From Eubacteriales bacterium (GTDB taxonomy: Bacteria > Bacillota > Clostridia > Oscillospirales > CAG-272): a stretch of 57,272 bases of DNA. Below, piece by piece: positions 1-57,272 of the stretch. How positions within the stretch are numbered: position 1 is the stretch's first letter; every line of letters starts with the position of its first letter. The translations under genes were made by a program, and so were the position numbers. The stretch lies in contig JAZOSH010000025.1 of assembly GCA_045656985.1 (NCBI GenBank), forward strand, positions 1-57,272, read 5' to 3'. The notes under the pieces are model-generated. The model did not search any database. It was not told where the DNA came from and saw nothing but the letters and a program-made list of their open reading frames with translations.

Positions 1-161
1 CAATATTTGTTTATGCCCCTTGTGACCACCCGAGGGGGGAGCAAGGGCTGCGGGAGCTAAACCTTTTGTAATGAAAGTTTTTGGGAGTCCAGAACCCTTT
101 TTTCAAAAAGGGTTTTGGATAATCCTTCTCGTCAACTAACTCTTCAACAAATCCCAATTTG
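1..161. mobile_element. Right part of a MITE/REP-like dispersed repeat, truncated by the window start; full copy at 38714-38971
   Basis: Positions 48-141 match 38857-38950 with 1 mismatch in 94 bp. It ends in the TIR-like caacaaatcccaatttg and contains the internal palindrome aacccttttttcaaaaagggtt. Confidence 0.8.
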
Positions 162-223
162 TTTCAAAATTCTTTTACAATAATATAAATATAATATGGC
201 GGTAAAAAAATTTCAAAAAAGCC

Positions 224-252
224 TTGACAGCAGATTGACAAAGTGATATAAT
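224..252 (+). promoter_or_regulatory. Sigma-A promoter of the rpmG-secE-nusG operon
   Basis: TTGACA (224-229), 17-bp spacer, TGn-TATAAT (247-252). Confidence 0.85.
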
Positions 253-398
253 AACTCTACCTCTGCAAATGGGCTTTTTTTGTGTGCGCATTTTTGCGCC
301 AACAAAGCGCACATGACCTTTTGTATGAGGGAGGTACACGGACAGGCCCGCGAGAGCGCAGTCTGTCAAATAAATTGAAACGGGAGGTGCCGAACAAA

Positions 399-560
399 AT
401 GGCTAATGATTCAAGAGTCAAAATCACTCTTGCTTGCACAGAGTGCAAACAGAGAAACTACGACACAAAGAAAAACAAGAAGAATGACCCTGACAGACTT
501 GAAATGAACAAGTATTGCAAGTTCTGCCGCAAGCACACTCTTCACAAAGAAACCAAGTAA
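399..560 (+). CDS. rpmG: 50S ribosomal protein L33 (zinc-ribbon C+ form)
   Basis: [21 protein letters not shown]...[16 protein letters not shown] with two CxxC motifs; GGAGG RBS; upstream of secE-nusG. Confidence 0.97.
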
Positions 561-579
561 TTTGGCAGGAGGGATAGAA

Positions 580-843
580 ATGGCAGAGAAAGAAACAAAA
601 GTTGCTAAAGCCGAAAACAAACCCCAGAAAGCCAAAAAGGAAAAGAAAAAAGGCAGGATCGGTAACGCTTGGCGCGGCTTCAAGAGCGAGTTCAAGAAGA
701 TAGTCTGGCCTTCATGGAAGCAGGTTCGCAAGAACACTCTTGTAGTTGTCGTTATAGTAATCGTTTGTGCATTGGTAATAGGCGCGCTTGATGTCGTATT
801 CAACGCGGGTATTACAGCACTCACAGAGCTCTTCACTCACTAA
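580..843 (+). CDS. secE: Preprotein translocase subunit SecE
   Basis: SEFKKIVWPS motif followed by one TM helix; between rpmG and nusG. Confidence 0.95.
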   Translation: MAEKETKVAKAENKPQKAKKEKKKGRIGNAWRGFKSEFKKIVWPSWKQVRKNTLVVVVIVIVCALVIGALDVVFNAGITALTELFTH

Positions 844-855
844 TCGGAGAAGGCT

Positions 856-1395
856 ATGAGCGATATCAACGAGATGAATGTCGGCCCGAGATGGTATGTG
901 GCGCACACCTATTCAGGCTATGAAAACAAGGTAAAGGCAAGCCTTGAAAAGATCATCGAAAACCGAAATCTCGGTCATCTTATCTATGACATAAGAATTC
1001 CGGTCGAGATAGTCGTCGAGAAAAACGGCGATGAAGAAAAGGAAACAGAAATAAAGATATTTCCTACCTATGTCTACATCAAAATGACAATGACCGAGGA
1101 GAGCTGGCACGCAGTGCGTAACATCACAGGCGTTACAGGCTTTGTAGGTCCTGGGTCGCGTCCTACGCCTCTTTCAGATGCAGAGGTTGAGGCCCTTAAT
1201 ATTGAGCAGACAAAAAAGGTGGAGCTTTCGTTCAAGGAGGGCGATGCCGTTCAGGTCATCGACGGACTTTTCGAGGGCTTCTTCGGTACAGTACAGTCTA
1301 TTTCCGATGACCTTAAAAAAGTCACGGTCCTCGTTAAAAAGGGTCGCCGTGATATGCCCGTAGAGCTTGACGCAAGCGTCATAAAGCTCGCCTGA
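856..1395 (+). CDS. nusG: Transcription termination/antitermination factor NusG
   Basis: RWYVAHTYSGYENKVK, FPTYV, GVTGFVG and a C-terminal KOW domain. Confidence 0.97.
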   Translation: MSDINEMNVGPRWYVAHTYSGYENKVKASLEKIIENRNLGHLIYDIRIPVEIVVEKNGDEEKETEIKIFPTYVYIKMTMTEESWHAVRNITGVTGFVGPGSRPTPLSDAEVEALNIEQTKKVELSFKEGDAVQVIDGLFEGFFGTVQSISDDLKKVTVLVKKGRRDMPVELDASVIKLA

Positions 1396-1435
1396 TTTTA
1401 ATCAGAAACAGAACATCGCGTGAGCATTCACGCGC

Positions 1436-1480
1436 GTGGGAGGGAGAAAAATTTTTGAATTCTCCCGCAATTATTACCAC
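1436..1480 (+). promoter_or_regulatory. L1-binding autoregulatory leader of rplK-rplA
   Basis: GTGGGAG-hairpin-ATTATTACCAC immediately before the GGAGG RBS, resembling the known rplK leader architecture. Confidence 0.65.
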
Positions 1481-1500
1481 ATTTGGAGGAATTTTTAATT

Positions 1501-1926
1501 ATGGCAAAGAAAGTATTAGGTTACATCAAGCTGCAGTTGCCTGCTGGTAAGGCGACACCTCAGCCTCCCGTAGGACCTGCTCTCGGTCAGTACGGTGTAG
1601 CAATTCCCGTATTTACAAAGGAATTCAACGAGAGAACAAAGAACGACATGGGTCTTATCATTCCTGTTGTTATCACAGTTTATGCTGACCGTTCGTTCAC
1701 ATTCATCACAAAGACTCCCCCTGCAGCAGTTCTTATCAAGAAGGCAGCAGGTATAGAGACAGGCTCCGGTAAGCCCAACAAGAACAAGGTTGCTACTATC
1801 ACCAAGGAGCAGGTAAGAAAGATCGCAGAGACAAAGATGCCCGACCTCAACGCTTCTTCCGTAGAGACCGCTATGAGCATGGTTGCAGGAACAGCACGCA
1901 GCATGGGCGTTGTTGTTGAAGACTAA
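1501..1926 (+). CDS. rplK: 50S ribosomal protein L11
   Basis: [30 protein letters not shown]; ATG at 1501 after GGAGG. Confidence 0.98.
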
Positions 1927-1944
1927 TTAAGGAGGGTACTGAAA

Positions 1945-2631
1945 ATGGGAAAGAAGTATACAGATAGTGTAAAGCTCATTGATAAGTCGAAGGTCTATGA
2001 CCCCTCCGAGGCACTTGAGCTCGTTTGCCAGACATCTAAGGCAAAGTTTGACGAGACAATTGAGATCCACATCAGACTTGGTGTTGACTCAAGACACGCT
2101 GACCAGCAGGTCAGAGGCGCAGTTGTTCTCCCCAACGGAACAGGTAAGAAGGTTAAGGTTCTTGTTTTCGCAAAGGGCGACAATGTTCAGAAGGCTCTTG
2201 ACGCAGGCGCAGATTACGCAGGCGGCGCAGAGTATGCTGAGAAGATCCAGACAGAGAACTGGTTTGATTTTGATGTTGTTATCGCAAGCCCCGACATGAT
2301 GGGTGTTATCGGTAAGCTCGGTAAGGTGCTCGGTCCTAAGGGACTTATGCCTTCTCCTAAGGCCGGTACAGTTACTCCCGATGTTGCAAGAGCTGTTACA
2401 GAGGCTAAGGCTGGTAAGATCGAGTACAGACTTGATAAGACCAACATTATCCACTGCCCCATCGGTAAGGCATCCTTCGGTGTAGAGAAGCTCACAGAGA
2501 ACTTTGACACACTCGTTGGTGCAGTTATCAAGGCAAAGCCTGCAGCTGCAAAGGGTCAGTACATCAAGAGCTGCGTAATCGCAAGCACAATGGGCCCCGG
2601 CATCAAGATAAATCAGGCAAAGCTTGGTTAA
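1945..2631 (+). CDS. rplA: 50S ribosomal protein L1
   Basis: [15 protein letters not shown]...[15 protein letters not shown]...[14 protein letters not shown]. Confidence 0.98.
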
Positions 2632-2647
2632 TTGATACTATCAATAT

Positions 2648-2683
2648 AAAAAGCACGGAACACAATGTGTTCCGTGCTTTTTT
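2648..2683. terminator. Bidirectional intrinsic terminator
   Basis: aaaaagcacggaacac-aat-gtgttccgtgctttttt between convergent genes. Confidence 0.85.
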
Positions 2684-3513
2684 CATTCTCTTCTGGTCGG
2701 CTCAAGGAAGAAGATGCCAAGACGAAGAGCAAAGTATATAGCTATCGGTGCTATGGTGAGTGCAGGAGAAACAGAAATTATCTCGCCGTGCCACTTAACG
2801 ATAACAATATCAAGCATGAATGCCGAAAGAATAAGGTCTATAAAATACGCACGGCGCAGGAGCAAGGAAATAAAGGCTGAACCAATGAGCAATACCGCAA
2901 GGTGTGTCATGAGAGTTGCTTGCTCCTCAGAAAGCGGAGAGAGAATGTCAAGTCCGTAAAGATAGGCGCGGTCAGCGCGGGCAAGCTCCTCATCACTTAT
3001 CTCTACTCCGAAATATGCCTCGCGAAGCGGCTCTGTGCGCTCGTATATTTTGATAAGTGCAAGCTGAAGTGCCCCAAAAAGCACTCCCGTCACCGCCGAA
3101 AGATAGAAGGCTCGTCGTTTTCTGTCGGTGCGGTCGGCAAAAAGGGTGTCATAAAGCGAGCCGATAAAGTAAAGCACCGCAGTGATAAGATAAAACATCG
3201 GGCGCTCGTCAAGCCTGCCATTCATAAAAGCAATAGACGCAAAGAGAGCGGGCAGAAGCGATACCGCAAGTACAAGCGAGGGGAGTTTTTCAAAAAAACG
3301 GCCGACAAGCAGGGCGAGGACTGTTAACAAAAACAGTATCGCATAGCTGCGAAGCTTGTCCGAGCCGTCAAGCAAAAAGTCAAGCCTTTCACGAAGCCCT
3401 ACCTCGCCAAGCGACGAAAAATCGGCATTCATATAGCTTCTCGTCAGCAAAAGCGCGGCAAAAAAGGCGGATATTGCTGCGAGAATATCGGTAAATTTCT
3501 TAAAATAGCTCAT
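2683..3513 (-). CDS. Hypothetical multi-pass membrane protein
   Basis: About 276 aa from ATG at 3513 (GAGGG RBS) with several hydrophobic segments; no family recognised. Confidence 0.75.
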   Translation of the reverse strand: MSYFKKFTDILAAISAFFAALLLTRSYMNADFSSLGEVGLRERLDFLLDGSDKLRSYAILFLLTVLALLVGRFFEKLPSLVLAVSLLPALFASIAFMNGRLDERPMFYLITAVLYFIGSLYDTLFADRTDRKRRAFYLSAVTGVLFGALQLALIKIYERTEPLREAYFGVEISDEELARADRAYLYGLDILSPLSEEQATLMTHLAVLLIGSAFISLLLRRAYFIDLILSAFMLDIVIVKWHGEIISVSPALTIAPIAIYFALRLGIFFLEPTRRE

Positions 3514-3670
3514 ATTTCCCTCTAGGTAAAATAATTCCCTTTTATTATACATTACTTACCCCCAAAATTCAATATCATTCGCCCAAAAGAAAAATATATT
3601 TAAAAAAATGCTTGTTATAGACCTCGCCGCGTGATATAATATTTGTAATAAACATTAACGGAGGCTACTT

Positions 3671-4951
3671 ATGAATTCTTCTCAACTCATAACTTATATA
3701 AATGGCGGTGGGCTTGACGCACGCCTGCTTTCGCTTTACGGCGCCGATGCTCTCGGTGCTCAAAAAGCAAGATATATAGCGGCCATTGAGAACTTCACAG
3801 CTCTTTACGGCGAGCGTGAGGTGTCACTTTTCTCGGTTCCCGGCAGAAGCGAGCTCTCGGGCAATCATACAGACCACAATCTCGGTCGCGTTATCGCCGC
3901 TTCGGTAGACCTTGATATGATAACTGTGGCTTCCCCCACCGACGACGGGGTAGTCCGCCTTACGAGCGAGGGCTTTGGCGAGGAAATCGTTGACCTTGCA
4001 GAGTATATATCCCCCGACCTTGCCCTTGCGGGAAGCTCGGCTTCTCTCATCGCGGGCGTTTGCGCCGCATTCCGCGAGAGAGCGCTTGCAGTGGGCGGTT
4101 TTGTGGCTTACACAACATCGCGCGTGCTCGGTGGCTCGGGACTTTCGTCCTCGGCGGCATTTGAAAATATGATAGGAACTGTTGAAAACCACCTTTACAA
4201 CGGCGGCAGAGTCGACAGCGTTGAGATAGCAAAAATATCACAATACGCCGAAAATGTATTTTTCTTCAAGCCTTGCGGACTTATGGATCAGGTGGCGTGC
4301 GCCTATGGCGGTATAGTTACCATTGATTTTGCCAACAAAAAGGCTCCCGTTATTGAAAAGATAGACTTTAATCCCACCGAGCAGGGCTTCTCGCTCTGTA
4401 TCGTTGCGACAGGCGGAAATCACGCCGACCTTACCGACGATTATGCCTCTGTGCCCGCCGAGATGAAGGCGGTTGCGGCGGCTCTTGGCAAGGAGGTTCT
4501 TCGCCAGACCGACAGAGACGCACTTGTTGCCGCGCTCCCTTCCCTTCGCGAGAGCCTTGGCGACCGCGCAATTCTCCGCGCTCTGCATTTCTTTGCCGAA
4601 AACGAACGCGTAGAGGCGCAGGTAAATGCCCTCAAGGCGCGCTGTGTTGACAAATTTTTTGAAAATGTTATCGCATCGGGACGCTCCTCCTTCTGCTATC
4701 TGCAGAATATTTATACCACCAAAAATGTTGCCGAGCAGGGACTTTCGCTTGCCCTCTGCCTTGCAGAGAGCGTGCTCTCCTCGCGCGGCGGTGCGTGGCG
4801 CGTTCACGGCGGCGGCTTTGCGGGCACTATTCAGGCCTTCGTGCCCGATGAGTGTCTTGATGACTTCCGTACAGTGATGGAGTCCACATTTGGCGAGGGT
4901 TCTTGCATCACCTTAAAAATCCGCCCCGACGGCGCGATAAAGGTGATATGA
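3671..4951 (+). CDS. Galactokinase-family (GHMP) sugar kinase
   Basis: PGRSELSGNHTDHN, GSGLSSSAA ATP-binding loop, KPCGLMDQ, RVHGGGFAG. Confidence 0.9.
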   Translation: MNSSQLITYINGGGLDARLLSLYGADALGAQKARYIAAIENFTALYGEREVSLFSVPGRSELSGNHTDHNLGRVIAASVDLDMITVASPTDDGVVRLTSEGFGEEIVDLAEYISPDLALAGSSASLIAGVCAAFRERALAVGGFVAYTTSRVLGGSGLSSSAAFENMIGTVENHLYNGGRVDSVEIAKISQYAENVFFFKPCGLMDQVACAYGGIVTIDFANKKAPVIEKIDFNPTEQGFSLCIVATGGNHADLTDDYASVPAEMKAVAAALGKEVLRQTDRDALVAALPSLRESLGDRAILRALHFFAENERVEAQVNALKARCVDKFFENVIASGRSSFCYLQNIYTTKNVAEQGLSLALCLAESVLSSRGGAWRVHGGGFAGTIQAFVPDECLDDFRTVMESTFGEGSCITLKIRPDGAIKVI

Positions 4952-5730
4952 GAATTGTAACATTATACTCAGGGTCGGGCGGAAACGCGACTTACATAGA
5001 GGCGGCGGGGGTAAAGCTACTCATCGACGCGGGCAAATGTGCGCGTGCGCTTTGTACCTCGCTGACAAAAATAGGCGTCTCGATCGACGAAATAGACGCC
5101 ATATTTATAACACACGAGCACGGCGACCACATAGCCGCGCTTGAGGTGCTTTCAAAGAAGCACAAGCTGCCGATACACATTACAGAAAAGAGTGCCGAGA
5201 GATTTTACGGCGAGCGTTATTCTGCGCTTTTAGAGTGTATCGTGCCCCACTCGCCCGTGTTTTCTGTAGAAATCGGAGGTGTTTGTGTCCACTCCTTCCC
5301 CACTCCGCACGACAGCCGAATGAGTGTTGGCTATCGTATCTGCTTTGAGGAGAACGGAGAGCACGCGCTCGGTCTTGCCACCGATATAGGCTATGTGACC
5401 GATGCAATTAGAGAAGGTCTTTCGGGGTGTGAAGCGGTTGTGCTTGAGTCAAATCATGACATTGATATGCTTAAGAGCGGCCCATATCCATATGACCTTA
5501 AGCAAAGAATACTTTCGCGCAGAGGGCATCTTTCAAATGCTGAAAGTGCGCTTTTTGCCGCAGAGCTTGCTGCCACGGGAACAAAGTCCTTCATTCTGGC
5601 GCACTTGAGTGCCGAGAACAATGAGCCTGCTTTGGCTCTTGACGAATTCCTCTCTGCGACCTCTGATCTGTCTGTTCGCGTTGCGATAGCGCACCCCGAC
5701 GAGCCTACTGAAATGATTTTTGGGAGATAA
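4948..5730 (+). CDS. MBL-fold metallo-hydrolase (YycJ/WalJ-like)
   Basis: LYSGSGGN, THEHGDH, TPHDS, ATDIG, LESNHD, GHLSN, LAHLS; ATGA overlap with the upstream gene. Confidence 0.9.
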   Translation: MRIVTLYSGSGGNATYIEAAGVKLLIDAGKCARALCTSLTKIGVSIDEIDAIFITHEHGDHIAALEVLSKKHKLPIHITEKSAERFYGERYSALLECIVPHSPVFSVEIGGVCVHSFPTPHDSRMSVGYRICFEENGEHALGLATDIGYVTDAIREGLSGCEAVVLESNHDIDMLKSGPYPYDLKQRILSRRGHLSNAESALFAAELAATGTKSFILAHLSAENNEPALALDEFLSATSDLSVRVAIAHPDEPTEMIFGR

Positions 5731-5733
5731 AAA

Positions 5734-6213
5734 ATGCTGAATGTTAAGCTTATCTGCACAGGAAGCCTCAAGGAGAGCTATCTGCGCGAGGCATTTGCCG
5801 AATACGCAAAGCGCCTTGGCGGTGTTTGCCGCTTTGAGCTGCTTGAACTAAAGGAGCACAAGCTGTCCGACGCCCCTTCGGACGCCGAGATCGCGACCGC
5901 TCTTGACGAGGAGGCAAAAAAGATACTTGCCGCAATACCTCCGCGTGCCTTCAAAATAGCCCTTTGTATTGAGGGAAAGCAGTATTCCTCGGAGGAGTTT
6001 GCCAAAATTCTTGACGGTGCCACAGCGACGCATAGCGATATCTGCTTTGTCATAGGAAGCTCATACGGACTTGCCGAGAGCGTGAAGCGGGCGGCAGATC
6101 TGCGCCTGTCTTTTTCAAAAATGACCTTTCCGCATCAGCTTATGCGAGTCATCTGCGCCGAAGCCCTCTACCGCGCCTTTAATATCATAAAGGGCACGAA
6201 GTACCATAAATAA
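5734..6213 (+). CDS. rlmH: 23S rRNA (pseudouridine1915-N3)-methyltransferase
   Basis: FVIGSSYGL, LSFSKMTFPHQLMRV, YRAFNI..G.KYHK SPOUT motifs. Confidence 0.95.
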   Translation: MLNVKLICTGSLKESYLREAFAEYAKRLGGVCRFELLELKEHKLSDAPSDAEIATALDEEAKKILAAIPPRAFKIALCIEGKQYSSEEFAKILDGATATHSDICFVIGSSYGLAESVKRAADLRLSFSKMTFPHQLMRVICAEALYRAFNIIKGTKYHK

Positions 6214-6251
6214 CAAACTTTCCCTTCCATTTATGTAAAACAAGGTGAAAA

Positions 6252-7196
6252 ATGAAAAAAATAACAGCGATATTACTTGTCCTTCTGCTTTGCGTGCTTC
6301 CGCTGGTCTCGTGTGAGGGCGCAGCAGATGACGGAAAAATAAAAATAGTTTGCTCTATCTTCCCTGTCTACGATTGGGTAAGATGCATTGTGGGTGACGC
6401 CGATGGTGTTGAGGTCAGCCTTCTTGTATCTGACGGAAGCGATCCGCACAGCTACAACGCAGGCGTTGCCGACATTGTGGCGATCTCCTCGTGCGATCTG
6501 CTTGTAACGGTGGGTGGCGACTCTGATGCGTGGATAAATGCCGCGCTCCGCGATGTGCAGAATAAGGAGCTCTCTGTGCTTCGTCTGCTTGATATTCTTG
6601 ACGAACGCGAGCTTGCCTATACCGCCGACAGCGAGCACGAGCACTCTCACACCGAGGGAGAGGACTGCCACCACACACTTGACGAGCATATCTGGCTCTC
6701 ACCAAAGGCGGCGCTTCTCCTCTGCGAGAGCATCTATGAAGCACTCCTTGCACTTGATGCATCAAATGCCGATATATACGGAAAGAATTTTGACGCCTAC
6801 CGTGCCGAGCTTTCCTCACTTGATGCGCTCTACACCGAGCGCGCCGAGACGGCGGACAAGCCCTTCATTTTTGCCGACCGCTTCCCCTTCAAGTACCTGT
6901 TTTGCGACTACTCACTTGACTATATCGCGGCGTTTTCGTCCTGCTCTGCCGATAGCGAGGCAAGCTTTTCGACGGTCATCTCACTTGCAAACGAGATAGG
7001 CGCAAATGGACTTGACAGAATTTTTGTGACCGAGAGTGCGATAGACGGCATTGCTGAGTCTGTTATCTCGGCTTCGGGTCGGGTGTGCGAGATAGTCGCT
7101 ATTGACTCACTGCAGTCGGTCACAGCACGCGAGGCAGAGGACGGCGCATCATATGTTGAAATCATGAAGCAAAACGCAGAGCTGTTATTTGAATAG
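6252..7196 (+). CDS. Zn/Mn ABC transporter substrate-binding lipoprotein (ZnuA/AdcA family)
   Basis: Lipobox LVSC, DPHSY, His-rich loop EHEHSHTEGEDCHH, DEHIWLSP. Confidence 0.9.
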   Translation: MKKITAILLVLLLCVLPLVSCEGAADDGKIKIVCSIFPVYDWVRCIVGDADGVEVSLLVSDGSDPHSYNAGVADIVAISSCDLLVTVGGDSDAWINAALRDVQNKELSVLRLLDILDERELAYTADSEHEHSHTEGEDCHHTLDEHIWLSPKAALLLCESIYEALLALDASNADIYGKNFDAYRAELSSLDALYTERAETADKPFIFADRFPFKYLFCDYSLDYIAAFSSCSADSEASFSTVISLANEIGANGLDRIFVTESAIDGIAESVISASGRVCEIVAIDSLQSVTAREAEDGASYVEIMKQNAELLFE

Positions 7197-7204
7197 GAGC
7201 TACT

Positions 7205-7936
7205 ATGATAAAAATAGAATGTAAAAATGTTGCCCTTGGCTATGAGGGACAAACAGTGACCGAGAACTTGAGCTTCACGGTGACAAGCGGAGACTACCTC
7301 TGCATCGTGGGCGAGAACGGCTCGGGAAAAACAACACTTATGAAGGCTCTTTTACAGAGCATTACTCCCATCTCGGGAGAGATATGCTTTGAGGGGCTCT
7401 CGCGCGGTGAGGTGGGCTATCTTCCCCAGATCTCTCCCGCACAGAATGACTTCCCCGCAAGTGTCCGCGAGGTGGTGCTCTCGGGCTGTCTTTCGGGAAT
7501 GGGGCGCTGCCCCTTTTATTCGGCGCGCGAAAAGGCAAGAGCCAACGAAAATATGGAAAAGCTTGGCATACTTTCTCTTGCGAAGAAGCCCTACCGCGAG
7601 CTTTCGGGCGGTCAGAAGCAGAGAGTTCTGCTTGCCCGCGCGCTCTGTCAGGCACGCAAGCTCTTGCTTCTTGACGAGCCCACAGCAAGTCTTGACCCAC
7701 AGATATCCGCCGATTTCTACTCAATAGTTGAAAAGCTCAACCGCGAGGAGAACATAACCGTTATAATGATATCGCATGATATTCATTCGGCAATGAAATA
7801 TGCGTCACATATTCTGCATGTCGGCAAAACCCCGCTCTTCTTTGGCAAGACGCACGATTACATTCACAGCGGTATCTCGGGCTGCTTCTGCTGCCACGAG
7901 GAGCACGACCACGAGCACGGGGAGGACGAAAAATGA
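7205..7936 (+). CDS. Zn/Mn ABC transporter ATP-binding protein
   Basis: GENGSGKT, LSGGQKQR, LLLDEP; His/Cys-rich tail CFCCHEEHDHEH. Confidence 0.92.
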   Translation: MIKIECKNVALGYEGQTVTENLSFTVTSGDYLCIVGENGSGKTTLMKALLQSITPISGEICFEGLSRGEVGYLPQISPAQNDFPASVREVVLSGCLSGMGRCPFYSAREKARANENMEKLGILSLAKKPYRELSGGQKQRVLLARALCQARKLLLLDEPTASLDPQISADFYSIVEKLNREENITVIMISHDIHSAMKYASHILHVGKTPLFFGKTHDYIHSGISGCFCCHEEHDHEHGEDEK

Positions 7937-8775
7937 GCGAAATGATGATAAAGCTTTACGAATATTTCTCCTATCCCTTCGTGAGAAACGCAATGATAGT
8001 TGGCGTGCTGATAGCGCTCTGCGCCTCGCTTTTTGGCGTAATTCTTGTACTAAAGCGCTTCTCCTTTATCGGTGACGGACTTTCTCATGTCGCCTTTGGA
8101 GCTATGGCGGTGGCTACTGTGCTTGGCATCACCAACGGCGTTGCAGTAGTGCTTCCTGTAACCGTTATATCTGCGATACTTATTCTCAAGGCGGGCGAGA
8201 AGCGCCGTCTTGGCGGTGATGCGGCAATAGCACTTATATCGGTGTCCTCTCTTGCACTTGGATACCTTCTTATGAACATTTTCTCAGCTTCGCCAAATGT
8301 CAGCGGCGATGTCTGCTCTACACTTTTTGGTTCAACCACCATTCTCACCCTCACAAGCCTTGATGTATGGCTTTGTGTTCTGCTTTCGGTGGCGGTGCTT
8401 GCGGCATTTGTGCTGCTTTATAACAAGATATTTGCCGTTACCTTTGATGAGAGCTTTGCAGCGGCAGGCGGACTTCACCCCGAGCTATTCAATCTCGTTA
8501 TTGCAGTGGTGGTCGCCGTTATCATCGTGCTTGCTATGAATCTTGTCGGCTCTCTGCTCATCTCGGCACTCGTTATATTCCCTGCACTTACCGCAATGCG
8601 ACTTTTCAAGAGCTTCCGCGCAGTTATGCTCTGCTCGGCAGTGGTTGCCCTTTTCTCATCGGCAATCGGAATTCTCGTGGCGATCCTTGCCTCTACTCCC
8701 GTCGGTGCGACGATAGTTGGCGTACAGATAGCGGTGTTTGTTCTCTTTTCATTTATAGGAATGTGCAAAAAATAA
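7933..8775 (+). CDS. Zn/Mn ABC transporter permease (ZnuB family)
   Basis: SFIGDGLSHVAF, VGSLLISAL..FP; polytopic membrane protein. Confidence 0.92.
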   Translation: MSEMMIKLYEYFSYPFVRNAMIVGVLIALCASLFGVILVLKRFSFIGDGLSHVAFGAMAVATVLGITNGVAVVLPVTVISAILILKAGEKRRLGGDAAIALISVSSLALGYLLMNIFSASPNVSGDVCSTLFGSTTILTLTSLDVWLCVLLSVAVLAAFVLLYNKIFAVTFDESFAAAGGLHPELFNLVIAVVVAVIIVLAMNLVGSLLISALVIFPALTAMRLFKSFRAVMLCSAVVALFSSAIGILVAILASTPVGATIVGVQIAVFVLFSFIGMCKK

Positions 8776-8849
8776 AGAGAGGAGCCCTGATGCTGTGCAC
8801 TCTTAAGGACAGTTTTCTAAATTGAATAAAATATATTACCTACCGACAG

Positions 8850-8890
8850 AAAAAAGGACAGAAACTATTTTATGTTTTCTGTCCTTTTTT
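8850..8890. terminator. Bidirectional terminator inside the insertion
   Basis: aaaaaaggacagaaa-loop-tttctgtccttttttt-type hairpin just downstream of the small minus-strand ORF. Confidence 0.7.
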
Positions 8891-8899
8891 ATACGATTA

Positions 8900-9100
8900 T
8901 CAAATATAAACTTTACTCACAACAATGTTTTCTTCTTTGTTTTTTGTATCAAATTCAGGGAAACAAAGCAAATAGTAGTCGCACTCGTCACAACAACATT
9001 CAAAGCCTTCTTCTCCGTTACCAAGACAAACCATAGGCTCTCCGGGCGCAAGTTCTACGCCGGTAATATCTATTACCCTTTTTTGAGTATTCTTGCTCAT
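8900..9100 (-). CDS. Small acidic Cys-rich hypothetical protein (66 aa)
   Basis: ATG at 9100 after a GGGGG RBS; MSKNTQKRVIDITGVELAPGEPMVCLGNGEEGFECCCDECDYYLLCF...; 6 Cys. Confidence 0.7.
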   Translation of the reverse strand: MSKNTQKRVIDITGVELAPGEPMVCLGNGEEGFECCCDECDYYLLCFPEFDTKNKEENIVVSKVYI

Positions 9101-9119
9101 ATATCCCCCATCTGCATAT

Positions 9120-9329
9120 AAAAAAGGTGCGTAACCGAAGCCACGCACCGAAAACCGCAAACTCCGATTGCTGCTACACAAACTAAATTAGAATTAGGGC
9201 ATTTACCATAACCATTTAGTAGAGCTTGCGATTTTACCAAGTTCAAAAATAGTTATGGCAAAAAAAGGGTATAAATATGCCTATAAAGACAAAAATACCA
9301 CCAATTCTAATATTCAGTTTGTGTAGCAT
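9120..9329 (-). ncRNA. Candidate structured ncRNA or attenuator leader (about 205 nt)
   Basis: Promoter TTGATT (9362-9357)-17-TGnTATAAT (9339-9334). A long stem starts at the predicted 5' end (9327 pairs with 9173), an inner hairpin follows, then a C(UUCG)G terminator with a U6 tract (9149-9120). Confidence 0.6.
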
Positions 9330-9564
9330 ACTTATTATATCACATGCTTTGATAAAAATCAAGCAACTTTAAAGAAAACCTTAAACTTAAAACGCACCTT
9401 ACGGAAGAGCAAGAATTATATCATCATTTATCCTGATAAGCACAGCATCTGTGGACACAAATCAAAAATACGGCACCCCTCTTTCGAGATATACCATATC
9501 TTGCAAAACTGTCCTTTAGAGGAGCCCTTATGGGCTTCTCTTTTTTGCCGATGGCGCGTTATCC

Positions 9565-9593
9565 TTGACTTTGAGGCGCGTATATGGTATAAT
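9565..9593 (+). promoter_or_regulatory. Sigma-A promoter of the ymdB-mrnC-cyclophilin genes
   Basis: TTGACT-17-TGG-TATAAT. Confidence 0.75.
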
Positions 9594-9645
9594 CTTCTTG
9601 CGGAGCTGCCGACCGCAAGAATTTTTTGGCAATAGAAAGAAAAAA

Positions 9646-10434
9646 ATGAAGATACTTATAATTGGCGACATCGTTGGCACAAAAAGCGTTGATTTTCTCG
9701 GTGAGAAGCTCTGGCGTGTGAGAGACTCGCTCTCTGCCGATTTTGTTGTGGCAAACGGAGAGAATGCCTCCGACATTCATGGCATCAGCGCACCCTTGGC
9801 GCGCGATATTCTTGCCGCGGGTGTTGACCTTATCACCCTTGGCAACCACACCTATGGCAGACGCGACATCTGCGCTCTTCTTTCCGACGAGGAAAGGATA
9901 ATCCGACCTGCAAATTACCCCGCGACCTGCCCGGGCGGCGGCTATTCTATCATCAATATTGACGGCTACAGGATACTCTGTATGAATGTGCTTGGCACCG
10001 CTTTTATGGAGCCGCTTGCCTGCCCCTTTGAGACGGTGGACAGGATACTTGCGCGCGAAGCGGGAGAGTATGACTTATCTCTGCTTGATATTCACGCCGA
10101 GGCAACGAGCGAAAAGCTGGCGCTGGCGCGCTATTTTGACGGAAGGATAAATATTATTTTTGGCACTCACACCCACATTCCCACCGCCGACGAGCAGATA
10201 CTGCCCCGTGGCACGGCATACATCACCGATGTGGGCATGACAGGCCCGATTGACGGCATTCTCGGCACAGATGCAGACGCGGTAATTGAAAAGTTCCGTA
10301 CCCGAATGCCCACCCGATTTACTGTGGCATCAGGAAAAATACGCGCAAACTGTCTCTTTGTTGACATTGATGCCGAAAGTGGCAGGGTAGCATCTGTCAA
10401 GCGAGTAAATTTTGAAGAAGAGGCTAAAATATGA
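9646..10434 (+). CDS. ymdB: YmdB/TIGR00282-family metallophosphoesterase
   Basis: MKILIIGDIVG, ANGENA, ITLGNH, RPANYP, DIHAEATSEK, GTHTH, YITDVGMTG. Confidence 0.92.
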   Translation: MKILIIGDIVGTKSVDFLGEKLWRVRDSLSADFVVANGENASDIHGISAPLARDILAAGVDLITLGNHTYGRRDICALLSDEERIIRPANYPATCPGGGYSIINIDGYRILCMNVLGTAFMEPLACPFETVDRILAREAGEYDLSLLDIHAEATSEKLALARYFDGRINIIFGTHTHIPTADEQILPRGTAYITDVGMTGPIDGILGTDADAVIEKFRTRMPTRFTVASGKIRANCLFVDIDAESGRVASVKRVNFEEEAKI

Positions 10435-10826
10435 GTATAGATATTAAAACTGTTTCTACCTCTGCGCTCGCCTACCTTGGCGACAGCGTTATTGAGCTTT
10501 GCGTACGCGAGCTTCTCGTTTCGCGTGGACTTTCGTCATCGGCTCACCTTAATGCGAAGGCGCTCGCCTTTGTGCGCGCGACAGCACAGGCGGAAGCGGT
10601 GAAAAAAATACTCCCCCTCTTGAACGAGGAGGAGGAGGCTGCCTTCAGGCGCGGAAGAAACATAGGACACACAAATACTCCAAAGTCTGCCACCGTTGCC
10701 GAATACAGAATGGCAACAGGTATGGAGGCACTCTTTGGCTGGCTATACCTTGCGGGCAGACAGCAGAGGATTCGCGAGCTTTTCGATGCGGCATATGACG
10801 CCGATGAGCTTCTCCCTACCAAATAA
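10431..10826 (+). CDS. mrnC: Mini-ribonuclease III
   Basis: ALAYLGDSV, EEEAAFRRGRN, EYRMATGMEALFGWLYL. Confidence 0.92.
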   Translation: MSIDIKTVSTSALAYLGDSVIELCVRELLVSRGLSSSAHLNAKALAFVRATAQAEAVKKILPLLNEEEEAAFRRGRNIGHTNTPKSATVAEYRMATGMEALFGWLYLAGRQQRIRELFDAAYDADELLPTK

Positions 10827-10854
10827 GAGAATAATTTTGAAAGGAAATATAAAA

Positions 10855-11358
10855 ATGGCAAATCCTATTATTAAAATCAAGGTCAAAAATTTTGGAACTA
10901 TGACCGCAGAGCTTTACCCCGACAAGGCTCCTGTCACCGTTGAGAATTTTCTCAAGCTTGCAAGAGCTGATTTCTTTGCAGGCCTTATCTTCCACCGCGT
11001 TATCAAGACATTTATGATTCAGGGCGGCGGATACGATGAGTCAATGACCGACAAAGATGCCCCCTCTATCAAGGGAGAGTTTGCCGCAAACGGCTTTATG
11101 AAGAACGACATCAAGCACACACGCGGCGTACTTTCTATGGCGCGCACAAGTGACCCTAACTCGGCTTCCTCGCAGTTCTTTGTAATGCATATGGATGCTC
11201 CCCACCTTGACAAGCAGTATGCCGCTTTCGGCAAGCTTACCGACGGATTTGATGTGCTTGATGCCATCGCATCGGTAAAAACAGGTAACTACGGCTGGTA
11301 CATGCAGGATGTTCCGCGCGAGCCCGTTGTAATTGAAACAATTGAAGTTGTTGAATAA
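10855..11358 (+). CDS. Cyclophilin-type peptidyl-prolyl cis-trans isomerase
   Basis: FHRVIKTFMIQGG, SMART..PNSASSQFF, HLDKQYAAFGK. Confidence 0.95.
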   Translation: MANPIIKIKVKNFGTMTAELYPDKAPVTVENFLKLARADFFAGLIFHRVIKTFMIQGGGYDESMTDKDAPSIKGEFAANGFMKNDIKHTRGVLSMARTSDPNSASSQFFVMHMDAPHLDKQYAAFGKLTDGFDVLDAIASVKTGNYGWYMQDVPREPVVIETIEVVE

Positions 11359-11386
11359 AAAAAGGGAGGAAATTCCTCCCTTTTTC
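11357..11386. terminator. Bidirectional terminator
   Basis: aaaaaagggagga-aat-tcctccctttttc between convergent genes. Confidence 0.8.
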
Positions 11387-11403
11387 TTTGCCTTTCATGG
11401 CTA

Positions 11404-12255
11404 TCAATATGTCCCGCTATCTAGGTACCAGATACCGTCAACAAGCACGAGTGCAACTGTAACGGCAAGCTTTTCGTTGGGGCTATCCTCAAGATAGGTC
11501 TGCATCGTCACTCTCACATACTGCGCGTTTGACGAGCGCTCAAGAGTTGCGCTTGACACATCGTATATTCTCTTTTCTGTAACAAGCGGCTCATAGCTGT
11601 TTGATTTCAGGAGCCATGTAAACCCATAATCGTCGGTATATTCGGTATAGCGCGCGGTGAGCAGTCCGCTTGACGAGGAGGAGACCATTGCTCCGTCAAA
11701 AAGTGCCTCGTAAACAGACTCAAGATAGTCCTTTGAATAGACCTTCTCGGCATACTCCTTGATTTTTTCTATAGTAACACAAACCTCATCGGCGCGCACG
11801 ACATCATAGCCATCGGGAATACTGCTGTTATAATAAAACTCGTATTCCTTCTCGACATAATCCGTCAATTTGTTGTAATAAAGCCCTGCCTTTTCATCGT
11901 GATATACGCAGTCCTCACCCGCCTCGTTTGTTACGAGAAGATACTCGAAATCATCTCCGTACGAGCGCGTGCGGTAGGCAAGCACATCACCAAGCTCTCT
12001 ATCCTCTATCATATAGTAATAGTATCGCCTGTCGGTCTCGCTGTCCTCGTAATATTTCAGGCTTTCTATAGGGTCATAGACTCTCTCATAAGTCTCAAGC
12101 CCCGTGCCGAACATTATTCTGTTAACTCCGTACGATGCCTCAACAAGCTCCTCAAGCCTTGGCATTATCTCGGCAAGCTCGGGGGGCTTTGAACACGACA
12201 CAAGTGCCGATACCACCACCGCAAGACACATTAAAAGACAAATAATTTTCTTCAT
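11404..12255 (-). CDS. Hypothetical lipoprotein
   Basis: Signal peptide with lipobox ALVSC; Tyr/Glu-rich; no family recognised. Confidence 0.75.
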   Translation of the reverse strand: MKKIICLLMCLAVVVSALVSCSKPPELAEIMPRLEELVEASYGVNRIMFGTGLETYERVYDPIESLKYYEDSETDRRYYYYMIEDRELGDVLAYRTRSYGDDFEYLLVTNEAGEDCVYHDEKAGLYYNKLTDYVEKEYEFYYNSSIPDGYDVVRADEVCVTIEKIKEYAEKVYSKDYLESVYEALFDGAMVSSSSSGLLTARYTEYTDDYGFTWLLKSNSYEPLVTEKRIYDVSSATLERSSNAQYVRVTMQTYLEDSPNEKLAVTVALVLVDGIWYLDSGTY

Positions 12256-12356
12256 CTTGTTCTCCCGATAAAATTTCGCTCCGCTTTATCCACAGCTGAA
12301 TAAAGCATTTCTATGTTAATAGCTTTTGGGGAGGGGCTTGCCCCTCCCCTGTTTTT

Positions 12357-14888
12357 TTAGTTTTCAGTTACCTCTGTTGCCTCGTCGGTCTGGTCTTCTT
12401 CCGGCTCCTCGTGAGGAACAACTGTAAAATTGACAAGCTTCTGTCCGTCGTTAAGACGCATTGTGATAACTCCGCCCGCCGTTCTTGAATATGTGGGAAC
12501 ATCGCTCACCGGTGTTCTTACAATCATACCCGAGTCGGTTATCATCATAAGGTCATCATCCTCGCCAACGGTAGCAATACTAACGAGCGCGCCCGTTTTA
12601 TCGCTTATCTTATGGCAGGTAACACCAAAGCCGCCGCGGTGCTTCATTATTCTGAAGTCCTCAAACTCGGTCTGCTTTGCAAAGCCGTTCTCTGTAACAG
12701 TTATAAGCTTCTTTGTTTCATCAACAACAGCAACTCCCGTTACATAATCACCATCGCGAAGCTTTATTCCGCGAACGCCGCGCGCGGTTCTTCCCATTGC
12801 GCGTGCGCCTGCCTCCTCAAATCTTACTGCATTTCCGTCGCGTGTGGCGATAACTATCTCGCCCTCTCCACTTGTACATCTTACGAATACAAGCTCATCG
12901 CCCTCATCAAGATTTATCGCTATCTTACCGCCGCGGCGCTGATACTCATACTCCTTGAGAAGTGTACGCTTGATAACGCCCTGCTTTGTTACCATTGTGA
13001 GGTAATCGGTCTCGTTAAACTCCTCAATACCGATAAGTGCGGTTATCTTTTCGTCAGGAAGCATCTCAATGATGTTTACTATGTTAGTTCCCTTCGCTGT
13101 TCTTGACGCCTCAGGGATCTGATATGCCTTTCTTACATGTATCTTACCCATGTTTGTAAACATAAGCAGGTAAGAATGGCTGCAAACGCCGATAACCTTC
13201 TCTATAAAGTCCTCCTCCTTCGTTGCCATACCGATTATTCCCTTTCCTCCACGGCGCTGTGCGGTGTAGGTATCGGCAGGAAGACGCTTGATATAGCCCG
13301 CGTGTGTCATTGTAACAACGCACTCGTGGCGCTCTATGAGATCCTCTATATCTATCTCGTCGGTGGACTGAACTATCTCTGTTCTTCTCTCGTCGGAGAA
13401 TTTGCGCTTTATCTCGCCCATCTCCTCCTTGATTATAGCATCTATCTTTGTCTTATCGGCAAGTATGCCCTCAAGCTCAACGATAAGTGCGTGAAGTCTT
13501 GCAAGCTCCTGCTCTATCTTATCTCTCTCCATACCCGTGAGTCTGCCGAGAGTCATCTCAACGATAGCCTGCGCCTGCGCATCGGTAAGCTGACGGACAT
13601 TGCCAAGCTCACTCTCAAAGCCATCGCTGAAGCTTACTGTAAAGAGCTCTGCCATAAGGCGCTCCTTTGCCTCGGGAATGGTCTTTGATGTCTTCATTAT
13701 CTCAACTATTCTGTCAATATTATCGGTAGCGATATGGTAGCCCTCAAGGATATGAGCTCTTATCCTTGCCTTTTCAAGGTCAAATTTAACTCTTCTCTCA
13801 ATTACCGACTGCTGATGCTCAATATAAACATCAAGTATCTCTGGGAGCGAGAGGATCTTGGGCTCGTTATTGACAAGCGCGAGCATATTTACAGGACAGG
13901 TGCTCTCGAGCTCGGAGTTCTTGTAGAGCTGATTGAGAAGTATCTGGGGATTTATATCGCGGCGGTACTCAACCACGATCTTCATTCCGTCTCTGCCCGA
14001 CTCATCGCGCAGATCGGTGATTCCCTCTACCTTCTTCTCCTTATGAAGCGCTGCGATAGACTTACAAAGCTCCTGCTTATTTACCTGATAAGGTATCTCT
14101 GTAAAGAGAATGCGGTGCTTATCCTCTTCAATTATCGCCTTCGCTCTTACCTTTATCCTTCCCTTACCGGTGGTATAAGCATCTATAATTCCATTTATAC
14201 CGTAAATTGTTGCTCTTGTCGGGAAATCGGGGCCCTTGATATAATCCATAAGCTCTGAAACAGAGCAGTCGGGATTTTCCATACGGAAGATAGTTGCATC
14301 TATAACCTCACCGAGATTGTGGGGAGGAATATAGGTAGCCATACCTACCGCGATACCCACCGAGCCGTTTACAAGCAGGTTGGGGAATCGGGAAGGAAGA
14401 ACCTTTGGCTCTTTGCGCTTGTTATCAAAGTTAGGTTGGAAGTCAACGACCTCCTTCTCTATGTCGCGCATAAGCTCATCGGCAATTCTCGCCATTCTCG
14501 CCTCGGTATAACGGTATGCAGCCGCGCCGTCTCCGTCAACAGAGCCGAAGTTACCCTGACCCTCAATAAGCGGATAGCGGAGCGAGAAATCCTGCGCCAT
14601 TCTTACCATTGTGCCGTAAACAGACGAGTCGCCGTGGGGATGATAACGGCCAAGCACATTACCAACCGTTGTTGCCGACTTGCGGAAGGGGTTATTAAAT
14701 GTAAGATTATCCTCATACATCGCATACATAACACGGCGCTGACCGGGCTTCATTCCGTCTCTTACATCAGGAAGTGCACGCGACGCGATAACAGACATAG
14801 CATATTCAATGAAGGATTTTTTGACCTCCTTATCCATCTCTATGTCAACTATTTTTTGGTCCTTAAATTCTATATTTTCGTTTTCCAA
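12357..14888 (-). CDS. gyrA: DNA gyrase subunit A
   Basis: RALPDVRDGMKP, YHPHGDS, AAYRYTEAR catalytic Tyr, GyrA-box QRRGGKG, beta-pinwheel repeats; TTG start. Confidence 0.98.
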   Translation of the reverse strand: MENENIEFKDQKIVDIEMDKEVKKSFIEYAMSVIASRALPDVRDGMKPGQRRVMYAMYEDNLTFNNPFRKSATTVGNVLGRYHPHGDSSVYGTMVRMAQDFSLRYPLIEGQGNFGSVDGDGAAAYRYTEARMARIADELMRDIEKEVVDFQPNFDNKRKEPKVLPSRFPNLLVNGSVGIAVGMATYIPPHNLGEVIDATIFRMENPDCSVSELMDYIKGPDFPTRATIYGINGIIDAYTTGKGRIKVRAKAIIEEDKHRILFTEIPYQVNKQELCKSIAALHKEKKVEGITDLRDESGRDGMKIVVEYRRDINPQILLNQLYKNSELESTCPVNMLALVNNEPKILSLPEILDVYIEHQQSVIERRVKFDLEKARIRAHILEGYHIATDNIDRIVEIMKTSKTIPEAKERLMAELFTVSFSDGFESELGNVRQLTDAQAQAIVEMTLGRLTGMERDKIEQELARLHALIVELEGILADKTKIDAIIKEEMGEIKRKFSDERRTEIVQSTDEIDIEDLIERHECVVTMTHAGYIKRLPADTYTAQRRGGKGIIGMATKEEDFIEKVIGVCSHSYLLMFTNMGKIHVRKAYQIPEASRTAKGTNIVNIIEMLPDEKITALIGIEEFNETDYLTMVTKQGVIKRTLLKEYEYQRRGGKIAINLDEGDELVFVRCTSGEGEIVIATRDGNAVRFEEAGARAMGRTARGVRGIKLRDGDYVTGVAVVDETKKLITVTENGFAKQTEFEDFRIMKHRGGFGVTCHKISDKTGALVSIATVGEDDDLMMITDSGMIVRTPVSDVPTYSRTAGGVITMRLNDGQKLVNFTVVPHEEPEEDQTDEATEVTEN

Positions 14889-15036
14889 TTTTCAAGCCCT
14901 CGGAAGCGGCGTATTCTCGGTTTTTTACCGACGCCTCCTCCGCGTCCTTTCTTTTTTCATTCGGTGTCCTCGGGAAAGATTTTTATACATTGTTGAAAAG
15001 TACAATCGCTTCCCTTTTTCAATAATCACTGCAAAA

Positions 15037-15101
15037 TATTATGGATATTTTTTCCTTGTATATCAAAGTTTTTCACAGGGTTTTCCATAGGTTATGGAAA
15101 A
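15037..15101 (-). promoter_or_regulatory. Putative gyrA promoter with flanking DnaA-box-like motifs
   Basis: TTGATA-17-CATAAT on the minus strand; inverted pair of TTTTCCATA at 15081-15089 (+) and 15093-15101 (-). Confidence 0.55.
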
Positions 15102-15153
15102 CTTGCCTGCTAACTAATTTTGATATTTTTTTGCTAAAAATGAATATTTCTGT

Positions 15154-17148
<1,995 letters not shown>

Positions 17149-17153
17149 TCAAA

Positions 17154-17396
17154 TTATAATCTTCCCATAAGTGATGCAGTTGAAAGTGTAGAAAAGCATA
17201 TTCTTACCTCTCCGTTTTCCTTGTAAAGGATAAAGGATTTAGGTATATCGTTTGACACCGAATAAACTCTGCCTTTTTTTTGCTCTGCCGAGAGATATTT
17301 TCTCGTTATGGGCGATATCGTAGCATTATCCATATCAAAAATTCCGATAATATCTTTTTCTCTTATGTTTTTTCCGTTTCCTGCATGTAAGAACAT
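17154..17396 (-). CDS. remB: RemB/DUF370-family protein
   Basis: MFLHAGN...DIIGIFDMD...PKSFIL; conserved position between recF and gyrB. Confidence 0.88.
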   Translation of the reverse strand: MFLHAGNGKNIREKDIIGIFDMDNATISPITRKYLSAEQKKGRVYSVSNDIPKSFILYKENGEVRICFSTLSTASLMGRL

Positions 17397-17408
17397 AAAA
17401 ACCTCTGC

Positions 17409-18512
17409 TTAAAGAAAATATCTTCCGTTTTCAACTGTTATTTTTTTCGCGTTAAGTATCTCATTTTTTTCACAGCTCGTCATAATGACCTGCTTTGATG
17501 AGATACGGTTTATCAGATAATCTCTGCGGCGCGAGTCAAGCTCCGAGAGAACATCGTCAAAGAGAAATACAGGATAATCTCCAAACTCCTCGTTACATAT
17601 CTCGCCTTCTGCAAGCTTGAGCGCAATACAAAGTGAGCGCTGCTGTCCTTGTGAAGCAAACAGTCTTGCCGCCTTTGAATTGAGCATGACCGCCATATCG
17701 TCCTTGTGAGCGCCGTAAAGCGTTGACCCTGCGTATATCTCTCTTTCAAGATTATCGCAAAGCAGAGCGAGATATTTTCGCTCTGTAAGGGCGATGTCTG
17801 CATAATCCTCACCGCTTCCCTTTGATGAGCCGAGATATTTTATTTCAGGCAGCTCACGAGCCCCGCTCATCTCCTCAAAGCACGCCTTGACATGCTTGTC
17901 CACCTTTTCTATAAACTCTGCTCTGAATTTTGCTATTACAGCCGCCTCATGCGCGAGCTGTGACGACCAGAATTCAATTGTGGCATCAAAGGTTTCTCTA
18001 TCACTTTGCGCGTTTTTTATAAGCTGATTTCTCTGCTTTAATATATGATTGTATTTTTGAAGAGCATGAAGATACATCGGCCTTGAACGGCTTATGGCAA
18101 TATCAAGATAATTTCTGCGAAGAGCAGGTCCTTCCTTGACAAGCGAAAGATGCTCGGGACAGAAGAGCACTGTACGGAATGCGCCCACTATATCAGAGAG
18201 TCTGACTATCTTTACTCCGTTCTTTTCCGCCTGACGCTTCTTGTCCTTAAAGATAGTCATTTTTATATTCTGCTCTCTTATCCCGTCGTCATATGAGAGC
18301 TTCACAGTCGCCCTCTCGGCGCCAAAACGGATTATCTCGGAATTCTGTGTCGCCCTGAAGCTCTTGCCCACAGACACATAATATATCGCCTCAAGAAGAT
18401 TTGTCTTTCCCTGCGCGTTCTCACCTGAAATGATGTTGACTCCATCACAGAACTCTATCTTCTGCTCCTCAATATTTCTGAAATCGTTTATAAGTATATT
18501 TTTACAATACAT
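17409..18512 (-). CDS. recF: DNA replication and repair protein RecF
   Basis: GENAQGKTNLLE, SQGQQRS, FDDVLSELD. Confidence 0.96.
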   Translation of the reverse strand: MYCKNILINDFRNIEEQKIEFCDGVNIISGENAQGKTNLLEAIYYVSVGKSFRATQNSEIIRFGAERATVKLSYDDGIREQNIKMTIFKDKKRQAEKNGVKIVRLSDIVGAFRTVLFCPEHLSLVKEGPALRRNYLDIAISRSRPMYLHALQKYNHILKQRNQLIKNAQSDRETFDATIEFWSSQLAHEAAVIAKFRAEFIEKVDKHVKACFEEMSGARELPEIKYLGSSKGSGEDYADIALTERKYLALLCDNLEREIYAGSTLYGAHKDDMAVMLNSKAARLFASQGQQRSLCIALKLAEGEICNEEFGDYPVFLFDDVLSELDSRRRDYLINRISSKQVIMTSCEKNEILNAKKITVENGRYFL

Positions 18513-18639
18513 TATTCGTCTTGTCGGGAGAAGCTCTCTCTCGACAACCTTCAAAAATCATTATTATTTTTGTGTGATTATTTTACCACACAGATATTTT
18601 ATGTGACTGACAGATTTTCGTCAGTTTAATGTAAAATTA

Positions 18640-19794
18640 TTACTCCTTCATTCTGACAGGAAGAAGCATAAAGATCTCTTCCTTGCCGTCTTCGCAGTCA
18701 GCAGGCTGAATATTCATGCTTGTAAGGGGAGAAGACATAGAAAGTCTTACTCTCTCTGCGTTACATGCTCTTACAGAATCAATAAGGAATCTATTATTGA
18801 AGGCGATAAGAAGATCGTCACCCTCATGGTCGATTGCCACCTCATCATAGATGCTTCCTGCAGAGGAATTAGCAGAGATCTTGAGAAGCTCACCGCTTAC
18901 ATCAAGCTTTACATGCGCACGAACGCTGCCTGCAATTCTCTCCTCTGTTACAAGCGCCGCTTTTTCAAGCGCCCATATAAACTCATTTTTATTGAGCTCA
19001 ATATTTATTCTGTGATTTGTAACGATTATTCTGTTATAATCTATATAGTCACCCTCAATAAGACGCGAGAAGAAGGTAAGCTCGCCAATAAGGAAAACTA
19101 TATGCTTTCTTGTAATGTATATCTGTGTAAGGCTGTCCTCATCGTCATCAAGCAGACGGATAAGCTCATTTACAGTTTTTACAGGTATGATAAATGAAAA
19201 ATTGAGATGCTTATCGTTATTTGTGTTTCTGTTTTCAATCTCAACCTTTCTCTTTGCCTTTGCAAGCTTGAAGCTATCACAGGATACGAGCATTATCTCA
19301 TCATCTGTTATATTTGCAAAACAACCGTTAAGGACCGCTCTCTGGTCATTGATACCCATAGAGAAAGAAACCTGTGAGAGCATCTCCTTGAGATCTTTCT
19401 GGGGAAGCACAAAGCTTCTGTCACTTACAAGGTCGGGAATTGCGGGGAAATCCTCACCAACGAGCGCACTCATCTTATGAGAGGACTTTCCGCAAGTAAC
19501 ACAAGCAACAAGCTTATCGTCAACAGTAAGAGTTATCTCCTCACCCTGCATTACCTTGAGTGTCTGATAGAATTTCTGTGCATTGATTATGAAGGAGCCC
19601 TCTTCAATTACCTTTGCTTCAATGGTTATTCTTACACCCTTCTCAAGATCAAAGGTTGTAAGAACGCAAATATCAGGCATTTTAGCCTCAATAAGGATTC
19701 CGTCTATTGAAGAAAGAGTAGATTTTCCCGAGACCGCACACATAAGAGGTGTAGTTGCCGCGTTTACTGCAGAACGGTTGAATATGATTTTCAT
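18640..19794 (-). CDS. dnaN: DNA polymerase III beta sliding clamp
   Basis: Three-domain clamp, AFNNRFLID, C-terminal LLPVRMK; adjacent to dnaA. Confidence 0.96.
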   Translation of the reverse strand: MKIIFNRSAVNAATTPLMCAVSGKSTLSSIDGILIEAKMPDICVLTTFDLEKGVRITIEAKVIEEGSFIINAQKFYQTLKVMQGEEITLTVDDKLVACVTCGKSSHKMSALVGEDFPAIPDLVSDRSFVLPQKDLKEMLSQVSFSMGINDQRAVLNGCFANITDDEIMLVSCDSFKLAKAKRKVEIENRNTNNDKHLNFSFIIPVKTVNELIRLLDDDEDSLTQIYITRKHIVFLIGELTFFSRLIEGDYIDYNRIIVTNHRINIELNKNEFIWALEKAALVTEERIAGSVRAHVKLDVSGELLKISANSSAGSIYDEVAIDHEGDDLLIAFNNRFLIDSVRACNAERVRLSMSSPLTSMNIQPADCEDGKEEIFMLLPVRMKE

Positions 19795-19830
19795 AATAAT
19801 CTCCTTCTTATCTGAGCCTTTCGCGCCCAA

Positions 19831-20271
19831 ATAATAATAATAATATAAATAATTAATTATAGTAGTTTTAATAGTAGTCCCTATGGAAACTGTTGAAAAG
19901 TCCCGAAGGGCTTGTGCTGTCTTGCTTTTCCCATCTTTTCAGCTATTGAAAAATGACACAGAATTAACTTGATGATCTATGGAAAACTTTTGATCAAATA
20001 AAAGCATCAGATGAGAAAAACGGCAAAAACAAAACAAGAAAGAAAAAAAATTAAATTTACCACTTGCCTGTGGATAAAAAAAGCAAAATTTTTGTGGAAA
20101 AGGCGCGAAAAAGAGAATAAAAATGAGTTTTCCATAGAAATGTATAATATACATTCCATAGCTCTTTTCCTTATTTTACCGAAAAAAAATATACTCTTAT
20201 TGAAAAATTATTTAGTTTTCAATAATATTTTCCATAACTTGAAAACACTTTAAAAAGATATTGAAAAGCTA
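19831..20271. other. Chromosomal replication origin oriC (dnaA-dnaN intergenic)
   Basis: In the dnaA-to-dnaN direction: tandem boxes TTTTCAACA-GTTTCCATA, a GC spacer GGG, DnaA-trios CTACTATTAAAACTACTA (19860-19877), then an AT-rich tract, which is the B. subtilis-type basal unwinding layout. At least 11 DnaA-box-like 9-mers, including a perfect TTATCCACA at 20069-20077. Confidence 0.9.
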
Positions 20272-21633
20272 TTACTGCCCCGAAATATCGCGGATAAGCT
20301 CCTTGATCTCAACATTGAAAACAGGGTCTGTGAGCTTTTTTAGTATCTTCTGATAAGAAGTTATCATAGTTGAAGAATCCTTGTCAAAGAGCTTTGCAAT
20401 ATTGGGATAAGACATTTCTGTTATCTCTCTTATCAGGTAGATCGCAATGTGTCTTGCCTCTGCAATATCCTTATTTCGCTTCTGACCGAGAATATCCTCT
20501 TTCTTGATGTTGTATTTCTTATAAACCGCAGCGTAGATCTTTTCTACCGTAACGCTTATAGGCTCAGCACCGCCGAGAAGCTCGGATATACAGCCCTCTG
20601 CAAGCTCCATTGATATCTTCTTACCCGAGAGGAAGGAAAGCGCCGAAAGCTTCTTTATAGCACCTTCTATCTGTCTTATATTTGAGCGAAGATTTTCTGC
20701 CAAAAAGTTAAGTACATCATCAGGGATATTAAGAGAAACCTGCTCTGCCTTTTTCTTGATTATCGCAACGCGAAGCTCAAGATCAGGCGGCTGAATATCT
20801 GCAATAATTCCCCACTCAAAGCGGGTGTGAAGTCTCTCAACAAGCTTTTCTATATCCTTTGGCGGACGGTCTGACGAAATGATTATCTGCTTCGAATCGT
20901 CATAAAGAGCATTGAAGGTATGGAAAAATTCTTCCTGTGTTGCCTCCTTGCCCGATATAAACTGAATATCGTCAATAAGAAGAATATCGCAGTTTCTGTA
21001 TTTTTCTCTGAAAAACGGCATTGAATTGTTTGAGATGCTGCTAATAAGCTCGTTTGTAAAATCCTCACTCTTTATGTATGTTACCTTAAGATCAGGCTTT
21101 TTCTTTTTTATCTCGTTTACAACGGCGTACATAAGGTGAGTCTTACCGATACCGCTTGGACCGTAGATGAAAAGAGGATTATAATCCTTTGCATCCATCG
21201 TTGCGATAGCGGTGCACGCTGCGTGAGCAAAGCGGTTTGAGTTGCCAACTATAAAATTATCAAAGGTGTATTCAAAGTTGTAATTCTGCGGGACAACTAC
21301 CGCAGGCTTTTCTTCCTCGTCAGCTACCTCACCGATCGTTCTCTTTATGCTCTCGGTATATTCTCTCTGCTCCTCACTTACGATATAAACAAGCTTGACC
21401 TTTGTTTCAAAGCCAAAGAATTCAAAAAACTTACCCTCAAGCATAGGGATAAATTTTTCGGTTATGACCTTGAATTTTGTTATAGCATCGGTTGAAAAAG
21501 TGATGCAATCGTCCTCGTAGGAAACGATCTTGAGCTCACCAAACCAAAGATCAACAACAGTGCTTGACATATTTTCTTTGAGAGATTCTTTTATCTCTCC
21601 CCATATATTTTCAATTTCTTTGAGGTATGACAT
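20272..21633 (-). CDS. dnaA: Chromosomal replication initiator DnaA
   Basis: FDNFIVGNSN, NPLFIYGPSGIGKTHL, LLIDDIQF, RFEWG, NIRQIEGA; domain IV signature is divergent. Confidence 0.98.
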   Translation of the reverse strand: MSYLKEIENIWGEIKESLKENMSSTVVDLWFGELKIVSYEDDCITFSTDAITKFKVITEKFIPMLEGKFFEFFGFETKVKLVYIVSEEQREYTESIKRTIGEVADEEEKPAVVVPQNYNFEYTFDNFIVGNSNRFAHAACTAIATMDAKDYNPLFIYGPSGIGKTHLMYAVVNEIKKKKPDLKVTYIKSEDFTNELISSISNNSMPFFREKYRNCDILLIDDIQFISGKEATQEEFFHTFNALYDDSKQIIISSDRPPKDIEKLVERLHTRFEWGIIADIQPPDLELRVAIIKKKAEQVSLNIPDDVLNFLAENLRSNIRQIEGAIKKLSALSFLSGKKISMELAEGCISELLGGAEPISVTVEKIYAAVYKKYNIKKEDILGQKRNKDIAEARHIAIYLIREITEMSYPNIAKLFDKDSSTMITSYQKILKKLTDPVFNVEIKELIRDISGQ

Positions 21634-21907
21634 TTTGTGCCTCCATAAGATGTAAAAAATAAGCAAAACTATACAGGTTTATTATATCATATTTTAGCCT
21701 TAAATGCAAGAAAAAATGCAATATTTTCTTCAATATATAATAAATAAATACGACTTTTTTTCGCGGTCTGTCGTATGCGAAAAATGTCAAAGAAAAAAGA
21801 GAGAAAAATGAGGGCAAAAACAAGAAAAATATTGAAAAAAATATGAGGATATGATATAATAAAAAAGTTAGGGCAAGCGAGATATAGATGTGCCCCGAAA
21901 AAAATAA

Positions 21908-21984
21908 CTGCCCGTGGCACAGCTGGATAGCGCGCAAGACTCCGACTCTTGAGGTCGCAGGTTCAAATCCTGTCGGGCAGGCCA
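21908..21984 (+). tRNA. tRNA-Arg (anticodon CCG)
   Basis: Cloverleaf with acceptor CTGCCCG/CGGGCAG, anticodon loop CT-CCG-AC, T-loop TTCAAAT, encoded CCA, A20 and G73; one A-C mismatch in the D-stem. Confidence 0.92.
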
Positions 21985-22024
21985 AAAAAACACAGAGAGA
22001 ACACCGTTCTCTCTGTGTTTTTTA
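21985..22024 (+). terminator. Intrinsic terminator after the tRNA
   Basis: aaaacacagagagaac-acc-gttctctctgtgtttttt. Confidence 0.85.
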
Positions 22025-22286
22025 GTCTTACCTCATTGATGCAGAACCTCGCGAACACTTGTGACTTAAATTTTTTATATCACAAAACTCCTCTGACTGT
22101 GACATTCCCCTGCAAAAAATGATGATGGTAAAAGGAAAAATATTCATAAAAAATGAATATTTTATCAAAGCTTGACGAAATCAGTCGGATTTATCTCTCA
22201 TAAAACGGCAATTTTTTTATTTCCTGCAAGGTAAAATGAAAATGAAAAAAGCCCTTATTTTCTGGGCTCTTGGGAGGAATAAAAAA

Positions 22287-24725
22287 ATGGATGCAAACAA
22301 AAATATTTTGAGTGAAGAGCTTGAAAAAGAGCTTGAAAAAAAGGATATTTCGCTTGAAAATGAAGTGGAAATGAAAAAAACAGAGATTATTCGTTCGATA
22401 GCGCGACGAGCCGGCGAAGGGTTTTTCTACATAATAATTTCCTTCTTGCTCGGTACTGCCGAAATATTCTTTGGCGCAACACCGTTCGGTGTTGCTTTGC
22501 TGTCTGCATCGAGTCGCGGAGTTGCATATATATTCATAGGATTATGCATCGCAGCAATCGCAAGCGGAGAGAGCATAGCTGTGCTTATTGCCACATATAC
22601 CGTAATAGTTCTCATTCGTGTAATGACGCGGATAGTTATAGACAATGTTCCGCTTAAGCATAAAAAAGAGGATATAAAGGCAACACTTGGTGAGCTTTTC
22701 CCTTTGCTTTTTTCGGAAAATATCTGCTTGCGAATGGCGACCTCGTGTATAGGTGCTTTCATTATCGGACTGTACACCCTTATTGGTGGCGGATTTCTTT
22801 ATTATGACCTTTGGGGCGCAATTCTTGGTATGATAATCGCGCCTGCAGCAGTGCTTCTTTATTTCGGTATTCTTGGAGGCGAGCGAGTTTCGGAGCATGT
22901 GCGCTTCATCTCATTTTGTGCTCTGCTGGCAAGTGTTATCTTCGCTGCGCGCGAAATGAGCTTATTCGGCCTTTCACCTGCTCTCTGCGGAGCAATGGCA
23001 TACACGCTTTATTTCTGCCGTAAAAGAGGATTCATAGAGTCACTTATAGTAGGAGCTGTGGCAGGACTTGCCTATTCCCCTGTTTTAGCACCGCTTTTCG
23101 TGCTTTCGGCACTTTCTGTATTTCTTCTGAAGCGCGTCTCCTTCTTCTTTGCCTGCCTTTCGGCAGCAGTGATCGGTATCTCCTGGTCGCTCTTTGCGGT
23201 CGGTATCTCGGCGCTTACAAGTGCATTGCCGTCTATTCTTATTACCTGCCTTCTCTTCTCGGTAATAGATAAGCTCTACCTCTCAAATGAGGGCGAGAGG
23301 CTTTCAACAAGGAAAAGTGTGGCGGTATCCGCGCCTGTCTGCCGTGCGCTTGACGAGGGGGCACTTGATGCGGTGATACTTAACGATACAGAGCAAAAAA
23401 TAAAGGTGATGTGCGAGACATTTTCCTCGCTGTCTACACTTTTTTACAGTATCAGCGAGCGGATGCGCCGCCCTGCGTCACAGGATATGAAAGAGATATG
23501 TGACAGTGCCTTTGATGCTTTTTGTTGTACATGTGAGAACCGCGCCTCTTGCTGGGAGGTAGAATATGCTCATTCGCTTGCAGCCCTTGGTGCGCTTTCG
23601 TCAGCCCTTACGCAGAACGGACATGTGACGGCAGACGATATGTCAAAAAGAATGCGTGAGAGGTGTCATTCAATACCCGACATGCTGGAGCAGATAAACA
23701 GAAATGCTATGCTTCATATGCAGCAGCTTATGATAGGAGACAAGACCGAAATTTTTGCGCTTGACTATGAGGCGGTATCAGAGCTTCTTGCGGGTGCTAT
23801 GGTTGACCAACGCGATGAATATGGCGTTCTTCCCGAGCTGACGCGCGAGGTATGCAAACGCTTGAGTTCTATGTCTATAGGCATTGACGGAGCGCTTGTA
23901 TTTGGTGATATGAGAAAAAAGGCAGTTCTTCTGCGTGCCACCAAGCCCTCTGCGATATACGCGAATATTGACCTTATCCGCGCCGAGCTTGAGGAGCTTT
24001 GCGGAACGCGCCTTGAATATGTTGAGAGAAAATATGAAGAAGGGCGCGCCGAAGCACTCTTTGTAACAGCAAAAAGATATACTGTAGAGTATGTTAAAAG
24101 AAGCCTCAAGGCAGAGGGCGAAGAGGGCTTCTGCGGAGATACTATAAATATTTTTGAGAACGGACAGGACAGATTTTATTCCTTTATCAGTGACGGTATG
24201 GGCTCGGGACGAGAGGCGGCGCTGACCTCGGGAATCTGCTCGGTATTTCTCTCAAGAATACTAAATACAACGAGCAAATGCGAAGTCTCGCTGAATATGC
24301 TTAACGGCTTTCTCCGCAACAAAGGAGGCGGAAGCATGCACGAGTGCTCTGCAACGGTAGACCTTATGGAGCTTGACCTTATAACGGGCTCGGCAGAATT
24401 TTATAAGGGTGGTGCCGCGCCAAGCTATGTGTACCGCGACACAAATCTCTATAAGCTTCGCTCAAACAGTGTACCTCTTGGAATAATCAAGGAGCTTGAT
24501 ACCCGAAAGATTGCCTTTGAGCTTGCCGACGGAGATGTGGTTGTGATGGTAAGTGACGGCGTGACGCAGTCAAGAGACGAGTGCCCTTGGCTCTTTGACC
24601 TTCTGCGTGAAAATGTTGGCAAGGAAAGCCTTGCCTCTATTTCAGACGCAATCGTCAAGCGGGCGAAATACGAGGGCGCCGACGATGATATTTCGGTAGT
24701 TGTTATGAGGATATTAAAAAGGTAG
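22287..24725 (+). CDS. spoIIE: Stage II sporulation protein E (PP2C-type phosphatase, membrane N-terminus)
   Basis: About 10 TM N-terminus, Cys-containing central region, FCGD, ISDGMGSG, SATVD, MVSDGV, DDISV. Confidence 0.88.
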   Translation: MDANKNILSEELEKELEKKDISLENEVEMKKTEIIRSIARRAGEGFFYIIISFLLGTAEIFFGATPFGVALLSASSRGVAYIFIGLCIAAIASGESIAVLIATYTVIVLIRVMTRIVIDNVPLKHKKEDIKATLGELFPLLFSENICLRMATSCIGAFIIGLYTLIGGGFLYYDLWGAILGMIIAPAAVLLYFGILGGERVSEHVRFISFCALLASVIFAAREMSLFGLSPALCGAMAYTLYFCRKRGFIESLIVGAVAGLAYSPVLAPLFVLSALSVFLLKRVSFFFACLSAAVIGISWSLFAVGISALTSALPSILITCLLFSVIDKLYLSNEGERLSTRKSVAVSAPVCRALDEGALDAVILNDTEQKIKVMCETFSSLSTLFYSISERMRRPASQDMKEICDSAFDAFCCTCENRASCWEVEYAHSLAALGALSSALTQNGHVTADDMSKRMRERCHSIPDMLEQINRNAMLHMQQLMIGDKTEIFALDYEAVSELLAGAMVDQRDEYGVLPELTREVCKRLSSMSIGIDGALVFGDMRKKAVLLRATKPSAIYANIDLIRAELEELCGTRLEYVERKYEEGRAEALFVTAKRYTVEYVKRSLKAEGEEGFCGDTINIFENGQDRFYSFISDGMGSGREAALTSGICSVFLSRILNTTSKCEVSLNMLNGFLRNKGGGSMHECSATVDLMELDLITGSAEFYKGGAAPSYVYRDTNLYKLRSNSVPLGIIKELDTRKIAFELADGDVVVMVSDGVTQSRDECPWLFDLLRENVGKESLASISDAIVKRAKYEGADDDISVVVMRILKR

Positions 24726-24752
24726 AAAAAAGGGAGGCATTGCCTCCCTTTT
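24726..24752. terminator. Bidirectional terminator between spoIIE and the ceramidase-like operon
   Basis: aaaaagggaggca-t-tgcctcccttttg. Confidence 0.75.
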
Positions 24753-24761
24753 GGGTTTTAT

Positions 24762-26399
24762 TTACTGATAATTCTTATTGATCATCTCAATTATCTTTGC
24801 CTGGATTCGCTCGGCAGAGCCCTTCTCAAAGGAGCAAACAACGCTCTCGTAGCCGAGATTGTCGTAGACCTCCTCTGAAGGAATATATCCGTGGGTGCCG
24901 TTTGCGTGTGTGAGAACAAAGGTCATCTCTGCCTCGGAGCCCTCTCTTATGGCAACTCCGTTCTGGCAGAACATCTCATAGGGAGCTGATGCAAATGACA
25001 ACTCGCCCATTGAAATAGCAACAAGTCTGAAAGCACATGTCTTGGGACCGTTCTCAATACGCGAGTATGCGCCTCTTATCTGCATACATTCATATACGCT
25101 TGAAAATCCTGCTGCCTGCGCGCGTCCGTTAGCCTCACCTGCCGAAATCTGGTTGATGAGGAAGGCACTGGCTATCTCGGATGCTGCTGTTATCTTCTGC
25201 ATTTCTTCGGGAATACTGGGATCGTACTTGCAGTTTACATAGTTTACATCAAGATCTGCCATATTGTTCTTGATAAGAACATTTGACGGGATCTTTGTGA
25301 AATTTTCGTCCTTGCGGAGAGCGTTTCCAAGCATCTGTCCGAGCTGCTTGCCGTAGTTTTCGGTGTTAAGTCCGTAGTCTTCTCCCTCTATTCTTGAGGA
25401 CATAGAGGTGTTACCCGACGCGCCCTGGAAGAAGGCAAAGTCACACTTGAGAGTATTCTCAACATATTTTCTCATGTAGTAGATAAAGTCGCCCGAAAGC
25501 GCGTTATTATCCTCTATAGAGTTGGGGTGAGTTGACCAGTTTACGATTACGAGATCATTTTTGCCCTCGCGCTCAAACTTAACTATCTGCATTATGTCGT
25601 CTGCCTCGCTCTCATGTCTTACGGCAGGAAGAGGATTGTTCCACTGTGTGCCTACAAACGAGCCGTTGGCTGCGAAATAGCGTCTGACAAAGGTCATTCT
25701 TGCCATTTTTGCCGAGCCGACATAGATGTCTGTCTCCTTACAGTCTGCAATGGCTTCCTTAACGACATTCAGTATCTTCTTATAAAATTCAGGATTATAT
25801 TTGGTTCTGATAACACTCTCTCCGCTGCTGAAGAAGTCGGGAGCAGAGTGACAGTGCGTTGCCGAAATGATGACATTCTCCTCACTGATGCCGTCTATTG
25901 TAGAAAGGCGTCTCATTATATTGGAGTATGTGTAGTTAGGCTCTTCATCGGTTATATGAAGGCCGTCAACCGTTATTGTGACTGCAAGCTTGCCGTTTGC
26001 ATCCTTAAAGGCGATAGCAGTTGCATAGATGCTTGTTGACTCGTCACTTTCCTCGCTCCATCTCTGTGAGCTTCCGCCGTAGCCTGCAAGGGGAACCGAA
26101 TATGCAGGGGTGATGTCTACCTTTGCGTATCCCACCTGAAGCTTTCCGATAGTTGTGTCAACAGGCTCTGTTTCGGGCGGATCGGACTCAGCGGGAGTGG
26201 AGTCGCTCTCAACGGGGTTTGACTCGCTTTCAACGGGATCTGACTCAACGGGGTCAGACTCGCTGTCAGTGGGATCTGTGTCGCTGACAGGGGGATCCGT
26301 TACAGGATCGGTATCCTTAACGGAAGGGTCTGTGCCGCACGCTGCAAAGCAAGCCACGAGCATGCAAAGAATTAAAATAAGAGATAAAAGCTTTTTCAT
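24762..26399 (-). CDS. Neutral/alkaline ceramidase-family lipoprotein (paralog 4 in operon order)
   Basis: Lipobox FAAC, D/S/P/T/E linker, PLAGY, THCHSAP, VRRY, NWSTHP, QGASG, PYEMF, HANGTHGYIP. Confidence 0.8.
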   Translation of the reverse strand: MKKLLSLILILCMLVACFAACGTDPSVKDTDPVTDPPVSDTDPTDSESDPVESDPVESESNPVESDSTPAESDPPETEPVDTTIGKLQVGYAKVDITPAYSVPLAGYGGSSQRWSEESDESTSIYATAIAFKDANGKLAVTITVDGLHITDEEPNYTYSNIMRRLSTIDGISEENVIISATHCHSAPDFFSSGESVIRTKYNPEFYKKILNVVKEAIADCKETDIYVGSAKMARMTFVRRYFAANGSFVGTQWNNPLPAVRHESEADDIMQIVKFEREGKNDLVIVNWSTHPNSIEDNNALSGDFIYYMRKYVENTLKCDFAFFQGASGNTSMSSRIEGEDYGLNTENYGKQLGQMLGNALRKDENFTKIPSNVLIKNNMADLDVNYVNCKYDPSIPEEMQKITAASEIASAFLINQISAGEANGRAQAAGFSSVYECMQIRGAYSRIENGPKTCAFRLVAISMGELSFASAPYEMFCQNGVAIREGSEAEMTFVLTHANGTHGYIPSEEVYDNLGYESVVCSFEKGSAERIQAKIIEMINKNYQ

Positions 26400-26412
26400 T
26401 GTGTTACCTTTC

Positions 26413-27789
26413 TTACCTTACAAGGGAATTTACCATTGAAGCGCAAACACTCTCAATATCCTCCGCCGTGCCGGGCACGAAGGAGCAGGAATATACCTCA
26501 TATCCACCATTCTCAAAAACATCCTCGGTGGGAATATAACCCATTTGTCCGTTGGTGTATGCACAGATAAAGGTCATTCTGAAGGGTGAAGCCTCTTTTA
26601 TTCCTCTGCCTGTCTCGGTGAACATCTCATAAGGAGCGCATACGAAAACAGTGTCGCCTATAGATATAGCGGAAAACTCCATAGTGCGAAGAGCACCCGA
26701 CTGTGCTTTGCCGAGAACAGAGTTTATCTCATAAATGCTTGAAAATCCGAGCTCGCGAACTTCATCGGTGACCTTGCCTGCCTTATTGTATGCCTCAAGC
26801 GCTGCGCGTGCTGCATCTGCCTCGCCATCGCGAGAGTGATCTATTGTCGCGCGGTATGTTGCCTCAACAGACGATACAGAGCATTCTGTACCCATGGGAG
26901 TGAGGCTGTCAAGTCCGTCAAGAAGCGCTCTTGCAAGGCTTCTGCCGTACTGGATAGTTCCAAAATATGTATTGTCCTCTGCTATTTTTGATACGGGGTT
27001 TACATCACCTGCCGCACCCATAAGCACAGAAAGGTATGCGTCACCGTCCTTCGCTTCAACATAGTCGCGGAAGGGACCGATATAGTCGGAAGCTGCGGCA
27101 TGCCAGTTGCCACCCGATATGGTGTCGCAGTGAGCCGCCCAGTTTACCATGATAATATCCTTTGCGTTCTCTCTTACGAAGCGAATGGTCGGCATCTCTC
27201 CGTCGCTGTTTATCTCATGAGAGACATTTCCATTTTCGTCTGTTACATAGCGACGAATGAAATTAAGTCCTTCGGTCTTGATAGTTCCCGCAAGCACCTC
27301 AGTGCACACAGAAAGGTCCTTGATAGCAGATGTAGCTGCACCTATGATATTACTTATCAGCTTTTTTCTGTAAGCAAAGTCCTCAGGTGTTGTGTCAAGC
27401 GAGGAGATCTCGGGAGCGGCATGGTTGTGCGAGCAGTTAAGTGCTATATTTGCCTCTGGTACATCTGTGTACTGGGAGATCATCTTTTGCATGTAATTTG
27501 CAAAGGAAGGCTCCATTCCGTGCAGATCAAGCGCAAATATCAGGGCAATATTTCCCTCTCCGTCGCGGATCGCCGTGCAGGAGGCATAAAGATTGTCACG
27601 CGCGCTCTCGCATTTACGGGAAGATGGGTTTGCGTAGCCTGCAAGCGGTACGGGGTCGTAGGGTGTTATATCTTTTCTTGAATAGCCGACCTCCATTTTA
27701 CCTGTGGAGGAGACTTCCTCTGCCTGTGTCAGCACGAATGCCGACGCAAGCAAAAGAAGTACAAGAAGTAGAGAAATAATTTTTTTCAT
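26413..27789 (-). CDS. Neutral/alkaline ceramidase-family secreted protein (paralog 3)
   Basis: Sec signal without lipobox Cys; PLAGY, SHNHAAP, IRRY, NWAAHC, GAAGDVNP, PYEMF, YTNGQMGYIP. Confidence 0.8.
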   Translation of the reverse strand: MKKIISLLLVLLLLASAFVLTQAEEVSSTGKMEVGYSRKDITPYDPVPLAGYANPSSRKCESARDNLYASCTAIRDGEGNIALIFALDLHGMEPSFANYMQKMISQYTDVPEANIALNCSHNHAAPEISSLDTTPEDFAYRKKLISNIIGAATSAIKDLSVCTEVLAGTIKTEGLNFIRRYVTDENGNVSHEINSDGEMPTIRFVRENAKDIIMVNWAAHCDTISGGNWHAAASDYIGPFRDYVEAKDGDAYLSVLMGAAGDVNPVSKIAEDNTYFGTIQYGRSLARALLDGLDSLTPMGTECSVSSVEATYRATIDHSRDGEADAARAALEAYNKAGKVTDEVRELGFSSIYEINSVLGKAQSGALRTMEFSAISIGDTVFVCAPYEMFTETGRGIKEASPFRMTFICAYTNGQMGYIPTEDVFENGGYEVYSCSFVPGTAEDIESVCASMVNSLVR

Positions 27790-27807
27790 CGATTTTACCT
27801 CTCGGTA

Positions 27808-29319
27808 TTATTTAGCGGCAACCTCTTTGAGAATTTCAAATATCTTTGCTTCAATTATCTCGGCAGAGCCCTTTTCATAGTAGCAAGAATAGACTTCATA
27901 GCCGCCGTTATCAAATGCGTATGCCGCAGGGATGTAGCCTATCATACCGTTTGTGTAAGCGCACATAAAGGTAAGGTCAAAGAGCTCGTTGCCGGCATCC
28001 TTGATGTTTCTTCCGGTCTGTGAGAACATCTCAAAATCGGCACAAGCGAAGGCAATGTTACCGATAGAAATAACAGAAACATTACGACGCTCATATTCAC
28101 CCTTATTTGCTCTGCCCACGATATACATTACCTCGTAGATAGATGCAAAGCCGTATTCCTTCATGAGCGCTTCGGCAGTCTCATGATCGGGTTCAATATT
28201 ATTTTTCTTATCACCGTCATAAATAGATTTTACCTCAACAGCCTTATCAAGCAGATAGTCGGTGGCGTGGTTGAAAGCTACTCTTACATTTGAGGATTTC
28301 GCCTCAATATTCGCATTTATCTCAAGCTTTTCAAGATTGTCGATCTTCTCAATAAGATTAAAGGCAAGGCTTCTGCCGTACTGTGTTGTACCGTCAAAGC
28401 CCTTATAGTCGGGCATTCTTGATTTGGGGTTAACATCTCCGGTCGCACCAAGCTGCATTGAGAAGTGACAGCTAAGCTTATTTTCAACTGTTCTTCTGAA
28501 GGTGGAAACGAAGTCTGCAGAAACAAGTCCGGGATCATCGCCCGAAACAGTGTCGCAGTGTGCGGCAAAGTTTGCAAGAATTACGGGGAGAGCACCCTGT
28601 CTTACAAATTTAGCGACAGGTATCATGTAGTCTACCTCATTCTCGTAAGCAACGATTGTTTCATCACCGCCTGCGCCAACACCGTAGAGATTGCCGTTTT
28701 CGGTGAGATAACGGCGGGTGAAGTTAAAGCCCTTGAAGCTTATCTCTCCTGCATACAACTCTGTGCAGAGCGCGAGGTCGTCTATTGCCTCAAGCGCGGA
28801 ATTTACGATGCCGTTGAAGATTATGTCCTTGTAGTGTAGCTTATCAGCACCATCATAGCTAAGCGAGGGAGCAGCGTGGTTATGTGTTACATTGAGGGCG
28901 ATATGACTTTTCGGCACCTTTGTTGCCTTGGTTATTGCATTTGCTATCTCTGTTGCCTGCGCAGGAGATATAGCGTGAAGGTCAAGCGTGTAAATAAGAG
29001 CGGTTGTGCCGGTGTGATCTCTGAATGCGGTACAGGACACATATATGTCATCTCTTATACCCTCAATAGGTCTACCGTCATAGTAGCCTGCAAGCGACCA
29101 ATACTGATAGTCCTGCTCGGTAGGCGAGATGCACTCTCTGCCGTAGCCGACATAGAGCGCGTTCTCGGGATCGGGAGTGACAGGAGTGTCGCTCACGGGA
29201 TCGGAGTCAACAGGATCTGTTACAGGATCTGTGTCAGAGGGAGTGTTTCCACTGTCGCACGCAACGAGTGCTGCCGACAGCATACAAAGTATTAAAAGAA
29301 TTGACAAAAATTTTTTCAT
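27808..29319 (-). CDS. Neutral/alkaline ceramidase-family lipoprotein (paralog 2)
   Basis: Lipobox LVAC; SLAGY, THNHAAP, TRRY, NFAAHC, GATGDVNP, DFEMF, YTNGMIGYIP. Confidence 0.8.
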   Translation of the reverse strand: MKKFLSILLILCMLSAALVACDSGNTPSDTDPVTDPVDSDPVSDTPVTPDPENALYVGYGRECISPTEQDYQYWSLAGYYDGRPIEGIRDDIYVSCTAFRDHTGTTALIYTLDLHAISPAQATEIANAITKATKVPKSHIALNVTHNHAAPSLSYDGADKLHYKDIIFNGIVNSALEAIDDLALCTELYAGEISFKGFNFTRRYLTENGNLYGVGAGGDETIVAYENEVDYMIPVAKFVRQGALPVILANFAAHCDTVSGDDPGLVSADFVSTFRRTVENKLSCHFSMQLGATGDVNPKSRMPDYKGFDGTTQYGRSLAFNLIEKIDNLEKLEINANIEAKSSNVRVAFNHATDYLLDKAVEVKSIYDGDKKNNIEPDHETAEALMKEYGFASIYEVMYIVGRANKGEYERRNVSVISIGNIAFACADFEMFSQTGRNIKDAGNELFDLTFMCAYTNGMIGYIPAAYAFDNGGYEVYSCYYEKGSAEIIEAKIFEILKEVAAK

Positions 29320-29339
29320 GGTGTATCTCCTTTTCTATT

Positions 29340-30785
29340 TTATTCCGATGCTTCGCCGAGCAGACGGATTATCTCGTTCTGAAGCTGCTCTGCCGTTCCC
29401 TTTACGAACTGGCAGGAGTAGACCTCATATTCTCCGTGCTCAAAGGCAAGCTCTGTCGGGATATAGCCTATCATACCGTTTGAATAAGCGCACATAAATG
29501 TAAGGTCATAATCCTTATCCGCGCCTGCGTTTTTGACATTTCTGCCGTTATCTGTGAACATCTCATAAGGAGCAACGCCAAAGGCGATATTTCCTATTGA
29601 GAGTACCGAAACATTTATTCTCTGATAAACGCCGCGCTTTGATTTGCCGCTTATCATCATTGCCTCGTAAATATCATTGAAGCCGTTTCGCAGGATTATT
29701 GCGTCGGATGCTGCAATATTTCCCTGGTTGAAAAGCTCAAGAGCCTGTGTTGCCGCCGCTGCCTCGTCGTCTCGCGAGTGGTCAACTGTAACGCGGACAT
29801 CGGTGGTGAGCATCTTGACAGAGCCGTCTATCTCAAGCTCCTCAAGAGTCTCAAGTCCGTCAATAATTGAAAAACCAAGTGTTCTGCCGTACTGTGTGGT
29901 GCCGGGGAAATCGGCTGCACCCTCAAGCCTTGATGAGGGGTTGACATCTCCCGAGGCTGCCATATGTACCGAAATATAGGAGTCGGTCTTTGACTCAACG
30001 GTTGAGCGGATAGCCGAGATGTAGTCGGCAGAAACCGATGTTCTTGCCTCTTCTGCGTCGCTACCGCTGACGGTGTCGCAGTGAGCCGCCCAGTTTGCAA
30101 GGATTATATCCTTCTTTCCCTCACGCACGAACTTGACGATGGGCATGTGATTGTCCACATCTGTTTCATAAGCCACGCGGGGAGAGGTTATCTTGGTGGT
30201 AACGCTTGCATAGCTTCCATCCTCACACTCATAGCGTCTTATGAAATTCATATTGTTTATCTCAAGCGTTCCTGCGAAGAGCCCTGTGCATTCCGAGAGG
30301 TCATCAAGTGCTGCCTTTGCAGAATTTACGATACCGTCAAAGAAGATAGCTGCATAGCCCTTGAGATATGTATCCGAGCCGAGAAGGTCGGTTGCAGGGG
30401 CAGCATGTGTGTGAGTTACATTGAGGATTATATTGTCCTTTGATACTCCTGTCTCGGCTTCAATAAGGCGATGGAGGTATTCCGCAAGACCAACACTTAT
30501 TGAGTGGAGGTCAAGCGTGTAGAGCAGTGCCGTATTACCGTCCTCATCGCGAAAGGCAGTGCAGGAGGCGAAAAGGTCGTCACGCACCTTGGTGCTCATT
30601 CTGCCCAGAACATCGGCATATCCCGAGAGAGCTGCAGGCTCTGTGGGAGAGATGTTTTCTCTGCCGTATCCGACATAGAGTTTTCCCTTCTCATCCTCGG
30701 TAACGGGAGGCTGGTCATTGCCACAGGCAATAAGTGTCGCTCCGAGCATGCAAATAAGTAAAATTATAGAAATTATTTTTTTCAT
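29340..30785 (-). CDS. Neutral/alkaline ceramidase-family lipoprotein (paralog 1)
   Basis: ATG at 30785, lipobox LIAC; ALSGY, THTHAAP, IRRY, NWAAHC, AASGDVNP, PYEMF, YSNGMIGYIP. Confidence 0.8.
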   Translation of the reverse strand: MKKIISIILLICMLGATLIACGNDQPPVTEDEKGKLYVGYGRENISPTEPAALSGYADVLGRMSTKVRDDLFASCTAFRDEDGNTALLYTLDLHSISVGLAEYLHRLIEAETGVSKDNIILNVTHTHAAPATDLLGSDTYLKGYAAIFFDGIVNSAKAALDDLSECTGLFAGTLEINNMNFIRRYECEDGSYASVTTKITSPRVAYETDVDNHMPIVKFVREGKKDIILANWAAHCDTVSGSDAEEARTSVSADYISAIRSTVESKTDSYISVHMAASGDVNPSSRLEGAADFPGTTQYGRTLGFSIIDGLETLEELEIDGSVKMLTTDVRVTVDHSRDDEAAAATQALELFNQGNIAASDAIILRNGFNDIYEAMMISGKSKRGVYQRINVSVLSIGNIAFGVAPYEMFTDNGRNVKNAGADKDYDLTFMCAYSNGMIGYIPTELAFEHGEYEVYSCQFVKGTAEQLQNEIIRLLGEASE

Positions 30786-30876
30786 ATTGATTATCCATTC
30801 CTCATAATTTTTGCGTAATTTAAAGCAGAGAATGCTCCTTGATTTTTCAAAAAGGGTGCTTCTCTTCCAATATACA

Positions 30877-30905
30877 ATTATAATATAAAAGACAAGATTT
30901 GTCAA
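30877..30905 (-). promoter_or_regulatory. Sigma-A promoter of the ceramidase-like operon
   Basis: TTGACA (30905-30900)-17-TATAAT (30882-30877). Confidence 0.8.
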
Positions 30906-30961
30906 TAAAGAAGCCCCATCTTCGTGCATTTGCACAAAGATGAGGCAACTTTTTTGTGTAT

Positions 30962-32296
30962 TTATTTTTTGCCTTGATTTTCAAGGAATTTTGCTCTGTT
31001 GAAGCCCTCTGTGGTCTTCTCTTTTATCTCGCCTGCGCGGGTGAGAGCAATCTTTGTCATAACGGGACCGAATATCTCATAAACGAGCACCGCGAAGAGC
31101 ACGATGTTTCGTATAAGCACTCCTTCTGTGCCCATAGTTTGAAGCACGATCGATGACATTCCAAGTGCTACACCTGCCTGTGGGAAAAGGGTTATTCCGA
31201 GGTATTTTCTTATTTGCGGCTCACAGCCTACAAGGTCTGCACTCCAGCGAGCGCCGAAGTATTTACCGATGCAACGGAAGATGATATAAACAACACCGAC
31301 GAGGATTATCGAGGGCGAAGCGAGGATGTCAAGACGAAGCTCCGCACCGCTGAGCACGAAGAAGAGCACGAAAAGGGGTGCTGTCCACTTATCTGCGCGC
31401 TCCATGATGTCTGCCGAGAAGTCGCACATATTGCAGAATACCGTGCCGAGCATCATGCAAACGAGCAGGGGCGAAAATCCGATATGGAACTCACCGATGT
31501 CGTAGCTGATCATTGAAAGAGCTACTGTGAGGAGTACAAAGGTAATTGAAAGCGACATTCTCTTTGAGCCCGAATGGAATATCTTTTCACACGCCGTGAA
31601 GAGCCAGCCCATAACGAAGCCGAGCACAAGCGAGAGTGCAACCTCAAGAAGAGGGTTGACAAGAATAGAGATAATGCTTATCGTTCCGCTTGTGAGTGCA
31701 CGCGCAACGCCAAAGGAAATAGAGAAAACAACAAGTCCTACCGCATCGTCAAGTGCAACTATAGGAAGAAGCAGATCTGTAAGCTTTCCTTTTGCCTTAT
31801 ACTGACGAACGACCATGAGCGTTGCCGCGGGCGCGGTGGCAGTTGCGATAGCGCCGAGTATTATTGCCATTGAGGGCGAGAGAAGCGACGGGAAGGCGAG
31901 TGCGAGGACGATGAGTGCTGCATCAACGACGAGCGTTGTGACCACCGCCTGAAGCACGCCGATAACTGCTGCCTGCTTGCCGATATGCTTAAGATCGGAA
32001 AGTCTGAACTCGTTACCTATCGCAAAGGCGATAAAGCCGAGGGCGACATCCGAGATTATCTCAAGCGCGTGGTTTGGCTGACTGCCCTCTGCAAGACCGA
32101 AATCTGCAGGAGAAAAGCCGAGATGTGAAAAGTCAAGTCCGAGGAAGCTTATGTCAAGCGCGCCGAGCAAAAAGGGCCCGACGAGAATGCCCGCGACAAG
32201 ATATGCCGTTACGGCAGGAAGCTTCAAAAGCTTTGCGGGGCGGGACATGAGAAGTCCTGCGAGCATTGCTACCGAAAGAGTAATAAGTATTTGCAT
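30962..32296 (-). CDS. Cation:proton antiporter (CPA2/KefB-like)
   Basis: About 12 TM; FIAFAIGNEF, ATAPAAT, IVALDDAVG, LFFVLSGAEL, PQAGVALG. Confidence 0.88.
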   Translation of the reverse strand: MQILITLSVAMLAGLLMSRPAKLLKLPAVTAYLVAGILVGPFLLGALDISFLGLDFSHLGFSPADFGLAEGSQPNHALEIISDVALGFIAFAIGNEFRLSDLKHIGKQAAVIGVLQAVVTTLVVDAALIVLALAFPSLLSPSMAIILGAIATATAPAATLMVVRQYKAKGKLTDLLLPIVALDDAVGLVVFSISFGVARALTSGTISIISILVNPLLEVALSLVLGFVMGWLFTACEKIFHSGSKRMSLSITFVLLTVALSMISYDIGEFHIGFSPLLVCMMLGTVFCNMCDFSADIMERADKWTAPLFVLFFVLSGAELRLDILASPSIILVGVVYIIFRCIGKYFGARWSADLVGCEPQIRKYLGITLFPQAGVALGMSSIVLQTMGTEGVLIRNIVLFAVLVYEIFGPVMTKIALTRAGEIKEKTTEGFNRAKFLENQGKK

Positions 32297-32347
32297 GATG
32301 ATACCTTCAGATAATCGTAAATTAAGCCCCTTTTTAAGGGGCAAGTC

Positions 32348-32376
32348 ATTATACCACTAAAACACGCATGTGTCAA
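32348..32376 (-). promoter_or_regulatory. Sigma-A promoter of the antiporter
   Basis: TTGACA-17-TGG-TATAAT. Confidence 0.8.
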
Positions 32377-32454
32377 GCGAGAAACAAAAAAAGAGTTTAT
32401 CTTTTTGGCGCTTTCGGGCAATAATAAGAGTACAGGTAAAAAGGAGGCGAAAAA

Positions 32455-32673
32455 ATGGAGATATACGACAAGATAACGATAAAAAAAGCAATATCTGACG
32501 GGATAGGATTTTCAGACATACCGTTAGGGCTTCGCATGGCACTTGCCGAGAATATTTCTGCGATGCAGGTCTTTGCCGAGATGTCCGACGAGAGACGCGC
32601 GGAGATAATTGACGGCGCACGCGGTATTGAGAGCAAGAGCGATATGAAAAAGTATGTACGCGGGATAAGGTAA
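32455..32673 (+). CDS. Small hypothetical protein (72 aa)
   Basis: GGAGG RBS; IPLGLRMALAEN..AM..FAEMSDERRAEII; followed by a hairpin at 32698-32731. Confidence 0.7.
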   Translation: MEIYDKITIKKAISDGIGFSDIPLGLRMALAENISAMQVFAEMSDERRAEIIDGARGIESKSDMKKYVRGIR

Positions 32674-32742
32674 ATGATTGCGCTCTTGAATAAATTCGCG
32701 GGGGAGACCTTTTTATGAAGGTCTCCCCCGCATCTTATTGGG

Positions 32743-34989
32743 TTAATTCTTGTCTGTTGCCGTGATAGGCTCAAGCGCAAAGAATTTTTGAGTGTCGTTT
32801 ATGATCTTGTTGATTCGGCTTGTGTTTACATAGAAGCCGCCAACTCCGTCTATAACGATGTACGCTTTACGCGAGGTTATCGCGTAAAATTTGTAGGTCG
32901 TTGTGAAATCCTCGGGGAATTCTCTGTCGCCGCGCTTATTGCCGTACGCGTTCTCGGTCTTTGTGAGTGTGATGGTGAGAAGAAGCTTGCTCTCGTCTGC
33001 GATAAGTGCCGCTTCCTCCTCGTCACTCAATTCATAGGTGTCAACGATAGACGCAAGAAGCATCGTCTGGTAATAAAGACGGAAAAGCGTTGACGCGTAT
33101 CTCACATATGTTGTAACGCTTCCGTCACGCTCTGTAACACTTACCGTGTCGGCATGAACTCTTACCTGTCTGCCGTCGGCGCAGTCAATGTATCCACTTA
33201 TGACCTTGACATTTCTGCCGATCGCGTTGTAGGCGTGATAGCTTGACGATACAGAAACCGTCTCGCCCGCTGAATTCTTTGCGGTTATATTGGTGGGCGT
33301 TATTGTCCAGACATAGCCCTTCGTATCGGTGACGGTGAGGATTGAGAATGTGTCAACCGAGTTGCCCGCAGAATCGTCTCCCGTTACCTTCAGGTGCTCG
33401 GAGCTTATCCTTGTTGACATATCCGACTTACTGTTATCAAGCTTGAAGGTTGCCGAATAGTCGGGTGACTCGAGCTTCAGGGTATCACAGAATGCTATGT
33501 TGAGATCAATATAGGTCTTGTTTATCCATTTTGACTGCTTCCATGTTACGAATTCAAGGCAGTGTCCCTTGATCTCGCTTATCATGTTTGAGGTGTAGAG
33601 CAGGTCTCCGCCTTCTATTGAGCCGTCATAGAAGAAGGTATAAACATAGTAGTTACCCGCTTCGTTCTTGTCCGATATAAAGATCACCTGACGGAGGGTG
33701 GCTCCCGACGGACTTCCGCTCTCGTCAAGCGGATCGCACAAAAAGGAGATAGCATAGCGCGGAGAAAGCTCCATTTCGGGAAGTCCCGTCTCGGCGTCTG
33801 TCTCTCCTGTGTAACGGCCAAGCCCGTACTTTACAAAGTCCTCATCGCTCGGCGCAAAGCTCACCACACCCTCAAATTCGGGCGAATAGAAGTTCATCAG
33901 CGCCTCAAAGATCGCATCGGAATTCGGAATATAGCCGGTAAGCTCGCTGTTGTCAAAAACAAAGGGCTTTGACGACTCTATCGTTCCCTCTCGCTCTTCA
34001 AGCGGAATAAATGTGAAGCCTACGATGTTCTCTGCCTTCTCGCCGTTCGCATCATATTTGAAGAGGTTAAAATCCTCAACATCATAATAGTTGTTGAGAG
34101 AGATTCCCTGAACGATGGTGGGGCTGACAAATGCTTCTATGGGCTGAAGGAGCGAGTCGGCAATGTCTGCCGCAAGCACATAAACTGCATCTCGCGGTCT
34201 TTCTGTCTCGCCGTCAAGCGCGACATACTGAACATAATATCCGCCGCCTGTTACCATTCTGTCTCCGATAAGCAGCTTGTGGCTGTTGCCCTCAAGGTCT
34301 GTGATGATATAGTAGGCAGGCTCGTGGAGATATTCCTCTCCCTCGTCGTTCACACGCAGCTCGCTGACAAGGCCGTACTCTGAAAACTCGCCGTTTTCGT
34401 CCTTTATCGGCTCGTCTATCTTCATGATGGTGAGGGTGTAGCCCGCACTTACATAAAGAGATGCGAAAAGATCCTGATCATAGGTGGTGAGGGGTGCGCC
34501 GTCTATTACAAAGTCTCCCGAGTTGTCGGGCGCGGCGTCTGCAATGCTGTATCGCAGGAATTTGAAGCTTCCGTGCGAGTTGTGCACCTCAAGAGAGCTG
34601 ATATTTGCCTTCTCAAGATGCGGAAAGATGAGCACGCGGTTGTTGTGTCCCGCATTCTCGCTTTCCTCGAGATCGGGAACGCCTATTACCTCATACTTAC
34701 CCGTTGAGGTGTCAAGATTTATCAGCGTTCCGTTCTCGGTAACGAAGTAATTATATGTGGATTCGCGCGTTATCTCAACGCCGTTCGCGTCGTAAAGCAG
34801 ATACTCGCCCTTCTTATACCTTATAGAGTATTTTACTCCGTCGGCATCCTCAAAGCTTGAGGTGTTGAGATAGGGCGTTACGATAACTGCCACGACGGTA
34901 AGCAGCACAACTGCTATAAGGGAGATGATTATTCCCCTTTTTCTGCGTGCGAGCAGCGTTGCGCGAGCCTTTTGCTTTTCAACGATCAT
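32743..34989 (-). CDS. DUF4340-like extracellular membrane-anchored protein
   Basis: Single N-terminal TM, large acidic extracellular part; last gene of the GldAFG-like ABC operon, which is the usual context for this family. Confidence 0.65.
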   Translation of the reverse strand: MIVEKQKARATLLARRKRGIIISLIAVVLLTVVAVIVTPYLNTSSFEDADGVKYSIRYKKGEYLLYDANGVEITRESTYNYFVTENGTLINLDTSTGKYEVIGVPDLEESENAGHNNRVLIFPHLEKANISSLEVHNSHGSFKFLRYSIADAAPDNSGDFVIDGAPLTTYDQDLFASLYVSAGYTLTIMKIDEPIKDENGEFSEYGLVSELRVNDEGEEYLHEPAYYIITDLEGNSHKLLIGDRMVTGGGYYVQYVALDGETERPRDAVYVLAADIADSLLQPIEAFVSPTIVQGISLNNYYDVEDFNLFKYDANGEKAENIVGFTFIPLEEREGTIESSKPFVFDNSELTGYIPNSDAIFEALMNFYSPEFEGVVSFAPSDEDFVKYGLGRYTGETDAETGLPEMELSPRYAISFLCDPLDESGSPSGATLRQVIFISDKNEAGNYYVYTFFYDGSIEGGDLLYTSNMISEIKGHCLEFVTWKQSKWINKTYIDLNIAFCDTLKLESPDYSATFKLDNSKSDMSTRISSEHLKVTGDDSAGNSVDTFSILTVTDTKGYVWTITPTNITAKNSAGETVSVSSSYHAYNAIGRNVKVISGYIDCADGRQVRVHADTVSVTERDGSVTTYVRYASTLFRLYYQTMLLASIVDTYELSDEEEAALIADESKLLLTITLTKTENAYGNKRGDREFPEDFTTTYKFYAITSRKAYIVIDGVGGFYVNTSRINKIINDTQKFFALEPITATDKN

Positions 34990-36704
34990 CTGTTCTTTCT
35001 CCTTACGAGCACCACGATTCCCACAGCGAGTGCGCATATTGCAGGAAGCACTGTGAGTGTCACGGTGTACTGCGTTGCCTCGGCGGCGGTGATGACATCA
35101 ATAGTGGAGTCTGCAAAGGGCTTCGGTGCGAGACCGACAGGAACGGGCTCCTGACCTATCGCTCTGCCTATTGAGAGCACAAGGTCCCCATTGCCGTATG
35201 CCTCGGAGGCAACGAGAGCCTCCTCAAGGAAGTCTACCGAGCCGCAGGCAACGACATAAGACGCCTCATTTATATAGGTATCTATATTTGTTGACTCCTG
35301 CGTTATTCTCTCTTCAACTGTGACCGTCATAAGCTTGAAGGGATTTGCCTCGGTTGCGCGCGCGACCTCGCCGCCATTTGCATAGGCGGTGGCGTTCTCG
35401 CTTGAGAGGAAGACATCAAACATCTTGCGCACCGTGCCGTCAAAGGAATAGTGTCCAAAGTCATAAGAAACGGCAGAGCTGTCATTGCTTGAATAGTGGT
35501 TAAGAGAATAGGTTGGTGCATATGAAATGGGCATTGCGTTCTTGAAGATGACCTTCTTCGGAATAGCACCCGAGCGCATCTCGCTTGTCAGCGACGCACC
35601 TGCTCCCGCGGTTGCATACTCTGAAACGATGGTGTAACCGTCGGTTGTGAGCGACTGCGACTTATCTGTTATAAGCATAGAGTGTGTCTGTGCGGTAAGC
35701 TCATCTGTATAGCGATTGAACACGACTCCCCACTCCTCAAGGTAGTCTTCAAAATTTGTAAGCCTTGGCGTGCTCGGAGACATGAACACCATAAGCGAGT
35801 TGGTGTTGTCAAGGAAGGCATCAAGCTTTTCTATCTCGTCTATCTGGCTGACACCGTCATTTACCATAAAGTCCGCCATCGGGTTGCACACGATGATAAG
35901 ACGGCACTCTACAGGTATCTCCTCTGTGGCAAGGTCGATAAATCTTACTGCGTAGCCGGCATCCTCAAGCGTTGTGAGGAAGCTCTCGGAGCTTATCGTC
36001 TCGCCGTGATTTGTGGTTATGCAGGCAACGGGCGTCTCTGTTCTCGTTACCGCGAGAATTCCTGCCGCAAACTTCTTTTCTGCGTTGTATGCCCAGGGCT
36101 CGTCGCTTGTTGCGGTGTCAAAGGTATAGAAGCTGCGAAGCGAGTACTTGCGGTACTCTGTGCCGCAGGCAACGATAACGCTTGTAGTATTTACCACATC
36201 AAGTGAGGTCTCCTGATACTGCGTTACGGCAGAGGGATTCTTTGCTACATTGTAGTTGACAACACGGATATATTCGGGGAACTTGTCCTGAAGCTCAAGG
36301 GCAGTGTGGTAGACATATCTCTGTGTCTGTACCGCCTCGATACTGTCAATATCGTCACAGAATATTATCTCAATCATGAGATTCTCATCTCTCCAGAGAG
36401 GGTCACCCTTCTCAAGACCGTTTTCTTTATTAAAGGCGGCGTTCTCGGTTCTGAAGCGCTCTACCATCTCTATAGGAGAAGAACTGTTCTTGAAGGCGTC
36501 ATCTCCGTTTTCTATGAGGTCAAAGCACTCATCGGAGAGAGTGAATAGCGGCTCGGGCGTGAGGTCAATATACCACAAGAATTTGCTTGCGAGAGCCGAA
36601 AAGATTATGTTTACAACAAGGATAGCTGCGATTATAAGCGCTGTGAGCACGATTGAGGTCGACGCATAACGCATTTTTCTCTTTGAATATGCCTGATTTT
36701 TCAT
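34986..36704 (-). CDS. GldG-family ABC transporter auxiliary component
   Basis: N-terminal TM, DLTPEPLFTLS, TTNHGE, C-terminal TM; ATGA overlap with the next gene. Confidence 0.8.
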   Translation of the reverse strand: MKNQAYSKRKMRYASTSIVLTALIIAAILVVNIIFSALASKFLWYIDLTPEPLFTLSDECFDLIENGDDAFKNSSSPIEMVERFRTENAAFNKENGLEKGDPLWRDENLMIEIIFCDDIDSIEAVQTQRYVYHTALELQDKFPEYIRVVNYNVAKNPSAVTQYQETSLDVVNTTSVIVACGTEYRKYSLRSFYTFDTATSDEPWAYNAEKKFAAGILAVTRTETPVACITTNHGETISSESFLTTLEDAGYAVRFIDLATEEIPVECRLIIVCNPMADFMVNDGVSQIDEIEKLDAFLDNTNSLMVFMSPSTPRLTNFEDYLEEWGVVFNRYTDELTAQTHSMLITDKSQSLTTDGYTIVSEYATAGAGASLTSEMRSGAIPKKVIFKNAMPISYAPTYSLNHYSSNDSSAVSYDFGHYSFDGTVRKMFDVFLSSENATAYANGGEVARATEANPFKLMTVTVEERITQESTNIDTYINEASYVVACGSVDFLEEALVASEAYGNGDLVLSIGRAIGQEPVPVGLAPKPFADSTIDVITAAEATQYTVTLTVLPAICALAVGIVVLVRRKNR

Positions 36705-36716
36705 GTCACTACCTCC

Positions 36717-37457
36717 TTACGCCCAGCGTCTCTTCTCGTAGACTCTGCCTGTAAGAAGCAGGAAGACGCCCGCGAGCGACAGATAGTAAAGCATTGCCGA
36801 GAAGTCAAGAAGACCGGCGGCAAAATTATCAAATCTTGAGAGGATGCAGACCCAATCAAGCACCGCGCGAACAGCATACGAATCAATGTATGCATTGACG
36901 AGGTTAAGAACGAGCATCACAACGATGACTGCAATGGTCGAGATAGCCGCCGCAAGCTGATTTTCGGTGAGCGAGGAAATGAACATTCCTATTGCCACAA
37001 AGGCAGCACCGATAAGAAGCACGCCGATAAGACAGCCGACTATCTGGCTGGTTATAGGTCCTACATAGGAGATGGCATCAGCCGATTCCTCTATACGCTT
37101 ATAGCTGTAAAGCGGAAAAAGATTGATGCATGAGACAAGGAGCGCACCGCCGAACATAGTCATTGCCGCAAAGAATTTACCGAAGACCATTGCGGGAATG
37201 GAAATGGGCGCGGTGAGCAAAAGCTGCTCTGTGCGGAGCTTCTTTTCCTCTGCAAAAAGCTTCATTGTGAGAAGCGGAATAAGTATTATAAAGGTGAAGA
37301 TAAGAAGGGTGAAATATGTGGAGGTGTCATAGCTTCTTGCAAAAAGGGTGGAATAGCCGCAAAGGAGGGCTGCTGCCGAGAGAAAGACTCCGACATAGAC
37401 AAAGCCTATCGCGTTTGCAAAATATGAGCGAAGCTCTTTTTTATAGATTGCCAGCAT
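36717..37457 (-). CDS. ABC-2 type transporter permease (GldF-like)
   Basis: KKELRSYF, FAEEKKLRTEQLLLTAP, GKF, SSLTENQ; 6 TM. Confidence 0.9.
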   Translation of the reverse strand: MLAIYKKELRSYFANAIGFVYVGVFLSAAALLCGYSTLFARSYDTSTYFTLLIFTFIILIPLLTMKLFAEEKKLRTEQLLLTAPISIPAMVFGKFFAAMTMFGGALLVSCINLFPLYSYKRIEESADAISYVGPITSQIVGCLIGVLLIGAAFVAIGMFISSLTENQLAAAISTIAVIVVMLVLNLVNAYIDSYAVRAVLDWVCILSRFDNFAAGLLDFSAMLYYLSLAGVFLLLTGRVYEKRRWA

Positions 37458-37471
37458 TTCTTTTTACCTCC

Positions 37472-38551
37472 TTATTTTTTGTCGTCGCCAAAGAGCGCCG
37501 AGAATTTTTCTTCTGCAGACGCACCCGTGCGACCTACGAGCTTTCTTGCCACCTCTGCCTCAGAGCCCTCGCGGTGTGCGCCCTTCTGGCGCGGCTTGCG
37601 AAGATAGCGCGACTTCTGTGCCGACTCGTCAACAACGGTTATGAATATATCCTCAAGGCTCATTCCAAGAGCCTCAAGTCCAACGAGAGCCCACTGCTTT
37701 TCTGCAAGCGCGAAAAAGAGAGGCTTTCTTATATCAACGCCGACCTCGCTCTCTATCATATAGCAATAAGCGTCTCCGTCTCTCTGGGGGAGAAGCTCTG
37801 CGTGAACGATGCCCTGACGCGCCTTAAGGAATGCGAGGACCTCCTTTTGAGGGCCACATATCTTTGCCGAGAAGCGGCGGTTGCTCTCAACAGCGCGGGT
37901 GATGTTTTCTGTAAGCTCATCGGCAACTATCTTACCCTTGCTTATAATGATTATCCTGTCGCATACCGCCTGTACCTCACCGAGAATGTGAGTTGAAAGA
38001 ATAACGGTATGGTCGTGACCGAGCGTTCTTATCAGATTGCGCACCTCAATTATCTGCTTGGGGTCAAGACCGACTGTGGGCTCGTCAAATATGATTATTT
38101 CGGGATTGCCGATAAGGGCCTGTGCGATTCCAACTCTCTGGCGGTAGCCCTTTGAGAGATTTTTGATAAGTCGCTTATATACATCCTTTATTTTGACGAT
38201 GTCGCATATTTCCTCAATATGCTTATCCCTGTTGAGCTTGCAGCCCTTGAGATTATAGGTGAAGATAAGGTATTCCTCAACCGTCATGTCAAGGTATAGA
38301 GGGGGCTGCTCGGGAAGATAGCCGATATGCTTTTTGGCCTCAAGCGGGTTATCAAGCATATTTACACCTGCTACAGATACATTTCCCGAGGTCATGGAGA
38401 GGTAGCCTGTGAGAATATTCATCGTGGTGCTTTTTCCTGCTCCGTTCGGACCGAGGAAGCCAACTATCTCGCCCTTTCCAACCTCAAAGCTTATGTCATC
38501 CACGGCACAGTTTGGACCGTAGTTTTTAACCAAATGCTCTATTTTTATCAT
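37472..38551 (-). CDS. ABC transporter ATP-binding protein (GldA-like)
   Basis: GPNGAGKST, LSKGYRQR, FDEPTVGLDP, STH. Confidence 0.93.
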   Translation of the reverse strand: MIKIEHLVKNYGPNCAVDDISFEVGKGEIVGFLGPNGAGKSTTMNILTGYLSMTSGNVSVAGVNMLDNPLEAKKHIGYLPEQPPLYLDMTVEEYLIFTYNLKGCKLNRDKHIEEICDIVKIKDVYKRLIKNLSKGYRQRVGIAQALIGNPEIIIFDEPTVGLDPKQIIEVRNLIRTLGHDHTVILSTHILGEVQAVCDRIIIISKGKIVADELTENITRAVESNRRFSAKICGPQKEVLAFLKARQGIVHAELLPQRDGDAYCYMIESEVGVDIRKPLFFALAEKQWALVGLEALGMSLEDIFITVVDESAQKSRYLRKPRQKGAHREGSEAEVARKLVGRTGASAEEKFSALFGDDKK

Positions 38552-38713
38552 TTTTTATGCGTTCCTTTCCTTTATTTTCGCTGAACACAAATATACAGGG
38601 TACATTATACCACAAATATGTAAACATTTTATGAATGTGAGAGCAAAAACTTGGTGTTTTTTGCGTGTTTTTTGTGTGACGGCAGAAAGCACGGCGGCAT
38701 GCAACCCGCGGTG

Positions 38714-38971
38714 TCAAATTTTGATTTGTCGGTGAGGACGCGAGCCTCCGGCGGCAAGCTTTTTGCAAAAAGCTTGGCAAAAACTCTCCTGTCTTTGGAC
38801 TTGTGCAGACAATATTCGTTTATGACCGTTGTGAGCACGCAAGGGCGGAGCAAGGTCTGCGGGAGCTAAACCTTTTGTAATGAAAGTTTTTGGGAGTCCA
38901 GAACCCTTTTTTTAAAAAGGGTTTTGGATAATCCTTCTCGTCAACTAACTGTTCGATAAATCAAAATTTGA
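38714..38971. mobile_element. 258-bp MITE/REP-like non-coding element with terminal inverted repeats
   Basis: TIRs tcaaattttgatttgtcg (38714-38731) and cgataaatcaaaatttga (38954-38971), 17/18; internal palindromes at 38756-38775 and 38902-38923; second copy at 1-161. Confidence 0.8.
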
Positions 38972-38990
38972 ATAAAATCTCCGATATATA

Positions 38991-39038
38991 CTACTTAAAT
39001 CTTCTCGCGTATCCGCGCTTACGGCAGAGCTCCTCGGT
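38991..39038 (-). pseudogene. Relic 3' end of the radical SAM/SPASM gene
   Basis: Encodes TEELCRKRGYARRFK* versus TEELCRKCGYARRFR* of the intact gene; 39/43 nt identical to 39972-40014. Confidence 0.75.
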
Positions 39039-39091
39039 GTCGGGCACGAAATAGTTCCTTGGTAATACAAGGTTTATAAATTTTATCTCCT

Positions 39092-39952
39092 TTAATCAAT
39101 TTCGCTGTTGGCGATAGCTTTGGCAACTCGTGCGTAAATGGGAAAGAGAGCATCAAAAATCTCTGCGGGGAGAGTCTCGGGCGGTTCACATTCAAGGGAT
39201 AGAACACCGTCAAAGCATGCCTCCTTGAGAGAACTTGAGAAATCCTTCCAATCGATAGTACCCTCAAAGGGCATCATATGGTCGTCACCCTTGCCCTTGT
39301 TATCGTGAACGTGGAGAGCCTTTATATGTTTTTTGAAGCTTCTCATCGCCTCTGCGGGTGACTCAAAATTTTTGCTGTTGTTCGCGTGTCCCGTGTCAAG
39401 ACACATAGCAAAGGAGGGGTCGCCTATCTCCTCCACTATCTTTGCGATTGCCGAGGGGGAGGAGAGGGAAAAGTTCAAAAATGGCATATTTTCAAGACAA
39501 ATGATTACATCCTCACGCTTTGCAATTTCAAGAAGCTCACGCATAAATTCAAGATTTAGTACCTTGGTCTCGGCTTCTTTGCCCATTTTCGTATCGTCTA
39601 CGCCAAAGGGCATAATTGGGTGCACTACCCAATATTTCGCTCCGAGAAGCTTTGCGGCGTGCATCGAGCGCGCCATTTTTTCGCGCCTTTCGGCTCTGTC
39701 GGCGGGTGTCGCGTCCATCGGCGGCCATCTCCACGGGCCGTGAACCTGCGAAATGCAGATGCCTGCCGCATCGGCAAGGCTTTTTTCTTTTCTCAGGTAT
39801 TCCTCAAATTCCTTATCGTCATAGCCGTAAATAAAGGAACTCGTATTCGCCATATTAAAATCGTTGCAGTCGAAGCCAAAGGATCTTATCTTGTTATAAA
39901 ATTCGTCGCCCCACGGTCTGTTGTGCGCGGCTCCCGTTATTCCCGTTTTCAT
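39092..39952 (-). CDS. Sugar phosphate isomerase/epimerase (xylose-isomerase-like TIM barrel)
   Basis: WVVHP, LENMP, CLDTGH, LHVHDN, LSLE metal-binding motifs. Confidence 0.85.
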   Translation of the reverse strand: MKTGITGAAHNRPWGDEFYNKIRSFGFDCNDFNMANTSSFIYGYDDKEFEEYLRKEKSLADAAGICISQVHGPWRWPPMDATPADRAERREKMARSMHAAKLLGAKYWVVHPIMPFGVDDTKMGKEAETKVLNLEFMRELLEIAKREDVIICLENMPFLNFSLSSPSAIAKIVEEIGDPSFAMCLDTGHANNSKNFESPAEAMRSFKKHIKALHVHDNKGKGDDHMMPFEGTIDWKDFSSSLKEACFDGVLSLECEPPETLPAEIFDALFPIYARVAKAIANSEID

Positions 39953-39966
39953 ATATGTATCCTTTC

Positions 39967-40800
39967 TTATCTAAACCTTCTCGCGTATCCGCACTTGCGA
40001 CAGAGCTCCTCGGTAGCTCGGTGGCTTTTGAAGCCCTCGTAAATCGCCGTCGCACGCTCCGATGTGAGTATTTCGTCAAGTGTTGAGTCAAATATGTTGC
40101 CGAGTGCGATGTCACCCTCGTGGTCAAGACAGCAGGGAACAACAGTTCCGTCGCAGAGAATGCCAAGCTGGTCGCGAAGCCCGTAGCAAAAGAGGTGCGA
40201 GGGACCCTCGGGGGCAGAAAGGTCGGGCCAATCAAAGCGCTCTCCGTTTTCAAGATAGATCTTCTCCCCGATTCGCGTGCCCCTTCTCTCGTCTATCCAC
40301 TCACTGTCAAAATAACACTTTAGCTTCTCAAGGATGCTTGAGTTAAGTCTGTTCTTGCCGCCCTCGTTCCAAAGTCTCAATACTACTATCTTTTTGCCCT
40401 CGGCAGCCTTTGCAAAGGAGAAGCAGATGCCAAGATAGTCATCAAAGGGAATGGGAAGGTCATTTGCCTCAAAGGCGTGAAGAGAGATGTTTACCTTATG
40501 GATCGCAGGGGAGGAGAGAAGTATCTTTTGCTTCTCTGCAAGCAGTGTTCCGTTGGTGGTGATTATCACCTTGAAGCCGTTTCTGTCGGCAATAGAAAGA
40601 AAGCTCTCAAGCTCGGGATGGCAGAGAGGCTCACCCATAAGGTGAAAATAAAGAAAATCTGTATAGGGACGCAGACGCGGAGCGAGGCATTCAAACTCCT
40701 CTGCGCTCATTCGTCGCGGTGCGCGTCTTGTTTTGGGGCAAAAAGAGCAACGGAGGTTGCATATGTTGGATATTTCAAGATAAATTTTTCGAAATCTCAT
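39967..40800 (-). CDS. Radical SAM protein with SPASM domain
   Basis: CNLRCSFC, MGEP, TTNG, C-terminal CYG...PCC...CRKC. Confidence 0.9.
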   Translation of the reverse strand: MRFRKIYLEISNICNLRCSFCPKTRRAPRRMSAEEFECLAPRLRPYTDFLYFHLMGEPLCHPELESFLSIADRNGFKVIITTNGTLLAEKQKILLSSPAIHKVNISLHAFEANDLPIPFDDYLGICFSFAKAAEGKKIVVLRLWNEGGKNRLNSSILEKLKCYFDSEWIDERRGTRIGEKIYLENGERFDWPDLSAPEGPSHLFCYGLRDQLGILCDGTVVPCCLDHEGDIALGNIFDSTLDEILTSERATAIYEGFKSHRATEELCRKCGYARRFR

Positions 40801-40817
40801 AGCTCCTCCGTTAATTT

Positions 40818-42131
40818 TTAATATTCAAGAATTTTTATTACCTCTGTGCGAAGCTTTGCAGTCATCTCCGACTCTCCTGTAATAAGCACAAATCCGTGTT
40901 CGCGTGAGGCATCAACTATCCGCTTTGCCGCCGCTTTAAGAGTTGTGGGGAGCGAAAGATTGAATTCGTGATTGAGTTCCACCGAGTCAGCCACAGTATT
41001 TTTGTCGGGTAGGGGAATTATAAGCTCCTTTACCGTATAACCGCGCTCATGCAGATTATCAAGATATGCCCTGATAAGCGGAATGTCCTGCGAGATGCAG
41101 AGGACGATGCATTCTCCTGTCTGTTCCTTGAAGTCCTCAAGCGTCTGTGACATAGTTGCCACTGCCTCGGTCTTATGGGTGCTGTCGGCAATTATCGTCG
41201 GCATTACCGAAAGTGTCTCAAATTTAGTTTTGATATTGACTCTCGCAAGGGCTCGGCAGATGGCATCATAGCCTATTTCAAAGCCCGCGCGCTCAAGCAT
41301 GCTTACCGCTTCAATTACAGTTGTGGCATTGTGGATCTGAAATCTTCCGCACAGTCCTATTTTATAGCCTCTGTCGCGGTAGATAAACTCCGAGCCCTTG
41401 AGCGACATTCTCGTTATCTCAAGAGAGGAGCGCACAGGCATTGAAAATCGGCAGTTTATGTTCGCACACGCATTTGAGATGGTTTTAAACGCGCGACTGT
41501 CCTGCGGCGCGCTGACTATCTCTGTAATTCCGGGTCTTATGTAGGATTTTATGCGGGAGAGCTCCTGTGTGTCGTCATCGGGTATCGTTCCGCAGATGAT
41601 ACTGTAAAGCGGAGGAGCGAGGAATTTTGTGGGGTCGGCACCATTATGTTCACATTCCATAAGGCAGAGCTTGCAGCCCTCCTCTCTGAAGGCAAGAAGC
41701 GCCATTAAGAGAACTATCTCATTTTTTGTAGGCTCAAGAGATATTTTTCTGCTTCTTATTGCCTCGGGCAGAGTCTCGTCATCTGTTTTAAGACTGGCTC
41801 TTGCCATGTTTGTGGCATCGGCTATTGCTTCAATGTAACGAACGGTTGCCTCAATTGATATGGGCTCGCCGTCGATAAGCACATTCTCACGCGGCTCACT
41901 CGTTGTTGGCATAACAAGACTGCCGGTGCGTATCCCGCTTTCAACGAGGATCCTTGTCAGCATGCTCTGGCACACTGACTTTCCGTTGCTTCCCGCAAAG
42001 CGCACATATGGCAGTCTTGCCTCGGGCGAGCCGAGTAGGGAAGCGAGAAGGCGTATCCTCTCATATGAGGTGGCAGGGCCGCTTTTGTTCGGCGCGCCAA
42101 GTATATATTTTATGGCGTTATGGTATGTCAT
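40818..42131 (-). CDS. Divergent FolC/Mur-ligase-fold protein
   Basis: FAGSNGKS P-loop, LCGRFQIHNA, overall FolC layout; several FolC signatures are degenerate. Confidence 0.65.
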   Translation of the reverse strand: MTYHNAIKYILGAPNKSGPATSYERIRLLASLLGSPEARLPYVRFAGSNGKSVCQSMLTRILVESGIRTGSLVMPTTSEPRENVLIDGEPISIEATVRYIEAIADATNMARASLKTDDETLPEAIRSRKISLEPTKNEIVLLMALLAFREEGCKLCLMECEHNGADPTKFLAPPLYSIICGTIPDDDTQELSRIKSYIRPGITEIVSAPQDSRAFKTISNACANINCRFSMPVRSSLEITRMSLKGSEFIYRDRGYKIGLCGRFQIHNATTVIEAVSMLERAGFEIGYDAICRALARVNIKTKFETLSVMPTIIADSTHKTEAVATMSQTLEDFKEQTGECIVLCISQDIPLIRAYLDNLHERGYTVKELIIPLPDKNTVADSVELNHEFNLSLPTTLKAAAKRIVDASREHGFVLITGESEMTAKLRTEVIKILEY

Positions 42132-42133
42132 TT

Positions 42134-43309
42134 TTATTTTCCAAGCAAGAAGCGTCGCGCGCTCTCATATTCGTCAAGTGCCTTGCGTGCCTCCCTTGAA
42201 TCCTTTGAAAAATTCTTTTTTCTTATGGCGCGAAGCATTATATTCTTCGGCGTTTCGTCGGGGTCTATCAGTTCAAGCGCGTCGCAGGAATATCCTTCAC
42301 TTTCAAGTCGCTTAAGGCGCAGAGCGTCGGTTGCAGCATCGCAGAGCTTCTGACGAAGCATTGAATACTCGGCAATAAAGGAAAGTGCCTCACAGTTGAG
42401 GGTGTGATTAAGCTCGTGGTGGCAGCAGGGAGTTGAAAGAATAACCCTTGCCTGCCACTCGGTAGCCTTCTCCAGCACAATATCTGTTGCTGTATCGCAG
42501 GCGTGGAGAGAGATAACAAGGTCGGGAAGCTTGTCTGTCTTGTATTTTCTTATATCGGTGCAGATAAAGGAAAGCCCGTTAAAGGAGAGCTTTTTTGCCA
42601 CCTCGGAGCAGTATTCGATAACATCGCTCTTAAGATCTGCACCTGTCATAGTAACCTTATATCCGAGAATATTTGCAAAATAATGATAGACCGCAAAGGA
42701 AAGATAGCTCTTGCCACAGCAGAGGTCGCATATGGTTATCTCGTCTCGGGGCAGCTCGTCAAGGACATCGCGCACCATCTCAAGAAAGCGATTTATCTGT
42801 CTGAACTTTGAGCGCTTTTTGTCATAGATGCGCCCATTTTCGTCGGATACACCGAGAAGCTTGAGAAAGGGCTCCGAGCCGTCAAGTATATGCTCCTTCT
42901 TGCGGTCATTGCCCGTGAGAGTCACCTCGGCAGAGTCCTTCTCAAGCGCTCTTGCAAGCTTGAGTGAGCCAAGGCAGACGCTCTTGCCCGATTTTGAGAG
43001 CTTATATTCGCACTCGCCCGCGGTGGTGATAAGATTTATCTGTGAAAACTCTGCCGCAATGGCACTGAGCTTGTCATAAAGCTCACCGTCAAGCGCAAGA
43101 TTTTTGTGTAGAGCCTTGTTATCATTCATAAAATATTCGCACTGCAGAACAGCCGCTCCGCCGATCTGCTTAAGAGTGGCGCACATACGCTGTACCGCGG
43201 CGTCATGCGGCTTTGAAAATACTGCTTTTTTAAGCTTTTTCTGTGTCGCCGCGCTGACAGTAAGATGGCTTATCTGTGAGAGAGCGGGAAGATTTTCAAT
43301 TTCCTTCAT
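42134..43309 (-). CDS. SAM-dependent methyltransferase
   Basis: KFRQINRFLE, DLCCGKSYL, ISLHACDTATD, PCCH, TPKN. Confidence 0.85.
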   Translation of the reverse strand: MKEIENLPALSQISHLTVSAATQKKLKKAVFSKPHDAAVQRMCATLKQIGGAAVLQCEYFMNDNKALHKNLALDGELYDKLSAIAAEFSQINLITTAGECEYKLSKSGKSVCLGSLKLARALEKDSAEVTLTGNDRKKEHILDGSEPFLKLLGVSDENGRIYDKKRSKFRQINRFLEMVRDVLDELPRDEITICDLCCGKSYLSFAVYHYFANILGYKVTMTGADLKSDVIEYCSEVAKKLSFNGLSFICTDIRKYKTDKLPDLVISLHACDTATDIVLEKATEWQARVILSTPCCHHELNHTLNCEALSFIAEYSMLRQKLCDAATDALRLKRLESEGYSCDALELIDPDETPKNIMLRAIRKKNFSKDSREARKALDEYESARRFLLGK

Positions 43310-43310
43310 A

Positions 43311-44027
43311 TCAAAGCTCCTTGTCAACATCTTTTTTATCAACGCTCTTCTTGAAGCTGAATTTGCTTTCGGTCTTACTCAGCAGTCTCTTGATGTTGTC
43401 CTTGTGCTTTACTGTAACGAGCACCGCGATAATAACTGTAAATATACCGTAGGGCGCGCGGCCGTTGATAACTGTATCCATTCCGTGAAGTACGACGGGG
43501 TAGATAAGCGCGCAGATAATAGAGGCAAGCGAGATGTATTTCCAAATGAGCACCACAGTTACATAGATAACGAGTTCAATAAGGAAAACATAGGGGTTGC
43601 AGACAAGCATAGATGCCGCCGTTGTAACAACGCCCTTGCCGCCCTTGAATTTATAGAATACAGGGAACATATGACCTACAACGCAGAAAACTCCCGCAAT
43701 ATGTGCGCCGAGATATCCTATGAGCGCATAGCCTATAAGACCTGCAACTATAGCCTTGAGGGCATCTCCCGTAAAGGTGAGTATCGCCGCGCGCTTACCG
43801 TATGTACGCATCATATTTGTCATACCTGCATTACCGCTTCCGTGTGTGCGGATATCTTGATGATATTCATTTTTTGATATCATTATCGCGAAATTAAGAC
43901 TGCCTAGAATATATGCAGTAAACGCGGTAAGAAACATACCCACCACCAAAAGAATATTTGGATCGGGGATAAGCATATAAAGAAATCCGTTCTGTGTGAA
44001 GGTATTAAAAAATTCACTAAAGCTCAT
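43311..44027 (-). CDS. plsY: Glycerol-3-phosphate acyltransferase PlsY
   Basis: YILGS, GSGNAGMTN..R, GDALK, GHMFPV...FKGGKGV, HKDNIKRL. Confidence 0.95.
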   Translation of the reverse strand: MSFSEFFNTFTQNGFLYMLIPDPNILLVVGMFLTAFTAYILGSLNFAIMISKNEYHQDIRTHGSGNAGMTNMMRTYGKRAAILTFTGDALKAIVAGLIGYALIGYLGAHIAGVFCVVGHMFPVFYKFKGGKGVVTTAASMLVCNPYVFLIELVIYVTVVLIWKYISLASIICALIYPVVLHGMDTVINGRAPYGIFTVIIAVLVTVKHKDNIKRLLSKTESKFSFKKSVDKKDVDKEL

Positions 44028-44062
44028 TAGAACCTCCGAGAGCATTATAATCGTTAAATTTT

Positions 44063-44091
44063 ATTATAACATATTTTTTTATTATAATCAA
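44063..44091 (-). promoter_or_regulatory. Sigma-A promoter of plsY and downstream genes
   Basis: TTGATT-17-TGT-TATAAT. Confidence 0.7.
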
Positions 44092-44139
44092 TATTTTTTG
44101 AAATATTTAAGGCGTGCCGACTGTGCGACACGCCTTTTT

Positions 44140-46359
44140 TTAAAGTGAGATAAGCTTATATGGAATTGATTTTTTTTCGCAAAGCATTCTTTCCCTGTCA
44201 TGGCAGGAGAAGAGAAGGCACTGTCCGCCCTCGCCACAATATTTTGCAAGTATCGCAAGAATTGCTGTGGCGCGCTTGTCATCAATCATGGCAAGCGTTT
44301 CGTCCATAAAGAGGGGGGGAGGGGCATCGGGTGAGAGAAGCTTTGAGAGTGAGAGGCGAAGCGCGATATATGCCGCGTTTCTCGTGCCCGTGCTGAATGC
44401 CTCAAGTGGATGAGAAAATCCGTCTGCAGCGATCGATATTCCAAGGGAGGCATCTATTGAGACGGACGAATATTTATCGTCGGTAAGCTCGCCGATATAC
44501 TCGTTTGACATCGCGCGAAGCTTTGGAGTTACCGTGTTTTGGAGATTTTCCGCCGCCGTGCCTATCGCCTCTACGGCGAGAAGGACTGCCGCAAGTCTTT
44601 CGCGCTGACGCGCAAGCTCCTCATTCACAGCCTCAAGCTCCTCGGCTATCTTGAAAGGGTTCTGGCTTACCGAGCGCTTTTCAATAAGCAGTCTCTCGTT
44701 TCTGCGCAGAGAGCCCTCATATGCGGCCGCCTGCGATTCGCAAAGATCTCTGTCAAGCTTTGCCCTTTTTATCTGCTCTTCGCTCATAGAAAGTATCTCG
44801 AGCGAGAGCCTTCCGCGCACCTTATGCTCATTGTACTCGGCAAGTGTTGCCGAAAGGCGGGAGATCATCGTGTCCTGTGCGGCAATGAGATTTTGCATTC
44901 TGTCAAGCTCATCAAGTGCTTTTTCAATTTCAGCAACAGCACCTTTTGCTTCGCTCTCGGGATCTGTAGATACTGTCTTATAGCGCGAGAGAAGGGAGAT
45001 AAGGCGCTGACTTGCATTTAAGAAAAGCATCTCTCGTGTTGAAAGCTCGGCGGTAAGCGCGCCGAGAGCCTGACGGCTTCTTTCAAGCGCGGCAAGCTCC
45101 TCTGTCACCTGCTTTAAGAATTCATCAATATGCCCCTTGTCGCTGCCAAGCGCCCTGCAGTATTTGCCGTATGACACAGACGCACTTACCGCAAGAATGC
45201 AGAAGAGGAGGGGAAGGAGAAGTCCCGCGAGGGCAGGTAGAAAAAATACTGCCGCCACGGCGCTTGCAATCGCCGTGATAAAGGAAAGGGAAGCGAACAT
45301 GCTCTTCTTTCCTTTCTCTGACTTGAGTCGGCGTCTGATTGCGTCAACACCGCCTTCTGCCGAGATGCGCTCGAGCTTTTTCTCAAGCTCTCCATCTATG
45401 CCGAGAGCCTTTTCGGCATCAGCAAGCTCATTTCTTTTTGCAGCGAGCTGCCTTTTTATAAGCTCGTATTCTTCAAGTGAGCCCTTGAGCTCAGCAAGAT
45501 AATTTCTGTTTGGCATAAATCCGTTTTTCTGTAGGAAAGCGGTAAGCTCTGCGGCTTTTGTCTCAAAGTCTGACTTTGCCTTCTCGTGGGAATGAAGGTC
45601 GTCAAAAAGCCTTACCACCGAGAGTAGGCTTGTCTTTGAGAAAAGCTCATCTGCTATTTTTTTGCGCGCAAGTACTGCATCAAGCTTTTTTTCGGTGTCG
45701 TCTATCTTTGATTGCAGTTCCTCAATTTCCTGATTGTCTTTTATCGCGCGGGCAAGGTCTTTCTCAAGCGACTCACTCTTGGTCTCAAGCTCGTATATTG
45801 AGCCGCCCTTGCCACCTTTGTGCTGATAGCTCTTTCTCGCCTCGTCAAGCGCACGGAGAGCTCTGTCTGTATTTATCGCCTCATCGGCATTCGACATAAG
45901 ATTTTGTGTGGCGGCAGTAACGCTCTCACCCTTGATAAGGGTGCAGCCAAGCTGGGATATTGCCGAGGTAGACTCAAAGACCTCTGCCGTCATGCCGAGA
46001 AAATACTCACCCGGGGCGGTAATATCCTTGAGGGGCTCGCCGCTTTCATCGTCAAATACCTGAAGATTTTTTGCCGTGGCAGGAAGCCTTCTTTCAATTC
46101 TGTAGCGCTTACCGCTGTGTGTCAGCGTCATGCTTCCGCCCGCCTTGTCATTCTCCCAGGAAAGGGCGCGCTCTGCCTCGGATACGGGCGAGGATTTCGT
46201 CTTTCTCGCCACACCGTAGAGCATAAATTTTATAAAGAGCAGTATTGTGCTTTTTCCCGATTCGTTATCGCCGAGAATGAGGTTTATTTCGTCGCCAAGC
46301 TCAAGAGAGAGGTCGCGCAGCTTGCCGAATTCCTTGATTTCAAGTTTAATTATCTTCAA
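44140..46359 (-). CDS. YhaN-like SMC/Rad50-type AAA ATPase with central TM hairpin
   Basis: TTG start after GGAGG; GDNESGKST Walker A, long coiled coil, FSTGT signature, FMDET Walker B, FSCH. Confidence 0.85.
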   Translation of the reverse strand: MKIIKLEIKEFGKLRDLSLELGDEINLILGDNESGKSTILLFIKFMLYGVARKTKSSPVSEAERALSWENDKAGGSMTLTHSGKRYRIERRLPATAKNLQVFDDESGEPLKDITAPGEYFLGMTAEVFESTSAISQLGCTLIKGESVTAATQNLMSNADEAINTDRALRALDEARKSYQHKGGKGGSIYELETKSESLEKDLARAIKDNQEIEELQSKIDDTEKKLDAVLARKKIADELFSKTSLLSVVRLFDDLHSHEKAKSDFETKAAELTAFLQKNGFMPNRNYLAELKGSLEEYELIKRQLAAKRNELADAEKALGIDGELEKKLERISAEGGVDAIRRRLKSEKGKKSMFASLSFITAIASAVAAVFFLPALAGLLLPLLFCILAVSASVSYGKYCRALGSDKGHIDEFLKQVTEELAALERSRQALGALTAELSTREMLFLNASQRLISLLSRYKTVSTDPESEAKGAVAEIEKALDELDRMQNLIAAQDTMISRLSATLAEYNEHKVRGRLSLEILSMSEEQIKRAKLDRDLCESQAAAYEGSLRRNERLLIEKRSVSQNPFKIAEELEAVNEELARQRERLAAVLLAVEAIGTAAENLQNTVTPKLRAMSNEYIGELTDDKYSSVSIDASLGISIAADGFSHPLEAFSTGTRNAAYIALRLSLSKLLSPDAPPPLFMDETLAMIDDKRATAILAILAKYCGEGGQCLLFSCHDRERMLCEKKSIPYKLISL

Positions 46360-46372
46360 AGCGCACCCTCCT

Positions 46373-47497
46373 TCAGTCAAGCTTAAGTATGTCGGCAAGA
46401 TTTCTGCCGTCTATTGCGTAAAGTCCTATTCTCAGTGCTTCTGCCGCAAGGCGGCGCTCATCTGCATTCTCGCTCTCAAGTCGAGGCAAGAGTGTTCTGT
46501 AAAGCTCGCCGCGAAGCGTGATGTCGCTCTTGAGCTCCTTGGCATCGGGCATAGGCAGTGTAAGGTCCTTTATTTTGAGGAGCGAGAGCGGTGTAGACAT
46601 CGCCTCAAGCTTCTCGGGGCTTATTACGCAGTAAAGCGGAACTGTTCCCGTAAGAAGCAGGCGGAGCGAGGTCTCTCTGGCGTAGGAATGTGCATCTATA
46701 TGCTCCTCTATCATCTTGGCTATATCCGCGCCACTCTCGGCAGAGCTTACATCAAGTGCTTCCTCAATAAATCTGTGTTCCGAGAATATTATCCTTTCGG
46801 CGCTTGCACGGCCGTTCTCAATCGTTACCGAGAGTGCACCGCCGTCGCAAAGCTCATCAAAGGCGCGGCCCATAGGGAATCCGCAGTAACGCACAAGCGA
46901 CCTTGTGCTTTCGGGTATCGGAGGATTGTGTATATGACCGAGCGCGGCATAGCAAAAGCCGCATCTCTCTATTTCGCGCATTGAAATGGGTGCGTATTTT
47001 GAGGCTGATGACGAAATATCGGCATGCGCGCAGAGAATAAGCGCGTTATCGGTCTTTGGCGGCGTGAAGGACTCAAGCGGACTTGTCTCAAGCCTGTCGG
47101 TCATCATCGCATAGCCGCATACCGTCACGCCAAGCTCGTCAAAGGAGAATACTTGCACCTCCTCCGAGTTAAAAATATACACATTTTGGGGTAGCTCGGG
47201 TGAGTGGTATAGGGGTGTGGAGGAGAAGGGATCATGGTTTCCCGGTGCTATGATTACAGGGCAATCAAGCTCACCAAGGCTCATGAGCACCTGCTTGCGT
47301 GTTGCGGGGGTTATATATTTTCCGTCAAAAAGGTCGCCCGATATGAGCACCATATCATAGGAATTTTCCTTTGCATAGCGCATTATTTTAGAGAAAACAT
47401 CGCGTTGCGCCTCGCGCATTCTTTCGCCGTCGGCAAGCGAGAGCGACGAGAAGGCACTGTCAAGGTGCATATCTCCCGTATGTAAGATCTTGAGCAT
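46373..47497 (-). CDS. YhaO/SbcD/Mre11-like DNA repair nuclease
   Basis: HTGDMH, SGDLFD, PGNHD, ALGHIH. Confidence 0.9.
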   Translation of the reverse strand: MLKILHTGDMHLDSAFSSLSLADGERMREAQRDVFSKIMRYAKENSYDMVLISGDLFDGKYITPATRKQVLMSLGELDCPVIIAPGNHDPFSSTPLYHSPELPQNVYIFNSEEVQVFSFDELGVTVCGYAMMTDRLETSPLESFTPPKTDNALILCAHADISSSASKYAPISMREIERCGFCYAALGHIHNPPIPESTRSLVRYCGFPMGRAFDELCDGGALSVTIENGRASAERIIFSEHRFIEEALDVSSAESGADIAKMIEEHIDAHSYARETSLRLLLTGTVPLYCVISPEKLEAMSTPLSLLKIKDLTLPMPDAKELKSDITLRGELYRTLLPRLESENADERRLAAEALRIGLYAIDGRNLADILKLD

Positions 47498-47603
47498 AGA
47501 ATATCCTCCGTTTCTTGATACTTATATTATATCACATAACGAGCAGCACTTCAATACAAAAAAGCATATACTGATAAATAGATTTTTATATATGGAGGCA
47601 AAA

Positions 47604-48173
47604 ATGGTTATTGAAATACCCTATAACCGAGAACGCGCGCTTGAGTACGCGCGCAGGTGGGCGCTCTCGCGCAATCCGCTTTTTATTGATTTTACAGGTG
47701 GCGGAGGAGACTGCACAAATTTTGTTTCACAGTGCTTGTTCGCAGGCTGCGGTGTGATGAATTATACCGAGACCTATGGCTGGTATTACATATCGTCAGA
47801 CGACCGCGCGCCCGCGTGGAGTGGCGTTGACGAGCTCTATAATTTCCTTACGGGATTGCCTGAATTTGCCATGGCAAACGGTGGCACGGGTCCGTACGCG
47901 AAGCTTGCAGAGACGAGAGAAGAGGTGGAGCTTGGCGATGTTGTTCAGCTTGCCAATGCCGAGGGAGAGTTTTATCATACGCTCATAATAAGCGGCTTCA
48001 GTGAGGGCGATATTCTTGTATCGGCGCATTCAAACGATGCACTTGACCGCCCGCTTTCTACCTATCCTTATTATTCGCTCCGCATATTGCATGTTCTCGG
48101 TGCGCGCCTTGAGATAGACACCATGGGGAGCTTTCAGCAGCTTATTGGCGGCGAGGAGATAGTAAGCATATAA
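47604..48173 (+). CDS. Putative amidase-domain protein (amidase_6-like)
   Basis: YNRERALEYARRWA..RNP, GGDCTNFVSQC, YH, SAHS. Confidence 0.8.
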   Translation: MVIEIPYNRERALEYARRWALSRNPLFIDFTGGGGDCTNFVSQCLFAGCGVMNYTETYGWYYISSDDRAPAWSGVDELYNFLTGLPEFAMANGGTGPYAKLAETREEVELGDVVQLANAEGEFYHTLIISGFSEGDILVSAHSNDALDRPLSTYPYYSLRILHVLGARLEIDTMGSFQQLIGGEEIVSI

Positions 48174-48200
48174 AAAGGAGGCAAATGCCTCCTTTTTATT
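48172..48200. terminator. Bidirectional terminator
   Basis: aaaaaggaggca-aa-tgcctccttttt. Confidence 0.8.
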
Positions 48201-48807
48201 TTTGCAATTCAAAAAGCTTAAATCTTGCCTCCGACATAACATAGATATGCTTTTTTGTTTTCGGTATGCCGTGCGCAGAGACAAAGATCCCCTCATCAAG
48301 ATTTTTGATACACTCGGGCTTACCCGAAATTACGCAGATGTAGACAGTATCGGGATCGTTGGCATCTGCAAAAGACATTTCAAAATACTCTCTTTCAATA
48401 TGGATGCCAACAGTAGTCTGCTGTTCCCAAAGCAGAGACGATGTCTTGCAATGGATAACAGTGTTCTTTTTATTTGCGCGGAGCTTGGTTTTTGTGAGCA
48501 GAACGCGCTTGCCGCGATATACAAATTCATAGACAGAAAAATGCTCGTTTTCAGCGACCCTAATTTTGCTCTTTTTAAACTCCTCGTAAATACTTGAATC
48601 TTCTTCGTTGTGGCAAAGCTCCATTATATCGGTGAGATCGCAGTCAAGTGCCTCGCAGATCCGCAAGAGTGTATCGGAGTTGATATTTTCATTTTTAGAG
48701 AGCTTTGTGAGTGTGCGCGAGCTTATCCCGCACAGCTCAATAAGATCAGTCTTTTTCAGATGCTTGTCAATAAGTGTTTTCCAAAGTCTTTCGTAGCTTA
48801 TATACAT
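48196..48807 (-). CDS. Cro/C1-type HTH regulator with an extra C-terminal domain
   Basis: ISYERLWK.LID...KTDL...ISS.TL.KL.KNE.....TL.RICEAL.C, followed by about 135 aa of unrecognised sequence. Confidence 0.75.
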   Translation of the reverse strand: MYISYERLWKTLIDKHLKKTDLIELCGISSRTLTKLSKNENINSDTLLRICEALDCDLTDIMELCHNEEDSSIYEEFKKSKIRVAENEHFSVYEFVYRGKRVLLTKTKLRANKKNTVIHCKTSSLLWEQQTTVGIHIEREYFEMSFADANDPDTVYICVISGKPECIKNLDEGIFVSAHGIPKTKKHIYVMSEARFKLFELQK

Positions 48808-48887
48808 CGTACCACCTCCTACGGTAATTATAGCATATAAGCTATAAAATGTCAATAAAAATTTACAAAAGTAAATAATTTTCAAAA

Positions 48888-48931
48888 AACAAGTAGGTGT
48901 TGTGACAATGTTCACAACACCTACTTGTTAA
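48888..48931 (-). terminator. Terminator of the GH127 gene
   Basis: Long inverted repeat aacaagtaggtgttgtga / tcacaacacctacttgtt with a U-tract on the minus strand. Confidence 0.75.
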
Positions 48932-48937
48932 AATAAT

Positions 48938-50749
48938 TCAGATCTTTCTCATAAGCCAGACGCGCATCTCGCTCTCACCGCGGTTGGCGAAGGACTGATA
49001 GGGTATCATCTTGAGAGTAACAGGCTCATAATTGTCTGTCGCAAGGCTATATAGTTCGTCGGTCTCCTTTTGTCTTATGGCAGGCACCTCAAGAGAGGGA
49101 AGGGCAAACTCGCCCTTGACCACCTTGAATTTGGCAGATGCATCAAGCGCAATCGCGCCAAGCTCCTTGCCGTTATCAACAGCCTCGGCACAGTAAACAA
49201 CAGGCCCCCGCATAACGGCTATCTTGCCCACGCAGTCGTACACGCGACGGTTAGCAGATACCGTTACAACGGGCATATCAAGCACAAGATGGATATTCAC
49301 CTTGCCGTTTGCCTCAATATATGCATATCCGTTCTTCATTGTGTATTCGCAGTCAAGAGTGAAGCTTTTGCACCACGCGGGGATACGCAGGGCAATATGT
49401 TTCTTATCAGTCACGCCCTCAAGCGAGATACTGCCACTTGTGGGGTAATCTGTCCTTTGTGTAAGTTTTGTCTCCCCCTCACAAAGCTCTGAGGAGGCAT
49501 ACTGATTGACAAAGAGTGTGCTGTCATTCTGCGAATAGAGGTAGTCGCCAAGAGAGGAGATAAATCTCACAAGGTTGGGTGGACAGCACGAGCAATTAAA
49601 GACCTCAACGCGCTGTGTTATCGGATATTTCGGCTTCTCAACAGTTGAGTGATTTACATTGTTGAAGTCGGGGTATATCTCAAGAGGATTTACATAGAAG
49701 AAGGACCTGCCGTCTTCGGATATTCCCGAGAAGATGCCGTTATAAAGAACTCTCTCAACTGTGTCGGCATAACGGGCATCCTCAAAGAGCTTCTGCATAC
49801 GAACTGCAAAGAATGCCATGGCGATAGAGGCACAGGTCTCGGCATATGCCGTGCGGCTCGGCAAGTCGTAATCGGCAGTGAATGTCTCACCTATTCTTGT
49901 TGAGCCAACGCCGCCCGTAATATACATTCTCTTTGTGGTGATGTTTTCATAAAGGCGCAGACAGGCGTCACGGAGTGCCTTGTCGTCGTATTTCTCGGCA
50001 ATATCTGCCATTCCGCAAAGGAGGTAGAGACATCTTACCGCGTGACCGTCAGCTGTGTCTCGCTCGCGCAGGGGCTTGTCATCCATATTGTAGAACTCGG
50101 TAAAGCGCTCATGCAGAAATTCAGAGTGCACGCCGTGCTCGTCAATAAAATACTTTGAGAGCTCAAGGTATCGCTTCTCGCCCGTTGCCTCATAGAGCCT
50201 TACAAGTGCCAATTCAAGCTCGGGGTGACCTGGTGTTATGAATGCAGCCGATTTTTCTGTTTTAAATACCTTCTCAATATAGTCGGCATAGCGGCACATC
50301 GCACGAAGGAGAGCATCCTTGCCTGTGGCATTGCGGTAGGCAACTGCTGCCTCAATAAGGTGTCCTGCGCAATAGAGCTCGTGGCAGTCGCGTAGCTTAA
50401 AGCGCTCGTCCTGACGGGTGACAAGGAAATAACTGTTGAAATATCCGTGCTCATCGCAATTTTTTATGATGGTGTCTATCGTCTCGTCGGCTATGCGTTC
50501 AAGCTCGTCATTTTTCTCAAGGGTGAGCAGATACGCAACTCCCTCAAGCCATTTTGCCACATCGGAGTCCCAAAAATAGTGGGCATCATATTCGCCCTTT
50601 TCCTTCCAATCGCAGTTGAGGGCGTCAAAGCGGTGTGTTTCTACAAAGCGGTCATAAACTGCATATACCGTTGTGTTTTTCATCATATCCTGCTTCAGCT
50701 TCCAGAAGCCATCGGTTATTCTTACCTTTGAAAAGTCAATTTTTTTCAT
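48938..50749 (-). CDS. Glycoside hydrolase family 127 (beta-L-arabinofuranosidase-like)
   Basis: FWDSDVAKWLE, HELYCAGH, GHAVR, YAETCAS, CSCCPPN Zn/Cys motifs. Confidence 0.9.
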   Translation of the reverse strand: MKKIDFSKVRITDGFWKLKQDMMKNTTVYAVYDRFVETHRFDALNCDWKEKGEYDAHYFWDSDVAKWLEGVAYLLTLEKNDELERIADETIDTIIKNCDEHGYFNSYFLVTRQDERFKLRDCHELYCAGHLIEAAVAYRNATGKDALLRAMCRYADYIEKVFKTEKSAAFITPGHPELELALVRLYEATGEKRYLELSKYFIDEHGVHSEFLHERFTEFYNMDDKPLRERDTADGHAVRCLYLLCGMADIAEKYDDKALRDACLRLYENITTKRMYITGGVGSTRIGETFTADYDLPSRTAYAETCASIAMAFFAVRMQKLFEDARYADTVERVLYNGIFSGISEDGRSFFYVNPLEIYPDFNNVNHSTVEKPKYPITQRVEVFNCSCCPPNLVRFISSLGDYLYSQNDSTLFVNQYASSELCEGETKLTQRTDYPTSGSISLEGVTDKKHIALRIPAWCKSFTLDCEYTMKNGYAYIEANGKVNIHLVLDMPVVTVSANRRVYDCVGKIAVMRGPVVYCAEAVDNGKELGAIALDASAKFKVVKGEFALPSLEVPAIRQKETDELYSLATDNYEPVTLKMIPYQSFANRGESEMRVWLMRKI

Positions 50750-50963
50750 TTTTTTCTCCGTGAGCAATTTTTGCGCGAGAAAACTCGGCGGCTCTTGTTT
50801 TTATTGTATTGGAATAGGTGAGCTATGTCAAGAAATTTATTATACAAATATAGACAAAAGTTATGATTTTGTGCGTGAGGAAGTATGATTTTGGCGCTGA
50901 AAATAATTTTTAAAAGTTTTCAGAAGCCTTGTTTTTGGGACTTTCCCGTGATATAATTTAGCC

Positions 50964-51170
50964 ATAAATGACCTTTTGCGCCGAAAGGAAGAAATTATGG
51001 AAGCGAAGCTCAGCAAGAAAAACGGAATAAACCACCGAGCTTTTCAGTGGAATGAGCTACAAGACCAGAGGTGGCAAGGTGACGCTTCCCACAGGAGAGT
51101 GTCCTGCCCAGATGCTCATATTAAAAAAATAAAAAAATGGCTGTCTACCCCGTGCAGACAGCCGTTTTTT
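50964..51170 (+). ncRNA. Candidate stand-alone ncRNA, 6S RNA-like
   Basis: Own promoter (TTGTTT-17-TGnTATAAT at 50952) and terminator (51135-51170); rod-like fold with GGAAGCG/CGCTTCC and CCACC/GGTGG helices around an A-rich bubble; no ORF with an RBS. Confidence 0.5.
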
Positions 51171-51218
51171 GTCCTGAATTACTAAAATATACATTATATT
51201 ACATAAATTGCAAAATAA

Positions 51219-51250
51219 TTGTTGACAACTCAACAAAAGTGTGGTATTAT
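51219..51250 (+). promoter_or_regulatory. Sigma-A promoter with overlapping palindromic operator
   Basis: TTGACA (51222)-17-TATTAT; inverted repeat TTGTTGA-CAAC-TCAACAA at 51219-51236 covers the -35. Confidence 0.7.
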
Positions 51251-51319
51251 ATCTATGATATAATGGTGGGGAATGCGATTTTAACGATTTCTCATAAAAA
51301 AGAGTAAGGAGGGATCTTT

Positions 51320-51763
51320 TTGCAAGGAGACAGATTTGAGCTCTTCAATCAGATGATAATGAGCGCGTCAAAGACCATACAAAGGATCAAGGTTAAGCAT
51401 ATGGAGAAATACGGTCTTGCAAGTACGCACACTATCTGTCTGCGCCTCTTGTATGAGCATCCTGAAGGACTGACTAAAAAAGAGATATCAGACGATTGCG
51501 ATATGGACAAGGCGCAGGTCACTAGGATCGTGAATGAGCTTATCAAAAACAACTATGTAAGAGATGACTGCAGCGAACGCGCTTATAACCGCAAATTCTT
51601 TTTGACCGAAGAAGGGCATAAGATTACCGATGAGATAAATTCCATCGTACTGAAGGTCAATCGGTTTGTCAGCGGTGAGATATCCGGTGAGGAGATCTCG
51701 CAATTCTACAAAACATTTGAAACAATAAATCACAAGCTTCGTGAAGCAGAAGAAATTTTTTAA
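51320..51763 (+). CDS. MarR-family transcriptional regulator
   Basis: TTG start after GGAGG; winged helix MDKAQVTRIVNELIK..YV......R..FLTEEG. Confidence 0.9.
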   Translation: MQGDRFELFNQMIMSASKTIQRIKVKHMEKYGLASTHTICLRLLYEHPEGLTKKEISDDCDMDKAQVTRIVNELIKNNYVRDDCSERAYNRKFFLTEEGHKITDEINSIVLKVNRFVSGEISGEEISQFYKTFETINHKLREAEEIF

Positions 51764-51775
51764 GGAGAGTTAGTT

Positions 51776-53539
51776 ATGAGTAACGAAAATAAGATCAATA
51801 ATAAGCCTGAGAAGATAAAGATACACCGCAAGCCCAAGACAGAGAGAAAGTGTGAGAAGGTAACCGATGTTGTTGACTATTGCGCAGTGCTTGCAAAGCA
51901 CGGCGACAGAATAGCGCTCTCATATTTTGATAAGCAGAGAAATCTTTGCGACATGACATACACAGAGCTTACCGACACCGCAAAGAAGGTTGCGGCAGGA
52001 CTTGATGCAGTAGGTCTTGCAGGAAAGAAGGTGGCCGTTATCGGTGAGACATCTTATATGTGGATCACCTCATATATCGGTATTCTCGCATCCGACAGCA
52101 TCGTAATTCCTATGGATAAGGAGCTTGATACAAGCGTTATTGAGGAGTTCCTCGCTTGGGTAGATGCAGATGCAATAATCTATTCTGAGAAGTTCAACGC
52201 GGCATTTGAGGCAACAAAGGGTAGCCACAAGTCGCTTAAATACTATATCCCCATGGCTCCCGCAGAGGATACAAACAAAAAGGTAAAGGGTGTAACCACA
52301 CTTTCTTATGCAGAGCTTCTTGAAAAGGGTGCGGCAGCTGTTGAGGCAGGCTATAAGTATCCCAGAGTTACAAACAGAGAGAAGCTTGCGGAGATGCTCT
52401 TTACTTCGGGAACAACAGGCACAAGCAAGTCGGTAATGCTTAGCCAGAAGAATATCTTTTCGGTAGTTACTGCAGCATGTCAGACTGTTGACTTTAACCC
52501 TGATGATACCATCGTTTCGGTTCTTCCTATCCACCATACCTATGAGCTTGCTTGCATGCTCAGCGGATTCGTATACGGTATGCATGTCTGCATTAATGAT
52601 TCGCTCACACATCTTCTCAAGAACTTCCAGATATTTAAGCCCACAGGACTTGTTCTTGTTCCTCTCTTTGTTTACACCATGTATAAGAGAATTTGGGCAG
52701 AGGCAAAGAAGACAGGCAGAGACAAGATGCTCAAGGCAGGTCTTATGGCAACCAAGGCGCTCTCAACTGTCGGTATTGATAAGAGACGCCAGATACTTGC
52801 AGAGGTACATAATACCTTCGGTGGCAGACTTGAGAAGATAATCTGCGGCGGCGCGGCGCTCAACCCCAAGATGATAGAGTTCTTTGAGGCACTTGGAATT
52901 TCAATTTATGAGGGCTTTGGTATCACAGAGTGTGCTCCTCTGACCTGCGTAACACCCTACTATGCAAGAAAGTATGGCTCGGTAGGCCCCGCAGTTCCTT
53001 GCTGTCAGGTAAGAATTGAGGGTGAGGTTATGAATGACCGCGGTTATCTTGAGGGTGAGATTGAGGTCAAGGGCGACAATGTAATGCTTGGCTACTTTGA
53101 TAACGAAGAGGCCAACGCGGCGGCATTTACCGATGACGGTTGGTTCCGCACAGGTGATATGGGCTTCATGGATAAGGACGGCTATGTGTTTATTACAGGA
53201 CGCCTTAAGACAGTTATCGTTCTTGAGAACGGAAAGAATGTTTTTCCCGAGGAGATAGAGGAATATCTCTCCGATATTGAGATAATCGCAGAGAGCGTTG
53301 TTGTAGGTCGCGCGGCAAGCACAACAGACAATGTAGTTCTCACTGCTATCTGCTATCCCGACTACACAAAGTTTGAGGAGGGAACAAGTGAGGAGGATAT
53401 CCTTGCGGCAATAGAGGCAGAGATAAATGCTATGAACAAGAAGCTCCCGAGCTACAAGCATGTAATGAAGGTTGAGCTTCGCACAACAGAGTTTGAAAAG
53501 ACAACATCAAGAAAAATAAAGAGACATCTCGTTAAGTAA
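51776..53539 (+). CDS. Long-chain fatty acid--CoA ligase (AMP-binding family)
   Basis: FTSGTTG, LPIHHTYE, GGAAL, EGFGITE, GWFRTGD, GKNVFPEEIE. Confidence 0.9.
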   Translation: MSNENKINNKPEKIKIHRKPKTERKCEKVTDVVDYCAVLAKHGDRIALSYFDKQRNLCDMTYTELTDTAKKVAAGLDAVGLAGKKVAVIGETSYMWITSYIGILASDSIVIPMDKELDTSVIEEFLAWVDADAIIYSEKFNAAFEATKGSHKSLKYYIPMAPAEDTNKKVKGVTTLSYAELLEKGAAAVEAGYKYPRVTNREKLAEMLFTSGTTGTSKSVMLSQKNIFSVVTAACQTVDFNPDDTIVSVLPIHHTYELACMLSGFVYGMHVCINDSLTHLLKNFQIFKPTGLVLVPLFVYTMYKRIWAEAKKTGRDKMLKAGLMATKALSTVGIDKRRQILAEVHNTFGGRLEKIICGGAALNPKMIEFFEALGISIYEGFGITECAPLTCVTPYYARKYGSVGPAVPCCQVRIEGEVMNDRGYLEGEIEVKGDNVMLGYFDNEEANAAAFTDDGWFRTGDMGFMDKDGYVFITGRLKTVIVLENGKNVFPEEIEEYLSDIEIIAESVVVGRAASTTDNVVLTAICYPDYTKFEEGTSEEDILAAIEAEINAMNKKLPSYKHVMKVELRTTEFEKTTSRKIKRHLVK

Positions 53540-53553
53540 TTTTACTTTATCTA

Positions 53554-53582
53554 TTGACAAAAATACTGTTGTTGTGTATAAT
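53554..53582 (+). promoter_or_regulatory. Sigma-A promoter of degV-DAK2
   Basis: TTGACA-17-TG-TATAAT. Confidence 0.85.
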
Positions 53583-53662
53583 AGTATCCGATACTACATC
53601 GTCCAATTTTGGAAACAGCCAATATTAAACTGTTCAAAATTAGACGATTGAAAGGAAAATAA

Positions 53663-54526
53663 ATGAATAATTACATTATTATGACGGATTCGTCGTGTGA
53701 CCTTCCCGCGGAGCTTATCAAAGAGCTTGGACTTCACATGATAACACTTGATCTTCTGATAGATGGGGACGAATCAATAAAGAATGACGGGATAGATGTG
53801 AAGGAGTTTTACGACGCACTTCGCTCAGGTAAGACAGCAACGACCTCGGCAGTTTGCATTGACCGCTTCACAGAAGAGATGGAGCCTATTCTCAAGGAGG
53901 GAAAAGACATTCTTTACCTTGGTTTCTCATCGGGGCTCAGCGGAACATATAATGCAGGCTTTGTGGCTGCAAGAGAGCTTTTGGAGAAATATCCCGAGAG
54001 AAAGATATACACCGTTGACACACTTGCAGCGTCTATGGGAGAGGGACTTCTCGTATGGTATGCGGCAAAGCTGAGAGACGAGGGAAAAGATATTGATGCT
54101 GTCCGTGATTTCGTTGAGGAAAACAAGCTCAAGCTTGCGCATTGGTTTACGGTAAATGACCTTTTCTTCCTCAAGAGAGGCGGCAGAGTAAGCGCGGCAA
54201 CAGCCGTTGTCGGAACGATGCTCAGCATCAAGCCTGTTATGCATGTTGATGATGAGGGAAAGCTCATCAAGGTGACCACAGCAAGAGGCCGAAAGGCATC
54301 TATAGATGCACTGTTTAATAAGACACGCGAAACTGCAATAGAGCCCGCAAAGCAGACAATGTTCATCAGCCACGGTGACTGCACCGAGGATGCTGAGTAT
54401 CTTGCAAATAAGCTCAAGAGTGAGCTTGGCGTACCTGAGGTGATTATTTCCTATGTTGGCCCTGTTATTGGAGCTCATTCGGGCCCCGGAACACTTGCAG
54501 TATTCTTCCTTGGAACACAGAGATAA
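53663..54526 (+). CDS. DegV-family fatty-acid-binding protein (FakB-like)
   Basis: TDSSCDLP, TTS, FSSGLSGTY, VDT..ASMG, L..GGR, GPVIGAHSGPG. Confidence 0.93.
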   Translation: MNNYIIMTDSSCDLPAELIKELGLHMITLDLLIDGDESIKNDGIDVKEFYDALRSGKTATTSAVCIDRFTEEMEPILKEGKDILYLGFSSGLSGTYNAGFVAARELLEKYPERKIYTVDTLAASMGEGLLVWYAAKLRDEGKDIDAVRDFVEENKLKLAHWFTVNDLFFLKRGGRVSAATAVVGTMLSIKPVMHVDDEGKLIKVTTARGRKASIDALFNKTRETAIEPAKQTMFISHGDCTEDAEYLANKLKSELGVPEVIISYVGPVIGAHSGPGTLAVFFLGTQR

Positions 54527-54544
54527 AAGAACGGAGAAAATTCA

Positions 54545-56194
54545 ATGGTTGTAGACGGACATACCTTTGCCGGAATGTTGATATCGGCGGCAAATGCACT
54601 TGACAACAATAAGACGGCAATCAACAACATGAATGTTTTTCCCGTGCCGGATGGAGATACGGGAATAAATATGACGCTCACGATGAGCACAGTACGAGCA
54701 CTTAAAGATTTTGACGGTACCATTTCAGACTGTGCCGACCGTATGGCGAAGATGATACTCCGTGCGGCACGAGGCAATTCGGGAGCAATACTCTCGCTCT
54801 TTTTCAGAGGAATGTCAAAATCCTTAAAGGGACTTGAAATAGCAGATTCCATCGACTTTGCAAACGCATTCAAACGCGGAACAGAGGAGGCATATAAGGC
54901 GGTAATGAAACCCACAGAGGGAACTATCCTTACCGTTATGAGAATGTGCTCCGAGCAGATAGCAACCGTTGCCGAGACAAAGTATCGCGGCGATGTTGTG
55001 GGACTTTTCACATACATTCTTAAGCTCGCAAAGGACGCGCTTGAAAAGACTCCCGATATGCTTCCTATTCTCAAGGAGGTTCATGTGGTTGACGCAGGCG
55101 GTTACGGATTTGTAACTGTCATATCGGGAATGCTTGATGCCCTCAATAATAAGCCGGTTGAGGCACTTGAGAGCACCACAACCGTTGCAGAAGCTCCGAG
55201 CGAGGCGAATTTTGAGAACTTCTCGGATGAGGATATCAAGTTTGCATACTGCACCGAGTGCATCATTGATAAGGATGAGGCACATATCGGTGAGGAAAAG
55301 TCGGGCGAGCTTAATGAGTATATCTCGTCTCTCGGCGATAGCGTAGTTTTTGCCGAGGATGACACAATGATAAAGCTCCATGTTCATACAAACAACCCCG
55401 GACTCGTTATGGAGAAGGCGCTTCAGTTTGGTTCTCTTGCCACTATTAAGGTGGAGAATATGAAGCTTCAGCATTCCGAGAAGGTGGTTTCGGGCACAAA
55501 GAATGAGCAGAAGATAATCAAGATAAAGAAGCCCACCAAGCAGTACGGATTTGTATCTGTCTGCATGGGCGGCGGTATCAGTGATACCTTCCGTGACCTT
55601 GGCGCGGATTACATCATTTATGGCGGTCAGACGATGAACCCCTCAACACAGGACATCATTGACGGCGTAAATATGACTCCAGCAGAGTGCGTTTTCGTGC
55701 TTCCCAATAATAAGAATATCTACCTTGTAGCGCTTCAGGCTGCAAAGCTTGTTAAGGATAAGAAGGTAGTGGTACTTAATACCGCAAGCGTTCCGCAGGG
55801 TATAGCTGCTATGCTCGTCTTTGACGAGAGCGCATCTGCCGAGGATAATGAGGCCGCAATGCAGGAGGCTGCAGGTGCAGTAACATCTATCTCAACTACT
55901 TATGCGGTAAGAGACACACAGATAGACGGAATCAAGATAAAAGAGGGACAGATACTCGGACTTGTTAACGGAAAGATAGCAAGCGTTGCAAACAGCAGCG
56001 AGGCGGTCATAAGAAGCCTTGCCGACAAGATGAGCGATGCGTCATTTATCACCGTATTCTACGGAGAGGGAGTTAGTGACGAGGCGGCAGAGGGCGTGCT
56101 TGAGATAATCAAGTCAAGCGTTCCGTCCGATGCCGAGGTAACAATGCTCTCGGGTGGTCAGCCTATTTATGATTATATAATTTCGGTTGAATAA
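54545..56194 (+). CDS. DAK2-domain fatty acid kinase subunit (FakA/YloV-like)
   Basis: NVFPVPDGDTGINM, ARGNSG.ILS, KPTEGTILTV, VVDAGG, GGQTMNPS, GGQPIY. Confidence 0.93.
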   Translation: MVVDGHTFAGMLISAANALDNNKTAINNMNVFPVPDGDTGINMTLTMSTVRALKDFDGTISDCADRMAKMILRAARGNSGAILSLFFRGMSKSLKGLEIADSIDFANAFKRGTEEAYKAVMKPTEGTILTVMRMCSEQIATVAETKYRGDVVGLFTYILKLAKDALEKTPDMLPILKEVHVVDAGGYGFVTVISGMLDALNNKPVEALESTTTVAEAPSEANFENFSDEDIKFAYCTECIIDKDEAHIGEEKSGELNEYISSLGDSVVFAEDDTMIKLHVHTNNPGLVMEKALQFGSLATIKVENMKLQHSEKVVSGTKNEQKIIKIKKPTKQYGFVSVCMGGGISDTFRDLGADYIIYGGQTMNPSTQDIIDGVNMTPAECVFVLPNNKNIYLVALQAAKLVKDKKVVVLNTASVPQGIAAMLVFDESASAEDNEAAMQEAAGAVTSISTTYAVRDTQIDGIKIKEGQILGLVNGKIASVANSSEAVIRSLADKMSDASFITVFYGEGVSDEAAEGVLEIIKSSVPSDAEVTMLSGGQPIYDYIISVE

Positions 56195-56308
56195 GCAAAA
56201 AGGGAGCAAAAAGCTCCCTTTTTGAGTTTCTGACACAAAACGCTTGATTTTGCAAAAGTTTTGTGTTAGAATATATGGGCAACGGCAAAAATCGGTGAGA
56301 GGAGGGGT

Positions 56309-56788
56309 ATGATGGCAGACAAAAAGGCTGCAAGCCGCGTTATAGCGCAGAATAAAAAGGCTTGGCACGATTATTTCGTTGATGAAAAATACGAGGCGGG
56401 AATTGCACTCTTTGGCACCGAGGTCAAGAGTGTGCGCGCGGGTGCCGTCAATCTCAAGGACTCTTACTGTGAGGTCAAGGGCGGCGAGATATTCGTGGTA
56501 GGTATGCATATAAGCCCCTACGAGAAGGGAAACATATTTAACAGAGAGCCAAGACGCGACCGCAAGCTCCTTATGCATAAGCGAGAGATAATGAAGCTTG
56601 GCGGACTTGTGTCGCAAAAGGGATTTACCCTTGTTCCGCTTTCAATGTATTTTTCGGGAAAGAATGTCAAGGTGGAAATTGGCCTTTGCCGAGGAAAGAA
56701 GCTTTATGATAAGCGCGACAGCCTTGCCGAGAAGCAGGCTGGCAGGGAAATGGACAGAAGAATGAAGGAGCAATCGAGATACGATTGA
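56309..56788 (+). CDS. smpB: SsrA-binding protein
   Basis: NKKAWHDYF...[28 protein letters not shown]. Confidence 0.98.
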
Positions 56789-56802
56789 TTCCCATTTAAT
56801 AT

Positions 56803-57171
56803 GGGCCCGTAAAGGTTTCGACGGGGATTTTGAGGTATGATAAGCGAGTAGAGCCGGATAATCTCTTAAAACTGTCTAACTTTAAAATTAAACGCTAACA
56901 ATAACGTAGCAATGGCTGCCTAAGGGCAGTGCCGCGGCTTATTAGCCGCCCGTTCATCCCTGGAGTATCGCGGCCAGGCCTCGAGCGTCAAGTAAGCGGT
57001 GAACGTGCGGTCGTCTTTCGCCATTGAACGAGCCACGCATAAAATGGCTACCCAAAGAAGAAGCCTGTCTGTCGGCGGCTTCCGCGGGGAATTTTAAACG
57101 ATAGACTGCACTCGGAGAAGGTTATATCAAGAGGTTTTCGGACACGGGTTCGACTCCCGTCGGGTCCACCA
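56803..57171 (+). ncRNA. ssrA: tmRNA; tag reading frame ANNNVAMAA* at 56894-56923
   Basis: Acceptor GGGCCCG/CGGGTCC-A-CCA with the G3-U Ala determinant, GGTTTCGAC 5' motif, T-arm GGTTCGACTCC; directly after smpB. Confidence 0.95.
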
Positions 57172-57219
57172 AAGATAAAGGGGATGGCATTTGCCATCCC
57201 CTTTATCTTTGGTGGACCC
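57162..57219. repeat. Perfect 27-bp inverted repeat overlapping the tmRNA 3' end
   Basis: gggtccaccaaagataaaggggatggc-attt-gccatcccctttatctttggtggaccc. Confidence 0.9.
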
Positions 57220-57272
57220 CGGTGGACAGAGGCCCTCGGGACCCCCTAAGACCAAGGGAATTTTGGTTTTTT

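Follow-up and report, generated by a model that had tools for sequence, protein, structure and literature searches.

Large serine recombinases of the DUF4368 clade are encoded by the clostridial mobilisable or conjugative transposons Tn4451/Tn4453 (TnpX) and Tn5397 (TndX), in which the recombinase gene is placed at the element end, a relaxase is carried aboard, and insertion involves a 2-bp crossover without any duplication of the target. Units of cargo lacking a serine recombinase of their own are known from staphylococci as ccr-less pseudo-SCC elements, whose ends are the attachment sequences of the recombinase and which are believed to move in trans; SCC elements all enter at one attB, located in rlmH (orfX), where they form tandem stacks. 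MICs, MITEs and the Tn3-derived TIMEs represent further non-autonomous units, with or without passenger genes, which use the ends of an autonomous element, but these are transposed by DDE enzymes and leave target duplications of fixed length. Integron cassettes are likewise small, mostly single-gene units of diverse cargo with a hairpin-forming recombination site, which depend on a tyrosine recombinase acting on attC, are collected in ordered arrays at attI, and are usually promoterless. The DUF4368 domain has been described as the mark of a "multi-targeting", TndX-like clade of large serine recombinases, one member of which is reported to enter many different sites that have a TT core between A/T-rich flanks (Durrant et al., 2022, PMC10083194). 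Finally, IS1272/TnSha1 of the IS1182 family enter terminator hairpins without primary-sequence specificity or target duplication (PMC4923244), their DDE transposase making blunt cuts that delete part of the stem.

The locus described here is a cassette of 740 bp in a stretch of 57,272 nucleotides from an Eubacteriales bacterium (the window), of which positions 8792-9529 are assigned to the element. It is probably a non-autonomous member of an integrative element family of the serine-recombinase type, a reading which we regard as largely supported by association. The features of the locus are as follows.

8766-8787, plus strand: left half of the split host terminator, consisting of an A-tract and the stem AGAGGAGCCC (8778-8787), which pairs with 9532-9541; the znuB stop codon (8773-8775) falls within this half, which represents the left arm of attB
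8778-8792, plus strand: direct-repeat copy 1, AGAGGAGCCCTGATG, extending from the left terminator arm through loop nucleotides into the element arm, of which it includes the first base
8790-8791, no strand: AT, putative remnant of the 2-bp crossover at the left junction, as suggested by the family pattern
8792-8816, plus strand: left-end recombinase half-site, with the 13-nt arm GCTGTGCACTCTT and the core AAGGACAGTTTT (8805-8816), matching the family consensus tGgnnCGTACTCTT-AAGGACAGTTTT
8850-8890, no strand: bidirectional intrinsic terminator AAAAAAGGACAGAAA...TTTCTGTCCTTTTTT, a 15/15 inverted repeat of -18.5 kcal/mol
8900-9100, minus strand: cargo ORF of 66 aa, Cys-rich (MSKNTQKRVIDITGVELAPGEPMVCLGNGEEGFECCCDECDYYLLCFPEFD...), with the Shine-Dalgarno sequence GGGGGA at 9104-9109
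9120-9328, minus strand: structured leader RNA, recognized by covariation
9334-9362, minus strand: sigma-70-type promoter of leader and cargo, with TTGATT (9357-9362), 14 nt and the extended -10 element TGATATAAT (9334-9342)
9462-9504, minus strand: inward-facing terminator of the right-end module ("hairpin 2"), with a long stem, a GAAA loop and UUUUU on the minus strand
9505-9529, minus strand: right-end recombinase half-site, with the core AAGGACAGTTTT (9505-9516, minus strand) and a degenerate 13-nt arm (9517-9529)
9518-9546, plus strand: complete terminator hairpin AGAGGAGCCC-TTAT-GGGCTTCTCT followed by T6, recognized from the repeats and by folding
9530-9531, no strand: AT, putative remnant of the 2-bp crossover at the right junction, its position suggested by the family pattern

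All sequence observations of the initial annotation were confirmed. The 15-nt direct repeat is real, with 14/15 matches between AGAGGAGCCCTGATG (8778-8792) and AGAGGAGCCCTTATG (9518-9532), as are the inverted ends CTCTTAAGGACAGTTTT (8800-8816) and AAAACTGTCCTTTAGAG (9505-9521; 16/17), the four copies of AAGGACAG (8805 and 8854 on the plus strand, 8879-8886 and 9509-9516 on the minus strand) and the 10-nt inverted match between 8789-8798 and 9440-9449. Joining the flanks restores a terminator with a folding energy of -21.7 kcal/mol, and the hairpin at 9518-9546 itself folds with -18 kcal/mol. Its 3' arm and T-run (9532-9546) represent the right arm of the host attB, while its 5' arm (9518-9527) is the second copy of the direct repeat and overlaps the right arm of the element, which reads TAGAGGAGCCCTT on the plus strand versus TAGAGTnACnnCTCT in the consensus. 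The proposed 60-bp site centred on AT, obtained by joining the element ends, was roughly right in its layout, but the AT is 13 nt away from the core instead of the 14 nt seen in the family. The cassette indeed lacks a recombinase gene, the 66-aa frame being its sole credible ORF. In the 1.8-Mb genome, the 12-mer AAGGACAGTTTT has four exact matches, compared with about 0.2 expected, and all four are the ends of two elements, namely the window cassette and a second copy with different cargo elsewhere in the source genome (C22:1928-3581).

The interior of the cassette is a compact expression unit. Its promoter block TGTGATATAAT is nearly invariant across 30 homologues, and the terminator at 8850-8890, which is kept in the left-end module of other family copies, is predicted to end the cargo transcript and to block read-through from znuB. 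Hairpin 2, whose G.U pairs occur only on the minus strand, is conserved in cassettes and recombinase-bearing elements alike, with -17.1 kcal/mol in the window copy versus -29.5 kcal/mol for the consensus. The Cys-rich ORF has no match in Pfam or NCBIfam, and a protein cluster search returned 890 homologous clusters, every one of them unnamed. The leader RNA is an unannotated family supported by covariation: its basal helix (9312-9328 with 9172-9188) shows compensatory changes in 10/15 pairs, an apical segment (9221-9235) pairs with a linker (9151-9165) in a helix that is 96% paired, a terminator is formed by 9126-9149 and the following U-run, and the observed level of covariation was reached by 0/500 shuffles. 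There is no Rfam match to the leader; a scan of positions 7500-11000 yielded BTnc060 alone, at 28.9 bits versus a gathering score of 228.9, and this sub-threshold match falls on another stretch outside the leader. A small covarying hairpin was also seen in the right arm.

A view on related genomes shows that the cassette belongs to a large family. Across 24 same-genus genomes there are dozens of matches per genome to the left end, the ORF, the leader and the right end, and more than 120 family stretches were found in MAGs of uncultured Oscillospiraceae/Clostridia. The interior modules and both ends recur elsewhere, in many genomes and at different sites, with 70-94% identity. The cassettes are dispersed singly over unrelated terminators and contain their own promoter and terminators. 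Cassettes with the leader and the Cys-rich ORF occupy at least six different terminators, those carrying a methyltransferase and those carrying DUF559 each occur in two or three, and gene-less forms of 337-470 bp recur as well. The initial annotation's claim of a non-autonomous cargo cassette within a terminator hairpin is upheld at the level of the family.

The flanks of all 31 paired elements (31/31) consist of a copy-specific inverted repeat of 9-24 nt, arranged as A-tract and stem on one side and stem and T-tract on the other; these repeats form a terminator, so each of the 31 elements sits in a terminator loop. The A-tract plus stem on both flanks is the pattern of the whole family, the A-tract keeping a fixed position (-27 to -32) on either side; up to 124/128 sequences have an A there. 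Formation of the flanking repeats by the insertion itself was considered and dropped, because symmetric terminators of such length are common in the genome: 54% of 593 terminator-like hairpins in the source genome contain a perfect inverted repeat of 13 nt or more. At prmA, a compact terminator directly follows the gene in 15 sister species, and the G023 terminator is split by a 468-bp element.

The half-site of the family is composed of a 14-nt arm and the 12-nt core AAGGACAGTTTT, conserved at both ends as an imperfect inverted repeat of about 25-26 nt. At right ends the dinucleotide at -16/-15 from the core is TT in 110/128 and AT in 16/128 cases, and at left ends AA in 34/53 and AT in 10/53; within pairs, TT is combined with AA in 24/31 and AT with AT in 5/31. 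This occurrence of TT/AA or AT/AT 16 nt outside of the core fits a 2-bp crossover which is directly repeated at both junctions. The 15-nt direct repeat is not the att core and is peculiar to the window copy among 32 elements; the att signature of the family rather appears to be a 2-bp crossover (TT or AT) between inverted half-sites of about 26 nt. Target duplication as a mechanism of the family was ruled out, since no direct repeat between flank and end exceeds 9 nt in the 31 pairs. Assignment to the MITEs or to DDE-type mobile insertion cassettes was rejected for the same lack of duplications and because no transposase is encoded between the ends examined.

Looking for the same end motifs around other cargo and around a recombinase had been proposed beforehand, and both were found at the family level. 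A TnpX-like large serine recombinase of the DUF4368 type is encoded by two complete elements (16.8 kb and 10.4 kb) with the family ends, and also by about 20 partial elements with these ends, in line with the initial suggestion of a site-specific serine recombinase; the alternative of an IS110/IS1111-like enzyme found no support, as no such gene lies between the ends of any element examined and the ends are inverted repeats of about 26 nt. The 16.8-kb element (G048:C46) follows a tRNA-Glu gene, is flanked by a perfect 19-nt inverted repeat and shows the TT/AA pattern. Its removal in silico leaves a hairpin with the loop CTTGC, matching uninterrupted paralogous hairpins of G048, which have the loops CTTGT and CTTGC. 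The 10.4-kb element (G143:C12) follows a tRNA-Lys gene and shows the same features. In about 20 partial elements, the right end directly abuts the recombinase gene at its 3' end. An excisionase-type HTH protein is also encoded by the large elements. The recombinase, of 565 aa, consists of Resolvase, Recombinase, Zn_ribbon_recom and DUF4368 domains and has TnpX as its best solved relative. Cognate recombinase genes (at least 81% identity) are present in only 3/24 same-genus genomes and were not found in the source genome assembly, where a large serine recombinase fragment at C7:19-378 turned out to be unrelated.

Compared with the described systems, the family agrees with Tn4451/Tn5397 in the four-domain architecture of the partner enzyme, the recombinase gene at the element end, the relaxase, the 2-bp crossover and the lack of target duplications, and it resembles the multi-targeting example in its many sites, TT core and A/T-rich flanks. 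It differs from Tn4451/Tn5397 in its target, a symmetric intrinsic-terminator loop with an A-tract at fixed distance, in the replacement terminators borne by its ends, and in the many recombinase-less cassettes and gene-less miniatures using the same ends; our literature search returned no paper describing these departures. Unlike SCC with its single attB, the family is dispersed over many terminators, and its recombinase is only distantly similar to CcrA/B/C, with scores far below the family cut-offs. In contrast to IS1272/TnSha1, the stem halves are left intact around a shared 2-bp core and the partner is a serine recombinase, and no duplications as in MICs, MITEs and TIMEs are seen. From integrons the family is distinguished by dispersed elements that bring their own promoter and terminators and by the signature of a serine-recombinase type.

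The shared ends, the position in terminator loops, the dinucleotide pattern and the recombinase-bearing partners are all observed directly, and can be put together as follows. The two half-sites, each a 14-nt arm plus AAGGACAGTTTT, jointly make up an attP-like site of about 58 bp, and each member is lodged in the loop of an intrinsic terminator composed of A-tract, stem of 8-10 bp, loop, stem and T-tract, with an identical putative 2-bp crossover (TT, sometimes AT) at both junctions and the target unduplicated. The autonomous members are mobilisable elements of 10-17 kb with the TnpX-like DUF4368 recombinase as their end gene, while cassettes retain only the two ends with a self-contained cargo module between them, which in the window comprises the promoter, the structured leader RNA with its own terminator and the 66-aa Cys-rich ORF. 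An inward-facing terminator at each end may stand in for the host terminator split by the insertion. As judged from the ends they share with the recombinase elements, the cassettes are most likely moved by the serine recombinase in trans, which would act in their excision as well as in their integration. On a further-reaching interpretation our judgement is evenly divided: the DUF4368 recombinase may choose attB by terminator architecture, namely by symmetric A/T-tracts at fixed distance and a loop containing TT, with the sequence of the stem being free, and may thereby run a dispersed, integron-like economy of hundreds of cassettes riding in trans. Among these would be single-gene units with their own insulation as well as miniatures without genes; each would re-establish termination where it interrupts a set of genes, and many of the cassettes would share an undescribed leader RNA of the attenuator type.

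Some observations would also suit cassettes that are dead internal-deletion remnants of the large recombinase elements, spread by vertical descent and decay: at L083 the right end is followed by a remnant of the recombinase gene, the 2.2-kb copy L123 has a left end of the large-element type, and the window copy looks decayed. Such an origin is unlikely, however, as the same cassette types, complete with promoter, leader and terminators, are present in many unrelated terminators and species, the gene-less forms keep recurring, recombinase-bearing copies are far fewer than cassettes, and the large elements have no genes related to the cassette cargo. We consider it very unlikely that the cassettes are moved by a hairpin-targeting DDE transposase or another enzyme, with the serine-recombinase elements merely sharing or targeting their ends. 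The precedent of IS1272/TnSha1 (PMC4923244) and the resemblance of the ends to terminal inverted repeats would fit such an enzyme, but every element examined is free of a transposase gene between its ends, hairpin deletions and fixed-length duplications are missing, and the TT/AA pattern suits a serine recombinase. Moreover, as the recombinase elements are bounded by both ends and lie between the halves of a split hairpin like the cassettes, they did not arise by insertion into a cassette end.

The null explanation given in the initial annotation, a local duplication of terminator sequence next to an ordinary resident gene, could draw on the direct repeat being confined to the window copy and on the failure to find an empty site; it is highly improbable, being already contradicted by the recurrence of modules and ends in many genomes at other sites. 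A further alternative is that AAGGACAGTTTT is a promoter or operator motif, as might be suspected from the near-copy CAGGACAGTTTTTCAA upstream of the AraC-like gene beside the second copy in the source genome (C22:993), or that the repeats bound an invertible switch, as L024 with its seemingly swapped arm types suggested at first. We regard both as extremely improbable: the motif always occurs as an inverted pair in a split hairpin at element ends, outside of transcription units and beyond the terminators, and the unit between is a whole gene with terminators instead of a bare promoter. The crossover dinucleotides are direct (TT on one strand at both junctions), which predicts excision instead of inversion, and L024 in fact has a hairpin-type arm at both ends and an AT core.

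Within the preferred reading of a serine-recombinase-type family, the window cassette appears to be a worn copy. Its arms are 13 nt long versus 14 nt in the family, the dinucleotides in the correct register are GA and CA, and the AT present at both junctions is one nucleotide out of register. A copy of the left terminator arm has replaced the right arm of the element, which gives rise to both the 15-nt direct repeat and the intact terminator at 9518-9546. The copy is probably old and by now a poor substrate; its mobility is doubtful, given the rewritten right half-site, the shifted register of the dinucleotide and the lack of the cognate recombinase in the assembly. Exact-protein look-ups of ZnuB and YmdB returned no other contig, and two metagenome scans, one with the empty-site pattern and the other with only the right flank as query, gave no match. 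The nearest YmdB among 5.8 billion proteins is only 78% identical, indicating that conspecific data are absent from the collections searched; with no close relative of the species in these collections, no empty-site allele was found at the window locus, and the closest relatives show a different synteny at this junction. Cross-matching the flanks of the 31 elements against all fetched loci did not yield an orthologous empty site either.

If the proposed mechanism holds, the serine recombinase would be promiscuous yet harmless, landing only in terminator loops and bringing replacement terminators along. Genome engineering has a practical interest in multi-targeting serine recombinases (PMC10083194), and a structural attB rule together with an attP as compact as about 58 bp would lend themselves to direct testing. 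For the uncultured gut Clostridia, the family would bring to light a hidden layer of small gene cassettes mobilised in trans, which break assemblies and are annotated as nothing. The cassettes are also a source of two unannotated families, a leader RNA supported by covariation and a very widespread Cys-rich miniprotein.

The cassette located just past znuB in the window belongs to a large repeated family. An exact search for the 12-mer AAGGACAGTTTT returned four occurrences in the 1.8-Mb genome, every one an element end, which are borne by the window element and a 1654-bp element on a second contig (C22:1928-3581). The latter matches the window element at 86% in the right (promoter-side) end and at 80% in a 225-nt non-coding stretch, and carries a different cargo of two zinc-ribbon proteins. 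Every sequence observation of the initial annotation was borne out: the 15-nt repeat is present (8778-8792 vs 9518-9532, 14/15 identical), as are the inverted ends (CTCTTAAGGACAGTTTT at 8800-8816 vs the complement at 9505-9521, 16/17 identical) and all four claimed copies of AAGGACAG, and joining the flanks restores a terminator of -21.7 kcal/mol immediately after the znuB stop codon. No recombinase is encoded, the single credible ORF comprising 66 aa without family match. The 10-nt inverted match (8789-8798/9440-9449) also exists and coincides with a conserved interior motif of the right end (AAATGCAGTGCTTGTCA in the consensus), which bears a loose resemblance to the left arm. The features of the element are as follows.

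Features of the window element and its flanks
8766-8787, left terminator half
8792-8816, left half-site
8850-8890, bidirectional terminator
8900-9100, minus strand, ORF
9120-9328, minus strand, leader RNA
9334-9362, promoter
9462-9504, inward-facing terminator
9505-9529, right half-site
9532-9546, right terminator half

A second TGATATAAT extended -10 element (9415-9423, minus strand) lies within the right-end module, some 80 nt ahead of the leader promoter, is kept in the closest copy (genome G011) and is possibly a second promoter.

The four modules of the cassette (left end, small ORF, leader and right end) gave dozens of matches per genome in 24 genomes of the same genus, many of them at contig ends, and an exact-pattern scan of species-representative genomes returned at least 120 stretches; among the matches listed, all came from MAGs of uncultured Oscillospiraceae, Clostridia or Eubacteriales, with names pointing to ruminant guts in many cases. 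The cargo is very diverse, including the Cys-rich miniprotein, zinc-ribbon proteins, an HTH regulator, NUDIX, glycerate kinase, methyltransferase, HAD and DUF559-type proteins, GntR with an ABC transporter, a MATE pump, and LacI with a large glycosidase, and forms of 337-470 bp exist without any cargo. Cassettes of the same type occupy different terminators in different genomes. Many cassettes harbour, in the interval from the right end to the leader promoter, an unrelated palindromic repeat (cctcccctgtgtaaggggaggtggcacggcttgccgtgtcggaggggttg...), as seen at C22:2040-2170 of the window genome (L002) and in the loci L007, L026, L034, L036, L037, and L144; spurious ORFs spanning it read ...PLCKGRWHAKRDGGI..., and it appears to constitute a miniature repeat family of its own.

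The leader RNA precedes differing cargo in many of the cassettes. A nearly invariant extended -10 element marks its start, and its basal helix of 15 bp shows compensatory changes in 10 pairs. Its apical segment AAAAnCGCAAGCUCC (9221-9235) pairs with the linker GGAGUUUGCGnUUUU (9151-9165) just ahead of the terminator, in a helix that is 96% paired with three pairs altered on both sides; the leader covariation was reached in none of 500 shuffles. The linker has the 5' half of the terminator as an alternative partner, which suggests that the leader is an attenuator. An Rfam scan gave no match for it. The 66-aa miniprotein is conserved with the core IDITGxELxPGxPxVCLGNGExGFECCCDECDYxLLCFPEFD and has 890 homologous clusters at 90% identity in public data, all unnamed, and no Pfam or NCBIfam model was found for this family. 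Its members mostly occur on very short contigs, as expected of a repeat that breaks assemblies.

A survey of 181 non-redundant ends, including 31 complete pairs, revealed a common order, consisting (read inward) of an A-tract, a GC-containing, copy-specific stem (about 8-10 nt) identical on both sides, 0-3 variable nucleotides, a dinucleotide, a 14-nt arm, and the core AAGGACAGTTTT. The arm on the promoter side is itself a small hairpin (TTAGAG-nnGTn-CTCTAA), and its stems covary between the types GGG/CCC, GAG/CTC and GC/GC. A flanking inverted repeat of 9-24 nt is present in all 31 pairs. The key result concerns the dinucleotide, which is TT in 110 and AT in 16 of 128 promoter-side ends, and AA in 34 and AT in 10 of 53 opposite ends. 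Within pairs, TT goes with AA (24/31) or AT with AT (5/31), and therefore the same two bases occur at both junctions on one strand. There is no duplication beyond these two bases, the best direct repeat being at most 9 nt in the 31 pairs. This pattern matches what a serine recombinase leaves behind. One arrangement is not accounted for by a single simple integration: at 4260-6100 of locus L028 (G021:C11), two tandem elements follow a tRNA-Ser-like gene, with the tRNA 3' end, A-tract and stem (about 37 nt) directly repeated ahead of each element and a non-hairpin arm type at both ends of the first.

As far as can be told, the split hairpins are ordinary terminators. Of 593 terminator-like hairpins in the window genome, 54% contain a perfect inverted repeat (13 nt or longer) that enters symmetric A-/T-tracts, and a compact terminator of exactly this build lies downstream of prmA in each of 15 sister species; at the same place in genome G023, the terminator halves are set apart by a 468-bp gene-less element. 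The A-tract keeps a fixed distance: at -27 to -32, up to 124 of 128 sequences have A. The distance from centre to tract falls into the 11-13-nt class at about 73% of the elements vs 35% of the genome's terminators at large, the two distance measures differing slightly, and this narrower range suggests that the target is chosen by geometry.

The C22 copy is canonical, with TT/AA and a restored hairpin AATAAAAAAGCAGATGC-TTTC-GCATCTGCTTTTTTATT. The window copy is atypical in four ways, namely its AT spacing, its dinucleotides in the correct register, its right arm, and its templated bases. The AT claimed for both junctions is indeed present at both, but at 13 rather than 14 nt from the core, and the correct register holds GA and CA. 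In the right arm, TAGAGGAGCCCTT takes the place of the consensus TAGAGTnACnnCTCT, while the arm of the closest relative (G011) is normal. The altered bases match the left terminator arm, including a wobble G, and thereby create both the 15-nt direct repeat and, at 9518-9546, a complete terminator, in which the right 15-mer provides the 5' arm and loop of the hairpin AGAGGAGCCC-TTAT-GGGCTTCTCT, followed by T6 and folding with -18 kcal/mol. Taking the repeat as the footprint of the mechanism is rejected, because none of the other elements examined (31 pairs) has one like it; it is therefore read as having arisen secondarily, by templated change of the inserted copy, or possibly as stemming from a target that resembled the donor arm.

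Partners of the kind anticipated in the initial annotation were found with the end motif: the same ends bound elements coding for a large serine recombinase, two of which are complete. Among the right ends listed, about one quarter are joined to the 3' end of a gene for 553-565 aa, directly past the first internal hairpin. The protein contains Resolvase, Recombinase, Zn_ribbon_recom and DUF4368 domains, and its best solved relative is TnpX (E = 1.6e-35). DUF4368 marks a "multi-targeting" clade of large serine recombinases including TndX, one member of which was reported to use a TT core with A/T-rich flanks (PMC10083194), and mobilisable elements have been linked to enzymes of this kind (bioRxiv 10.1101/2024.01.18.576133). 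The complete elements are 16.8 kb (G048:C46, L165 172-16947, after tRNA-Glu) and 10.4 kb (G143:C12, after tRNA-Lys) in size. Both have TT/AA and the same half-sites on the right and on the left, and each is flanked by a perfect inverted repeat, of 19 nt in the former and 15 nt in the latter. Removing the G048 element at the inferred crossover yields ...GACACTC-CTTGC-GAGTGTC..., whose loop agrees with those of two paralogous hairpins that stand uninterrupted at a distance of a few hundred bases (CTTGT and CTTGC). This element carries genes for a ParB-like protein, a relaxase, an excisionase-type HTH protein, which also matches the MADS1 defence-system model below cut-off, and large helicase-like genes; its proteins of 1707, 941 and 569 aa appear helicase- or nuclease-like, and its cargo is possibly a defence island.

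Of 24 genomes in the same genus, 3 encode a close homologue of the partner recombinase (at least 81% identity), as do 6 of 251 sampled genomes of the family; the cassettes are nearly universal in the genus. Among the loci L209 (G281:C139), L207 and L208, a recombinase with 64% identity to the partner is associated with a near-identical arm and core (TTTAGAGTCGTACTCTA-AAGGACAGTCTT), and those with 56-59% identity with different end sequences and a similar internal hairpin, which hints at co-evolution of enzyme and end subfamilies. The assembly of the window genome (94% complete) contains no cognate recombinase. At the start of another contig (C7:19-378) lies the C-terminal part of a large serine recombinase that is unrelated, sharing 38% identity with the partner; its flank lacks a family-type end.

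The proposed mechanism builds on the shared ends, the position in terminator loops, the 2-bp signature, and the recombinase-bearing partners. The recombinase would excise the cassette as a circle with an attP of about 58 bp and integrate it at TT in a terminator loop, generating attL = B-TT-P' and attR = P-TT-B', where P and P' represent the arm-plus-core half-sites and B and B' the hairpin halves whose loop held TT; cassettes without recombinase would be served in trans. No empty allele of the exact window site was found, because the collections searched hold no conspecific sequence, so we infer catalysis by the recombinase from association. In the nearest relatives, znuABC, ymdB and MBL-rlmH are arranged otherwise. 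A comparison of 4903-11358 with loci L201 and L202 places the cassette at a synteny breakpoint: the nearest relative (77% YmdB identity) has znuBCA in inverted orientation, divergent from ymdB and without an element in between, and in another MBL-rlmH come after ymdB-miniIII-PPIase.

No published description of such an arrangement was found in a literature search. IS1272/TnSha1 likewise target terminator hairpins, but use DDE chemistry and delete part of the stem, unlike the family described here (PMC4923244). The family works like the serine-recombinase transposons of the Tn4451/Tn5397 type, to whose clade the partner enzyme belongs, and differs from them in its structural target (terminator loops), its large retinue of recombinase-less cassettes and miniatures, and the replacement terminators borne on its ends. 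The one on the promoter side is a long, inward-facing hairpin, with GAAA as its loop and a U-run behind it, that has G.U pairs on that strand only; the one on the opposite side is a bidirectional terminator closing the cargo gene. Jointly, these two insulators replace the terminator that is split by the insertion.

What the first reader, a model, noticed from the sequence alone, without database searches (positions are those of the whole stretch)
9120..9362. Unassigned ~205-nt long-hairpin RNA with its own promoter and terminator
Seen (minus strand): a near-consensus promoter puts the start at about 9329-9327, exactly where a ~32-bp interrupted stem begins (GCTACACAAACTGAA..TTAGAATTGG.GGTATTT pairing with AAATGCC.CTAATTCTAA.TTTAGTTTGTGTAGC). 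Inside it are a one-sided ~30-nt U-rich bulge, a second ~15-bp helix (TTGCCATAACTATTT/AAATGGTTATGGTAA) and an apical hairpin. A C(UUCG)G terminator with U6 follows, just before the RBS of the Cys-rich ORF. G-U pairs and bulges argue for RNA structure rather than a recent DNA palindrome. The layout superficially recalls retron a1/a2-msr-msd, but no reverse transcriptase is present. Inference: a new sRNA, or an attenuator controlling the small ORF.
Basis: partly seen in the sequence, partly recalled or inferred. Interest (0 to 1): 0.62.

Follow-up and report, generated by a model that had tools for sequence, protein, structure and literature searches.

The report
Multi-copy terminator-switch leader RNA family
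The flagged hairpin is real: it is one copy of a large, uncatalogued family of about 160-210-nt leader RNAs in gut Clostridia that appear to decide, through three competing helices, whether transcription stops or runs on into the gene behind them; what flips the switch is unknown.

Summary
Observation confirmed. On the minus strand there is a near-consensus extended -10 promoter (9362-9334). It is followed by a 155-nt rod-like hairpin (9327-9173; fold z = -9.8), a 23-nt tail, a cUUCGg terminator with U6 (9149-9120), and the RBS and ATG of a 66-aa Cys-rich ORF 19 nt later.

It is not a singleton. A covariance model finds 4 copies in this genome and hits in 87 of 151 genomes of the same family. 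It also hits 19 of 30 sampled families of the order and other Clostridia, with up to 14 copies per genome. Rfam 15 has no match.

Covariation supports the rod and three mutually exclusive pairings:
- apical hairpin;
- apical-loop strand with the tail (long-range pseudoknot);
- tail with the terminator loop and 3' arm (antiterminator).

G-U pairs outnumber A-C about 15:1, so this is RNA on this strand. In 159 of 183 leaders an RBS-led ORF follows directly. These ORFs fall into 88 unrelated clusters, mostly membrane or exported proteins.

Best reading: a default-off, cis-acting transcription attenuator with an unknown trigger. Rejected: 6S RNA, retron, type I toxin, DNA palindrome, c-di-GMP sensing, and the Cys-rich protein as regulator.

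This scan has flagged the same family before on other DNA.

The parts
9357..9362 (-). -35 hexamer TTGATT
   Evidence: Promoter scan. In the family the -35 at 17-nt spacing is mostly TTTACA or TTGACA.
9334..9342 (-). Extended -10, TGaTATAAT
   Evidence: In 150 of 177 family members a TAnAAT box ends 6-7 nt before the first stem base, and 139 carry the TG extension.
9327..9328 (-). Predicted transcription start, at or 1 nt before the first base of the closing stem (G 9327)
   Evidence: Inferred from the fixed promoter-to-stem distance across the family. No 5'-end data are available.
9294..9327 (-). Outer helix, 5' strand (RNA positions 1-34; GCUACACAAACUGAAUA... conserved)
   Evidence: MFE fold. 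Pairs covary: column 3/320 is CG 65, GC 22, UA 19; column 5/318 is CG 52, AU 51.
9261..9293 (-). One-sided 33-nt hinge bulge with a mini-hairpin and U-run. Family consensus gGnauanUaUaccyUUUUu; this copy reads GGCAUAUUUAUACCCUUUUUUU.
   Evidence: Present in long-form members only. It sits near mid-rod.
9247..9260 (-). Inner helix, 5' strand (positions 68-81)
   Evidence: The sequence is variable in relatives but still pairs.
9222..9244 (-). Apical hairpin GAACUUG-GUAAAAUCG-CAAGCUC, containing the conserved loop uUuGruAAAA
   Evidence: Weak on its own at -2.1 kcal/mol. 7 pairs, 85.5% paired, all with changes on both sides in the family.
9221..9230 (-). Loop-side strand of the long-range pseudoknot, CGCAAGCUCU (positions 98-107). 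It overlaps the 3' arm of the apical hairpin.
   Evidence: Pairs with the tail over 10 bp, duplex -16.2 kcal/mol. Family: 92.6-99.4% paired, 9 of 10 pairs with double changes. Own versus permuted partners z = -10.7.
9204..9217 (-). Inner helix, 3' strand (positions 111-124)
9173..9203 (-). Outer helix, 3' strand (positions 125-155; ...UUUAGUUUGUGUAGC)
9150..9172 (-). Conserved single-stranded tail AGCAAUCGGAGUUUGCGGUUUUC. GGAGUUUGCG (9165-9156) is the pseudoknot strand. AAUCGGAGUU (9169-9160) is the antiterminator 5' strand.
   Evidence: Most conserved block of the family. Alternative pairings.
9126..9149 (-). Intrinsic terminator hairpin GGUGCGUGGC-UUCG-GUUACGCACC. GGCUUCGGUU (9142-9133) is also the antiterminator 3' strand.
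   Evidence: Terminator alone -15.9 kcal/mol, antiterminator hairpin -12.1. Tail:terminator complementarity, own versus permuted, z = -9.3. Compensatory CAAUC:GGUUG, CUAUC:GGUAG and CGACC:GGUCG.
9120..9125 (-). U6 tract of the terminator
9104..9109 (-). Shine-Dalgarno-like GGGGGA of the downstream ORF
   Evidence: Read from the sequence. The ATG lies 19 nt after the U-tract.
8900..9100 (-). 66-aa Cys-rich ORF (MSKNTQKRVIDITGVELAPGEP...CLGNGE..FECCCDECDYYLLCFPEFD). This is the gene controlled by this copy of the leader.
   Evidence: No Pfam or NCBIfam match. Conserved family; wherever the neighbouring RNA coordinates were listed the ORF lies directly behind a leader. Found in 15 of 151 family genomes, all of which carry the leader.
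8852..8892 (-). A-tract / hairpin / U-tract (GGACAGAAA...UUUCUGUCC UUUUUU) ending the small transcription unit
   Evidence: Read from the sequence. Not called by the terminator scan because its loop exceeds 8 nt.

Best explanation
The stretch is the promoter plus 5' leader of the small Cys-rich ORF. It is one member of a large family of cis-acting transcription-attenuation leaders of Clostridia.

Proposed mechanism:
1. A strong sigma-A-type promoter starts the transcript at the base of a long rod-like hairpin.
2. The rod has a hinge bulge near its middle. In the short forms it has a large U-rich loop instead. Either would let the apical loop fold back to the base of the rod, where the conserved tail emerges.
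3. OFF state: the tail (GGAGUUUGCG) invades the weak apical hairpin and pairs with its 3' strand (CGCAAGCUCU). This long-range pseudoknot acts as an anti-antiterminator. With the tail held there, the cUUCGg terminator forms and transcription ends at U6, giving a 208-nt RNA.
4. ON state: if the pseudoknot is prevented, the tail (AAUCGGAGUU) pairs with the terminator loop and 3' arm (GGCUUCGGUU). This antiterminator lets RNA polymerase read into the ORF, which has no promoter of its own.
5. Energetics put the default at OFF. An unidentified signal must therefore favour ON.

Shown here: the elements, their conservation, the covariation of all helices, and the cis arrangement.
Inferred: the direction of regulation, the fold-back geometry and the existence of a trigger. 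The trigger could be a small molecule or ion, an unrecognised RNA-binding protein, or a trans RNA.
For: Structure and chance:
- Fold z = -9.8.

Family:
- 4 copies in this genome.
- 87 of 151 genomes of the family, up to 13 copies per genome.
- 19 of 30 sampled families of the order.
- 36 of 150 genomes across the class, up to 14 copies.
- At least 119 loci in gut or rumen Clostridia MAGs share the exact tail.

Covariation:
- Rod, pseudoknot and terminator: 95.4% of cells paired and 35 of 36 pairs with double changes. 0 of 500 shuffles reached this. Slid controls gave 35-53% paired.
- Apical hairpin and antiterminator: 92.2% paired.
- Loop:tail duplex energy, own -13.4 versus permuted -11.2 kcal/mol, z = -10.7, 0 of 2000 permutations.
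- Tail:terminator, own -11.9 versus permuted -10.2 kcal/mol, z = -9.3.
- Full compensations are visible. Examples: GUACAAGUUCC with GGGGCUUGUAC; CGCAGACUUC with GAAGUCUGUG; CUAUC with GGUAG; CGACC with GGUCG.

RNA strand:
- G-U versus A-C counts are 332:22 in rod plus terminator, 147:21 in the pseudoknot and 331:53 in the antiterminator.

Cis layout:
- The -10 box ends 6-7 nt before the stem in 150 of 177 leaders.
- An RBS-led same-strand ORF follows in 159 of 183 leaders, and within 40 nt in 129.

This copy:
- Pseudoknot duplex -16.2, apical hairpin -2.1, terminator -15.9, antiterminator hairpin -12.1 kcal/mol.
- Whole fold -81.8, against -75.7 with the antiterminator forced.

Geometry:
- The outer-helix 3' strand has a median of 30 nt. 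The distance from the loop A-run to the hinge has a median of 31 nt.
Against: - There are no transcript data of any kind.
- The antiterminator rests mostly on one-sided changes. Only 4 of its 11 pairs show changes on both sides. It is also about 6 kcal/mol less stable than the terminator state.
- The downstream genes are functionally incoherent, with 88 clusters. That is unusual for a metabolite riboswitch and gives no clue to the signal.
- The expression platform is more conserved than the supposed sensor. This is the reverse of typical riboswitches.
- H1 and H2 lengths do not co-vary positively (rho = -0.48). The fold-back geometry is therefore only consistent with the data, not demonstrated.
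- My permutation tests treat related sequences as independent, so the z-scores overstate significance.
Confidence: 0.7

Rival explanations
1. Stand-alone trans-acting small RNA. The 208-nt terminated species would be the functional product, for example a sponge or a base-pairing regulator, possibly acting on the other copies of the family. The downstream ORF would be expressed only by incidental read-through. A dual role, both leader and sRNA, is possible.
For: - Own strong promoter and efficient-looking terminator.
- Default-OFF energetics imply the short RNA would accumulate.
- Multi-copy with conserved single-stranded blocks, as in multi-copy sRNA families.
- 24 of 183 copies had no called ORF behind them, though many of these sit at contig ends.
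Against: - 159 of 183 copies have an RBS-led ORF on the same strand right after the U-tract, with no room for a promoter.
- The terminator loop and 3' arm covary with the tail. That has no purpose if termination is constitutive.
- Hfq was not found in this genome.
Confidence: 0.14
2. Classical metabolite- or ion-binding riboswitch. The rod, hinge and apical loop would form an aptamer whose ligand controls the pseudoknot. This is a sub-case of the best explanation that names the type of trigger.
For: - Conserved unpaired blocks: hinge gGnauanUaUaccyUUUUu and loop uUuGruAAAA.
- A terminator / antiterminator / anti-antiterminator platform like those of S-box-type riboswitches.
- Multi-copy regulons with heterogeneous genes are known for second-messenger and ion riboswitches (established knowledge).
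- Known antiterminator and RNA-chaperone protein families (CsrA, Hfq, CAT_RBD, a second NusG) were not found in this genome.
Against: - The short forms lack the hinge block altogether yet keep the switch.
- The sensor region is less conserved than the platform.
- The gene set points to no metabolite.
- c-di-GMP is excluded: 61 of 87 leader-carrying genomes, including this one and a 13-copy genome, have no GGDEF domain.
Confidence: 0.3
3. DNA-level element. Options are a palindromic mobile-element end, a MITE, an integron-attC-like recombination site or a cassette boundary, with the RNA fold being incidental.
For: - Multi-copy.
- The leader-ORF unit in this window is flanked by about 100-nt repeats that occur many times in the genus.
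- Tandem leader-ORF arrays occur in relatives.
Against: - G-U tolerated about 15 times more often than A-C on the transcribed strand.
- Promoter at a fixed distance.
- Constant orientation relative to the downstream ORF (47).
- Covariation of the tail with two non-palindromic partners.
- No plasmid hits and only 2-3 phage-contig hits.
Confidence: 0.03
4. A housekeeping rod-shaped RNA such as 6S RNA, or a retron msr-msd RNA whose reverse transcriptase lies elsewhere.
For: - Rod of about 155 nt with a large internal bulge.
- RF00013 (6S) finds nothing in this genome.
- The closing inverted repeat superficially resembles retron a1/a2.
Against: - 4 to 14 copies per genome, each in front of a gene.
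- The bulge is one-sided, not a two-sided central bubble.
- Relatives carry a separate single 6S-like locus as well as the leader, for example G202, G204 and G206.
- No RF00013 hit here even at E<=10.
- No RT-sized ORF next to this or the other own-genome copies.
Confidence: 0.02

Closest known systems
Terminator / antiterminator / anti-antiterminator leaders of Firmicutes (S-box/SAM-I-type riboswitch expression platforms; PyrR-controlled pyr leaders of Bacillus subtilis)
   Same: Three mutually exclusive helices in series. An upstream element captures the 5' strand of the antiterminator, so that an intrinsic terminator forms just before the RBS. The leader has its own sigma-A promoter. The family is multi-copy within a genome.
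   Different: - Here the anti-antiterminator is a long-range pseudoknot between the apical loop of a rod of about 155 nt and a tail 3' of the rod, not a local P1 helix.
- The platform sequence is more conserved than the sensor.
- No ligand or protein is known.
- The controlled genes are functionally unrelated.
- There is no Rfam match.
T-box leaders (RF00230)
   Same: A long, sequence-variable but structurally conserved rod upstream of a highly conserved antiterminator/terminator block. Many copies per genome. Transcription attenuation in Firmicutes.
   Different: - No RF00230 match.
- The UGGN-like motif in the loop is not invariant: UGAU occurs in a sizeable minority of copies.
- The genes are not aminoacyl-tRNA synthetase or amino-acid genes.
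- No specifier-loop or K-turn features were recognised.
c-di-GMP riboswitches (GEMM-I/II) of Clostridia
   Same: A multi-copy leader in front of heterogeneous surface, membrane and unknown-function genes, usually with terminator platforms.
   Different: - No sequence or structure match in Rfam.
- 61 of 87 genomes with the leader lack any GGDEF cyclase, including this genome. c-di-GMP therefore cannot be the signal.
6S RNA (RF00013)
   Same: Rod-like RNA of about 160-200 nt with a large internal unpaired region.
   Different: Multi-copy, cis-linked to genes, with a one-sided bulge. A separate 6S-like locus exists in relatives. No model match.

Membership tests
Any Rfam 15 family | Match to a curated covariance model at the gathering score | tested here: not met
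   No hit on this locus in the whole-window scan. Nothing meaningful at E<=10 on 8850-9600. No hit on 10 diverse family members from this and other orders.
Terminator/antiterminator attenuation leader (kind, not a sequence family) | Intrinsic terminator between the promoter and the RBS of the regulated gene, with no separate promoter for the gene | tested here: met
   Terminator 9149-9120 and ATG 19 nt later. No other minus-strand promoter-like site. The same layout occurs in 159 of 183 members.
Terminator/antiterminator attenuation leader (kind, not a sequence family) | Conserved alternative helix that sequesters part of the terminator | tested here: met
   Tail AAUCGGAGUU pairs with GGCUUCGGUU, 85-92% paired across the family. 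Compensatory A-U to U-A or G-C at column 326/393. Own versus permuted z = -9.3. Support is weaker than for the other helices because most changes are one-sided.
Terminator/antiterminator attenuation leader (kind, not a sequence family) | Anti-antiterminator competing for the antiterminator strand | tested here: met
   Loop CGCAAGCUCU with tail GGAGUUUGCG: 92.6-99.4% paired, 9 of 10 pairs with double changes, z = -10.7.
Terminator/antiterminator attenuation leader (kind, not a sequence family) | Condition-dependent termination versus read-through in vivo or in vitro | not testable with these tools
No wet-lab data.
Metabolite/ion riboswitch | Direct, selective ligand binding by a conserved aptamer | not testable with these tools
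   Conserved unpaired blocks exist, but binding cannot be assayed here.
Metabolite/ion riboswitch | Regulated genes share a pathway or transport function that points to the ligand | tested here: not met
   88 unrelated ORF clusters. About 55% are membrane or exported proteins of unknown function.
c-di-GMP riboswitch | The host makes c-di-GMP (GGDEF diguanylate cyclase present) | tested here: not met
   No PF00990 match in this genome, and none in 61 of 87 leader-positive genomes.
6S RNA | RF00013 match; single housekeeping locus; two-sided central bubble | tested here: not met
Retron msr-msd | Adjacent retron reverse transcriptase gene | tested here: not met
   The neighbours are the 66-aa ORF, znuB-like and ymdB-like genes. 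The other own-genome copies precede small membrane or zinc-ribbon genes.
Type I toxin mRNA (hok/fst-like) | Conserved small hydrophobic ORF inside the folded RNA | tested here: not met
   The 28-codon frame MLHKLNIRIGGIFVFIGIFIPFFCHNYF of this copy reads VPNKFNSRISGIFSLWDNCTLFSP in the paralogue. Its start codon is not conserved across members.
T-box leader | RF00230 match; invariant UGGN; aaRS or amino-acid genes downstream | tested here: not met
Protein-dependent antitermination by known factors (CsrA, Hfq, BglG/LicT CAT_RBD, LoaP-type NusG paralogue, ANTAR) | The factor is encoded in a genome that carries the leader | tested here: inconclusive
   CsrA, Hfq and CAT_RBD were not found, and only one NusG is present in this 94%-complete genome. 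The ANTAR search rang in no control genome, so it is uninformative.

The most novel reading that the evidence does not exclude
The family is a new riboswitch-like sensor class, or the cis part of a new RNA- or protein-based antitermination system. It would respond to one global signal. It would co-regulate, in each genome, a set of 4-14 otherwise unrelated surface, membrane and small Cys-rich or zinc-ribbon proteins across much of the gut Clostridia. It would use an unusual fold-back rod whose apical loop captures the antiterminator strand by toehold invasion.
Probability: 0.35. Interest if true: 0.8.

Novelty: new variant of a known kind. Interest (0 to 1): 0.6.

Why it matters
If the model holds, hundreds to thousands of accessory envelope genes in uncultivated gut and rumen Clostridia share one undescribed regulatory input. 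The gene set includes lipoproteins, small membrane proteins, zinc-ribbon proteins and a sharply conserved Cys-rich mini-protein.

Identifying the trigger would define a new regulon in organisms with almost no genetics. It could also add an orphan riboswitch or antitermination class.

The family would give a compact, portable promoter-leader module for synthetic control in Firmicutes. It is large, diverse and covaries well, so it is ready for Rfam submission and for structure probing.

For genome annotation, it explains many 'empty' intergenic gaps of 250-300 bp.

Tried and rejected
1. 6S RNA. RF00013 finds nothing here, but relatives have a separate 6S-like locus plus the leader. Rejected.
2. 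Type I toxin peptide inside the hairpin. The frame is not conserved in the paralogue and the start codon is not conserved. Rejected.
3. The Cys-rich 66-aa protein as the family's autoregulated RNA-binding factor. It is found in only 15 of 151 genomes against 87 with the leader. Rejected as a general regulator.
4. c-di-GMP as ligand. GGDEF is absent from 61 of 87 leader-positive genomes. Rejected.
5. Known RNA-binding regulators. CsrA, Hfq and CAT_RBD were not found and there is no second NusG. The ANTAR test was uninformative.
6. tRNA acceptor-end pairing to the loop UGGU, as in T-box leaders. The GG is not invariant. Rejected.
7. Positive co-variation of the two rod arm lengths, as a test of the fold-back geometry. 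Not found: rho = -0.48, and only the medians match.
8. Interior-versus-tail duplex test over the whole 120-nt interior. Too noisy: for non-consensus tails, own and consensus tail were equal. Replaced by the loop-restricted test.
9. Empty-site test for the 8778-9532 'cassette'. The znuB and ymdB flanks are not syntenic in congeners, so no empty site could be built.
10. AlphaFold2 model of the Cys-rich protein. pLDDT 44, unusable, so no fold search was run.
12. Literature. Three full-text searches and one paper look-up found no description of this family. This is a limited search, not proof of absence.
13. Metal-stress idea. Nothing supports it beyond the neighbouring znu genes in this one locus.
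Full report
**1. The observation**

On the minus strand the window reads, in order:
- TTGATT (9362-9357), 17 nt, then TGaTATAAT (9342-9334).
- Six bases further on, G 9327 opens a long hairpin that closes at 9173.
- A 23-nt tail (9172-9150).
- The hairpin GGUGCGUGGC-UUCG-GUUACGCACC (9149-9126) and U6 (9125-9120).
- GGGGGA, then the ATG (9100) of a 66-codon Cys-rich ORF that ends at 8900.

The 211 nt from 9330 to 9120 fold at -82.5 kcal/mol. Dinucleotide shuffles give -43.2 +/- 4.0, so z = -9.8, and none of 200 shuffles folded as well.

- a 31-pair interrupted outer helix;
- a one-sided 33-nt U-rich bulge on the 5' strand;
- a 14-bp inner helix;
- a small apical hairpin.

**2. It is a family, not a singleton**

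BLAST against the window's own genome found a second copy at 80% identity, with obvious compensatory changes in the outer stem.

A DNA search of 200 genomes of the same taxonomic family found full-length matches in many genera. It also found many matches to only the last 60 nt or so. Reading those loci showed that every '3'-only' hit also has a promoter, a divergent rod and the same tail and terminator.

I aligned 23 copies (A1) and built covariance model R1. It finds:

| Scope | Result |
|---|---|
| This genome | 4 copies: two long forms of about 210 nt, two short forms of 129 and 170 nt |
| Same family | 87 of 151 genomes, up to 13 copies in a 1.3-Mb genome |
| Same order | 53 of 151 genomes, in 19 of 30 families |
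| Rest of the class | 36 of 150 genomes, up to 14 copies |

The exact 22-nt tail pattern occurs in at least 119 contigs of the species-representative genome collection. Nearly all are MAGs labelled Oscillospiraceae, Acutalibacteraceae, Eubacteriales or Clostridia, from ruminant, rabbit and human guts.

Rfam 15 gives no match:
- on this locus at gathering score;
- on this locus at E<=10;
- on ten diverse members.

Three full-text literature searches and one look-up found no description.

Earlier notes of this same scan had flagged the same family on other DNA and read it the same way. I saw these only after forming my own reading, and I do not count them as evidence.

**3. Architecture and covariation**

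The long-form consensus, from 72 sequences chosen by the model rather than by the tail pattern, has these blocks in order:
- GCcAnACaAanunAAUA
- variable helix
- gGnauanUaUaccyUUUUu (hinge)
- variable helix
- aauUuGruAAAAnyGCaanuycc (apical element)
- variable 3' strands
- uUuGUnUgGC
- raCaAUyGGaGUuuGCGUUUUU
- ngGuGcG..CUuCGGU..gCrC, then the U-tract

Short forms of about 155-190 nt lack the hinge and inner helix. They carry the GGUAAAAAyGCAnnCUCc block in a large U-rich loop.

On the 108-sequence alignment A3:
- The rod, the mini-hairpin of the hinge, the terminator and a loop:tail pseudoknot together have 95.4% of cells paired.
- 35 of 36 pairs show changes on both sides.
- None of 500 column shuffles reaches any of the five measures.
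- Sliding the 3' partners by 1-3 columns drops pairing to 35-53%.
- Example columns: 3/320 is CG 65, GC 22, UA 19; 5/318 is CG 52, AU 51.

G-U and U-G pairs versus A-C and C-A juxtapositions:

| Helices | G-U / U-G | A-C / C-A |
|---|---|---|
| Rod plus terminator | 332 | 22 |
| Pseudoknot | 147 | 21 |
| Antiterminator | 331 | 53 |

The structure is therefore selected in RNA transcribed from this strand, not as a DNA palindrome.

**4. Three competing helices**

(a) Apical hairpin.
- In this copy GAACUUG pairs with CAAGCUC.
- It is weak here, at -2.1 kcal/mol.
- It still covaries: 7 pairs, all with double changes.

(b) Loop:tail pseudoknot.
- The 3' strand of the apical hairpin, plus three loop bases (CGCAAGCUCU, 9230-9221), is complementary to the tail (GGAGUUUGCG, 9165-9156).
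- This is 10 bp at -16.2 kcal/mol.
- Across the family the pairing is 92.6-99.4% intact, with double changes in 9 of 10 pairs.
- Whole-segment compensations occur. Examples: GUACAAGUUCC with GGGGCUUGUAC; CGCAGACUUC with GAAGUCUGUG; ACGCU..CUCC with GGAG..AGCGU.
- I also ran an alignment-free test. Each loop binds its own tail at a mean of -13.4 kcal/mol, against -11.2 +/- 0.2 for permuted partners. z = -10.7, and 0 of 2000 permutations matched it.

(c) Tail:terminator antiterminator.
- The tail's 5' part (AAUCGGAGUU, 9169-9160) is complementary to the terminator loop and the top of its 3' arm (GGCUUCGGUU, 9142-9133).
- Family-wide this pairing is 85-92% intact.
- It has matched variants CAAUC:GGUUG, CUAUC:GGUAG, CGACC:GGUCG and GGAA:UU(U/A)C.
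- Own versus permuted energy is -11.9 against -10.2 kcal/mol, z = -9.3.
- This pairing explains why the terminator's loop and 3' arm are nearly invariant while its 5' arm varies (GG, GA or AA opposite a constant UU).
- Support is weaker than for (b), because most changes are one-sided.

Helices (a) and (b) share a strand. Helices (b) and (c) share the GGAG(UU) of the tail. Helix (c) and the terminator share CUUCGGUU. This is the logic of an anti-antiterminator / antiterminator / terminator chain.

**5. Cis arrangement**

- In 150 of 177 members a TAnAAT box ends 6-7 nt before the first stem base, and 139 have the TG extension.
- In 159 of 183 distinct members an RBS-preceded ORF starts on the same strand within 150 nt of the U-tract. 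In 129 it starts within 40 nt.
- In this window the gap is 19 nt, and no other promoter-like site precedes the ORF.
- The ORFs fall into 88 clusters. By a crude classification, about 55% are lipoproteins, signal-anchored or multi-pass membrane proteins. Many have zinc ribbons or SHOCT tails.
- The largest cluster, 21-23 members, is the Cys-rich mini-protein of this window.
- The two short-form copies in this genome precede paralogous 2-TM proteins.

**6. How it most likely works**

Energetics of this copy:
- rod plus terminator, -81.8 kcal/mol;
- same with the antiterminator forced, -75.7 kcal/mol;
- pseudoknot, -16.2 kcal/mol, replacing a -2.1 kcal/mol hairpin.

The default is therefore pseudoknot plus terminator, which is OFF. 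The three loop bases that pair with the tail's GCG offer a toehold for strand invasion.

For the tail to reach the loop, the rod must fold back. In long forms the hinge lies about mid-rod. The median is 30 nt of outer 3' strand against 31 nt from the loop A-run to the hinge. This is compatible with fold-back but does not prove it, since the arm lengths do not co-vary positively. In short forms the loop block is tethered by U-rich linkers.

Read-through then needs something that blocks the pseudoknot. Candidates are a ligand or protein on the loop or the hinge, or a trans RNA. The freed tail would then pair with the terminator.

Shown: the elements, the covariation and the layout. Inferred: the direction of the switch, the geometry and the existence of a trigger.

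**7. What the trigger is not**

- c-di-GMP. No GGDEF domain in this genome, nor in 61 of 87 leader-positive genomes, and no positive association.
- The Cys-rich protein. It is present in 15 of 151 genomes. All 15 carry the leader, and wherever the neighbouring RNA coordinates were listed the ORF sits directly behind a leader. It is absent from the other 72 leader-positive genomes.
- CsrA, Hfq and BglG/LicT-type CAT domains were not found in this 94%-complete genome, and there is only one NusG.
- The ANTAR test was uninformative because its control failed.
- tRNA-end pairing as in T-box leaders is unlikely, because the loop GG is not invariant.

**8. Rivals**

- 6S RNA. Rejected. The element is multi-copy and cis-linked with a one-sided bulge. 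Relatives carry a separate single 6S-like locus in addition to the leader.
- Retron. Rejected. No reverse transcriptase lies next to any own-genome copy.
- Type I toxin. Rejected. The in-hairpin frame is not conserved.
- DNA element. Rejected on the G-U asymmetry, the fixed promoter and the constant orientation. However, the unit here is flanked by repeats that are common in the genus.
- Phage and plasmid. Links are marginal: two unannotated faecal 'Bacteriophage sp.' contigs, one IMG/VR contig and no plasmid.
- Trans-acting sRNA. A role for the terminated 208-nt RNA remains possible alongside the cis role.

**9. Limits**

- Alignments A2 and A3 were fitted to the model's structure, which favours that structure. 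The pseudoknot and antiterminator were not in the model, and they were also tested without any alignment.
- Related sequences are not independent, so z-scores and shuffle counts overstate significance.
- The literature search was limited to the held library.

**10. Verdict**

The finding is real. It belongs to a widespread, uncatalogued family of leader RNAs. These are best read as default-off transcription attenuators with an unusual long-range loop:tail anti-antiterminator.

It is a new variant of a known kind of regulation. The signal is unknown, and that is the open and interesting question.

Noticed in passing
window 9423-9530 (minus strand); also G000:C22:1925-2022 (L002 about 1190-1290): A repeat of about 100 nt lies 95-200 nt upstream of both long-form leaders of this genome. 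It contains a terminator-like hairpin ACGGUAUAUCUC-GAAA-GAGGxxUGCCGU plus U-run, a second hairpin, and a palindrome TT(G/A)TCA-N7-TGA(T/C)(G/A)A. It occurs many times per genome in congeners at 80-88% identity. It lies upstream of 16 of 165 leaders, many of them those preceding the Cys-rich ORF. It folds better on this strand (-31.2 versus -18.7 kcal/mol).
   Followed up: partly
window 8794-8890 and 9503-9541: The leader-ORF unit is bracketed by related sequence in inverted orientation (GAGGAGCCC...AAGGACAGTTTT at both ends). The segment 8794-8890 is itself a repeat found in several congeners. No empty site could be found, because the znuB and ymdB flanks are not syntenic in the genus.
   Followed up: partly
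window 8900-9100 (minus strand): The Cys-rich mini-protein family (VIDITG(V/I)ELxPGxPxxCLGNGExxFECCCDECDYxLLCFPEFD) is sharply conserved. It has no Pfam or NCBIfam match. In the family sample, wherever the neighbouring RNA coordinates were listed, it sits directly behind a leader. The AlphaFold2 model was unusable (pLDDT 44).
   Followed up: partly
G000:C10:3287-3415 and G000:C2:21055-21224 (L035, L036): The two short-form leaders of this genome precede paralogous small 2-TM proteins (MDRMYQEIGKKIK... and MFESWYADIGKKIK...). They have weak sub-threshold SLATT-like matches and C-terminal zinc-ribbon-like or SHOCT-like tails. The C10 copy looks degenerate: its loop block is missing and its antiterminator is weakened.
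   Followed up: partly
whole genome G000: No 6S RNA (RF00013) match anywhere in this 94%-complete assembly. Congeners give only weak sub-threshold hits of 27-38 bits at one locus each. Other families of the order score above threshold. 6S in this genus is either very divergent or unassembled here.
   Followed up: partly
L041 (G008:C68), L037 (G149:C30), L257 (G149:C125), L254 (G021:C69): Tandem arrays of two or three leader-plus-small-ORF units occur in relatives. One leader in L041 is followed only by a truncated remnant of the Cys-rich ORF.
   Followed up: no
window 9243-9329 (minus strand): A 28-codon hydrophobic frame (MLHKLNIRIGGIFVFIGIFIPFFCHNYF) starts at the predicted transcript 5' end and runs through the U-rich bulge. 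It is not conserved in the paralogue, so it is probably a by-product of the U-rich sequence.
   Followed up: yes
window 56803-57171 (+) and 21908-21981 (+); window 889-1197 (+): A tmRNA (158.7 bits) and a tRNA were the only Rfam gathering-level hits in the window. The genome's single NusG gene also lies in this window.
   Followed up: no
window 6252-8775 (+): A ZnuA/ZnuC/ZnuB-like ABC transporter operon converges on the Cys-rich ORF. This adjacency is specific to this locus and is not a feature of the leader family.
   Followed up: partly

Follow-up and report, generated by a model that had tools for sequence, protein, structure and literature searches.

In the genome analysed here (G000), the replication initiator DnaA and the boxes it would read appear to have changed together after serine replaced the first histidine of the recognition helix. 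The likely route is a loosened reading of box position 8, a reading that rests on no binding data. The sequence comparisons establish that the residue and the boxes have both changed and that the boxes are orthologous to those of a sister species. They also establish that the association recurs outside this lineage and is missing from relatives that retain the histidine (His-type).

The initiator and its recognition helix

The window, which is the whole stretch of DNA analysed (57,272 nucleotides, a single 57-kb contig), carries dnaA, dnaN, recF, a DUF370 gene, gyrB and gyrA in that order in the ORF list, and the order dnaA, dnaN, recF, gyrB, gyrA is repeated in relatives. The dnaA gene (20272..21633, minus strand; ATG start at 21631-21633) encodes 453 amino acids and is the sole DnaA gene found in the genome; Bac_DnaA_C (PF08299) matched once in all 103 contigs. 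The protein scored 472.6 bits against the TIGR00362 DnaA equivalog (cut-off 343.9; residues 12-450), 229.7 bits against Bac_DnaA (PF00308) and 79.2 bits against Bac_DnaA_C, and aligns without a break to B. subtilis DnaA (8BTG). Walker A GPSGIGKT(HL) and Walker B LLIDDIQF were read off the translation, which also contains the sensor/arginine-finger region motifs SSDRPP, RLHTRFEWG and NIRQIEGA. Both the AAA+ motif and the curated-model criteria for a chromosomal replication initiator DnaA are met.

Domain IV, the helix-turn-helix DNA-binding domain (20344..20547, minus strand), is matched by PF08299 over 1-69 of 69, and its predicted AlphaFold2 model (mean pLDDT 95.3) superimposes in Foldseek on 1J1V_A (TM 0.82, rmsd 1.4) and 3PVP_A (TM 0.83, rmsd 1.4). 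The recognition helix, which reads ...LFDKDSSTMITSYQ, starts with K-D-S-S-T-M-I-T-S (20356..20382, minus strand, by alignment to 8BTG). HMMER pairs DKDSSTMITSY with B. subtilis GRDHTTVIHAH, so that the counterpart of this start is R-D-H-T-T-V-I-H-A; the changes are R to K, H to S, T to S and, at the second histidine, H to T, with D and the second T unchanged. Thus, the gapped alignment proposed in the initial annotation (His to Ser, second His to Thr) held. The first serine, Ser420 (codon TCT, 20374-20376, minus strand), replaces E. coli His434, and the helix of the predicted model begins at this residue, in agreement with the helix 434-451 by which E. coli DnaA recognises TnCACA (PMC5742627).

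Base-specific contacts of E. coli DnaA are made by six residues, R399, P423, D433, H434, T435 and H439 (PMC2533591), and these six, H434 included, are stated to be conserved in Firmicutes (PMC2533591, PMC7561715); moreover, DnaA shields bottom-strand G2, the partner of C8, from DMS (PMC5043019). Compared to the canonical E. coli domain IV on TTATCCACA (1J1V) and to 8BTG, the protein shares the family, the fold and the 9-mer frame of the box and keeps the R399, P423 and D433 equivalents, but has Ser for His434, Ser for Thr435 and Thr for His439, and the six-residue contact criterion is not met. The departure is therefore from the canonical contact set and not from the DnaA family.

The initial annotation had held that both conserved histidines were lost, and this was only partly upheld. 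Ser at the His434 column occurs in this genome alone among the 30 sequences of the genus alignment, a specific change, whereas the H439 equivalent is already A, S or T throughout the genus, with Y or H at the level of the order. Only the change at the H434 equivalent tracks the boxes. The second histidine was rejected as a box determinant, as it varies across genus and order.

DnaA boxes at the origin and beyond

The dnaA-dnaN spacer, oriC (19795..20271; 477 bp, GC 0.28), contains 12 DnaA-type boxes, DnaA-trios and an AT-rich tract, and dnaN, encoding the beta clamp (18640..19794, minus strand; identified from the ORF listing and by tblastn matches to relatives' dnaN), lies downstream of the origin. 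Eight boxes end in ATA: TTTTCAATA at 19944(-), 20198(-), 20216(+) and 20259(-), TTTTCCATA at 19978(-), 20128(+) and 20228(+), and the trio-proximal GTTTCCATA (19882-19890). Three end in ACA, namely TTATCCACA at 20069(-), which is a perfect standard box, TTTTCCACA at 20093(-) and TTTTCAACA (19891-19899), and there is one degenerate box of ATA type, CATTCCATA (20152-20160, plus strand). The eight ATA and three ACA boxes of the initial annotation were all confirmed at their positions, as was its claim that the box adjoining the trios is an ATA variant.

The layout around the trios matches that of a basal unwinding system, in which a box or box pair lies 0-16 bp from at least three NAN trios across a short GC-rich spacer (PMC8287927). 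On the plus strand, the trios TAG TAG TTT TAA TAG TAG and the GC spacer TCCC occupy 19860..19881 as read from the sequence, with the trios proper at 19860-19877, followed by TCCC and then TATGGAAAC. On the dnaA strand the order is TTTTCAACA, GTTTCCATA, GGGA and then CTA CTA TTA AAA CTA CTA, with the two boxes in tandem (19882..19899, minus strand). The AT-rich tract AATAATAATAATAATATAAATAATTAATTA (19830..19859) adjoins the trios just upstream of the dnaN ribosome-binding site and is likely, by analogy with B. subtilis incC, to be the unwinding element. The B. subtilis-type system (PMC6669920, PMC8287927) has the same order of elements in its dnaA-dnaN spacer, in which a pair of adjoining boxes is followed by a 4-bp GC spacer, then by TAG-type trios, the AT-rich tract and finally dnaN. 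In contrast to that type, the trio-adjoining box here is GTTTCCATA, which departs from the standard TTATCCACA at three positions; the distal TTTTCAACA does so at two, and both are within the limits for a pair (PMC8287927). The layout rule is thus met on sequence alone, and DnaA-dependent strand separation is inferred. We found no box cluster in the 500 bp upstream of dnaA (0 ACA, 1 ATA), and therefore the origin is not visibly bipartite.

The ATA boxes are not a product of base composition. TTTTCMATA occurs 7 times in the spacer, compared to a mean of 0.095 and a maximum of 3 when the 477-bp spacer was shuffled 5000 times with dinucleotides preserved; no shuffle reached 7. Of the 265 AT-rich windows (477 bp, GC <= 0.33) in the whole 1.8-Mb genome, only those that overlap the spacer contain more than two copies, so TTTTC(C/A)ATA is not equally frequent elsewhere in its AT-rich sequence. 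AT-richness was accordingly ruled out as the cause of the ATA boxes: spacer GC is 0.28 both here and in the sister species, and the shuffles give 0.095.

That sister species (G025; 100/100 support), whose DnaA is His-type and 79% identical to the one described here, provided the closest comparison. Its oriC has nine ACA and no ATA boxes, compared to three and eight in this genome. The orthologous boxes number 16, spread over three unlinked loci (oriC, the gyrB-gyrA spacer and a cluster downstream of holA), and relative to the sister at least 11 of them have changed from C to T at position 8. At least five of these conversions are in oriC and include the trio-proximal box; the tandem pair of the sister is ATTTCAACA and TTTTCCACA.

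The gyrB-gyrA spacer carries a second cluster (14991..15101) of the same box type as oriC, and the two spacers rank second and first, respectively, among box clusters genome-wide. Its boxes are TTTTCAACA at 14991(-), TTTTCAATA at 15016(+), ATATCCATA at 15040(-) and an inverted pair of TTTTCCATA at 15081(+) and 15093(-). Four of the five are ATA, compared to 24 ACA and 0 ATA in this spacer of His-type relatives, and all three alignable boxes are ACA in the sister and T8 here. In the third cluster, downstream of holA, three of four boxes are ATA, having changed from C8 to T in a clean three-way alignment in which the sister and a further relative (G029) both retain ACA. Contig C23 holds a further cluster, in which most boxes are of ACA type.

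The same contrast extends to more distant comparisons. In 16 His-type genomes of the genus, position 8 is C in 97 boxes, T in 6, A in 17 and G in 8, compared to three C and eight T in this genome (Fisher p = 8e-7), and the two sets differ at position 8 alone, with positions 1-7 and 9 unchanged. His-type relatives thus do not share the ATA enrichment, a result that would have refuted the initial annotation had it gone the other way. Nearly all boxes are ACA in 21 His-type relatives, and 72 His-type DnaA loci from many phyla have 203 ACA and 13 ATA boxes. In about 17 His-type relatives the trio-proximal pair has no ATA box, and it is affected solely in lineages without the histidine.

We considered an artefact, in which mis-assembly or a chimeric metagenome bin produced the Ser codon or the ATA boxes. 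In favor of this, the exact DnaA sequence is a singleton in a 5.8-billion-protein collection, known from one metagenome-assembled contig, and the assembly has no read-level confirmation. However, His to Ser requires two base changes (CAY to TCT); more than 15 separate C-to-T differences all fall at one box position on two contigs (C25 and C19), which excludes random error; and dnaA, the oriC boxes and the gyrA boxes share one 57-kb contig with normal synteny. We regard an artefact as very unlikely. A scan of metagenome contigs yielded no near relatives, its best match being 44% identical.

Loss of the histidine in other lineages

A tree of 126 DnaAs requires five separate losses of the histidine. 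In one lineage (RDSSTIISS; P0069 and P0105), His to Ser is the sole helix difference from the RDHSTIISS of its sisters; its two species have ACA/ATA counts of 4/3 and 5/4, compared to 6/1 and 8/0 in the His-type sisters, and the same box can read ACA in one of the two species and ATA in the other. In the RDYATIH clade (10 genomes, monophyletic with 100/99 support), position 8 is C in 28 boxes and T in 43; L084 and L085 are further loci of this clade, from a peptide-pattern scan of genome contigs. Two other Tyr lineages follow weakly or not at all: RDYSTIIAS (P0042/P0043) has six ACA and no ATA boxes, and P0058 has 3/2 ACA/ATA, near the 3/1 of its sister. On the basis of these two, His loss is not always accompanied by ATA boxes, and the residue change is insufficient in some backgrounds. 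Among order-level R-H-Y variants, L042 (GC 0.60) lacks an adjacent dnaN and L083 lacks box enrichment. Overall, there are five independent lineages at most, three or four of them in the predicted direction. Co-segregation of His loss with T at position 8, by which the initial annotation proposed to check its claim, thus holds in several independent lineages, with P0042/P0043 as the exception.

We also examined the remaining helix differences. K432, S435 and T439 each occur in ACA-only genomes (K432 in KDH genomes, S435 in RDHST and T439 in RDHSTVLTS, L195, with 5/0), and therefore none of them is the determinant. The Met at position 437 of this DnaA remains a possible contributor.

These comparisons bear on the possibility that specificity is unchanged, such that the ATA boxes are ordinary low-affinity regulatory sites, filled for example by cooperative ATP-DnaA binding from a few strong ACA anchor boxes, and His to Ser is unrelated or tolerated. 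Strong ACA boxes do lie beside the ATA boxes, including TTATCCACA at 20069, E. coli origins mix high- and low-affinity sites (PMC5742627), and one Tyr-variant lineage retains ACA boxes alone. Against this, the same letter is altered at three unlinked loci, beyond the origin; the essential trio-proximal pair is hit in non-His lineages only; ATA is nearly missing from the 21 His-type relatives and the 72 broader His-type loci; and the association is repeated in independent lineages. Thus, we consider unchanged specificity unlikely.

Reading of box position 8

We consider the following explanation likely. The DNA holds the origin of chromosomal replication, in a Bacillus-type layout, and the initiator gene of an uncultured species of gut Clostridia. 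Ser in place of the first base-reading histidine may have removed or altered the contact that requires C:G at position 8, a step that is inferred, the atom-level contact being unchecked. With C and T both tolerated, sites genome-wide would have shifted from TTTTCMACA to TTTTCMATA. The shift would have reached the sites before gyrA, the cluster downstream of holA and the origin, where even the box from which DnaA is loaded onto the trios was affected. Ser420 as the cause, and binding of ATA at least as well as ACA, are inferences without binding data.

A stronger alternative is true re-targeting, in which the Ser-type DnaA prefers T8, the leftover ACA boxes are weak sites and the pair is heading to orthogonality. 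Consistent with this, ATA makes up 73% of the oriC boxes, 4/5 of those in the gyrA spacer and 3/4 of those in the holA cluster; the trio-proximal loading box is ATA; and the DnaA branch of this genome is over twice as long as that of the sister (0.30 compared to 0.13). On the other hand, the second Ser lineage has ATA or ACA at the same box, which resembles neutral C/T wandering, and mutation biased toward AT could alone yield a T majority in a spacer of 28% GC once C was dispensable. We therefore think re-targeting unlikely and prefer a loosened reading, since 3 of 11 oriC boxes stay ACA and the second Ser lineage has either letter at the same box. Because ACA boxes persist, as in the perfect TTATCCACA of oriC and the C23 cluster, ACA is evidently still in use. 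The co-evolution of initiator and origin suggested in the initial annotation is thus supported by the comparative checks, with the binding preference inferred and no binding data, but the specificity shift toward TTWTCMATA held only in part, as a loosened position 8 fits better than a clean switch.

Lineage-specific DnaA boxes, with differences among taxa in both the box and helix 5, have precedents in Thermotoga maritima (ACCTACCAC; PMC10316083), in the TTCAC core, with T5, of Epsilonproteobacteria (PMC5043019) and in M. tuberculosis (TTGTCCACA; 3PVP). The differences in those taxa are deep, lying at phylum level, and involve many changes in the protein, whereas here one box position and essentially one residue differ between sister species, with independent recurrence. 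The change is small, recent and recurrent, and therefore cause and effect are separable. In the literature searched, we found none linking TTTTCCATA or TTTTCAATA to DnaA.

A bolder reading is that residue 434 is a one-residue selector of box position 8, such that His enforces C:G, whereas T:A is admitted or preferred with Ser (or, in the RDYATIH context, with Tyr). The present evidence does not quite carry this reading, and we hold it only tentatively. If it is true, the genus has natural pairs of initiator and origin on the way to mutual incompatibility, and the residue would be the first simple entry of a DnaA recognition code and the pairs a ready-made orthogonal origin system.

DnaA-box recognition is mostly regarded as near-invariant across bacteria, and origin-finding programs default to TTATCCACA in the absence of a species-specific motif. 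Predictors that rely on the standard motif would under-score such origins, for example where the loading box has three mismatches. More generally, without binding data, this appears to be a natural example in which an essential protein has changed in step with its DNA sites. It bears on the question of how cells survive a joint change in an essential DNA-binding protein and its numerous sites, and the pattern points to loosened specificity as a possible route.

The initiator and the dnaA-dnaN spacer

We found that the dnaA ORF of this genome (20272-21633, minus strand) encodes a standard DnaA protein: it matches TIGR00362 at 472.6 bits (cut-off 343.9) and both Pfam Bac_DnaA and Bac_DnaA_C, and the predicted structure of domain IV (pLDDT 95.3) fits the E. 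coli and M. tuberculosis domains in their DNA-bound form with TM 0.82-0.83 and rmsd 1.4. The C-terminal domain occurs in a single copy in the 103-contig, 1.8-Mb genome. The gene order is dnaA, a 477-bp spacer (19795-20271), dnaN, recF, a DUF370 gene, gyrB and gyrA. Upstream of dnaA, the window contains neither rpmH/rnpA nor a DnaA-box cluster; a tRNA-Arg(CCG) (21908-21984) lies between dnaA and the divergent spoIIE (22236-24725).

The initial annotation had reported histidine substitutions in the recognition helix together with origin boxes ending in ATA, and had read the two as co-evolution of initiator and origin. Both observations were confirmed. HMMER aligned the helix D-K-D-S-S-T-M-I-T-S-Y to B. 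subtilis G-R-D-H-T-T-V-I-H-A-H, and thus Ser and Thr replace both histidines of the canonical helix; the Ser codon in the His434 column (E. coli numbering) is TCT, at 20374-20376. Every listed box was found at its reported position and strand, giving eight NTTTCMATA (ATA) and three TTWTCMACA (ACA) boxes, which differ at position 8, and one further degenerate box, CATTCCATA, lies at 20152-20160. TTTTCMATA occurs 7 times in the spacer, whereas 5000 dinucleotide shuffles of its sequence average 0.095, and every other AT-rich 477-bp window in the genome has two copies at most. The spacer is the densest such cluster genome-wide; the second is the gyrB-gyrA spacer, also in the window. In the unwinding region, a pair of directly adjoining boxes (TTTTCAACA, GTTTCCATA) precedes a 4-bp GC spacer, the plus-strand trios TAG TAG TTT TAA TAG TAG and an AT-rich tract before dnaN, a layout that is shared with Bacillus-type origins and fits the rule set of PMC8287927.

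Position 8 of the DnaA box in relatives and at orthologous sites

For comparison, dnaA loci were taken from 28 congeneric genomes, and 22 more came from families elsewhere in the order; where a source was stated, it was goat colon (L089) or, for more distant relatives, other animal and human guts. Most genus members have His in the His434 column, a clade of ten has Tyr (RDYATIH), and Ser occurs only in the genome under study. Unbiased 8-mer counts separated the spacers of these groups: the top 8-mers were TGTGGAAA and TGTTGAAA in His genomes, TATGGAAA in Tyr genomes, and TATTGAAA and TATGGAAA in this genome. When box positions were relaxed singly, only position 8 differed between groups, with C 97, T 6, A 17 and G 8 in 16 His-type genus genomes, C 28 and T 43 in the Tyr clade (P = 1e-15 relative to the His group, Fisher), and C 3 and T 8 in this genome (P = 8e-7). 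Across 72 His-type loci sampled broadly from many phyla, we counted 203 ACA and 13 ATA boxes. The essential trio-proximal pair never includes ATA in about 17 His-type genus genomes; such a box is present in this genome and one RDSST species, as well as in 7/9 Tyr-clade genomes.

In nine genomes (G001, G005, G013, G015, G017, G018, G021, G027 and G032), a contig ends close to dnaA, a few hundred bases away at most. Assembly of the origin region seems difficult in this genus, possibly due to low coverage or AT-rich spacer repeats. One bin, G004, carries two full-length dnaA genes (C33/L011 and C47/L033; about 63% and 60% identical to the DnaA studied here), on separate branches of the genus tree and each with its own dnaN and origin; it is likely a mixed bin rather than a genome with two origins.

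The sister species G025, which retains His, allowed comparison site by site. Boxes of the two oriC spacers correspond one to one; at least five, including the trio-proximal loading box, changed from ACA in G025 to ATA, and three kept ACA. Of the five DnaA-type boxes in the gyrB-gyrA spacer (14991-15101), four are of ATA type and two lie as an inverted pair; 3/3 alignable boxes are ACA in G025 and ATA here. The presence of ACA boxes at this position in His-type relatives (2-4 each; 24 ACA, 0 ATA in all) suggests that control by DnaA, or its titration, is conserved in front of gyrA. A third cluster, outside the window (contig C19, 19314-19397; L276), follows a holA-like gene and is flanked by convergent genes. 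Its four boxes (TTTTCCATA, TTTTCCACA, GTTTCCATA and TTTTCCATA) comprise a tight array in one orientation (TTTTCCACA, GTTTCCATA, TTTTCCATA) and a fourth box about 60 bp off; by analogy, it resembles the 'DBC' kind of cluster in B. subtilis. All four sites are ACA in both G025 and a further relative, G029, in an otherwise well-conserved alignment. In total, the same letter changed in at least 11/16 orthologous boxes at three unlinked loci, and ACA is the ancestral state.

Independent losses of His434

The DnaA tree places this genome and G025 as sisters (support 100/100), while the Tyr clade is monophyletic (100/99) and placed apart. For this genome the DnaA branch measures 0.30 changes per site, more than double the 0.13 of G025, a hint that initiator evolution might have accelerated after the split.

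A search of 5.8 billion proteins yielded further non-His variants, and a tree of 126 DnaA sequences required five separate losses of His. We fetched the loci of these variants and of their His sisters and counted ACA/ATA boxes in the spacers. Both Ser lineages followed the prediction that ATA boxes accompany His loss: 3/8 in this genome (KDSST), compared to 9/0 and 4/0 in His sisters G025 and P0006, and 4/3 and 5/4 in two RDSSTIISS species, compared to 6/1 (P0117) and 8/0 (P0118). The cleanest natural experiment comes from the RDSST lineage, whose helix differs from the RDHSTIISS of its sisters by His-to-Ser alone. The large Tyr clade also followed (28/43 summed over ten genomes; 4/0 in His sister L021). 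Of the remaining Tyr lineages (RDYST), one was neutral (P0058, 3/2; sister P0102, 3/1) and one was a counter-example (P0042/P0043, 6/0; sister L004, 6/1).

We also note that the Tyr clade (L007-L010, L012-L014, L017, L019, L026) has an extra new His four residues after Tyr434 (RDYATIH compared to RDHATII), conceivably a contact that has moved; few or no ATA boxes are present in the two small Tyr lineages that lack this His (RDYSTIIAS).

In relatives, His-type genomes have almost only ACA boxes, and ATA tracks loss of the first His with one neutral lineage and one counter-example. On sequence evidence alone, the co-evolution reading withstood the refutation tests named beforehand but needs correcting on three points: the second His has no bearing on it, the change in specificity is probably a loosening, and one lineage breaks the rule.

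Candidate residues and specificity at position 8

The second His (H439) does not track the box change: the whole genus has A, S or T in its column and the order has Y or H, so that its absence does not set this genome apart. Positions 435 and 438-439 are reported to vary between classes (PMC5043019). Five helix positions differ from G025, and identity is 50% in the helix segment compared to 81% over domain IV. We rejected Lys432 and Ser435, since the former (in KDH genomes) and the latter (in RDHST genomes) also occur alongside ACA boxes only, as well as Thr439, since L195 (RDHSTVLTS) has 5 ACA and 0 ATA. Because these three residues occur in ACA-only genomes, Ser at 434 is left as the candidate by elimination, although Met437 is not excluded. 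H434 belongs to the six base-specific contact residues and is reportedly conserved among the Firmicutes (PMC2533591, PMC7561715), TnCACA is read by the helix starting at 434 (PMC5742627), and DnaA shields bottom-strand G2, the partner of C8, from DMS (PMC5043019). The literature supports direct contact at base pair 8, but pairing of His434 with that guanine at the atomic level is unconfirmed.

We think it likely, without binding data, that specificity at position 8 was loosened: a Ser-type DnaA would have lost discrimination there, and its boxes in AT-rich DNA would then have drifted, or been selected, toward T. A clean re-targeting to T remains possible but less likely, even when its overlap with the main reading is counted. 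Loss of discrimination is favored because ACA boxes persist in oriC, among them a perfect TTATCCACA, and in a cluster on contig C23, and because the two RDSST species differ at the same box, one having ATA and the other ACA. The C23 cluster (about 5420-5625, outside the window), mostly of ACA type, consists of four repeats of the inverted pair TTTTCCA(C/T/G)A, 3-7 bases, TGTGGGAAA, in a 1.5-kb gene-free stretch beside a tRNA-like sequence; it may represent a further DnaA-box cluster or an integrated element's origin.

We found no description of an ATA-type DnaA box in the literature searched. We regard this case as a variant of the known system of DnaA and its boxes, with unusually good natural controls.
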